A DNA stretch of 63,023 nt, filler included, from Hyphochytrium catenoides (GCA_900088475.1; 4 parts of 4 records of this genome joined end to end with filler, not necessarily neighbours in it); one strand, 5' to 3'. Counted from the whole stretch's first letter, positions 1-63,023 are shown. Notes: a model not told the origin generated them from the sequence alone. Made by a program: numbers and translations.

Positions 1-192
1 GCTAGCACCAGCCATCACTTGGCTTCCTGCTTCGCCGTGCGCAGAAAGAGATCTACGAACGGCGTGACACTGCTTCCTCTCTCTGAGTCCCAGACGGAGA
101 TCCAGAGCACTGTCAAGGCATTTTAAGCTTCGTCTCTGAGTTTCGTCCCTGCAGCAACAGCCTATTAAACCGCGGCTCTATTATCGCGAAGT

Positions 193-1490
193 ATGGAGCA
201 CTACGCAAGCGCTCATGGCCTCACCAATGACCCATCTATGATGATCAACAAGTCCGAGTAAGTAGTTCATAGTCCCTGGCCGGCCCGCTTATCGCTAATG
301 ACATATTCCAATCGTCTTCTGGGGCCCTCATCAAAGGAATTGCGCAACAACGCGCCTTCTGCAGACACATCTATGGGGCATGTATGCAGGGAATGTGGAA
401 GATAAGATCGATAATGAGGTCCAGTATGGGACCGATCCATCCTTCCTGACAATGAAGAGATGCGTGAATGCGCTTCATGCATTGCCGGGCGAGAAGGGTC
501 GCTACAACTGCATTCTTCTCGAGTGGCAGGTGGTGCAAGGATGCGCGTAAGCACTGCTACTCCCATGCTGGAAGTGTGCCACCGCACTAAGCTGTTGACT
601 CGCTAACAGAGTGACCACCGGTGATCTTTGTGAGGAGCTGGTGTTTGCAGACTCGACCATGACGCGGTTCATTATCGTGGAGACGGAAACAACCTGGTAG
701 ACTTCACCTTCTCTCTTGACATGCCACTGACCTGCTCAGCGCACCCTGTCCTTCCGTCCATCCTCAATGGCAAACCATACTCTGTCCTGTGACTCCACAG
801 CCGGCACCCGACAGGGAAAAACCTATCACCCTGCATCCTTCGCCTCCACGCGCAGCGACGAGCGTCGGACTTATTCAACCTAGCAACTTATCTTGGCTTG
901 GGTCCGCGCTTTGTCCGCTTTGTGACTTTTGGACGAGGCAAGAAGGGACGACTCCCTGCCCATTTGGTGATAGATGCAGTGCATGGGGAACCGGCTGAGA
1001 AGCTAGAATTTGGCGATAAGGGCTTCTACCACGTAGACAGTACCAACGTCTTCCCCACGCTCAGAGCTGCAGATATAGAAAAGATTGATATCGTCATAGC
1101 TCGCGACTCGGCCTATCAGAAAATTGTCAAGGCCGGCTACCTTGACGAGCGTGTCCAGAGAGAAGATGTTCTGGCAAAGGTTCAGATCTCAAAGGAAGAA
1201 TATGAGCAGAGATATGGTGGGATGGAATATGACAGGGCCTTCCCCCTTCTGTTGATGGCATGTGTTTACTGTGAGGGAGACGTGAACGAGCGGCTTATGA
1301 GGTGCGGGCGCTGCCGCATGGTCGCCTATTGCAATCGGGTAATGGTCTCAAGGAGCTTCAGAGTTGGCGATTCTCCTTCTTCTCACCATTGCGACATCTT
1401 CTCTCTCATCCCTTGTAGGACTGTCAGAAGAAGCACTGGAAGACTCACAAGCGATTCTGCAAGCAAGTGGAGCCAAAAAGTGCCGCATAG
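193..1490 (+). CDS. MYND-type zinc finger protein (multi-exon; 5' end uncertain)
   Basis: ORF 898-1338 ends CVYCEGDVNERLMRCGRCRMVAYCNR. Removing a GT-AG intron (1339-1418) continues with DCQKKHWKTHKRFC...AA* (stop 1488-1490), completing the MYND pattern CxxC...CxxC...YC...CQ..HW..HK..C. Upstream exons (ATG 193) are tentative. Confidence 0.8.
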
Positions 1491-2561
1491 AGCACCCAGT
1501 TCGAGGGTGAATGGTGTGGTCTTCGGCCTCTCATTGAGGGCCGACTCGTAGGAGATACTCTTCTGATTGGCCTATTAGTAGGCATTAGCTCAGGCTCCTT
1601 TGATCAACCAGCGATGCTTCCGGCCGCTGCTCTACTAGCCGTAGGACGTACCAAGGCTGCCCCAACGGCTCTTACTTGTCCTGACATTACTGCCCATGTC
1701 CCTAAGCAACCCACAATATAAATAACAGATTGAGAGCCAACCAACTGCCAGTCGGTCTCTAATTCTTTGTTTGTCCTCAAGGTAACAAAAGCCAGAGAGG
1801 TCTAGCTGGTCTTCAGCTTCCCTGAAATAAACATCGACCGTCATGCTCATGCCAAATGGGGCAGAATGAGGAGCTTAATAAGCATGACGCCTGGTCCTGT
1901 GTCAGCACTCACAACCTTCTTCCCTTACTGAACGGGGCACGGAGCCTTTGAGCTACACCTGCCTCTTTGAACTACAAGGTGAAGAGGTTGTCTTCGCTCT
2001 CCAGTCGCCGGTTCCTAGCTCCTTCTGGGCGCATCTACAGAGAGGCTTTTGCTTGCAGTACTGCTGCTGCCGTGAGGTCTCCACACCATTCCAATCATCA
2101 AGTCTGCCCCTATGTTCGCTCCTTCTCTCACATGCGGATTGCCATCCAGCAGGTGATGCGTCATCTTGTTGGGCTTGAAGGCAGAGCGATACGCGCGCAG
2201 AGGATGCTCACTCTTCGCGAGAGTTTTAGATGAAGTGCTCTTGTATGTTGGGACAGAAGATGCTTTACCGAGTGAGTTATGGTGGAGCGCCCTTAGTGAT
2301 TCAGTTCGTGGAGCTCTCTCTTTCCTTTGTTTACTTGCTTCCCTACGTTTGCTCTGTTCTGTAGGTAGTTGCACTCTATCAGGATTCACATTGGCAGCTA
2401 TTGCTTTTGACAAGTGCATCTCACCTGAGACTCTCGCCCATACTGAGCATCCTCTGCACGCACATCGCTCTGCATTCAGGTTATTTTGGCCCAACTGTTT
2501 GGGGCTTTATGATCTCTGGTGTGCTTTCTTCTACTTTTACTTGAGGAGTTTGGGAAGACAG

Positions 2562-2912
2562 ATGGCGTCGGGGCATAAGGAGAGACGCTCTGTCCTCGGA
2601 CTCTTCGTCATCTGTTCGAGCTTCTACGTCTGGTGCGTCTACATTATCACTTCTACTACTCTTTCTCTTACCGTCCCGCTGACCGGTCAGTCCAACGTTG
2701 AAGTTGGGAATGGCAAGTGGAGCATTACCTCCATTGCTAAGGACCCATACCTCTCGTTACCCCGAAGGATGCACAACGGCGACGGACTTCAAGGCAGTAG
2801 AACTCTACGAGAAGCGGTCAAGCCAAGCTATGCGGACTATCCTCCGACCGTGGACTCTTCAAATGCTAAAGCTCTTTCGTCTGGAGCTGACAGCCTCATC
2901 CTAAGCGATTGA
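2562..2912 (+). CDS. possible small membrane-anchored hypothetical protein
   Basis: ATG-initiated 116-codon frame with one N-terminal hydrophobic segment (VLGLFVICSSFYVWCVYII); no recognisable domain. Confidence 0.2.
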   Translation: MASGHKERRSVLGLFVICSSFYVWCVYIITSTTLSLTVPLTGQSNVEVGNGKWSITSIAKDPYLSLPRRMHNGDGLQGSRTLREAVKPSYADYPPTVDSSNAKALSSGADSLILSD

Positions 2913-3936
2913 CCAAGAACCTCACCTTCTTTCTTGCCCAGACACTGTCGCTATCTCATTATAAGGGTGGTCCCATTAGAGACAACGAAGGCTTGATATG
3001 GCGGCATAGTCGTAGGTCTCCTGCTTGGTCTCATTGCTCCTCGGTTTGGATCCTGCCCTGGAGAAGTTATTAACTCCATGGGTCTGAACCCCTTAGCTAG
3101 GGAGGCATCACTGATGCTTTACATGGCTATCAAGATAGAAACGAATGCGGGCACCTCCACTCCGTCAAAGCCTTCCTTGTTGGGCCGACTCTCACCCCTA
3201 CTATGACACCAACTTACTACGATAAACCGAGCCACAAGCGCCCGTCAGTGCTACTAAAGATGGCCGGTCGACCGTTGAGCGTCAGAGATAGAGTAGAAGT
3301 GGAGATAACTGATGCAGAAGCACTCAGGAGTACAAGTTCGAGCAGATGACGAGGAGGTCCGACGACGAAGGAGACTGTCTTCTACCCGCGTCATCTGTCT
3401 CCTCAAAGACCGTAAACATTGAAAGCAAGCATGCTCCAAGAGGCACCAAGTGAGGAAGAAGCCGTAGGCCCGAGGACATGCTCCCTGGATGGACGTAGAC
3501 GTGGTTGAGAGAGATGAAGAGAACTTCACCTCTTCTCTTCCAGACACCAAGTGGGCACTCCGTTTCAGAGCTTTGCGCATGCTCTGCATGGCTTCAACTT
3601 CCCGTCCCAGAGGCCTGACGCTGCCGTTAGCGGCCCTTCGAGTTGCAGTTGCTGTTCCAAAAGTTTGGGGGAAGGTTGAGGTTTCGTTCCCATGGCCCAG
3701 CCCGGGCCCGGTCGTGAAGGTAGAGAGTAGAGAGGCAGGCAGGCAAGCAGGCGCTCGCTTTGGAGTCTGGGGAAGAGACGAGCCAAGAGAGCTGCTGATG
3801 ACTCACACGGGGCAGGCAGGAGCTTCGCTTGATCCCCTTCTTCGCCCTGTGCGATAGAGACCCTTTGGGAGTGTGTCCGCGATCTAGCGCGGCATTTTTC
3901 ATCTTGGCGCGGTTTCGCACTTCAGGCTGAGCTAAA

Positions 3937-6900
3937 ATGTCAGATAACCGGGATCCTGCGCCGCTTGTCAGGGCAGCACCTTCTAAGCCTCAGGCTAGTC
4001 CTGGACAAATGATCAGCGAAGAACAGAAGCAGGTAGGAAGCCCGCAGACCTCGTCCATCCCTGGCGCAGGTGCTGCTGCTCCCGGAGAATCCCCTTCACC
4101 CGGGATGTCAAAGGCAGAGGGGCAGAATAGCGAAAGCGAGGCTCTGGGGAGCGGAAACGTCTCTCCTGGAGCTAAGGCCCGCAAAGATTCTGCCTCAAAA
4201 GAGCTGCTTCAGGCTTCGTTAGCGTTCTTTGGAGACATGAGCCAGACAGCCAAAGAACCCGCCAAGCCGGTATGTGTATGCCCCTTACATACATGCTCTG
4301 ATGCCCAAACACGGCATCTTCACGGTGTCTAATTTCCATGGCTGACTCCGTTAAAGGTTCGAAAGGTTCGCAGCGACGTCACGCTGGCGGGCAGAAAGGA
4401 AGGGGTCAACGGTGGTGACGGGGGCTCAACTAAGAAGAGTATAAATGTGGACTCCTACGGAACTGGAGCGTCAGCTTCTGCTAGCGGCGGTGCGACCCCG
4501 ACCGAGGCGGGGAGTGGGGCAGAGAGCACTCCGTCGCGGGCGCCACCAGCTATTGGAGCGAAGGTGACGCGGAGTCTAAGTCATGACGAAACAGAGGCGC
4601 TTGTGATGGAGCAGCGCTTCGTCTATCCGCCCACTTGGGCTAACCTGGACTCCTGCGTCAACTGCAACATTGACCTCGGGTAGAACTTTGTCCGTTCTAG
4701 AGCTTTGCCCCTCCTTTGCCGCTACTCTCCTTTCTTCTGTCATATCCCTTCTAGATCTTACATGGTACTCACCCTCGCCATGTGCTATCTGATTCTATAT
4801 GTTCCTCCCAAGACTCTCTTGCTGCGCTCCCTGTTTTTCTCCCGGTCGTCACCTCTCCTACCATCTTCTCTCTCCTTCTTTCTTTCATTCCCTGTCTTGC
4901 TGTCGCCTCATCCTCTTGAATAATCGTCATGCTGATGTGCTTCCTCCATTTCCAGATATGTTTACGGCCTTCGCCGGCATCACTGCCGCAATTGTGGGAA
5001 CACTTTCTGCGACGAGTGCAGCAGCAAGAAGATTGTGGTCCCTTATAAGATGTTTTTAAATCGTGGAGGCCAGCGCGTGTGCGACGCTTGCTTCAACAAG
5101 ATCTCAGAGTTCAACAAGCAGGTTGGCAGCACGGAATATACTTGGGACGGACCACCGAGCATGACTGCTGAAGCTTTCAGGAAAGAGTTTGATCTGCCTA
5201 ACGATGAGGTAAAGCGAGCCATTCCCACTCTTTCTGTGCATCTCCACTCACCCTACTGCCGGCCCGTGGTCCTTAGGTTCCGACTGCTGTCTTTGCCTGT
5301 TCGTACTTTCCCACTCACACACCGCTCTATGGCAAGATGTACTTGTCTCAGTCCTACCTCTGTTTCAAGGTAAGTGTACACAGGCGCGACTTGCTCTCTA
5401 CAGATAGAGGCCATTGACTCTGAGCTTTTGCCATGCCAGGGTTATGAACAGGGAAAGCATAGAGTTGACTTCACTAAGATTACAACGATAGCGCAGCCTC
5501 TGCTGTACTTCGTGAACGCTATGGAGGTCTTTGTAGGAGAGGAGAAGTTCTTTTATGCGGGCTTTGAAGGCTTGAGGTCAGGCGGCTTTACTCCGATACC
5601 ATTCTTTGCACGATGTTCCTGACTGTCAAATGATTAAGGGATAAATGCTATGCGCGACTAGAGTACCTTGTGACGGCGAAGAAGCACAAAGAGCGACAAA
5701 AGGAAGTCGGTACGGCGATTAAAGCAGAGATCATCCTTCCAACCATTTGGGTCACATAATCCTTTACTCTACCTTTGCAGCACAGGAGCGAGCAGACAAG
5801 ATGGCTCTCAAGCGGCGGATCTCCTCCAGAGTGAATACGCTATCTTCTCTGTTGACGACCATCGACCCGGAGGAGGCAGACAAGAAGATTCAAGAAGCCG
5901 AGGTAACGTCTCAACATCCATTTCTCATGTGTAAGGGCAATGGTTTTGTTCTAACTCTCATTCGTTCATTCACTGCAGGCGGAGATAGACATTATAGAGC
6001 CACTTTTGCCTGACAAGCGAGTGGTTCAAATGACTGTCCTTCTTGATAGAGAGCTCCCTGTTGATGTTAAGGAGCTCTTCAACCTCTTCTGGGCAGACGA
6101 ATCAAAGTTTGGTCAGCAGTACCTGTTGGCCCAGAAAGACATTGATATTAGCTTTGGCAAATGGACTCCTATAACTGCAGAAAAAAGCAAGGCATCCAGC
6201 GCAGGGTTTTGCCACTCGTTGGAGGCGTTTGATTTCTATCGCCAAGTAAGAAAGCTCTAGCCTCTCTCAGTGCTTTGTAAATGCGTATACTGTCTCTCTG
6301 TCTTCGATTCTCCTAGCTTTATGTTAACATCATGCACCTCTCCTTCTGTTTCAAGATAAGTTCTCCCCGTGCTCATAAGGCTTCTAATGCCCGCCTACTA
6401 GGTCTCCTGCAAGCATCCACCAAAGGTGAAGTTCCCTGGACTCTCCACCTACGCCAATGTAGACCGCACACAACGTTATCGATGGGAGGGCAACCGTAAC
6501 GGCCGCTTGATCGTCAGCGAGCTCGCCCAGGTAAGTTCAGAAGAGATGTCGAATGTATCTGTTCCAGGAAGGAATAAATTAGCGCGAGAGTGTGCGAAGC
6601 GAGAGAGAGAAGAGAGAGGGGGAGAGAGAGAGGGAGAGAAAGGGAGATAGCGGTGGAAGCTTCCCGGACATCGAAAGCGAAGAAGTCCGGTAGGAGTCTA
6701 CTGACATCTCGCCAGTTTACTGGGATTCCCTATGCAGACTACTTTGCGGTAGAGAGTCGCTGGGTTTTCACGAGGGACAGCAAGGAGACGTGCCACGTGG
6801 AGATTGGGCTAATGGTAAACTTTAGAAAGAGCACGTGGTTCCAGAACCAGATCACGTCCAGCACGAACAGCGAGAGCACAGAGGCGTTTGAGGTTGGCTG

Positions 6901-7769
6901 CTGCTTGTCCTTTTGTCTTCACGTTTTATGCAGAATTAGTTTAAACCCGTTTTCTGACTAGCTGCTTCTATTGTCCAGCGTCTCATTCCCCTCGTCGCTA
7001 CGAATGGAACGGACACTTTCTCTAACAGCTATCCTCCCAATCACTATTGCTCTGTCAATTAGCTTATGCTTGTTCTCCCTCATAGCTCTGGTTCAAGTTG
7101 GCTCTTTCGACATGTAAGGAGAGGTTGAAGGCTCGTCTCAGCCCCAAACCGCAAGCAACCCGCAAAACTGTTGTTCCACAGCCAATCCCGGAAGAAGAGG
7201 AAATGGAGGAAGGTCGTGAGGAGCTTCACAGGCGGCCGTCGATCGCAGAGTCAACAGAGAGCGTTGGTAGGTCATTGACGAGCTCTTGTTACTATCCGAT
7301 CAGGCCCTCAGACCTCACTATCGTGCTTTCAATCCCTGTCTCCACCGTAGAACCTGTCCCATCTGAGCCTTCCGTCCCGGCTGAAGAGGAGGAGGCGAGA
7401 CCTTCAGTGGCACCTCCTCCTGTTCCCCCGGCGGCGCAGCTGCCCATTGAAGTACCCCTGCCACAACCGGTGAAAGTAGGGGCGCGTGTTGAGCCGTCGG
7501 TCATCCTCAGCGAGATACTAACTGCTCCTGGGGAACGGGCCGTGCTGGTGCGAATGGCTGACATTCGCCTTTTAGCCGGCGCCATGCTGGCCTTTTCCGT
7601 ATTCCTCTTACTTCTGCTGGGTCTCCAGCTGAGCCTTTCTGCTAGAATGAGGACGATGGATCGCGCGCTAGCAGCTCTAGAGGAGCCAGCTCCAATAATG
7701 ACAGCGAGAGACGTGGAAGCGCTCCTCAAGGGCGTCTTAGGGTCTAGCGTATGTCAGCGGGAACGATAG
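3937..7769 (+). CDS. FYVE + GRAM + VASt (StART-like) domain protein with C-terminal transmembrane helix (LAM/Aster/GRAMD1-like sterol transfer protein)
   Basis: Spliced translation gives FYVE (W...CVNC / RRHHCRNCGNTFCDECS / RVCDAC), GRAM (FRKEFDLPNDE..FACSY...LYGKMYLSQSYLCF), VASt (LPVDVKELFNLFWAD...IPYADYFAVESRWVF...VNFRKSTWFQNQI) and a TM helix (LLAGAMLAFSVFLLLLLGLQL). Exons are separated by GT-AG introns. Confidence 0.9.
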
Positions 7770-7805
7770 TGGCCGTTGGGTTAGGCTCAACTCTTGAATA
7801 AACAT

Positions 7806-10800
7806 CTATTGCCGTTCTGCTCTTCTGCTATTGTCTTCCTTCTCGACTAAAGCATCACAGAGAGGAAGCATCCAGTCTAGCTCACCATGGGCCGTCAGAG
7901 CGCTTGCCATTCCTTGCAAAATGTCCCGAAGGTCAGCCATTCTCAAGCCCATCAACATTTCGAACTCCCTGGCTGACTCATCTGGTTGTTGGCTGGTCTC
8001 TTGCTGGCGGTGGCTCCACAATAAGTAATACATTAGTACCGCGATGGCAGCCTCGAGCTGCAGCAGCTGTTGTGCCTTGTTAAGTTTGCCAGGGGGCTCC
8101 AAATAGGGCACCTCCCGGCCATGCTGAACCTTTTGACGGCTCCAATCATCCAGGAGAGAGGCACCAAAACCTCTCTTGCAAGGGTTATTCTCGTTCACGC
8201 CATTAGAGCTTATGCCGTCCTGTTCTTTCGTCTGAAGCTCTGTTTGCGGCTCCAAGCTTTGGCCCTGGTCCTCTAACCTAGCTGTTGAGAATTGTTCTTC
8301 GTGAATCGCCGTAGGCTCTCTCTCTGCGGACTGCTCTGGCTCTGCCTGCTCCTGCGCAAAAAGAACTACTTCGCCTCGTGGCTCTGTTGTAAGCTGAGGT
8401 TCTGCGCAAGCTGCTGTTACAGGTGTTTCCTCTAAGGGCATCTCTTGAGTGAGCACCATCGTCGCACCATTCGCGCCTTGTAGCCCTACTTCCTGTTCAC
8501 CTATCAGCGCTTCCTCTGCGGTAACGTCTCCTCCTCGGATTGCAGTTGACAGCTTGGCCACCTCTCCTGGAAACTTCTCATGAGCCTTGGAAGCATCACT
8601 GACGTCCTGTTGAGCTTTTTCTTCGAATCTCTGCTGAATGCTCGCCTCCACCACCTCAAAGGCGAAGACTCGCGCCAGAGCTTTCATCTGGGCAACTCTC
8701 CGAATCACCATCGCGGCCGTGGCATGTCTAACACTCTCCTCGGCAGCCACTCTAATAGCTTCCAAATGCCCACTCTCAGACTTAATTTGTGGTGCTGACA
8801 CAAGCTGCAACTCTGCTGGTTGCCTTATCTCTTCTATGGACAGAGAACTTTCCAAGGCTTTAGGAAGCTGACCGACACTCTCTTGCTCACCATGGTCTGG
8901 CGTTAAGGGCTGGGTAGTCAGTCCCTTCTCTCGGCTCTGCGCCCGTAAGTTTCGCAGGGCAGAGGCGTAGAGCTTGGTTGGGCCATATATTGGCAGCGTG
9001 GCGTAAGAAGCCAGGGTATTGGACTGAGTCACGTAGAAAGTCTCCGCAGCTGCCAGGTCCGCAAGCAGCTGTGGAGTGTCACATTGCAGGTTGAAGAGCA
9101 GTGAGTCTTTGTTGCTGCTTTGTAGAGCATTCAGGCAGTGATGAAGAAGACCTGCGAGTAACGTTTCCAGACGGTAGAGGGCCGTAAGATACATAAGGTA
9201 AAGGGCACTTATAGAAGACAGTGGGAGGTTTAAGACAATGAGAGGGAAGGAAGAAGAGCAGATATCACCCTACGGCCTGCTGACGAAAGTGAAAGAGAGA
9301 CAATGGCAGAGAGACAGGCGGGTACTCCGATTGAGATGTTAGCAAAAGAAAAAAGAGCAGTGGATCGGCCGTTCTATACGAAGAGAGCGGGGAAAAGGCT
9401 TGGAGAAGAGACGGACGTACGAATGGCGTCGATATTCCTTCCAGAAAGCTCCTGGCATACTGTGGAGCATCGATAGGCAGCGAGCAACTGATCTCCCGCC
9501 AGGTTAAGCTCTAACAGTCTCCGAAGATCACCTATAAGCGTCGGAGGCAGACAAGATGGCGAAGATGTAAGAAAGAGATCCAAATAGCGCCGGAGAGCTT
9601 CGTCATGTTCCCCCCGCAACTGCGAAAGCAGCCCAGAGTTCAGCGCCATCCACTTGCTTGTGAAGGATCTGATCTTGGGCTGGAGCTCGGTCAAGGTCTG
9701 CTCCAGCTGTGGCGGGCGGAAGCAGGGAAAGAGAAGTGACAGGACAAGAGATAGGGAGAAAGGTTACACGACATAGAGATAAGAAAGAGGGACACGAAAG
9801 AGACCATAGACGGAAGGCAAGATGAAGGTTGGACAACAGACACAAGAAATGCGAGCATTAAGGCGTGCCAAGAAGAAACCCCAGGTTAAGGACGAAGGAC
9901 CAACAAAGAAATGAAAGGAGTAGAGAAAAGTGGAAAGGGTCTTTCCCTCCATGACGGAGCAGCTCTTTGACCTTTTCAAGCTCTTGCTTTCTTCTCTCCA
10001 AAGGAGATATTTCTACCGCAGATAGCGGGGCTAAAGCGCCGTCTTCTCCCTTCAGCTCTTTGCCCTGCATAGTGGTAAGATGCAAGGGCAAGGGCGCAGC
10101 CATTCTCTTCCTTGGGCTCTGAGAGAAGAAGTCTCTAATCGTGTTGAGCAGCTGTCTGACAGGAGAGGGAGGCGGGGAAGGCGTGGGAACGGATGGCTCT
10201 TGAGGTGTCTTTGTTTCCTCTGGAACAGATTTCTCAGCGCCATTATCTTTATTGGCAATGGTGCGCTTGGGACTGAGCCTGAAGGCGCTGAACCTGAAGG
10301 GGCTGGAAGCCGGAGAGGGCTTCGCTGGCGACCTTCTTGCTGGGGAACGCTTGGGAGAGAAACGACGAAGGAGGTTGAAAGGGAATCGCAGACTTTCTTC
10401 CCCTTCCTCCTCCTCCGCATCTGGTGCTTGCTCGCCTTCTCCCTCGATGCCCTTCAAATCCAGCGTCAGATCTGCCTTTCCACCCTCTCCACCTCCTCTG
10501 GCTAGTAGCTGGGCGCTAGAGCCCGCTATCGTGCTTATCTTTCTTCTTTGAAGAGAGTAACCGGTCGAGGACGGTTCCACAGGACGGTCGATGAGGGTCT
10601 GGACAATGGCCGCGAGCCCATCGTTTGCCTCCTCCGCTAGCTCTTTGAGAGCGAACGGGATGTGGGCTCCATGCTCAGCTAGTGCACCGCGGATCGCCTC
10701 TGTCGCGACGGACAGGAGGGAGAAAGGGGAGAAGAAAGGGGAAGCATGAGCACCTTAAAGGGACTGAGGAACAAAGCTAACGGGCGATAGAGATCCTTGA

Positions 10801-11507
10801 CGTTTGGATGTCCTTTCAAACAAGAGAGACAAGCAGAGAGACATAGGAGTGGACTCACCAGACAGAGGCCGCAGTGTTTCTCCATCCTTCCTCTGTACGG
10901 CCGCTTGCGCCCGAAGAAACTTGTTAAGCAGCTGCTCACATGCCGCGGACTCGAGAGAGAGAGGACCGAAGAGGCGTTCAACCTCCAGCTGCTCCTCTAC
11001 CACCCGCTGGACCAGCTCTTCCACGGCTCGAGAGAGCTCAGACCAAGTTGGCTGCAAGCCACTAGGCGCCATCGCCTCAGAGGCTCATGGGTCCCAGGCT
11101 ATCTAGCATGTTAAGCGAGTTGGAGGAAGGGCAATGCTCGAGACAAGAAGAAGAAGCAGATCGGCCCTACAGGGCGAGATGCGAGAGAGAAACTAAAGGA
11201 AGAGAGAGAATGTGCAAATGTGACGCTGGAAGAGAGAGTTGCGGAGGATCTCGTCCTGCTACTGGTGTCTGGACGTGACAGGCGTCAATGGCAGGACGTC
11301 TCTACGGCGTAGGACCTTCTACTTCTTCCATCAGCCACAAGGATGGCCGTCTCTCCTACATTAGACCTGCGGGCGCTTGGAGCGGCCCAAGCGCGATGGA
11401 CGAGGCTTGAGAGGTTGGGAGCTTGGGCCAGTGAGGACGAAGAAGAACAGTGATCATAACCAGGGAGAGAGACGCAAAAGAAGCATGAGGTAGAGGAGCA
11501 GAAGAGA

Positions 11508-11566
<59 letters not shown>

Positions 11567-12038
11567 AGACAGAGAGAGAGAGAGCGCCCAGGCGGATCAC
11601 AAACAGTGTCGTTTCATTTCTTTCACACTAGTTCTAAATTCGGCTTACCCCTAGGATTGGCGGTACATATTTGTGTTAAATTCGGCAGCAGTAGAGGAGC
11701 CATGAGAGCTGAGAGCAGAGAGGTCGAGGACAGCTCCCCAGAGATGAGCCGCTGATCGGGACAACAGCTCGTGATCAAAGTAGAGAGCGGCGAAGAGGCA
11801 GAAGGATGAGGAAGCAAGCAAAGGAACAGAAGTTGAGCTGAATTCAAGATGAGTGGCGTGGCAGCGGGAATGCCTGTGAAGCGATGGCCACTAACGGTGG
11901 GGGCGGATCTGTGAGAAGCAACGTATCGGAAGCCTTGTGGTCCTGAGCGAGGAGGGTAGCGATCGAGGTCAACTCGGAGAAGAAGCCACCTCTGGTGGTG
12001 GTCGAGACCCGACTAGACTCTTGCAGCCAGACACTCAT
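7806..12038 (-). CDS. large multi-exon hypothetical protein
   Basis: Chain of same-strand coding-like ORFs (7806-9194, 9374-9694, 9858-10580, 10755-11072, 11623-12038) separated by pyrimidine-rich introns. Helical segments alternate with S/P- and E/Q-rich regions. No family recognised; 5' exons are tentative. Confidence 0.6.
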
Positions 12039-12226
12039 CGTCTTACTAGTTGTCACTGGATTATGAAGATAGACCGAAGCAAGGACGAATAAAGGGCCCT
12101 AAAGCTAGGCTTTCGATGTATGCCGGCAGACGAGGCAGGACACCAATAAATAATTTATAGTTATAGCGCTTGTTAGAACGTCCATTGGACTCTCTATCTT
12201 TCATTAAAGCGGCCATCTGCATCACG

Positions 12227-15200
12227 TCAGCTCCACTGCACCTCATATTCTTCACATGGAAGCGCTGTGAAGCTGCTAATCGAGCCAAGAAGCCAGTTTA
12301 AGCTCACCATTGAGGCCTTTGCACGCCGGATCGCCTCTGGGACTGAACGTACCCTCGAGCCCTGAGGTACATCACATACCACCAACAAGACCCGGTCACT
12401 TCCGATCCGATCACTAGATAACATCAGACGGAGAGCAGAATGCTCCGTTAGGTCTAGCATAGGCCCTTATGGTCCGATAGAAAAGAGAACTAGAACGGTC
12501 ATTTGACCAATCCTGTGCAGGGCGAGGCCACAGAGCGAGCTGCTGGGCAAGGGCATCGCTTACCTAGAGGGGAGCCTGAGAGTGTTATGAACGATATTTC
12601 CTCCTCCCAGCAGCACTAGGAACTCCAGGTCCGACCTATGAGTATGTCCAAAGAGAGAGCGTCAGCGAAGAGAGTTAGCACTAAAATGAATGGCTGGTTA
12701 GGGTTTCCAAGAGAGAGATGCAGTCAAGTACTTGTCCACACATGTTGCATACAGCTCTGGGGAAAATTGTGGGTAGAAAGAAGCTCAAGGAGAGCGATGA
12801 AGACTAACACATAGGCAGAAGGGAGAGAGAGAGAGATGGAGAAAGAGAGAGAGAGAGAGAGAGAGACTCTGCATGCTATGACTCGGACTCACTTCTCCGG
12901 TGTGCCTTTTCCAAAGCTTCCATGGAAGAGTATGTCGTACTTCTTGAATAGTTCCGTGCCTCGTGCCTTGGGCTAAGTTTGTGGAAGAAAGAGGCAGAGT
13001 AAGAGACCTCCTCAGAGCTGAGCGTGAGAACAGAGGAGCACGCATAGACAAGATCACATTAAACGCAGTGCCGTGGAGCATACATTAAGAGCTACGCTGC
13101 TCTCCCGCGATAATCTTGCCCGTTGTGGAGCCTGATTGCACCAGCCTTCATGCTTCATATCCCCAGAGACCTCATATTGGGCCTCAGGGACTATCTGCTG
13201 GGCTGTCACACAAGCTGAATAGAAAGGAAGCGGCGCGGCCAAGGACGAGTGAGAGAAGGGACGTAAGGAAGAAAAGCGGCAAAGTATCCCGCGGAAGGTA
13301 TAGAAAGGAAGAGCCAAAGGAGAGGATGATGTCGACGGTGTTAGCACCACGCTCGTCCGGTCGACATACATACCAGCTTACCTGCCGCCCAGTCAAACGA
13401 GAGGACCCAGCGGCCAGCAGTGACCGCTTGCAGGTATTTGAGGGATCGCTTAGAGCTAAATAGTTCTGTTCCTACCCGTTCCGCAGGGACAACCAGGTGG
13501 CTCACGGTAACGTCCCATCTGTCAACCACACTCCAGCCAGAGAACGAGCGGACAAGATCTTCCTGTTGCTCGGTGAGCCCTGATATTAGGATATGGAGAA
13601 CGTACCATAGCGTAAGAAGACTGAGTGGGAGACGACGGGGAGATAAGAGGTTTTGGACGCAGGTCTAATGACTGAACTCATAATGAGCTTCTATATAAGA
13701 GGTAGTTCAGAGCGCGTAGTGTCTTGGCATCACCTGAAACCATGAGACTCAATCTACGGAGACCCTTCGAGGGCGCCTTCCCAGCTGGAGGTGACGTTCT
13801 CTTAATGAGTAAGCTATCCATAGAGCTCTGTCGTGCCTTTGGCCGCGCGCTGGCTTCCTTACTCTGGGAGACCAATGGCTTGCTCTCTGAGAGAGATTTA
13901 GATTGAGGTTTTCTCGCGCTACTTCCGTTCCCTTTTTCTGATGAACGCTCTGCATCCTGTCTCTTAACAGAGCCAGGCGGCGTCCTGAAGGGGTTCGCAG
14001 CTGACTTTGGGGCCTGTTCTGGCAACTGCGCGAGCTTGAGCCTGTCAATATCATCACGGTAGACGTCGTCTGTCCCTTTGGTATAGTCCTCAGGCATATC
14101 CGAGGAGGACATCAAACTCACAGCCACAATTTTTGACTTACGATCGGCTGTGGAGCCAGCCAGATCTGTACGGATAACATACTGAGGATGCACACGCGTC
14201 TCTCGGCCACCTTGCACGATATATTTTACATCCACAAAGCCATCTAGGAGACAATGACAGGGAAGACGCCATCAAACGACAGTCCATTGGACGACGGAGA
14301 GAAGAGAACAAAGAATCCTCATTGCTTACCCTCATGGACTTTGGTCACCACTGCTGCTCCGCCCAACTTGTTCATTCCAGGCCACGTCCGAGGCATGACA
14401 TTCACGTGTGACCCCTTCTTTAGAGGTGCCTGTAAGCTGGTAGGGCTGGGAAGCGCAAGATCAGACTGAATCGTGCGAGACATGAAGGGGCGTTCTGCCT
14501 CGGCGTCGGCGGATCTCTTCGGTCGTCCTCGAGGTTTGGACCCTGACCCTTCAGGGCTAGCTCTGGGCGGTGCATCTCCAGCCACATCTACAACCAAATG
14601 GTACAGTTATGAGCCTCGTGAATGCCCATTAAAAGAGCGCAATGAGAGGTCATAGAGCCATCCAGAGCCGGCTGGACTGTGGAATCTGCGCATTACCTCG
14701 AGCAGGAGTGGGCGCTGCGAATGAAGCAGTCGCAGAGGAGCTTCGGCCATTGTCCCTACGACTCGCCATTGCCCCAGAGACGACGCTTAAGGCTGATTTA
14801 GACACCGCGGGCTCAGGAACATTCCTGTATACTTTTCGATATTCATCGGCCGTACGGACGTCGTAGGCCACGCCCTCTTCTGTATCTGCCAAGACCATGG
14901 TAGTCAGCAACAGATAACAATTGCCACCTCTGGGAGGCGTAATGGACCAAAGATATATAGGACCAGATAGGGAACGAAAGGAGCTCGCCAAAAGAGAGAG
15001 AGAGAGGGAGAGAGAGAGAGAGAGAGAGAGAGACAGAAGAGAGAGAGAGAGACAGAAGAGAGAGAGAGAGAGAAGTCAACAAACGTATATAGGACCACAT
15101 AAGGGCCGAACTGAGCTCCGAGAGAGAGAGAGAGAGAGACGTCAGTACGATAGCAGAGAAGGGCGACAAGCGGGCGATGACCCACCCTGTATCCGTTCTA

Positions 15201-16143
15201 CCCATCCTCGCGTTTCCGAGGGTCCGCTCCAGTTGTTGCCGAGGACGACAAAATCTCCAACTCGAATCTTTGCGTCGTCTACACGGAGGATTTCCAGGCC
15301 TCGTTGTGTCGAATCAGACTCCAGCGCATCAGCCAGTTCTTCTCCATCTGCTTGCGACTGAGGACTAAATAACCTACTGCCAGCGGGAGGTTGATATTCT
15401 TGCTTATTGTCCTCTTCGGGGTTCGCCGTCCCATCCAGTCGAAGTCTCTTTCTTCTTGTCGTCTCAGAATGAGTGGGATCCACCCTCGAGGACTGCTTCA
15501 CCTTGGGCGTCTTCGCATCCTGCAACCGCTTTTGCTGTTGCAGTTCTTCTTCCTCAGTGAGTATGGGATCGGAAGGAACCAGCACTCTGCATTGAAGGAT
15601 GAATAGAAGGCGAAGATCGAGGGGATTCAAACCTTAGAAAGACGGAGGGAGAGATGGAGGAACTAGAGAAGAAAAGAAAAAAGAACGCAAGGGAAGAAGG
15701 AATGGGAGAGTGAGACATGGGAGGAAGAGAGAGAGAGAGACAGAGAGCACATGAGAAAATGAGAGGATATGGCACTAGCGAAAGTGGGAGATATGAGAGG
15801 CTGATGCATCCAAGTGAGTAGGCAGAGGAGAGGCCGTACTGGTAACAAGCGGTGATCTTCTCCATCATCCTGTCGCTGCGCAGCATGCGCCTCTTCGCCG
15901 GATGCTTGCAGATGGGGCATCGCTCTTTTGACAGTGTCAGAGCCTACAAAGATGCAAGCTGTGAGTGGGCGCGAGGAAAAGGAGACATCAAGGGAGAGAG
16001 ACCTGTGTAATGCACTGGCGGCAATATGTGTGGGCGCATGGCAGAGAGTGAGGGTCAGACAGTGGAGATAAGCAGATGGGACACTTGAGTTCTCGGCCAA
16101 AGTCCTCGAGAAGCTTGAGGACCTCCTGCTGGAGGAAGGTCAT
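12227..16143 (-). CDS. BRCA1: BRCA1/BARD1-like protein: N-terminal C3HC4 RING and C-terminal tandem BRCT
   Basis: ATG at 16143 gives [47 protein letters not shown]|ALTLSKERCPICK, a RING with a GRELKCPICLS start resembling plant BRCA1. BRCT1 is VSHLVVP...RSLKYLQAVTAGRWVLSFDW; BRCT2 ends MVSLNWLLGSISSF. BRCA1 versus BARD1 orthology is not resolved; no ankyrin repeats were seen. Confidence 0.8.
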
Positions 16144-16429
16144 CCTCCCTTCCACCTCCACCTCTTACGTAGTAGCTGAGGACCTGGCTAACATATTCGC
16201 AGCGCCACAGTCAACAAGAAGACCGTAATAACCTGCTGCGGTTTGATGTTGGTGTGTGTGTGTGTGCGAGAAAGAGACAAGAGAGAGAGAGAGAGGGAGA
16301 GAGAGGAAGGAGAGAGAGAGAGAGAGACGGAGAGACGAGAGGACAGACTGGATTCAAGGGTCGCTGGGATAGAGGAAGTTATGGTAGAGTTAACCTTCCA
16401 GTGAGACTGGAGAAATGAACAGTCTTCGT

Positions 16430-16529
16430 NNNNNNNNNNNNNNNNNNNNNNNNNNNNNNNNNNNNNNNNNNNNTTAATTAATTAANNNNNNNNNNNNNNN
16501 NNNNNNNNNNNNNNNNNNNNNNNNNNNNN
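16430..16529. other. artificial scaffold join (100 nt, N-run with TTAATTAATTAA six-frame stop linker)
   Basis: N44-TTAATTAATTAA-N44, identical in design at three positions. Confidence 0.95.
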
Positions 16530-18129
16530 GAGAGAAGAGAGAGAGAGAGAGAGAGACAAAGAGAAAGAGAGAAAGAGAAAGAGAGAAAGAGAAAGAGAGA
16601 GAGAGGGAAGAGGGGACAGTGAGAGGGAAAGGAAGGGGAGAGAGACAATTGCTGTTTGCACGCTAATGGAAGGAATGGGACGTCTCGACAAACCGCAGAC
16701 GGACACACAAAGAAAGGCAAGAAGACAGAGAAGGGAAAGTAGGAGAGAAGGATGAAGTGGGACACGGAAAGAGCAGAGAAAGAGACACAACAATTGAATG
16801 ATAGTGAGTCAGACAATGAGAAAGAGAGATACAGAGACAGAAACGGAGAATCAAGAGGAGAGAGACACAGGCAGAGGGGAGAGACATATAAGAGAGAGAG
16901 AGTGACAGAGAGAAAGAGAGAGAGCAAGGGCCAACCATCCTGAGGTTAGGGCGGTTAAAAGAGAAAAGCGAGATGATCCAAGCAGAGGAGAGAAAGAAAC
17001 AAAGAGAGGAGAACCTTGTGCCGTAGCTGAACCGAGGCAAAGCTTGTCTTTCAGTGCAGCTGGCAAGTTTCTTGGTGCTGCAGGGATGACTGTCAGTGAC
17101 GCCGCGACGGAGAGGAAGAACACTTTGTCGTCCTGTCTTTCTCTTACCTCTGGCCCGACAGGTGTCCTGCGCACGGAGTCCAGAGGTCTCTGCAGCCTGA
17201 GAGAGAGAGAAGCTATCAAGAGATAAGAGAGAGAGACTTGCAAGCACTGCCCAGTAGAAGAGTAGGCACCATGGGCCACGCAGGCTCCTCTCCGTCATTT
17301 TCTTCCACTAGAGCCACGGACTTGCTAGCAAGAAAGAAGAGTCAGAGAACAGTGCTCATCTGCTGCACCCGAGATGGAGCTTGGCGTTCGACCATCCTAA
17401 CACCGCGCTTCGTAGCTTCCTTGAGCTAGAAGCATGGACTCTGGGAAAGTGGTCAAGGCAGAACGCGCGATGGGGACAGGGAGAGAGATGGAGAGAGCTA
17501 GGGCGAAAGAGAAGATATTAATGGACAAAGCAAGAGACATGAAGATGGCGAGAGAGAGAGGGAGAGAGAGTAGAGAGAGAAGACAGTAGGCCACAGCTGC
17601 GAGGGAGGATGAGAAGAGAAAGCGAAGAGAGAGAGAGACAGAGAGAGGAAAGAGAGAGAGAGAGAGCCACAGAGAGAGAGAGAGAGAGAGAGAGAAGAGA
17701 GAGGAAGAGGAGAGAGAGAGAGAGAGACACAGAGAGAGTATGAGAGAGAGAGAGAGCTCCTGGAGCAAAATCCCCACTTCATGACGCTGAGGAAACACGA
17801 AGAGTTGTCACTTCCTTTCGCAAGATTGATTATTTGGATCAAAAGAGCGATAAATCAGACTAAATGATTACAGGCACTGATTCTACTTGTTGAAGTTAAC
17901 TATGTAAAATATATTTTAATTCTTACACTTTCCGGTTTACTTATTGACAGCTGGAAATCATAGTTTACACATTGCCTTCCCCGTCATGCAGAAGACTTAC
18001 GTTCGGAGAAGCCAGTACTGGAGATTGCGTCAAATATGCCGTATTATTGTTGAAGTGTGAAATATGACCTAGCTAAAGGGCCGTGATCTAATCAGAAGGC
18101 TGTGAAGGAGGTGTCAAAGGTTGATGGAA

Positions 18130-18372
18130 AGAGACACAGAGAAAGAGAGACAGAGAGAGAGACAGAGAGAGAGAGAGAAAGAGACAGAGAGGCAGAGACA
18201 GAGAGAGAGACAGAGAGAGAGAAAGAGACAGAGAGAGAGACAGAGAGAGAGACAGAGGGAGAGAGAGAGAGAGAGAGAGACAGAGACGGAGAGAGAGAGA
18301 GAGACACACACAGAGAGAGAGAGACAGAGACAGAGACGGAGAGAGAGAGAGTGAAAGAGAAGGAGAGAGGAG
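18130..18372. repeat. compound (GA)n/(GACAGA)n microsatellite
   Basis: Visible dinucleotide/hexanucleotide purine tract. Confidence 0.9.
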
Positions 18373-18792
18373 GGAGGGGGCGGCAGAGTGGGAGGAAGTC
18401 CGAGATTGCATCTACAGAGCGGATGGATAGCTGCACGAAGGGAAGCGGAAGAAAGAGAGAGAAAGCTTACAAGAAAGAGTGAAAGAGAGCGACCGCACCA
18501 GAGAGAGAACAAAAGCTGGACTGGTGAAGCGGCATTTGCGCCAACTCTGAGGCCAGCAGGAGAAGGACACGCAGCCAATTGCTGCCTTCAGCGAGTCACG
18601 CTTCCCATCCGTCCATTCCTCTGCGTCCTATCCTCTCTCTCCGTTGCCTCCTCAGTTTTGTCGGTGCCCTGCCTTAGGAAAAGGTTATTTTTCACACTTC
18701 AGCCGCCCGGTTCATCTCAGCTGCTGGGCCCAGGGAAAGGCCCGAGGGAATGCTCTGACGGGCTGGTAAAGGCGCTCTACCGACCAGGGCAA

Positions 18793-19832
18793 ATGGCCCA
18801 AGACGCGGCGCAGGAGCTGCGGCGGCAGTTGCTTTGCAATGAGAAGATTGTGCTGGCGAAGCTCCTGCCCGTGGGCAGCCGCACTCTTCGAGGAGTGTCT
18901 AACAAATATGACGATGAGTACCCGCTCTCACTCAAAGGAATAGGTAAGGTGGGCCTCTGCGTGATGGGATGACTGGCAGACTATGTCTGGAGAGGAATCA
19001 GTGGGAGAGATCGAAGAGCGAAGAACTTTCGCGCAAAGAGAGAGAGAGAATAGAGNNNNNNNNNNNNNNNNNNNNNNNNNNNNNNNNNNNNNNNNNNNNN
19101 NNNNNNNNNNNNNNNNNNNNNNNNNNNNNNNNNNNNNNNNNNNNNNNNNNNNNNNNNNNNNNGAGGTGAGGCCGCCCGGCCGGCCCCCGAACCTGACGCC
19201 TTTATCTTTCTTCAGTGGAGGAGAACGAGTTTCGGTTTGCGATGCGAGCCATCAACAGCGTGACGGACGACTATTTCCCCTGCGACACTTGCAGAGTCTG
19301 CAACTTCTTCACTCACCTCCTCACCCTCGGAGCCATCCTCGCCTGCCCTGACCCTTGTACCATGGAGGTGAGCATGCTGTCTGCTCCGAGACAGAGAGAG
19401 ACTTTGACCATTGCCTAACCCTTGCCCTCGACAGCTCGAGATGTACCTCCGACAGACGCTGGAAAGGATTAATGCAAAGCCAATCTACGCGGATAAGGTT
19501 GGTCTTAGTCTTTCTTCTATATAGCTCATTTCTTGGTTTGCTCTCTCTCTCTCTCTCTCTTTTCATCTCTATCTCGTACCGGTTCTCCTCTCTCTCTTAT
19601 CGGTTCCTCTCTCTCTCCGACTTAAAAAGACGTGCAGTGCTAGAGTTTCTCCTCCCACTTTATCTCCTAATGGAGTCTGCTTTGGCGCCATTTTGTTTTC
19701 CTCTGCCACCCACGTTGTCTCTCCAACGTCACACCTACACTGAACCTCTTCACTTTACAGGGCGTGCAATGGGAGTTTGTCAAGCGGCCTTGCAGCTCCT
19801 GGATTGAGATCCTGCAGGTCCCCGCCATCTAA
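18793..19832 (+). CDS. Erf4/Golgin subfamily A member 7 (CHIC-like) domain protein
   Basis: Four exons splice to MAQD...LRGVSNKYDDEYPLSLKGI|VEENEFRFAMRAIN...PCDTCRVC...LTLGAILACPDPC|LEMYLRQTLERINAKPIYADK|GVQWEFVKRPCSSWIEI, matching the Erf4-family pattern (P..L...I...EF...IN; Cys-rich hydrophobic core; IN...Y...G..W). Confidence 0.75.
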
Positions 19833-20113
19833 CGGACGGCATAGGGAGGAAGGCAGGAAGTCCAGTCACGAGGCGAGGCATTTTAATTTGCAAATAGACA
19901 GGGGCTTCACACCGTGCCCGAGGACTACTTGAGACAGTCTCTCCGTCTCTCTCTCTCTCTCTCTTTCTTTCTCTCTTTCAGACAAACACCTACACACGTA
20001 CTCGCTCGTATACTCTCTTTGTCTCCTATCATGCCGGTATGCAGCCTATAGTGTGGAGCCCTTGTTACTGATAGGACAGCAACGCCAACCACCATTCTAG
20101 TCATCATTTGAGA

Positions 20114-22665
20114 CTATTTCTGACTCCTAAGATTTGATACAGCTTTAGCCACTGCATCTTCTGTGAGCTCTTCCCTCTTGTCAACAAAGATATCCCCGTG
20201 ATAGGGTCTCAGGTGGCTGTGAATGGCTCCACTGAGTGTCCCCAGCTGCCCTTTAGCAGTTACGGGGACAGTCTCGGGCTGCCAGTGGATGAGACAGAAC
20301 TTGATGGTTCTGGACTGATCAATGACCTCCACTGTCCGTAGGAGGGCATATTGGATCTGCCCATCGATCAAACTGTCACGGAGCTCCTGCACTCCGCCTA
20401 AGACAGAGAGACAAGAAAAGATAGGAAAGGGAGCCAACGATACGGAGAGGATTGACATCGTGCAGAAGAAGGGGTCGTTAGTACGAGGTGGACGAGGGAA
20501 GGAACAGTGGTTAATAAGCTGGAGCTTACCGGAACCCTTCCCTGCAATCCGCATAGTCCTCCCTTCAAAGGCCACTGCAACCCAATCGGTGGGATCATTG
20601 GCATTTCTGACAGCCCCAACTGCCTGACGGAGCTCCTCTTCTTCTGCCACCACCAGCCCATCCTGGTGTTTCGCATTTCCTAGTGACGAGGATGGTGGGG
20701 CTGCAGAGGCAGCTCTCAGCCTCGCCGTTCCATCTGGCAATGTAGACGATGGGGCTGCAGAGGCTGCTCTCGTTCTTCCTTCTGACGCTGCGGAAAGCGT
20801 GAAAGAGCTCCGGAAGTCCCCTGTCATGCCCTCTACCACGCTGGACCGTGTCCCTGTGACGGCTCCAACCTCATCTGCCACCACACCCTCATCTAGTTCG
20901 TCCTTAGATGATATGTGGAAGTCGACGTGGTATGGTCGGAAGAGGCCAGTGACGGCTCCTTTATGTGTCGTCATGGCCGCCTTCATCATCGGTGAGATGC
21001 CCTCAGGTTGCCAGACCACAAAGCCGAACTTGACGGTTCTGGACTTGTCATACTGCTCAATCGTACGGAAAAAGCCATAGTTTACATTTCCCACTTCGAA
21101 GGATTGCACCATCTCTGTCACAGTGCCTGTGCCTGAGGGAGGAGCCATTTACAATCTTAAAAGGAAAATGGTAGGATAAGAGGAACGTAAGGAATCAGAC
21201 CCAGAGGAGAAGAAGAACTAACGGATTGTCAGGCGGAATGAGAGAATGGTTTGCAAGGGTCAGAGCATTTTTCTTCACCCTCTTTCTTCGGCTGTTTGCT
21301 AGCTATCAAAGCGCTTCTTACCCTTTCCATGGAGCTCCAGCTCAGACTTGCTCTTGTACCTGATCACCACCCACGAGCTCTCGTCACGATCGTTCCTGAT
21401 AGAGGCAATTGTGTTCTTGATATCTTCCTCGTTGACGAAGCTGAGGGTGGGTGCAGTTTTAAAGCTTCCTTGCCCTATTTACCATTAGCAGTAGAAGCAT
21501 CAGCTAACAGAAGTAAGTTTAGGAAACAACGAGGAAGATGTTGGCTTGAAGAGAAGAAGTCAGATCTGGTGAAGAATCGGATTGCCATGCACCTTCGACT
21601 TTGAGAAGAGGAGAAAGAAGGAGTGAATGGAGGGAGAGATAGGATAAGACAGCAGTAACCCACGTACGTCTGACAGGTGGTCTAGATTCCGAGGAAGATT
21701 GACCCGCGGAGCTCTTGGGGCTGGTGCGTCCCGAAGATGATCTGAATATGCTCTGCACAGGTGATCCCATTGACGGGCGCGCAGGAGAGGGCGCGGAAGC
21801 ACCACCACCTGTGGTAGCTGTGCGCATGGTTACTCTGTCCAGCAGCTTGGAGACAGCTTCTGCAGACACTTCCTCCAGGCTCTCGACCTAGGAAAGAGGA
21901 AATGTGTGAGGATGCGTCATCTATGGCCGAGGAATGTTCACGAGGCACGAGAAAGAAAGATATAGAGGTCGAGGTTGCGAACCGAGGTGAACGATAGATG
22001 AACGATTGTCAGATGGCCAATCCTTGTTTTCTTTGCATCTAGGGAGAGGGAAAGGGATCACGCTGGAGGGAGGAGAGCGATAAAGAATATATGGCTCGGG
22101 GTGACAATGAGAGCGGGTCCTGGTCCTTACTTCTAGATCTGCATGGTAAGGCTTGAACAAATTCTTGATTTGCCCCTCGAAGATACCCATCTTCATCTTT
22201 CGGAAGATCGGAATGCCCTCAGGCCGCCAGTACACTGCCAAACCGAGGCGTTAGAGCGGAGTGAGAAGAGACAAAGCGAGCTGGAGAAAGAGAGAGAGAG
22301 GCAACAGGGAGAGGGAGACCTACCAAACACGAACTTCACTGTGTCTGTTGATATGTTCCCAACCTTCTCAAAGGTAAAGCGTTCGCGCAATAGTCCGTAG
22401 CAGACATCTTTAGCAAGAAGGTGGGACTTCAGCTCCTCCAGCCCTCCAGATCCTGTCCCAAGCAGCTTCAAACTATCACGATCTTCATACCCGACCAGGA
22501 CCCTACTCGAAGAAGGAAGAAGGGAGGACCAGAAGGAGGCCGGGTCGGTGAGCTCATTTCTCCAGATCTTTCTCAAGCAACTGGAGGTTACCAGTTGGCG
22601 TCAGACTTATCCTCATGCACTGACGCGATGGCTGAGGTGATATCGTCAGCGATCTTGACGCTCAT
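20114..22665 (-). CDS. actin-binding protein with three tandem coactosin-like ADF-H domains
   Basis: Three repeats of (I/V)..(V/I)(R/H).D....W(V)...Y/F....L...G.G.GG/T..E(L/M)......YG/ALLR....TVKF....W.PE..P..K......G......F/LRPYH.D; ATG at 22665, stop at 20114. Confidence 0.9.
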
Positions 22666-23029
22666 CTTCTTCGCCCAAGGACTTGCTTCTGGTTCGTCTT
22701 TGAAGTTGGTTGCGCAAGATTAGAGACCTCTGCTTGTCTCTGTGAAACAGCGAATGCCTGCTGCAGGATAGAGAAGGAGCTGAAGATTGCTGCCTCCCTT
22801 TCTCCTACAGCTGTTAGTGATGGCCCCTTATCCCCCTGTTTGGATACTCTCACGTCTTTCACGCCTTAGCGAGACAGAGCAAGGATTATTAGGTACAGAA
22901 AGGTCTTCCTAGATCCTAGAGACTGGGGCGAGAAGGGAGTAACGACGGGGTTTGGCCACCAGCAGACGCATCATCCCAGCAGTCTCTGCTACTCCGTGTG
23001 AGCAGCGGTCCAGATCTTCTTGAAGTCTC

Positions 23030-23147
23030 CTCTCTGTCTCTCTCTCTCTCTCTCTCTCTTGCTCTCTCTCTCTCTCTCTTCCGCTCCCTCCCTCCCTCTC
23101 TCTCTCTCTCTTTCTCTCTCTCTCGCTCTCGCTCTCTCTCTCTTCCC

Positions 23148-23178
<31 letters not shown>

Positions 23179-23614
23179 CCTCCTCTTTCTATGGATGGAT
23201 CTTCGTGAGTTCTGATTCCTCTTCCTCCTCTCTCCTCCTCCCTCCCTCCCTCCTTCCTCACTTTCTCCTCTTCAACATTCCCGCCGAACCTTTCATTGAG
23301 GAAATGTTTCCAATGGGCGTGGGAGCTGCCTACTCTAAACCTCCTACCACGCTTTGTTAGTTCCGTGAAACCTTCAGAATTTCTCAAATGAGAACGAACC
23401 ACTCAGCGTAGAATCTTAACGGATGATTACTGAAAGGCGGTTATCGTTATGTGCTTGAGGAGGGTGTGACGTCCCAGTCCTCCCCTCCGCGCATCATCAC
23501 ATCAAGAAGCGGTATATCACGACGGTTCGAGTTCACCTGCAGCTTCAACCTTCTCTTTTCCTCTCTCTCTCTCTCTCTCTCTCGCTCTCTTTCTATCTAT
23601 CTATCTATCTCTCC

Positions 23615-23665
<51 letters not shown>

Positions 23666-23885
23666 CCCCCTCTCTCTCTTTCTCTCTCTCTCTCGCTCTC
23701 TCTCGCTCTCTCGCTTTCTCTCGCTCTCTCTATCTCTATCTCTCTATCTCTCCCTCTCTATCTCCCTCTCTCCCTCCCTCCCTTTCTCTCTCTCTCTATC
23801 TTCCTCTCTCTCTCTTTCTCTCTCTTTCTCTCTATCTATCTTTCTATCCTTTATCTATCTCTCTTTTCGCTTCTCCCCCTTTAGT
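23030..23885. repeat. (CT)n and (ATCT)n microsatellite arrays between divergent genes
   Basis: Long CT tracts at ~23030-23185 and ~23550-23880. Confidence 0.9.
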
Positions 23886-24146
23886 TTGTTATTGTGGTTC
23901 TCACTTCTAAAACCTTTTCTTTCGGCATTCTCAGCCCTACGAGTGCTCCCTCGTACCGGTAGCGTACGGTCAAAGAGACGGACGATCCAGTCGGCGCTCC
24001 CTGTTTCCCTGCCGCTGTTATCCTTCCTTCTCCCTCACCTCCTCCCTCTCGCTCTTCGCCTCTGTACCGGACTATCGCTCCTCTCCTAGAGACCACGTGC
24101 ATATCGCGGGCCCCAACGAAGACGCAGCGCTACTGACCCAGGGAGA

Positions 24147-27100
24147 ATGCCGCGCATCACGAAGGAGCTGCTTCGGAAGAGGGCGGAGCACAATGAAGGG
24201 ATTATCCACACGCTCGAAGAGATTTCTCTGCATCAGGTCAACAACTTTGACCATACAAAGCTTCTATCAGCAGAGTAGCTTCACTCTTAACACTGTCCAA
24301 TCTGTAGGAGGAGCTCGAGTCTATTGAGCTGATCGGCACTCTGTGCCGCAAGCTTCGGATCTTGTACCTGCAGAACAACATCATAGAGAAGATAGAAGGG
24401 CTGCACCATCTGAAGGAGCTTCGGTACCTCAACCTTGCCCTGAACAATGTTAAGAAGATTGAAGGCCTCAGGTCCTCTGCTTACGCTCCAGACACTCTTT
24501 CTCACCAAAGTGGAGCCTGTCCTTCGGCCTTCTCTTCCTAGCTAAAGCGTCCCTCATACTCTTGCTTCTCTCTCTCCCTCTCTCTCTCTCTCGCTCGCTC
24601 GCTCGCTCTCTCACACTGGCATTGTTCTGCGTGGCGCTCTTGCTGATGCCAAATGGCGCTTTTCTCTCTCTGTCATCCTCTCTCCTCCCTCTCACCCTTC
24701 CGGCAGCTCTTGCGAGTTCCTTGAGAAGTTAGACCTGACCGTGAACTTTATAGACTTTGACACCTTAGAAGAGAGCATCGTAAGGACTCTGAACCTCGGC
24801 AATCTGCCGTTTCTGCTCTCCTTCCCTATCAAAGAATTGCCGTCTACACTTCTTGACACTGGACGCCACCTCTCTCTCTCTCCCGACTCCCCTGTCGTCG
24901 GTTCGGTGGCTCTGTTTCATGGTCCTTAGCTCTCTTGGGATACCTCGGGCATATGTGCCTTTCTCCTCTCTCTCTCTTTGCCCCATCTGCCTTTCGCCTC
25001 TCGTAGGCCAGAGCTTTCTGTCTACTTCCGGCGTATGGTCCTTGCTCCTCACTCTCTCCCTCATCTTCCTTCATCCCTTAAAGGAAGTATAACTAACCGC
25101 AGAACCTGGTCTGACTCTCTAGGACCATCTGAAGCCGCTGCGGCACTTGAGAGAGCTCTATCTTTTAGGAAATCCTGCCCAAGTGAACTGGGAGGACGGC
25201 TTCAATGACTTTGTCATCCACTCTCTCCCTCAGCTGCAGTCCTTGGACGGCAAGGAGATCACACGAACCGCGCGCATAGTTGCTGCAAGGCGCTTTGAAG
25301 AGCTACAGGTCATCTCCATCTTCAGTTCTCTTTCTATTGGTCTCTTTAAAAGATAATACTTGTCCTGTCTCTTCCTAGCCAGTTATCTTTGCCGCAATGC
25401 CTTTCTAGTTTCTCCTGGATCTCCTGCACCTCTCTGTGTCTCTGCGGACCCCCGTGGTCAACTCTCTCTCTTTATTATCACGCTCCTCGTAGTCATTTTG
25501 CCTCTCTCTCCCTCTGGTCTTTTGTCTTGGTGGAACCGCCTTCTCCATGCACGTCACAGCCCTGTAAAGACTGACATCGATCTCTCCGGCCTTAGAGTTA
25601 TGTCCGCAGGCGAAGGGATGAGCTCCTCGCAGCCAAACAGAGTGAGGACAAGCCACGAAAAGAGCGCATAGGAGAAGAAGATGACAAGGTTCTCTCTCAA
25701 CTGAACGACGGCAGCTATGATATCTCCCCCGAGAGCGAGAGCTCAACTGCCCAGGCTCAAGAGAAGGAAGACACGGTGCCTCACACGCCTGCAGCTAGGA
25801 GAGGTGAGAGAGACATTGAGTCATGGGAAAGCGACCTCAGCGCTGGGGCCTTTAACCTGTATTTCTGGCAGAAATGTACATGGAAATGGCAGAGCAGAAA
25901 GCGGAGAAAGAGAGAACAGAAAGGGAACGGCTTCCAAAAGAGAGAGACTATGAGAAGGAGCACGTCGGCCGCGTTGCCCAGGAGAGGTAAGCATCAACCA
26001 CCTTCTTGCATCGCCAAGAGTGAATATAATAATACCGCCCTTCGTCTTCCCCAAGAGAGAAAGAGGCGAACGGCGAGATCCGGCAATGTAATGAGGGAAA
26101 GGCAAGTACATCTTTATGGGCGAACTGTTCAAGAACATGCTTCATACCCTACTCCCACCTGTCCCTTCCATTCCCTCTTGATCCCTCACCACCGCCGCCC
26201 CCGCTTCTCTCTCCGGTCTGCCAGGTTCCTCTTCTACACGGATTTTCGACTTTCTCCTGCAGTAGCATGTGTCTCTGCCTCGGTCCATGGTTCTCTCTTT
26301 CGGCTAACGACTTAACCTTTCCTGTCCACCCTGATGTTATCATGCGCTGTCTCCCTCTGTTTGTTCCTTTTCCAGTGGGACTTCAGTCTGGACGAAGACG
26401 AGCTTCCCGGTTGCATTGTTCTCGAAGTTGACGTCCCTAAGTTCTTGGACACATCGCTGGTGGACGTGGACCTGCATCCGACCTACGTCTCCATTGTCAT
26501 CAAAGGGAAGCTACTACGGCTCAGGCACATGGAGGAGGTAGGCTGGCTACGTAGGCTTTAGACAGCAGTTGATAAAAGAGAGTGTTAGTTTATTCGGAGA
26601 CTGCCTGTGACCTAGCACTGGTAGGACCGATCTTTGTATAGCTTATAGAGTTTGAGCTCCAGAGAAAGGGAAGTGTGCATATGCAAGAAGAGAAGTGATA
26701 AGCACATGAATTTGGAAAGGCAAGAGCGCTACGTCCCATTTAGATAGCTAATGACTTTGAGGCAGGTGGAGGTCCACTCTTCACGGTGTCTGCGAGTGAA
26801 GGGCAGTGGGAAGCTCCGGCTAGAGATGACTAAGGCAAGCAAGCGGCCCTCCGTGCAGCCTAAGCAACAGCAGGAGGGCGGGACCACCCAGACTAGAGTT
26901 CCAGCGAAACAGTGGACAAGAGGGAGAGAGAAGGTACAACCCCCCTAAATCGAGTGATTGTCCCTTTCTCTGTGTCTTTTCCCACTCACTAGCGGTCTTG
27001 CTTTTAGCGATCAACCAAGCCAGGAGACGGGAACGGCCGGGTCCGACTGCTGGAGAAGGAAAATAAGCTTGGAGATGAGGTTAGCAGGCCGTCATTCTCA

Positions 27101-27323
27101 TTTTCCTCTTCATTGTGATCCTTATGAGGATGGCAATGACCTACAGATCCTGGCCAGCGCCGTCTCGATCCGCGGCATTGTGAAGTCAGCAGAGAGAGAC
27201 AAGGAGGACACATTCCTGTTAAAGGAGCGTCGCACTGCGGATCCGGCTGGTGCTGTCACATCGTGCGAGAGAGAAGCGTTGACAAGCGAGCTCGACAATC
27301 CCGACGTCCCGCCTTTGGAATAG
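24147..27323 (+). CDS. LRRC6: dynein axonemal assembly factor 11 (LRRC6/TilB/Seahorse)
   Basis: N-terminus [30 protein letters not shown], LRRs ([44 protein letters not shown]), LRRcap ([12 protein letters not shown]), CS-like domain ([26 protein letters not shown]) and the C-terminal DVPPLE* motif. Confidence 0.95.
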
Positions 27324-27459
27324 CATGTAAATATATTAGCTATATAACATAGTCCCTCGGAGCTCTCGCTCTCCACAACTAGCTGGCCGTCCTTCCTTCC
27401 TTCCTTTCTTCCTCGTAATATTATATAAAGCGACGGTCAGTCGTGTTCCCAGTGTGGCC

Positions 27460-30400
27460 CTAATGCCCGTCGGATATTCTGCGCAATAAGCCTGACAGCA
27501 TTTCTCGGGTCATCTTCGTCTTCTCTGAGTCCCAGTTATCGCCGCCTGAACAAGAATACCGAGTTGCCTCTGAGTGGTCAAGAATCAAAAGCAACAAAGG
27601 TGTTGCCTTCTTTTCTTACCTCTAAATCCTGCGAGCAGCCTGTACTGCAGCTCTTCTTCAGAGATAGACTCTGCAATGTTGACCAGGGAGCCGATGACTG
27701 TCGTGATAAAGTTTCCGTCCGTCTTGTCCGGCCGCACCATCTTAAAGCGCCAAACCCCTATTTCCCAGGAACTAAGTGAGACGTCGGGCATGCAGTAGAA
27801 GAGAGTCTCGATGGGGAGGACCCGAAAGCGAAGACAGAATGGATAGAGAGATGGCAGAGCAAAGAAAAGAGGCAGACTAGATATGACAGAACCCTCGAAG
27901 AGTGGAAAGGTGGCAGTATGAGCGGAAGGCAGAGAGCTGATCGGAGAAGAAGACGTGCTTGATTTTCACCTCACCTGACGATGCATCAAACTCCAACTCA
28001 GCAATGACGGACCGCAGACGTTTGGTGCGCAGTTCTCTGAACAGTCGCTCCTTGTCTTCTCTTCCTAATGCAATCTATAGCCAAGCCGCCAGGCAAGTGA
28101 CCATTAGGATTGAGGACCAGAGACGGGCTAAGGAATAAAGCAAAGAGAGAGACGTCCAAGAGCTCACCTGCTTGCTCAGGTCCAGTTCGTCTCCTTGCAC
28201 GGGGCACGAGACTTTGAGGTCCCCTCCGCCATCTGGCTCCACTTTGAAGTCAATCGTGATCAGGTCCGCCCATTTCCATTTTAAATAGTCTGGGATGACA
28301 AAGGTCTAGTAAGACTTTGGTGCTTCAGACCTCGGTCTGCTCCTCATACAGCATTTTGGATACATCCTCATCTCTTGGCGTAGCTCCTTGCCTCGGGGTA
28401 TCGACTCATCCAACCTCTCCTCTCTCCTGTATTTTCCCGGATCTACATGATGCCTTTACCACTCTACTCTCTACGCCCTCTTCAATATGGTTGTCCTAAT
28501 GTCTTCCGTCTTTTCTCTCTCTCTCTGTGACCATCGTCCCATCTCAGTTCAAAGCACTCACTTCTATCCGTTCCCACTTGGTACTTTGTGTTGGGACAAA
28601 AAATGATCCCGTCAGTGTAGTGCTTTCGCTTAGAATCTTCATATATTCGGTGCAGCGCACCCTCTGAGCGGTGTTGCGTGACCCTTGTGACGATAGAATA
28701 GCCGAGTCAGATTGTGGCAGGAGAAAGGCAAAAGTTTTCTCCACAGGTGGCTCCTCCACTCACTTTCTGAAGATCTCTCTGATGTCCCTCACTTTGTACC
28801 AGCTCTTTCTGTTCATTGGAATAACCACGCTGCGCGGTAGCTGCCGATGATGGAAGCCGGACTCATAAGGTCCGCTAAAGAGATGAACAAGTGTTACCTT
28901 GCCAGTTTCTAGACCGACAAGCAGGGAGACAGAGACAGAGGGAAATGAGAGAGAACGAGAATGACCGCCATCATATCCTAAGGGGAGGGCTCTGCACCCT
29001 ATATCCTCGTGAAGGTGTAAAACGGGTAGACGACAAAGTGAACATGAAGGGAGTAGAAAAGGCCTCACCTCGGCTCAAAGAGCTGATAGAGCTGGATGAG
29101 GCGATGATGAAAGTTGTGTCCTGTCAGTTTGGCTGCTTCAGCTGTCCCCAGAGCCAGAGCGTCAAAGATCATCAACATCGGCCGCTCCAGCTTCAAATTA
29201 AACTGGGAAAGCAGCGAGCAGGTTAAGGAAAGCCCCATCCGCGCCTTGAATCTCCCTGGTTTTTCCTTCACGTGACACAAGTCCCTACAAACGCCCCGCC
29301 CTTTGAAGCTCTCTATCTGGTGCGTACCACAAACTCTCCATCCAGCACAGTTCCTTCTTTGAAGATGAGAGAGAGCATTTCGATTCCTGTAGGACAGAGA
29401 ATATGTGAAATGGTCCGAAGCTGTGGAACAAGTTAATCTCGCTACGTCTCCTCTCACACCTTCCCTACCTGGCGCGGAATAAAGGACATATTTCCTATCT
29501 ACGAGCACTGCTTTTCCTCCGGTCACGACCAAAAAGTATCGCACCCCATCTGTCTTCTCAGAAACAAAATATCCATGTTTCTCCTTTTTGCGGGGAGAGA
29601 GGTGAAGAACGTAAGTCTTGGCATTCTCTCATTCAACTACTTCCACACTTTCCCATTGCACTCTATGATGTCTACTGGCCAGTGCACCTGTAGGTCATCA
29701 AATAGCAGTGATCGAATGGCTTTTGGATACCCTTTCTCTCGCTGACCCTCGGCACTCCACACTCTTGTCCAGATTTAACGTCTTTTAGACGTCAAAGCCC
29801 CGCTAGGCTGGAGATGTCTCCCGTCTTATGACACATCGGCCGGCTTACCTTTATGATCATGGCGATGTGCTGCTTAGCAAAACCCGCGGGCATCGTGCCT
29901 GGGAATCTATTACCGGAGAACTCACGCTGAGAGAAACAGCTTCGCACGGTGGCTTGTGCCTGCAGTGCAAGAGCTCACCATTAGTCCTCCCGTGTGTCTT
30001 TTAGTTTATGAAACAGCCGATGCGATCTGCCACCTTTACATCGCCAGACTATACCACTTTCCCCGTCAAAACTCTCTCACTGCAAGCAGCTAACCACACG
30101 TCACTCCCCTTGCCCTCTCTTTACTGCTAGGTCCGTCATCAGCATATTGGCCGAAAGCGTCCTCCGCGCTGCCTTTAATCTCATCCCACTTCATATCTCC
30201 TTGGCATCGGTTTCGAAAGGCGAGGACTACGCCGCGGACCTCTAGCGTACCTCATGCAGCAGCCTATCATCCACTATCCGAACAGGCTCCCAGCCCTACC
30301 GCCAGCAGCGGGATGAACCGTCAGGAAGGAAGAGCTGAATGGGCTGCTAGGAAAGTTAAGGAAAAGAAAGGATCTCCACACAGCACCTGACGAAGGAGAA

Positions 30401-32324
30401 GCCAGAAAAGACAGAAGCCAGCCAGGAGAGCAACCAGATAGAGATGGCCAGCATTGAGAAGAGAGAAGACAGGGAGGGCCGAGGAATAGGTTAAGGATAA
30501 GAGCAAGCAGGAGAAATCTAACCTCTGGCATGAAGAGGCAGAGCTTCTGCCAAATTTCCGATGCAATCTCCAGCGCTCCTACCCTCGATGCCGCCTCATC
30601 GTTCTCTGTCACCCATTTTCGAGTCTTTGACTCCTCTAGTTCCGCCTAAGACAGCAGAACACGGGTTCAGGCGACCAGTCAAGGGTGTACGAAAGACAGC
30701 AATACACTGATAAATATTTGGAGCTAAGTCTAGAGTGTATCAAATGACAAAGAGTAGATAACAGGCCAATGAAATGGGATGCAGAGCCTTGGTCAACGCA
30801 ACGCCAAAGGCCAGGAAAAGCGCCAGAACAGCGAAAGGAAGAACGCGAAAGCAGCACTTACCTCCACCTCAAAGTTTAGCTGTTCCAGTTCTGTGTCGCT
30901 CTTCTGAGAGCGGACTTTGGTAAAGTCAAGCTGACACGATCGGAGAGATAAATGGATGAGCGAGAAGATAATGTCGCGGAAGGTCAGAGAGGGATTGAGA
31001 GAGACTAACAGGACGGAGAATAGAAAGACGATGGACGAGGGAGCAAGAGATATTCCAGATGAGAGAGTCAGCATTACAAGGGAGGCTTCAAGAAAGGTGA
31101 GCTCACCCGGCAGGCGGCGGCTGGATCTATGAAGCTTTTGCGGTCCTTGAAGCGAGAGTCAAGATTTTGCGCTGCAGATTCAAAGCTTTGTCCGCTGTTC
31201 AGCGGGATCGGCGGCTCCTCTACTGAGACAGATACGCGGACGTCGTAGGGACAGGAAGGGAGAAAGAGATTCAAGTTTGCAATCTTTCTCTTCCGCTGCT
31301 GGAATGGAGCACTAAGCGGACGACCACTGGCCTCCAACTCCCGGACTAGGCGGCGACGATTGCTGTCTGTGAAGACTTCCTGGTCAGAGAGAGCGAGAGA
31401 AAGACCGTGAGCTCAGGAGCCAGAGGATATCGCCAGATGAAAAGGTTGAAAGTGTTTACTGGTGAATAATGAAGGGACAGCGAAGCAATGGGCGCTCTTC
31501 CGCAGGGAGCCGCGATGTCTCAAAAGCACTACGCGGCCATCAGAAGGGGTAAGAGAGAAAGCACAGCGGGATGGCACGCAGTAAGAGAGAGCACGAGCGA
31601 GGGTTGAGAAGGTCCTATGACCTGTTTTTCTGTTGAGACTCTCCACCTCCTCTCCTGCGCCTTCTCAAGATAGGAGGCGAAGTGTTGAGGCTGAACCCCA
31701 GCGTCAAACACGGCTCCCAGGTTCCGCATTTCCTCCTCAGGGAGCGGAAGGGAAGCGGGTTGTCCGGGGTGATTTGACCCGAAGCGGCCGCGCTCTGACT
31801 CGTCGCAGATCCGTCCCAGTCGAGCCTCGATCTCCAGCGCACCATGACGGAACTCTTCCGCCAGTGTCCGCCGGAGAGACAGGAGGAAGCCTGCAATGGC
31901 AACGTCCGCGGGCCTGTAGAAAACGGAAGAGAGAGAGTGTCTGTTAGAAAGAGGCAGACAGGGAAGAGAGGACAGAGTAGACACTGACAACAAGCGGAAT
32001 AGAGCCAAAGGTGGGCGAAGGAAGATAGAAGAGATCCCGACACCAAAGGAACTGCGGATTCCAGAAGCAGCAGTGCCAGTTGTCAAAGAAGAAGGCAGAA
32101 GGGAGAGGCTGATGAAGAAGAAGGCAGAAGGGGGAAAAGAGAGCTGGATTCGGGACTCGTCTCTCTTACACATTTTTATCTGTGGAAATGACGCTCTGGC
32201 TCCGGTCCACTCGCTGGCGCTTGGCAGCCCCGCCTGTGAGGCCGCCAGCGCCGTGACCAGGCAGCCCTTGAAGGGAGCGAGTAATCGCAAGGGAATCTCC
32301 GGCGATGGTGTCGAGGAAACTCAT
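27460..32324 (-). CDS. bifunctional mRNA capping enzyme: Cet1-like TTM/CYTH RNA 5'-triphosphatase fused to mRNA guanylyltransferase
   Basis: TTM motifs LEIEARLG, KRKIANLNLFLPSCPYDVRVSVSVE, RFKDRKSF, LDFTKV, FEVE|AE. GTase motifs FPGTMP, I (EKTDGVR), III (LDGE), IIIa (IFDAL), IV (TDGIIFCP), V (LKWK), VI (RPDK). Phase-compatible GT-AG exons link the two halves without a stop. Confidence 0.88.
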
Positions 32325-32729
32325 ATCTTGACTTCTTTCTTTCTCACTCTCTCTTTCTCTCTTTCTCTTTTTTATACTTTCAATATATTTCTCTTGCTTC
32401 CCCTCTCCCTTCTGCCTTGTAGCGCTCTCCGGTCCTGGTTTCTCTTCTACGCACGTCTTCCTTCTCCGAGCCAGGCTCTCTTCTTGCCCCTCGTCAACAG
32501 TTGGGCTGCCGCTGCCGCTGCTGAGCACTTATAAGACGAGGGAAAGGAGCTGCGGGCAGGAGGAGGCGATCTTCTAGGCGTAAAATGTATCTCCTCTTCG
32601 GGAGCGGTGGCAGTCGGGGGAGAGGAGGCAGCGCCTCATCTCACTTCTATCTAGTATCAATGCCGCAAAATCGAGTACTCGACTTTTATGCCCTTGATAG
32701 AGGTTCTGCATGCGGCAACTCTCTCCCTC

Positions 32730-32758
32730 ACTGTCTCTCTCTCTCCTCTCCCTCTCCG

Positions 32759-32828
<70 letters not shown>

Positions 32829-32960
32829 CTCTCGCTCTCTCGCTCCCGCTCTCTCTCTCCTGCTCTCTCTCACTCTCTCTCGCGCGCGCTCTCTCTCTCT
32901 CTCACACGCTCTCTCACGCTCTCTCTCTCTCTCCCTCCCTCTTTTCTCTCTCTCCCGCTT
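32730..32960. repeat. (CT)n microsatellite
   Basis: Visible CT tract at the boundary between gene-dense and gene-poor regions. Confidence 0.9.
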
Positions 32961-33599
32961 TCTCTATCTTCAGTTCCTTCTCGCTCTTCCCTTCCCTTCT
33001 GGCATCGTCTCACTGATCCCCCTGGAGCTCAGTATACACCCCTCTCCCCCCCTACACAAACCAGAGAGCCCCCAGGAAGGTAGGGAGGAAGTAGTGTACG
33101 AAGTCTTTCACCGCCACCTCCTCCATCCTCAGAACGCCCGGCCGCCCCGCGGCAGCCCGCAGCTCTGCCATCAAAGCAGAGAAGAGTTGGAGGTGCTTCG
33201 GCAGCTTTTTTCTGGCATTTGGTCTCCTAGAAAGGTGCACTGTCGATTGTGCATCATCTCCTTAAGTGGCATGGCAACATGTTGGCTCAGCCAGATCCAG
33301 AGGAGGACAACAACAATTCAAGAGAAAAAGAGAAAGAAAGCGTTCGTCCTACAACAAGCAGCTACTACGGAGGAGGATAGAAGAAGAGCAGTGAGGTAAC
33401 GAGTATTGTTGAGAGGAGACCACCACCAAAAGGCGTCGTCGAGGGCGGCGTCGTCTTCAGACAAAAGTAAAGAAACAAAAGCAAAATGTGCTGAAGCTAA
33501 CACCTCAATTTGCTGGCTTCCTTTATCACGGACTATCTGCCAAACCACGTACATTTCTGGCAGTTCCACTTTGTGACCGAATGGCTCGTCAATGACGTG

Positions 33600-34640
33600 G
33601 GTGCGTCCAAGAGATGGTTTAGAGAGCTTTATGGCCAAAGAAGAACAAGGGACGGAGCAGCAGCCAAAATAGCCCTGAAATGGAGAGATTGGCAGCAAAC
33701 CTGGAATCAGGGGGAACGATCACGTTCAGAGAGCAGCTCTTGTAAGACCACAGTCTGTTGTGAGAAGCAACAAGGAATACTGGACCTGGAGCAAAGCAAA
33801 GCAAGCTGGATCTCTCGGAGGGGTATCCCACTCAGGCTCTCATTCTGAAGTGAAATGCTCGCAGCAACGGTTGCAGCCATCCTTAACGGAGCAGATCAAG
33901 ACCTTTAACTGCGGGGTTTGTCTCTACTTTCGCTGAAGGGATGGCCGAGGAACGGTTCAAGGGCCCATCAGGTTGCGAGTGATTCCTATGAAGCTTGAGC
34001 CTATTCAATACACAGGGGGAGCCAACCGGAGTCTGGAAATTAGGGCCTCATGTCTTTCGATGAGAGCTCAGTGTAAATGGACGATTTGCCTCTCAATGCC
34101 ACGCAGAAGCACTTCAAAGATGGACGGTACTAGTCCTCCTCCTGAATACTGCTATCCCAATCAGATCATGAGCAGGCAATGATCTCCGCTGGTGTGGGCG
34201 CCTACTAAGGAGGAACTCCTGATCTCTCTCTGCATTTGGACTTCAGCTGGAAAGGACCCTTCCTCTCACGACCTCCCGGCGCCCCAGCTCCTTATCTGAA
34301 GCTAAGTCCTGGAGCATACAAAAAAGGTCCTGATATACGGCAACCAGGGACTGTGCCTCCATCAGTCAATGCAATGGAGAGCGCTGCTCAAACGACAAGT
34401 TGCGCTTTCTCCGCCGTGTCACTACTCAGTTTCCTGTCCCAAAGGACATCAAGGCTGTATGGGATGAATGTTGGTTTGTTGAGGATGCGTACAGGCAAAA
34501 TGATGATGTGTGTACAGTCAGGCCTACGCATCTCCAGAGAAATATCATACCTTGGTAGTACGCCCACAACGTGTACGACGTCTTTGGCAAGGGGTGCGGA
34601 TGGAACTTCCCCGCTATAGTGTAGGCCACCAGGGCCCAAT
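33600..34640 (+). mobile_element. degenerate pogo/Tigger-like (Tc1/mariner superfamily) transposase relic
   Basis: Stop- and frameshift-interrupted fragments in the expected order: CENP-B-type HTH-like (DLEQSKASWISRRGIPL..SEML; FKGPSGCE*FL), first catalytic motif (SFDESS), and LRFLRRVTTQFPVPKD resembling FLPxxTTxxxQPxD. No TIRs or TSD identified. Confidence 0.5.
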
Positions 34641-36076
34641 ATCCATATCCACCAGGCCTTGCCTACAAAGGCTTTAGGCTAAGACGCAGGGAAGGAGTAA
34701 GGCGGTGAGTCTAACGCTAGAGAAGATAAAGTCTATTTATCTATTATTTAGATATGGAAGCTTTGGTTGATGGCTAAGCTAAGACAAACTAAAGATGACC
34801 TCATCACGTGCTCCTCTCCGCTTCCTCTGCGGCCCCGGTTTGCCTTGCGCTATCACTTCCCTTTTCTCTTTAGGGCCAGGCTCGGCTGGCATAGGCGCAC
34901 TGCTTGGTGTGCTGGAGAGTACTACCACCACAGGTCTGGCAAGAAGCAGCTTGCGCTTCTTCCTTTGTTCAACCTCCGTCTGACCTTCACCCAGTGAACT
35001 GTACTGACCTACTGGCCTTCTCCTAACTCCTCTTGTCTGCTCTTCCCTGCAAGAGCCACGAAGTTGTTGGTGTTCAAATTCTCTTTCTCGCCCCTTGACC
35101 CTCCTCATCCCTGAGGTTTATCTCCCGTAGCCGATCCTGTTTTTCTTGTCTCACGCCGCTGGAATTTGTAAGCTTCGGAACCTTTCTTGGCGTACAGATC
35201 TCCCTCTTCTTTTCCCTTCGGTTGAAGCAGTCCTTCCTGACTGGCGAAGATGAGATACCTAGCTTTAGGAACACCTCATCCTCCCACTCTTGGATCAGCC
35301 TTCCCAATACTGCCATGGCGACGGAGGCTGACGACAAACGACATTATAGGCAGTCCTTCGAACGTCGCCTAGCGGAAAGAGGCTTGCGTTAACAACGACA
35401 GACAGCTGGGCAGCTTGCGTTGCCATGGCAGTACTGGGAAGGCTGATCCTAGAGTGGGAGGATGAGGTGTTCTTAGAGCTGGGTATCTCAATTCGCCAGT
35501 CAGGATAGAATTCTTCAACCGGAGGGAAAAGAAGAGGGCAGACAAAGGTTTCGAAGCTTACAAACCCAGTGACGTGAGACAAGAAAGAAACAGGATCGGC
35601 TACGGGAGGAACCTCAGTGACGAAGAGGGTCAAGGGGCGAACAATGAGAATTTGTACACCACCAACTGCGTGACTCTTGCAGGGGAGAGCAGACAAGAGG
35701 AGTTATTAGGAGAAGGCCAGAAGGCCAGTACAGTTCACTGGGTGAAGGTCAGACGGAGGTTTGATCAACAAAAGGAGAAGAAGCGCAGTCCTGCCTCTTG
35801 CCAGGCCTGTGGTGGTAGTACTCTCCAGCACACCAAGCAGTGCGCCTATGCCAGCCGAGCCTGGCCCTAAAGAGAAAAAGGAAGTGATGATAGCGCAAGG
35901 CAAACCTGGCCGCAGAAGAAGGGGAGGGCACGTGATGAGGCAGCGCAGTAGACTTTGGTTTGTCTTGCTTAGCCATCTAGACTTTATCACCTTCTTCTCT
36001 ACAGTCAGACTTCTATCACCTTTCTAACCCTTCCCTGCCTTGTAGCCTTTGTCAGCAACCTGTGGTGGTGGATTGT
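34637..36076. repeat. long imperfect inverted repeat (arms ~34637-35328 and ~35412-36076, ~80-nt loop)
   Basis: Arms align as reverse complements along their length, with an identical ~70-nt core (34862-34934 vs 35806-35878). The ORF track shows near-identical peptides on opposite strands (SLGPGSAGIGALLGVLESTTTTGLAR). Confidence 0.95.
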
Positions 36077-48977: not shown

Positions 48978-49791
48978 GTATGATTGTGGGGGGATTCTTT
49001 GTGGTGGTGGGCTTCCGTTAGAAGAAAGAGGGAAATGGGAGAGAGAAGAAGGAAAAGAGAGACAGAGAACAAAAATAAATTGAGCCGCATATCGAAGGCC
49101 AGCAGTATGCGCCAACATGGTTGGAAAGGCGAAGAGGAGAGGAGAGGACATAGGGAGTGAGAGAGAAGAGAGACAAAGAGAGACAAAGAGAGAGAGAGAG
49201 AGACAGACAGAGAGAGAGAGAGAGAAAGACCTTCTCCATATCCTTCTACCTCCAAAGACGTAAAAGGATAATGATGGCTTTATATATGGTCCCCATCCTG
49301 CCGTTCCGTCTGCCCGCCGCGACTCTCTCTCTCTCTCTCTCTCTCTCTCCTTGTCTCTCTCTCTCTGTCTCACTTCCTCCTTCTACTATTTCTTGATACT
49401 GCTGACGGAAGTCATATAAGTAGGAAAGAGACAGTCCTTGTCCCGATCTCGTCTTCTTCATCATCAACTCAAAGACTGCCGCTCAGTCTCTTTCTTGTCT
49501 GCATCGCAGCATCACTGCCATCCCTTGAGCACCACACACAAGCAAGAAGTAGACAGACAGAGAGAGAGAAAGAAGGCAATAAAAGAGAGAGAGAGAGAAA
49601 GAGAGAGAGAGAGGCAAGGAGAAAGTGAGAGACAAGCCAAAAAGAAGGAGAGAAGAGGCTAGAAAAGAAGAGAGAGAGACATACAGACAGCGAAAGACAG
49701 AGGGACAGAGAGACAGACAGAGGCGAGAGACAGACGGAGAGAGAGAGAGACAGACAGAGAGAGAGAGATCTTGATCCCTCTTCTTTGCACG

Positions 49792-51837
49792 ATGGCGTCT
49801 TCTCAAGAAATGTTCCTCGACGGGACCCAATCCTGGGCTTATACTTTGGGAGTCACCGCCTTGGTCCTGGACCTCACGCTTCTCCCTTTTCTCTGCATCC
49901 TTCTCTGGAAACGCCGAGACTTCTTTCCTCTCAACTCCACGCCGTCTTTTCTCCTTCTCTCCACGCAGATCGGCGCCAGTCTCTTTGTTGTCTCTCTCCT
50001 GCAGTCCATCGTCTCTCCTTCTCTCCCCTGTTGGCTCCACTTCTTCATCAGCCTGGGAGACTACTTTCCTTTCTTCTGCGGGACAGCGCTGCAGCTCTTC
50101 CGCACGTGGTACGTCTTCAATGTCCAGCAGAGCATCTCCCAGAAGAAGCGCAACTGGTTCAGCAAACACTCTTCCCTGGTCTCAGACGCGAATCTGAAGA
50201 AGATTCTCTTTGGTTGCGGTCTCTTCTTGGGCCTTCTTCCTCTCATTCAGCTCTCCACGCGGTCTAAGGAGGCTCTCAATGGGCCGATGATAGGAGAGAC
50301 TTGCCTTAGGTTCTCTTCTGCGGCAGAGGTAAGAGATCTAGAGGGGAAAAGAGAGAGAGAGAGAGAAGAGGTAGTCAGAGACAGAGAGAGAGAGAGAGAG
50401 AGATCTTGGCTCTCCCTACTCTTTGGTTTCCATTTCTTCCTTACGTTTCTGTCTCTGCTGCTGCTCCTTCTTCTCTGCTCTCTTCCTTCTCTTATCTGCT
50501 TGTTCTCTTATTTTTCCCTTTCTGTCTCTCTCTTTGTCAGACTCTCTTACCCTCCCGCTAACGCACTGTCTCTCTCTCTCTCTCTCATGTCTGTTACCTT
50601 GCCTTCCTCTTCCCTCCGTTGCTCTCTATATCCATATAATTCTCTTGTCCTCTCTCTACAATCTTTTTGTCTCTCCGGCTCTCTTCTCTCTCTTTTTCTT
50701 CTCCTCTCGGCTCTCCATTCTTCCCGCCCTCTTATCGCCTCAACTCTCTCTCGCTCTCTCTCTCTCTCTCTCCGCCCCCTTCCCCATCTCTCTCTCTCTC
50801 TTTCTCTCTTTCTTTTCCCGCTCTCTCTCTCTCTCTCTCTCTCTCTCCCTTCCCTCTCTCTCTCTTTTGCTCTCTTTCCTTTCCAAACCCTCTCTCCCCT
50901 GCTCTCCCCTCCCCACCAAACAACACAGAGCGGCTTCGCCAGCGCGTGCTGGTACCTCATCATCATCGCCAACGTGCTCTTCTCTTTCTTGATGAGGAAC
51001 ATCGACGATGCTTTCAACCTGAGAGAGAACTGGCGCAACATCGCCTACTTTTTCTTGATGGGAACGCCTCTCAACGCCATGGCCGCGAATCTCTCCGACG
51101 GACTCAATGAAGATGTCCGCTTCAATGCCTACGCCTTGGGACAGTTTGCCTATGTAGGCGCTGCGTTCTCTTACATCTGGTTCGCCTCTCTCTCTCCTAT
51201 CCAGCAGTCTTTCGCGAAGGAATGGCAGGAGAAGAGAGAGAGAGAGGCGTTTGCCGCGCACCAGAAGAAGCATGACCGCGGTGGCCGCGGCGCTGCGGAG
51301 AGAGATGCAGACGATGGCAATGAGCTCACTCTCGTCTTGACAACTGCAGAGCTAAAGGCAGCGCTCTTGAGGACAGAGATTCTTCCTCAGTTCAAGCAGT
51401 ATCTCATCCGTGAGTTCTGCTGTGAGAACATTCTCTTTGTCCAGGCGGTGGAGAGACTGAGAGGACTGGAGAAGAAGAGAGTGAATGAGACGGAGCGGCA
51501 GAAAGAGTCTCAGCAGATTATTGAAGATTTCATCAGAGAGAACGCTCCTTTTGAGCTCAACATCTCTCAGAATCTTCGACGATCTATCTTGACCAAGTGG
51601 GAGGTGGACGTCCTGCGCCAGGAAAGAGGAGAGAAGAAGAGCAGCGGAGAGACAGAGCAAGAAGCGGACGTAGAGATCTTTCTCCCCGCGGAAGAGGAAG
51701 TCTATCGGATGATGCTGGACCCGTACAATCGCTTCATCAGGAGCTTTCTCCTCGGACATACTTTTGGAGGCGGCAGGAGAGACTCGACGATTGTGGGCCG
51801 CAGTGGCAGCTCTGCCAGGATCATCCCTGGCAAGTGA
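49792..51837 (+). CDS. 7TM-RGS protein (seven-transmembrane domain fused to regulator of G-protein signalling domain); one intron 50329-50928
   Basis: N-terminal hydrophobic helices with LWKRRDFFPL, LPC and DDAFNLRE motifs typical of 7TM-RGS proteins. RGS box FKQYLIREFCCENILF...IIEDFIRENAPFELNIS...IFLPAEEEVYRMMLDPYNRFIRS. Phase-0 GT-AG intron. Confidence 0.92.
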   Translation: MASSQEMFLDGTQSWAYTLGVTALVLDLTLLPFLCILLWKRRDFFPLNSTPSFLLLSTQIGASLFVVSLLQSIVSPSLPCWLHFFISLGDYFPFFCGTALQLFRTWYVFNVQQSISQKKRNWFSKHSSLVSDANLKKILFGCGLFLGLLPLIQLSTRSKEALNGPMIGETCLRFSSAAEVRDLEGKREREREEVVRDRERERERSWLSLLFGFHFFLTFLSLLLLLLLCSLPSLICLFSYFSLSVSLFVRLSYPPANALSLSLSLMSVTLPSSSLRCSLYPYNSLVLSLQSFCLSGSLLSLFLLLSALHSSRPLIASTLSRSLSLSLRPLPHLSLSLSLFLFPLSLSLSLSLPSLSLSFALFPFQTLSPLLSPPHQTTQSGFASACWYLIIIANVLFSFLMRNIDDAFNLRENWRNIAYFFLMGTPLNAMAANLSDGLNEDVRFNAYALGQFAYVGAAFSYIWFASLSPIQQSFAKEWQEKREREAFAAHQKKHDRGGRGAAERDADDGNELTLVLTTAELKAALLRTEILPQFKQYLIREFCCENILFVQAVERLRGLEKKRVNETERQKESQQIIEDFIRENAPFELNISQNLRRSILTKWEVDVLRQERGEKKSSGETEQEADVEIFLPAEEEVYRMMLDPYNRFIRSFLLGHTFGGGRRDSTIVGRSGSSARIIPGK

Positions 51838-52011
51838 GGAGAGGGGCGCGAGGAAGAAGAAGAGTGAGAGCTGCTGCTTCAGGTCCTGCCGGCTCTTCTC
51901 TTTCTTCCACGAGGGCCTGCTCTACATCGAGTAAGCAAGGGAAGGAGCTAAGTGCCAGTTAGAAGGAGAGCTAGGATTGCTCGGAACTGGACGGAGAAGA
52001 TCAGGACACAC

Positions 52012-52050
<39 letters not shown>

Positions 52051-52385
52051 ATGGAAGAGAGAGAGAGATGAAAAAGAGAGTGAGAGAGAGAGAAAATGAA
52101 AGAGAGAGAGGGAAGGGTGGGAGAAGGATAGAGGAAGAGAGAAGAAGGCTGAGGAAGCTCTGGTCCTAGTGAAGAAGAAAGAGGATTCTCTGTCATTAAA
52201 ACGTCTTTAGTCTAGATAAAAATGCACCAGCTGTTGAGCGATCTATGAGTTTGCCTCTTCAGTCCCGACAACAGGGAGAGACAGCCGTGGAGAAGGAGAG
52301 GAAAAGCAGAAGAGTGAGAGAAGAGAGGAAGCTCAGAACCCCTACCGCATATCAGAAATGACGGGAAAAGAGGAGAGAGAGAGAG

Positions 52386-52485
52386 NNNNNNNNNNNNNNN
52401 NNNNNNNNNNNNNNNNNNNNNNNNNNNNNTTAATTAATTAANNNNNNNNNNNNNNNNNNNNNNNNNNNNNNNNNNNNNNNNNNNN
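52386..52485. other. artificial scaffold join (100 nt with TTAATTAATTAA linker)
   Basis: Same N-linker-N design. Confidence 0.95.
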
Positions 52486-55470
52486 GATTAGATTTTGAGA
52501 GATGCCGTCTGCTGCTGGCACGACCTTAGAAAGAAGTGATGATTGATTGATTGATCGATGGCAACAAATGGCAGACTGGAGTGAGCAATAGCTAGGCTGA
52601 GTCTAGGGGAACAGGCTTCCCTAAGGCTAGGAGGAGGGAAAGAAGGAAGTGAGTGGGCTGCCCAGTAAGCTGCAGAGCTGCAAGAGCTATGATCACAGAT
52701 ATAGCGAGAAAATATTCCAAGGGCGAAGGACGAGAAGCTACCCAGCGAGAAAAAAGATGATAGGAGTCGGCCTGTTGGTTGAGCGTTGAGGGCATCGAGA
52801 GCTAGGATTGGAACTTGAAGAGCAGCATTGTCTCTGAAGCATCCAAGTGGGACGAGGTCGGTTACGAGCTCTGACGAGAGATGAGTGCCGCCCGCGTCGT
52901 CCGTGCGGCTGCCCTCTGTGATACTACTGGGCAGAAAATATCACCCATAGCGGTGGTTGTGGTCTTGGACTACTAGCAGCTCAAGACCTGCTCCTCAATA
53001 ATCAGCCGCTTGGGAGTGACGAGTTTTATTGGTTTCGAGCGAGCGAAGAAGCAGATGCAAGAAGAAGTTCCCTTTGCTACTAGTTATACTCGTTGACGAT
53101 CATATCAGGTTAACACTCTAACAAGGAGACCATAGCCCTTGATAGGACCTGAAAGAACTGAGGTCCAAAGACGATGTGAGAGTCCTAGAAGCTGCAATCT
53201 CCGTGAGTGGGACACGGACGAGTGACAATCTACCAGTCCATCACTTGAGGGTTCCTTCTATTGCTAAGCAGCTTGAAGTCAATATCCCAAGAACTACAAC
53301 TGTTCGCTCATCAAGGATCATCGTAGTACAAGCGCGTCGGTCACTCGGTCGCTCCGATCCGATTCTTCAGACGCCTTTCTCTTTTCAGCTGTTGATCATT
53401 AAGTCCTTGTAGCGATGAGTAGATCAATGGGAACTCTTCCACACTCTTATAAGGCGCTTCCATCTGATGGAACCTTCGTCACGCCAAAGAGGTTGCGGTT
53501 GACTGTGAAGATAACGTGATGAAGACAATGGAGCTGCAATCGAGACAATTGTTAGCAAGTAGTAGGAGGAGGTCGCTCCCCAGACCGAGGGGATCGCCTC
53601 AAACATTGAAAGAATACTGATCCTGACACCACGAGGGATCCCATGCTTGCTTCCTAACAGTTCTTCCAACCGAACCACTCAAAGGCGTCGGTATACATAG
53701 ACCTTATAGAGAATGCAGATGTTCTTACATCGCTCCCATTTTGACTTGAAAGATGTCTGTGAGTCTGGACAGAAGTTCCTCGCGAAAAATGCTCCTGACT
53801 CGCCGAAGGGTTTCTGCTCCGCCAACAACGTGGTACTTCCCTATCAATACATATTTCGACGGCGTCGCGTGCCGCATAAGTCTCCACTTGAGACCGTCGT
53901 GCTTCCGCTGAGCATCGTCAAGAGCCTGAGGTAAGCGCTGGAATCGACTGCCAGTTGAAATGGGCTTGTCTTCTTGATGCTGCTGCTCGCGCTGACGCCT
54001 CCGCAACTGCTTTCGGTTCAACTAGGGAGGCCCTTCGTCCGAGGCAGCAACGGTCCATCGTGGTGATGAATCTCATCATCCATCATCGTCGTCGGCGAGT
54101 ACTGCTTCGTAGTGCCCGTTACTTTGAAAAGAACTACGAACTGTTCCAGCTCTTCTTCCGGGGTCCTGGCACTACATTGACTGGCTTGTTGCTGCTCCAT
54201 CATCCTCTTTTTACTGCCTGCTAGTATGGCTGCTTGGCAAATAATGATGATCTCTCCACATATAATAATCATAGGAGGAGGAGGAAGGAGTCCCTTTTGG
54301 CAATAATGCAAAGACTATAAGTTGACTGCCGATCCCCTCTTCTATACTCCGTACATCGTCGTAAGTATGATTTTGCTGCTGGCAACGGGCAGAAGTGGCC
54401 GACCAGAGAGACCATACAATGCTAAGAAGGCCAGCTCAGCCGCTGCTGCAAACAACGAGGAGCATCCTCCTCCTCCTCTGAAGCCGCCACAGACATGAGA
54501 ACAAAGTAGGGAGGACCGGTTAAACGAGGAGCAAAGCCTGCTTACAATAAGGGAGAAGGACGCCAAACAGCAGCGGAGGTCTACCAGCAGCAAGCTTACG
54601 GAGGACGAAGTCCAAGAAGAAGCAAGAGAAGTCCATTATTTAGTGAACCCCTAACCTCATAATACATAACAACAGTCAAGGGAAGGACAAACAAGGTGAT
54701 CAAGGGGAAAAAGGGCAGGAGGCAAGGCCCTGCTCCTCCTGTGCTGAAGATGCCGCCCGTCCTGCCTGCAACGCTTCGAATAACGTTTTTTGGTCCAACA
54801 AACTGGTCGTACGAGGAGAAAAATAACAACATGAACTGAACAAGGGGACGAGCAGTAGTAAATCGATAAGAAGGAACGTAGTGATGCTACTGAATGGGTG
54901 GTGGACTGTAAGAGTTAGTCAGTGGCGGCGCCGCGCTGAATGAAGCTTTTTGAAGTTGAAATGAAGCTTTCTTGCTAATCTTCAAGGCTGAGGAGCCAAG
55001 AGATGATCATAGGAGTAGTTGATTTTCTTATGATGATCTATAAGTCAGGGGTGATCACGGCCCGTAGGTAACCTGTTCATTCGGCCAAAAATTTACCGGG
55101 ATTGGCTTGTTACCGCTTACGATGGACGTTCTATTTGCCCTCCAGCAAAGTCTGTTAGGTTCGAGCGTCGCTGCCCTTCTGACCCTAAGGACGGAGGGGT
55201 AAGACATGATTGTTTGTCGCTGGTGGTCCCGAGAGCAACTGGCTTTGTTATGTACAGTTCGTTCGTACCACGGTCCAAACAGACTTCATTCTTCACACAC
55301 TTGTTGAAGCTTGCAGAAGTTTGATGCTTTGGGCTTTGAGTGCTGCTCGGAGGATCGCAGTGGTGAGAAAGAGTCTGTATGCTGGTGGAGGGTAGGAGGG
55401 CGTGTCTTGTCCATCTGCACTATAGCTTCTTCGGGCTGTCAATACCAATATCAGCTCCGTCTGCCAGGCG

Positions 55471-57966
55471 TCACTGATTGATGATGTTGAGATCAGGTCC
55501 CTGCACCTCAGCACTTCGGTCAACTCGCTCATTTCTGAATGCCGTCGTCGTTCCTCCTCTTAGTTCTTGATCGTCCACTGCTACCTTTTTTCTTTGTTGA
55601 CGCTTGACGTAAGGAATCTGATAGGACGCCTGGGCGGTGAGAAAAAAGAGGAAGCCTTCACCAAGGAGAACCTTCTTCTTCTGACTACCTTTAAGCAAGG
55701 GTGCTTCATTCATGACGACACTGGTCGTCCTCGAGGACAACGCTGCTGCGGGAGAGACATAATGACTACCTCCTCTGTTTACCGTTGTTGCGGGCATAGC
55801 CTTATTATGTTGTTGGAGGTGAGTGGTGGCGCCTGTAAGAAGGTGGTATAGGAAAGGAAGGGAGAAGAGGATGATTGATGTCACGCGGCCGATGACGAAG
55901 CTGTCCGTAGTTAGATCCAGTGCTGAAGGAGATTCAGCGCCATGACCACCATTGCCGCCCCCTTCCTGAGCAAGCGTCGTGACAAATCCTTCTAGGTACT
56001 TTGTGGTCCTCAGAGCTACTCTGAAGCGTAGACGATTGGTGCCATCCCGGAAAAAGAGGTCGTATAGGAACCAACTCTGAGTCAGTAGTAGTGGAGCCAA
56101 CACGGCCCAGCCAAGGAATCGCTTGGTGATAAAGTGTCGTCTTCCCACGTCCTGCTGGCAATGTGATCTGACCAACGAGTCACTACAGAGACATGCTGCA
56201 TACAAAAGACACCATGCGATAAGACTAAGACAGCGCTCATCGTACTCATAGGCGTCACACAGAGAAAGTAGGAGCCCTAGTGTCTGAAACATAAGAAACC
56301 AGAAGTCAAAGGAGGAGCGGAGGATAATGCAGAGGAGCTGGTAGTTCCAGAAATTGGTCAAGTAGACGACGAAGGCACAGTTCCACAGCAGTCCCACCAC
56401 GCCCAATCGCCATGACGTGAGAAAGGCCATTGGGCGGCGCCCATCTCCTTCCATGAACTCTCGAAGGTAGAGAAGCAATGGGATGCTAGCAACACCAATA
56501 AGAACCAGTGCACGCAAGACCACCACTTGAGTGATCGATAGCAGGCTTTGGGTGGTCTCCTGAGGTCCCTTGTCGCTGTCAGATTGTCTCGTCGTTCTTA
56601 TTCTACCGATAACTTTTCTGAAAACGCTCTTCCGGCCTATTTCAACCGAAGCCTCGGAGAGAACTGTTAAGTCAAGCGGTACAATCGCATGAATGTGATT
56701 AGCGAGCTCTTTGTCCGCAGCAGTTGGATGCTGCAACATCTCCGTCGACGGACTTCCCCCACAACAAGCCGTCTGCTGGTGGGCAGGGCTTGATGATGGG
56801 CCAAGCTGTTGTTCCTCCCAGATCACCGCGGGCCAGGACAGCATGACACAATCTACTCGTCTGGTTCTGTTGGTACCAGCAGAAGAAGATTTACGGCGGC
56901 TGTCCCTGCGCAGATTCACAGCTGTGCGGATCATGGGCATCATGTAGTATACGAGAAGTGTACCAGCGAGATTTAGCACAATGTCCTCCCCCGTCAGTTG
57001 CCGAGTCCCTAACGGCCAACGAAGCACAGCACCCCCGAGAAAAGACTTGACCACCACACAGATTGCTAGGTTAACATACACAAGGTTGACAAGGACATAG
57101 GACCACATATGAAGAGCTCTTGATTGCAGGAGATAATGGTAGCTATCCCGCATCGCTCCACACAAAACTGCCGAAGTAATAGTTCCGCCAGCGAGGAGTA
57201 TGCCGCGGACTCCGCCTACCATAAGCCCTACAACTGTCCACAGCATCACCAAGAGTATCGCTATGAACCAAAAGTAGGAGCTCTTGAGGGTGAGGCGCAT
57301 AAGGGTTGAGTTCATGGTCAGCAGCACCTGAACGTGAGCGGGAATGGGTCCAACGACCACAACTATCGCGAGGATAGTCCCCACGAGTCTATCATTGACA
57401 ATCAATGTCAAGCAGTTGGCGACCATGCCAGCATTAAAGCCCAGCATTGAGAGTTTGACGAATCCTTTGTGCTGTCGAAAGGCCCTAAATAGGCGCCTAT
57501 GCGCTTGCTGCCCAAAGAGCACGCAACAAATTGTGTTGTTGAAGTCTAGCATTATGCTGTCGTCGGATGGACACGAGTCCCTGCCGTTCAACCAGAGCGG
57601 AGCTATTATTATCCAGTTGTTGGCGCCCAGAGAAGGGAAACTCTGCTCCTGCTTTAAAGAGTTGCCAGGATCTTCTCCTTCCTCTCGCCCTCGTTGTTGA
57701 GCCAGCGTCTCGTTCACTTCCTCACCACTTCCTCCTCCCACACCCCCTTCTTCTTTTTTTAGCATCCTTGAGAAGTGATGATAACGACACGGCGATTGAC
57801 TGCCTCGTCGCTCTACTACTTTCCCTCTCCCGTGGTACCCCTTCAGTCTCAACAACAGTCTCAGTCCCTCCTCCTCCACACGGGTGGTGGTGGTGGTGGT
57901 GGGCGCTAATAATCGCCACCAAGGAATAGTATGCGAAGAAGAAAGATTATTGTCTTCTTTTAGCAC
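55471..57966 (-). CDS. intronless multipass membrane protein with two homologous halves (true start possibly ATG 57765 or later)
   Basis: 831-codon open frame with roughly 12 hydrophobic segments. Repeated motif LMRLTLKSSYFWF...VR...DS and LLCIILRSSFDFWF...DER...DS. Confidence 0.8.
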   Translation of the reverse strand: MLKEDNNLSSSHTIPWWRLLAPTTTTTTRVEEEGLRLLLRLKGYHGRGKVVERRGSQSPCRYHHFSRMLKKEEGGVGGGSGEEVNETLAQQRGREEGEDPGNSLKQEQSFPSLGANNWIIIAPLWLNGRDSCPSDDSIMLDFNNTICCVLFGQQAHRRLFRAFRQHKGFVKLSMLGFNAGMVANCLTLIVNDRLVGTILAIVVVVGPIPAHVQVLLTMNSTLMRLTLKSSYFWFIAILLVMLWTVVGLMVGGVRGILLAGGTITSAVLCGAMRDSYHYLLQSRALHMWSYVLVNLVYVNLAICVVVKSFLGGAVLRWPLGTRQLTGEDIVLNLAGTLLVYYMMPMIRTAVNLRRDSRRKSSSAGTNRTRRVDCVMLSWPAVIWEEQQLGPSSSPAHQQTACCGGSPSTEMLQHPTAADKELANHIHAIVPLDLTVLSEASVEIGRKSVFRKVIGRIRTTRQSDSDKGPQETTQSLLSITQVVVLRALVLIGVASIPLLLYLREFMEGDGRRPMAFLTSWRLGVVGLLWNCAFVVYLTNFWNYQLLCIILRSSFDFWFLMFQTLGLLLSLCDAYEYDERCLSLIAWCLLYAACLCSDSLVRSHCQQDVGRRHFITKRFLGWAVLAPLLLTQSWFLYDLFFRDGTNRLRFRVALRTTKYLEGFVTTLAQEGGGNGGHGAESPSALDLTTDSFVIGRVTSIILFSLPFLYHLLTGATTHLQQHNKAMPATTVNRGGSHYVSPAAALSSRTTSVVMNEAPLLKGSQKKKVLLGEGFLFFLTAQASYQIPYVKRQQRKKVAVDDQELRGGTTTAFRNERVDRSAEVQGPDLNIINQ

Positions 57967-60699
57967 TCGTCATCCCAGTATTGCTGCAGGGCCCCCATCA
58001 TCACCCTTATTCTTCAACACCAAGAAGCGATGAAGTAGGAGGGAGGACGACGACAGCCAGATGCATCATCAAGAAGAAGAACACCCTGTCTTGTTCATTC
58101 GTGGTAGTCACCTCGCAACTAGGAGGAAGTAAGAGCCGCAAGAGACAGCTCGAACAACGTGTCGCCGCCGATAGAAGACAATTAACAGCAGAAGAAGAAG
58201 GCCCGCCGCGGCCACGGCTAACAACTGATGAGGAGGTGGCAGGAAGAAGCCAACAACGAGTCTGCTGGCTTCCTCCTTCTTCTTTCCTCCTCCTCCTCTT
58301 TCGTCCACCACCACCACCACGACCGATCGACCACGAGCAGCAGCCTCAGAAGAGGAGTTTCAGAGGGAAGAAACGCCTCTGAACAGCGTGACCGACCGCT
58401 TTTATCCCACAACAACTCTATACATAATATAAAGGGTTGTTGGTGCCACCATAGTAGCAGCTCTTTTGAGAGGAGAACACAGCTTTCACCATGTTAGGAC
58501 ATAACTCCTCGACGGCTGGGAGTGAGAAGGTGCCCTTGAGATATGTTGCCCCTGAACTATATGGCTAGCAGAACTCAAGACGGTTTGTCCATGGGCTGTC
58601 GTGGGAACAGACGCCAATTGGCTCTTGCTTAGAAAGGTTGGGCAAAATAGTGGCACAACCCTTTATTATTAAAACCTTATTACAGGACACTTCCTCTTTC
58701 TTCTTCTGCTGTAACCTTTTCTCCAAGATCTCTATAATCATAATACCTGACGTCTTCTAAGGTATAAAGTTGAATAATATATTCATTCTCGATGATGATG
58801 GAGCTCGTCGCTCTATTGTCTCCGCAGTACTAGGAACTATATATATATATATATATCCAACAAGAATCAAGAGGCTAGCGCTGATCTGATGAGCAGCAGT
58901 GGTTGGAAGCTCTTCTTCGTCGTAGTGTAAATGGCAGAAATGAGGTTAATGAAGATGATGAGCTCGAGGAGAGCTTGATAGATAAATGGTCCTTAAGTAC
59001 TATAAAGCCTAAATATACAAAGATATGAAGTTGATATGGAAGAGAAGAATGCACAGAGAGAAACACTCTAAGGAAGAGAGAGAACAGAGAGTATTATTAG
59101 GGATCATTGTATGGCTCCACCAACAAGAAGGGATACGTCGTCTCAGAAAAGAGAATTGGCAATTAATTGGTGGTTAGAAGGAAGGGAAGAAAGTAAAGTC
59201 GGAAAGAGAAAAATGTTCATTCATGAAGTAAGAACAAATTTCTAGAGAAAGTACTGAAGAAAGAAGGGAGTAAGGAATCAGGAAGAAAAGTATTCCTTGC
59301 CCAGACCAAGGGTTCTCAGCATTCAAAAGAGGATAAGAAGTGCTCCCATAGTCCGTTCTTTCTTTATATGCAGAAGATGATGATGATGGCGCACCGCCTA
59401 ACCTTATTATTAGTTTTAGAGCATTCGCGTCTATGCCCAAGAAGAAGAAGGAAGAAGCTACTACTAACGACTAACACCATATCTATCTCTACTTTCATCG
59501 ATCTACAGGGGCAGAGTCAAATCTTCTCATTGCTGGGACTAATATTATGGCAGGGCCTCCAGCGTCGCAGTAGCGATGATACTGCAGCAAGAGTCATGAG
59601 AGATCAAGTGCCTAAGTCGCCGCAGTTGGTTCACCTGTGTAGAGAAGTCAGTGGCGGAAGGACTGATGCTGAGACGAAGTACCGCATTTAATTTCAAGCA
59701 ACAACGTGGAATACTACTTCTCATCATCACCCCTGGCAGCACTGGCACATTTTGCTGCGTCGTGAGGTCCTCAGTCCACTACAAGGATGCTGATGACCTT
59801 GCCAGCGTCAATCTTTGTCGACTCTCCTGTTGCTAGCTTTGACGACTGGTATTGCTCTTCCCTTCATGTGCCTGTTCTTCTTCTTCCTCCAGTTAGCAGT
59901 AGTGTCAGCGTCAGAACTATCATCTCTTGTTTATCCATCCCTTCTACTATCATATTGAGCGTCGTCCTCCTTCCGATTTTTCTCCTGCAGTAGTAGTGCC
60001 ACCCGTCGTTGTCCCAACCCTATCAAGCAAGATAATAGTAGCACCACTTCTTCTTTATGTACAGAGTTCTCCACCACAGCCACCGATGATGTGCAATGAT
60101 GGTACTGGCTTCTTGTGGTTGTTCCCTCCTCTTCTCTTCGTGAGCTACTGCCAAAGCTCCGTCTGCCATTGAGGAAGTTGCGCCGCAAAACAGGTGAACG
60201 TACTACTTACAGAGACACAATATTGATGAACATGCCTAAGGATATAAGCGCTCTTCAATGATAGGCTTACGACGAAAGCTCTCACTTCCACTTGATCTCA
60301 TGGTCGAGAACGTTTAGATTGTGCAGCAACTACCTCCTTCCATGATGCTGAGTTGCAAGGAGATTACCGGAACATCCTTGAATGAATGAGTGAGAGAGAG
60401 TGACACTAGAGGGCGATAATTGCATGAGCTTTAAAGGTCATCATCATCATAGCAATCAACTAAAGAGTAATCAAGCAAAAGAATATAGAATAAAACCCCA
60501 TTGGCAGCGCTCTAATAGCATTCCTTTCTAACAACGTTTATGAGCTTCTTAGCCATGAACTTAATCTTTGATTTTCTTTGGTTGTTCGCTGGGATCGGTT
60601 ATGCCGAGCCGAGACGTGACACAGCGCCAATCTTGAGGGCTTCCTCGTCACGCTTCAGTGACGCCTCACGTTAGCTTTACTGCATCATGCAGCCATGAT

Positions 60700-62350
60700 G
60701 GGCTAATAGCAAGCACAAAGCTTGCCGAACCTTCTGAACCGTACTGGAGCGAAGTCCTTGGCATGACCAATTATAAAGAGTACGTAATCATTCAAGGAGA
60801 CCATTATAAATTATATCCACACTGAGGGCGTAGCGTCACCGTCTGATGACGTTGGTCCACATACCGGGGCGAGAGTACTAGGTTCTTCTACAGTGAAACC
60901 ATCGCATGCTGATTTCCATCTTTGCACTCCTCATCCATCCATGTAGATTGGAAAGGCGAGGCATTGCCATTGAAGGATCCCTAGACTTCTCTCCAGATGG
61001 GCAAAAGTGTCAGCCACAATCTGGATTTGTCAGCATGTGTAGCGATTGCAAGTTTTGCCGGTGGATAATTTGTTGCTCTATGTGCCAGGGACCCAATAAT
61101 AGGGAATTCTTGACATTGGTTGACTGCCGACTCCCCCACATTATTAACAGAGAGTCACCTTTCGCACAATCAATCATGCTAGCCATGCTGTGGTCATGAA
61201 CAGATACGCCGGCCAAGGCTTATCGAGTAGTTGCAGCACTTGGCTGGGCAAGTTCACCTGGCTAGCAGGACAACAGAGGCTCCTGCGACTACAAGCAATC
61301 TTTGGGAGAAAATGAGGTTCACAGCTTCTCGGCACCATCAGCCATGGCGCCATTGGGTAAGGTGAGCTCTTCACATCATACGTCCTCCTAAGGTTGCTGC
61401 TGCATACATGAGCTTGACGCATCTTCTGATCGTGCTAGTGCGGCGGAAACTCCCCCACTAAGAAGCAGCTCTGAACGACACAATAGATGAATATTAAAAA
61501 GTATTTGCTTGTCTTCACTTTCTTTGAAAGTCCAGATAGTATCGGAACATAGATGATTGTAACTCGTTTGGCTTGGTAGAGCTCAATAGATGGCCTGCGA
61601 AAGAAAGAAAGAAGGAGGAAAGAAAGAAGAAGGAGGCATTCAGAGGCTATCCAACAAATCTGACTTCAAAAGCACTTTCCCATTGTCTTTTTCCCATCAG
61701 CTCGTTCTTTAAAAAGACAAGGGAAGTCTAGTTGTCCATGAACTCAGAGGATCCATCCGGAGCTTTGAGGCAAAGAAGCTCCCTTGCGATGCTCTCTGCA
61801 TGATCTAAACGAGCTCGGAGTGGTTCCTCAACACCTGCCTGTAATAACTAGGCCACAGGGACTGATGAAACGCCATTGGTAAATTCTCCCCTTAAGGATA
61901 AGAGATTGCTTGGGATGGAAGACGATTCCAACGGCCACCAAACGCTGGGATTAACCTAGGTAGACGGGCAGTCCTGATAGATGTCGGTGCACAAAGTGAA
62001 CTCTCGGACTTCCTGCCATTCGACTCGCTGATGAGGAGAGTCGAAGGGATACACCCGACTAGTTGTTCGCTGGAAGAAACAGTGGTGCTTTTCCTCTTAA
62101 TGACTTAATAAGTGCCACAAGCTACACGCAGCTTGGTTGCACTTCGTATCGTACACGTACCCTTAAGAAAATCTCTACATATTATATATAGAACTTTCAC
62201 TTCGTGAGTCGAGGGCACTAGCACTAACGTAGCAGCAAGAAAGCTTTCTGCCACCTCTGCTAGCAGCCTTCTTATAATAGCTTTATGACGACGTTGGGCC
62301 ACCAGCATTACTTCGAATCTTCTTGTGGGCTTCGCGCAGCTGGTAATGAC
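60700..62350 (-). mobile_element. possible degenerate Mutator-like (MULE) transposase relic
   Basis: Stop-interrupted frame with MULE-like motif order: LCSDTIWTFK...VSAALARSEDASS, SVHDHSMA, LLLGPWHIEQQI, GMWTN. Weak match, recognised by eye. Confidence 0.3.
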
Positions 62351-63023
62351 AAGCATGAGGAGAAGGCCACCTTCTGGTTGATAGTAGCTGCTACTTAGCT
62401 GACTTGACCTACCAGAAAGAAAGTAACGTAGATTGCCTTCTTTCTCTTATGAGACTGGCAGCGCCAAGGAGGCAGCTTATGTTGGCGTAGCATCGTTTGC
62501 TTCGAGTGCTTCGACGGGCGGGCAATACCGTTTGTTTTGCGGGAAGAAAAGAAAGGAACCCAATAAATAGTAGACGACGCTCAAAAGTGCTGTCCTCGCT
62601 CATCATCAACTACCATCATCTTCTTGTACATCTTTAGTAGCTTCTCCTCCCCAAATAATAAACAACCAGCTACGGCAGCATGAGGTAGAGTCCACAAATG
62701 CCTAGATATCAAATTCCTAGGAGGAAAGAAGGGTGAGCGCGGGGAAGAGAGAAGGAGGAGCTTGAGAGGGCAGCAGCCGCAGTTACTAGTAGAAAGGTCA
62801 ATAAGAGGAGGAACAACGACATCCACTCTCTAAGAACCACCAGCGCTACTGCCTTATTGACGACTTTAGAAGAGAACAGTATAGAATCCACTGAGGGAAA
62901 ATGAAAAACAGTAACTAACTAGCTATCTGGAACTATGGACTACTTACTGCCAGCGCTACTGTTTTATCCTCAGGATGCGGCAGCTGCCGCTGCGATTGCC
63001 TTTCCGGATCGACCGGAGGTGAT

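Follow-up and report, generated by a model that had tools for sequence, protein, structure and literature searches.

Two cellular layouts of the mRNA-capping enzymes have been described: in microbial eukaryotes a TTM-type RNA triphosphatase (RTPase) is encoded separately from the guanylyltransferase (GTase), and in animals and plants a cysteine phosphatase is fused to the GTase (PMC12215270, PMC2904801). A locus of Hyphochytrium catenoides, where TTM triphosphatase motifs are followed on the same strand by those of a GTase, raises the question of whether the two are made as one chain by a gene of the cell itself, by two adjacent genes, or by a gene inserted from a giant virus. We analysed this locus within a window of 63,023 nucleotides, meaning the whole stretch of DNA studied (four parts of four records of the genome GCA_900088475.1, joined with filler), from whose first letter all positions are counted. 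Pfam, PDB and atlas searches were performed with single exons, open frames or fetched orthologues, and the joined gene model was used for a local phase check, alignment and tree.

A 16-exon gene on the minus strand

The gene runs along the minus strand from an ATG at 32324 to a TAG stop at 27462–27460 and consists of 16 exons, encoding 684 amino acids, with 15 GT-AG introns of 74–291 bp. Phases are consistent throughout this model, which is free of internal stops; exons 2 and 5 are followed by weak donors, GTCATA and GTTAGA, respectively. Its neighbours are cellular genes, encoding a Cofilin_ADF protein, a DNAAF11-like CS domain and a 7tm_3 receptor. The preliminary description had called this an intron-rich cellular gene spanning 27460–32324, which the introns and neighbours bear out and which proved to be the exact ATG-to-TAG limits of the model. 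The sequence contains CT/GA low-complexity tracts, and its GC content is ~51%. A coccidian source, which these features might suggest, was rejected because the Toxoplasma genes for the two enzymes lie apart at different loci and because the closest relatives of this protein are from oomycetes.

The N-terminal half is a predicted TTM triphosphatase

Exon 1 (32170–32324, on the minus strand like every feature below; donor GTAAGA) encodes an N-terminal tail with KRQR, a possible nuclear localisation signal, and in the alignment its junction with exon 2 falls inside a block, S.APD.AIA.FL, that is conserved in oomycete proteins. TTM motif A, LEIEARLG (31837–31814), the first metal-binding strand, is encoded together with the following helices by exon 2 (31622–31913), which has consistent phases and 33–34% identity to the proteins P0005, P0024 and P0018 (tblastn). 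The core strands QQRKRK, YDVRVSVSVEE (31247–31215) and RFKDRKSF (31154–31131) follow in exon 3 (31107–31379), and the strand LDFTKV (30930–30913) and the start of motif C, NFEVE, in exon 4 (30862–30930). Motif C is split across exons 4 and 5 (NFEVE|AELE, 30876–30634), and exon 5 (30523–30645; phase 0 at both ends) supplies its AELE end and the C-terminal TTM helix up to IWQKLCLFMPE, aligning with the LW....FMP stretch of the fused proteins from oomycetes. Both glutamate-rich strands are present, motif A as ExExx.G and motif C as ExExE. The motif C glutamates E256, E258 and E260 (P0005 numbering) are invariant in our alignment A1, where motif A was not counted as invariant because the region is absent from two rows.

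A Pfam scan of the minus-strand open frames, exon by exon, detected PF02940 (mRNA_triPase) at 31077–31412 with 35.5 bits (E 1.1e-08), so that exon 3 alone exceeds the family cut-off of 24 bits; for P0005, an orthologue, the score is 76.4 bits, covering positions 8–221 of the profile. In the PDB, the sequence matches of exon 3 were Cet1 and Pct1, while the exon-2 open frame as query matched nothing, and an atlas search with the TTM exon alone gave no usable match. The eight-stranded barrel of the tunnel fold was examined in an AF2 prediction for the Pythium orthologue (pLDDT 83, pTM 0.78), standing in for the Hyphochytrium protein; the TTM barrel of this Pythium model matches Pct1 (4pn0) and Cet1 (1d8h) with TM-scores by target of 0.66–0.68. 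In the Pfam scan the N-terminal exons matched PF02940 and no DSPc family, so this half is not the cysteine-phosphatase RTPase of metazoans and plants. The motifs and the Pfam match confirm the N-terminal half as a Cet1-like TTM RNA triphosphatase, with the activity itself predicted.

The C-terminal half is a predicted guanylyltransferase

The nucleotidyltransferase domain of the GTase begins in exon 7 (29849–29959; RFPGTMPAGFAKQHI), which was placed by tblastn with GT-AG borders in phase 0. Motif I, SEKTDGVRY (29562–29536), whose KTDG holds the predicted GMP-accepting Lys366, lies in exon 8 (29469–29583), a PF01331-matching exon with 50–57% identity to fused orthologues (tblastn). Exon 9 (29328–29386; placed by tblastn) carries motif III, TVLDGEFV (29351–29328), exon 10 (29069–29202; placed by alignment) motif IIIa, LMIFDAL (29175–29155), and exon 11 (28764–28874; placed by tblastn) the stretch from there to motif IV, TDGIIFCP (28616–28593), which is encoded by exon 12 (28562–28683; placed by tblastn); of all borders in the model, the acceptor of this exon at 28683 is the least secure. 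Motif V, YLKWKW (28287–28270), and the start of the OB domain are found in exon 13 (28168–28289; placed by tblastn), and the OB domain continues in exon 14 (27975–28074; placed by alignment). Exon 15 (27620–27757), which matches PF03919 and is 54–65% identical to oomycete proteins (tblastn), encodes motif VI in the stretch WRFKMVRPDK (FKMVRPDK, 27746–27723) and a conserved AESISEEELQYR helix, and exon 16 (27460–27545) a C-terminal helix and the TAG stop, at the same place where the orthologues stop.

All six GTase motifs thus occur in order, with their key residues invariant in alignment A1. Single-exon Pfam scans gave 28.2 bits for PF01331 (mRNA_cap_enzyme) at 29068–29628 and 24.4 bits for PF03919 (mRNA_cap_C) at 27588–27965, slightly below the whole-protein cut-offs of 29.6 and 26.5 bits, respectively, as is expected for fragments; the orthologue P0005 reaches 83.2 bits. 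As a PDB query, the motif-I open frame gave a weak match to PBCV-1 alone, and the A1 profile matched Cgt1 (1p16) and Pce1 (4pz6) at 1e-42, with Cet1 and Pct1 at ~3e-16. The GTase part of the Pythium model matches Cgt1, Pce1, the human enzyme (3s24) and PBCV-1. We regard the C-terminal half as confirmed to be a guanylyltransferase, again with predicted activity. The TTM motifs and six GTase motifs that the preliminary description had placed on one strand were all found on the minus strand, and in the HMM scan that it had proposed, mRNA_triPase, mRNA_cap_enzyme and mRNA_cap_C all matched at the locus.

Both halves appear to form a single gene

Nowhere else in the 61-Mb genome is PF02940 or PF01331 matched, and the Pythium fused protein matches the genome in this one place only. 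In tblastn searches the oomycete fused proteins align with it in 8–9 collinear segments over both halves, with summed scores of ~370–400 bits, a two-half match that is confirmed, at the sequence level, to lie far beyond chance. The joined model aligns with the oomycete proteins from end to end, at 34–36% identity over ~645 residues with the linker included. Between the halves, the three linker exons that had been proposed were recovered at 30645–30523 (exon 5), 30295–30251 (exon 6) and 29959–29849 (exon 7), all in phase 0 with GT-AG borders; exon 6 is a 45-nt linker exon, GWEPVRIVDDRLLHE, in phase 0 at both ends, that corresponds in the alignment to the orthologues' GWE linker, and the Hyphochytrium linker is ~7 residues shorter than those of oomycetes.

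We considered whether the locus could instead be two adjacent genes on the same strand, with the TTM gene ending near 30523–30277 and the GTase starting independently, from a separate promoter, within the ~570-bp gap. In the protists described so far, as in fungi, the two are as a rule encoded separately: Toxoplasma (TgCet and TgCeg) and Plasmodium (Prt1 and Pgt1) possess, like Hyphochytrium, a TTM-type RTPase and a classical GTase, yet in separate genes rather than fused (PMC12215270). A few ATG-to-GT pairs within introns 5 and 6, such as ATG 30184 with donor 30124, could be joined to exon 7 in the correct frame, making a GTase-only first exon conceivable. Retention of intron 5 would leave the frame open for 82 codons and yield a TTM-only product, and in another organism's transcriptome a TTM-only isoform (P0058) occurs alongside fused isoforms. 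Against two genes stands the lack of any in-frame ATG upstream of exons 6, 7 or 8: exon 6 is immediately preceded by an in-frame stop, and exon 7 can be extended upstream in frame by 5 codons, none of them Met. The gap moreover amounts to no more than a pair of normal-sized introns (227 and 291 bp), and the conserved linker of the orthologous proteins aligns with exon 6 together with the last part of exon 5. Those orthologues are themselves fused. In Pythium oligandrum DNA a single unbroken exon encodes residues 1–406, which comprise the TTM domain, the linker and motifs I and III of the GTase, and the complete fused ORF is carried by a Trinity transcript from another organism (P0035/P0059). 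On this evidence we consider a pair of genes very unlikely. Still harder to credit is a decaying, non-functional copy of a capping gene, given a frame intact across 16 exons, the retention of every catalytic motif and the status of the locus as the genome's sole copy of both essential domains. The reading we prefer, at a probability of about 0.88, is one cellular gene that encodes a bifunctional 684-residue capping enzyme orthologous to the oomycete fused proteins and most likely inherited vertically; the single-gene TTM-GTase fusion claimed earlier was upheld by the sole locus, the absent in-frame GTase start and the end-to-end oomycete alignment.

The fusion is shared with oomycetes and probably diatoms

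Fused proteins were found in all 12 oomycete genera returned by our searches, for example in Pythium oligandrum (TMW60323.1 / A0A8K1CCX5), Phytophthora infestans (PITG_18416) and Saprolegnia parasitica (SPRG_20256). They are 625–682 residues long, with PF02940 followed by PF01331 and PF03919, and share with the Hyphochytrium protein their architecture, length class, conserved linker and tree group. The Hyphochytrium gene differs in its 15 introns, compared to ~2 in Pythium, and in belonging to a lineage that is not part of the oomycetes. The same Pfam pair occurs in atlas clusters in which diatoms predominate, and diatoms probably share the fusion. The earlier guess that other stramenopiles have this architecture was therefore correct, while its assumed novelty had to be lowered, as dozens of fused proteins have already been deposited in related lineages with automatic annotation, under the UniRef name 'mRNA 5'-phosphatase'. 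A literature search for a cellular TTM-GTase fusion found no description, which is not proof of absence, and the oomycete proteins are apparently unstudied by experiment.

In a tree of the GTase domain, all 16 fused proteins fall into one group (SH-aLRT 86), in which the Hyphochytrium protein and the oomycetes form a clade (97) with Hyphochytrium outside the oomycete clade (99). Plasmodium GTases were also found with the fused-family profile. The position of Hyphochytrium just outside the oomycetes fits the organismal relationship and points to vertical inheritance. We infer from this that the fusion is most likely older than the oomycete-hyphochytrid split and possibly as old as much of the stramenopiles.

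Relationship to giant-virus capping enzymes

Vaccinia D1, ASFV NP868R, mimivirus R382 and P0069, a trifunctional enzyme from a metagenomic giant virus in a viral contig context, likewise place TTM ahead of GTase in a single chain, and the H. catenoides genome contains NCLDV-like DNA, as reported previously in a paper that also mentions transcriptome data for this species (PMC5795050). The gene might be a recent giant-virus (NCLDV) insertion, kin to viral TTM-GTase-MTase enzymes, rather than the capping enzyme that belongs to the host. In the PDB, vaccinia D1 alone matches both domains together; it shows ~10% identity and an rmsd of ~15 A to the Pythium model, which indicates a different domain packing. 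P0069 is collinear with the fused enzyme (hhalign 99.4%), in an alignment running from the second TTM half across the junction through the GTase, and the fused family joins some long-branch sequences including P0069 in the GTase tree (SH-aLRT 95). These likenesses are outweighed by 15 spliceosomal introns and cellular neighbours, by the absence of any other GTase or TTM locus from the genome, and by a tree position that mirrors the expected organismal kinship to oomycetes. Both halves are closer to fungal and protozoan enzymes than to those of poxviruses and ASFV: with the A1 profile, which finds the GTases of fungi at 1e-42 and Cet1 at 3e-16, no poxvirus, ASFV or mimivirus chain was retrieved from the PDB at E<0.01. 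An unrelated, ASFV-like trifunctional capping gene elsewhere in the same genome resembles the fused enzyme only remotely (21% identity over 168 columns), and BLASTP between its ORF and the Pythium fused protein was not significant. The locus also differs from the trifunctional NCLDV/poxvirus type in being neither intronless nor in a viral neighbourhood and in lacking a C-terminal methyltransferase, as had been noted earlier. The Pfam scan found no PF03291 methyltransferase at the locus, where the frame stops at 27460, and all PF03291 matches of the genome lie on other contigs (C229, C3379 and C3865), with separate candidate exons for the cap methyltransferase on C3379.

We therefore judge a recent viral insertion very improbable. 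The origin had been left between an independent fusion and a virus-related one; the A1 profile matches, the remoteness of the ASFV-like ORF and the GTase tree now favour vertical inheritance of an old cellular fusion over a recent viral source. A broader, tentative proposal, which we find rather doubtful, is that the stramenopile fusion represents an ancient cellular layout of a third kind, beside the split fungal type and the cysteine-phosphatase fusion of animals and plants, and that it has a direct common origin with the giant-virus TTM-GTase module. The alignment with P0069 across the domain junction and the shared, long-branched part of the GTase tree are compatible with this proposal. 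Under it, the fused gene of a host would have been taken up by a virus and extended by a methyltransferase there, or else a viral module would have been domesticated early in the stramenopiles.

Discussion

In sequence and structure alike, the respective halves are matched best by Cet1-Ceg1 of S. cerevisiae and Pct1/Pce1 of S. pombe (Foldseek probability 1.0), which have the same catalytic motifs, and the chemistry is presumably the same. In fungi, however, two polypeptides associate non-covalently or are recruited separately, whereas in the predicted single Hyphochytrium chain the C-terminus of the TTM domain runs into the N-terminus of the GTase. The viral enzymes D1, NP868R and R382 are trifunctional, unlike the intron-rich, cellular Hyphochytrium gene without a methyltransferase. 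Enzymes of metazoans, plants and Trichomonas likewise join an N-terminal RTPase to a GTase, which is homologous (human 3s24), but their RTPase is a metal-independent cysteine phosphatase of the DSPc fold, unrelated to the TTM barrel (PMC2904801).

In the mechanism that we propose, the TTM domain (~residues 55–300) would cleave the gamma-phosphate off the triphosphorylated 5' end of nascent pre-mRNA in a metal-dependent step, via the glutamates of LEIEARLG and NFEVEAELE. The GTase (~residues 305–684) would then form a Lys366-GMP intermediate at motif I (KTDG) and pass the GMP to the diphosphate end, with N7-methylation carried out by the product of a separate gene. Covalent joining would take the place of yeast's non-covalent Cet1-Ceg1 partnership, one chain bringing both activities to RNA polymerase II. 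The chemistry of the Cet1 and Ceg1 types is established and serves as the model for these steps, and it is by analogy with it that we infer the catalytic activities and Pol II coupling of the fused enzyme.

The locus itself is of modest value, adding a hyphochytrid orthologue and dating the fusion, on our reading, before the oomycete-hyphochytrid split. As the sole capping enzyme of hyphochytrids, oomycetes and probably diatoms, the fusion would represent a third cellular layout, making capping architecture less useful as a simple evolutionary marker, and it may offer a natural single-chain counterpart of Cet1-Ceg1 for structural work on how the steps are coupled. To our knowledge, TTM-type triphosphatases are absent from host plants and animals, so the fused enzyme is a plausible selective target in oomycete pathogens. 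The same argument has been made for the fungal and trypanosome enzymes (PMC4791841).

Gene structure and domain content

By translating the minus strand in three frames from 33000 to 27000, we found capping-enzyme motifs in a string of short open segments, located on a 29-kb contig (C863) of the eukaryotic assembly, which comprises 61.0 Mb in 4759 contigs. A Pfam scan of the single open segments, as proposed in the preliminary description, returned PF02940 (mRNA_triPase; 35.5 bits, 31077–31412), PF01331 (mRNA_cap_enzyme; 28.2 bits, 29068–29628) and PF03919 (mRNA_cap_C; 24.4 bits, 27588–27965), all on the minus strand. PDB sequence searches with single exons connected the triphosphatase exon to yeast Cet1 and S. 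pombe Pct1, and the C-terminal exon to S. pombe Pce1. With splice sites placed by reading the DNA, the gene model has 16 exons and 15 GT-AG introns of 74–291 bp, running from an ATG at 32324 to a TAG at 27462–27460, with every phase consistent, no internal stops and a predicted product of 684 residues. The motif order is intact: all motifs of the triphosphate-tunnel metalloenzyme (TTM) precede guanylyltransferase (GTase) motifs I, III, IIIa, IV, V and VI. The preliminary description had placed these motifs on one strand within 27460–32324, joined by phase-compatible linker exons; the motifs, their order and both ends agree with our model, and the linkers correspond to exons 5, 6 and 7, each of phase 0.

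Database searches, family scans and folding used single exons or fetched orthologues; the spliced model, joined from coordinates, served for the phase check, alignment and tree, all run with local scripts. We consider the structure of this gene, its domains and motifs, and its orthology established.

A probable single fused gene

The locus is very probably a single fused TTM-GTase gene, a reading to which we assign a probability of about 0.88. A whole-assembly search showed C863 to be the sole locus for PF02940 and PF01331, and a fused protein from Pythium matches this contig alone in the genome. No in-frame ATG that could provide an independent GTase start was found upstream of exons 6, 7 or 8: the frame upstream of exon 6 shuts immediately, and those upstream of exons 7 and 8 stay open for 5 and 15 codons, with Met in neither. 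Two introns of 227 and 291 bp, ordinary for this gene, make up the gap from the end of the TTM exons to the start of the GTase exons.

A HMMER search of the full library with the TTM exon returned six proteins in all, including a 670-residue P. oligandrum protein carrying PF02940, PF01331 and PF03919. Word searches seeded with the Pythium protein, together with an alignment of diverse members, revealed an identical architecture of 625–682 residues in twelve oomycete genera (Pythium, Globisporangium, Phytophthora, Peronosclerospora, Bremia, Hyaloperonospora, Lagenidium, Albugo, Aphanomyces, Achlya, Saprolegnia and Thraustotheca), as well as in several further assemblies, in line with the earlier suggestion that other stramenopiles may share the fusion. 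When oomycete fused proteins were searched against the window by tblastn, 8–9 collinear segments tracked the model exons, and the joined model aligned with them end to end (34–36% identity over ~645 residues), including the helix 'LW....FMP', the 'GWE' linker and 'FPGTMPxGF'. At the DNA level in P. oligandrum, a single unbroken exon encodes residues 1–406, comprising the whole TTM, the linker and motifs I and III of the GTase, so the fusion in that species is free of splice prediction. Another organism provides a Trinity transcript with a complete fused ORF (P0035/P0059).

Beside the fused isoforms of 649 and 714 residues, these EukProt Trinity transcripts include a 278-residue isoform (P0058) that equals the first 270 residues and so contains just the TTM domain. 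A triphosphatase-only product may therefore arise through alternative splicing or retention of an intron. Intron 5 of the window gene (30522–30296), if retained, would likewise keep the frame open over 82 codons, up to a TAG that ends at 30274.

Relatives and origin of the fused family

The closest relatives of the window protein are oomycete proteins, at only ~35% identity, and its gene has far more introns than the oomycete orthologues. The H. catenoides genome paper reports introns averaging 208 bp, and large scaffolds that bear NCLDV-like insertions (PMC5795050). In a GTase tree, the window protein and the oomycetes form a clade (SH-aLRT 97), with the former outside the oomycete clade proper (99), which fits the placement expected for the sister lineage of oomycetes. 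All 16 fused sequences fall in one group (SH-aLRT 86).

A virus-related fusion had been raised in the preliminary description, with domain phylogenies as the check. A profile of the fused family matched the fungal GTases Cgt1 and Pce1 best (1e-42), followed by the human enzyme and PBCV-1, and its TTM half matched Cet1, Pct1 and entry 6l7v at ~1e-15 to 1e-16; among poxvirus, ASFV and mimivirus chains, none was found at E <0.01. The Pythium orthologue, modelled with AF2 (pLDDT 83, pTM 0.78) and compared by Foldseek, agrees with this picture. Among solved chains, vaccinia D1 alone spans both domains; it has the same domain order but differs in packing (10% identity, ~15 Å rmsd).

As a control, the genome itself carries a virus-type enzyme on another contig, C229: an intronless 873-residue ORF (G000:C229:159988–162609; L013:2489–5110, minus strand), whose C-terminal 288 residues match PF03291 and the ASFV NP868R methyltransferase domain (PDB 7d8u, E 1.5e-52). 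It adjoins a 496-residue ATP-dependent ligase-like ORF (L013:5313–6803), and appears to encode a trifunctional capping enzyme of asfarvirus-like type that has been integrated into the host's DNA. Since the fused family resembles this enzyme only remotely (hhalign 94.8%, 168 columns, 21% identity; BLASTP not significant), a recent viral origin of the fused gene is unlikely.

A deep relationship with giant-virus enzymes is conceivable. The trifunctional enzyme P0069 comes from a metagenomic giant-virus contig, on which the ORFs are closely spaced and uninterrupted and Rpb2 contains an intein. It is collinear with the fused family over the latter half of the TTM, the junction and the GTase (hhalign 99.4%, E 5.5e-22). 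It shares a branch with the family in the GTase tree (SH-aLRT 95), a placement that is unsure because the rows on this branch are long and were pulled in by the family's own profile.

Oomycetes also have an apparent second GTase protein of ~605 residues without a TTM, at times with zf-CCCH (an Atlas cluster; P0067), of which no counterpart was seen in the H. catenoides genome at E<=0.01. A further unusual capping-enzyme architecture is P0064 (1185 residues, NCBI source), which joins three domains: an FCP1/NIF-like phosphatase (PF03031), a GTase and a cap N7-methyltransferase.

Neighbouring features

The strand opposite the capping gene carries, immediately downstream of it, an exon with a DNAAF11-like CS domain (26334–26561, plus strand; PF23602, 66.7 bits), from a gene for a cilium/flagellum assembly factor. 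A Cofilin/ADF gene (20114–21148, minus strand) has a 344-residue ORF with two PF00241 domains (108 bits), only one distant homologue by word search (30% identity) and a CT-rich in-frame middle stretch that looks like an unspliced intron. A class-C GPCR (7tm_3) gene at 39555–41411 on the plus strand is a single 618-residue ORF (PF00003, 76.7 bits) with serine-rich tails. Long CT/GA-rich tracts (32585–33083, 16530–18580 and 23451–24089) flank genes and read SLSLSL or ERERER in several frames, giving rise to many spurious ORFs.

Proposed mechanism and implications

Cet1-type and Ceg1-type enzyme chemistry provides the basis for the steps proposed here. By analogy, the N-terminal tunnel domain would use a divalent metal, held by glutamates of motifs A and C, to hydrolyse off the gamma-phosphate at the nascent 5' triphosphate, after which the C-terminal domain would bind GMP covalently at Lys366 and cap the diphosphate end. 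The covalent link would take the role of the yeast Cet1-Ceg1 interaction. N7-methylation has to be supplied by a separate gene, and two adjacent exons on contig C3379 (G000:C3379:10590–10975, minus strand), which match PF03291 positions 10–57 and 59–93, likely belong to a separate cellular cap N7-methyltransferase gene. We infer the activities, polymerase II coupling and oligomeric state of the fused protein.

The preliminary description had inferred a distinct cellular capping architecture; the same protein group is already deposited and auto-annotated publicly, so the fusion is no new kind, and the window gene is probably its hyphochytrid orthologue. Published accounts recognise two layouts, with the TTM separate from the GTase or with a cysteine-phosphatase fusion (PMC12215270, PMC2904801). 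As a full-text literature search found no paper describing or testing a cellular TTM-GTase fusion, the family looks unstudied.

Queried by features with the Pythium protein, the ESM Atlas gave clusters of 63 and 104 members, 98% with PF01331 and 78–86% with PF02940, in which Bacillariophyta was the commonest phylum with a record. The structure match to the 104-member cluster covers residues 78–663 (TM 0.52 by query, 0.50 by match). These matches, which are leads rather than alignments, suggest that the TTM-GTase fusion is common to diatoms too; if so, it would be widespread in stramenopiles.
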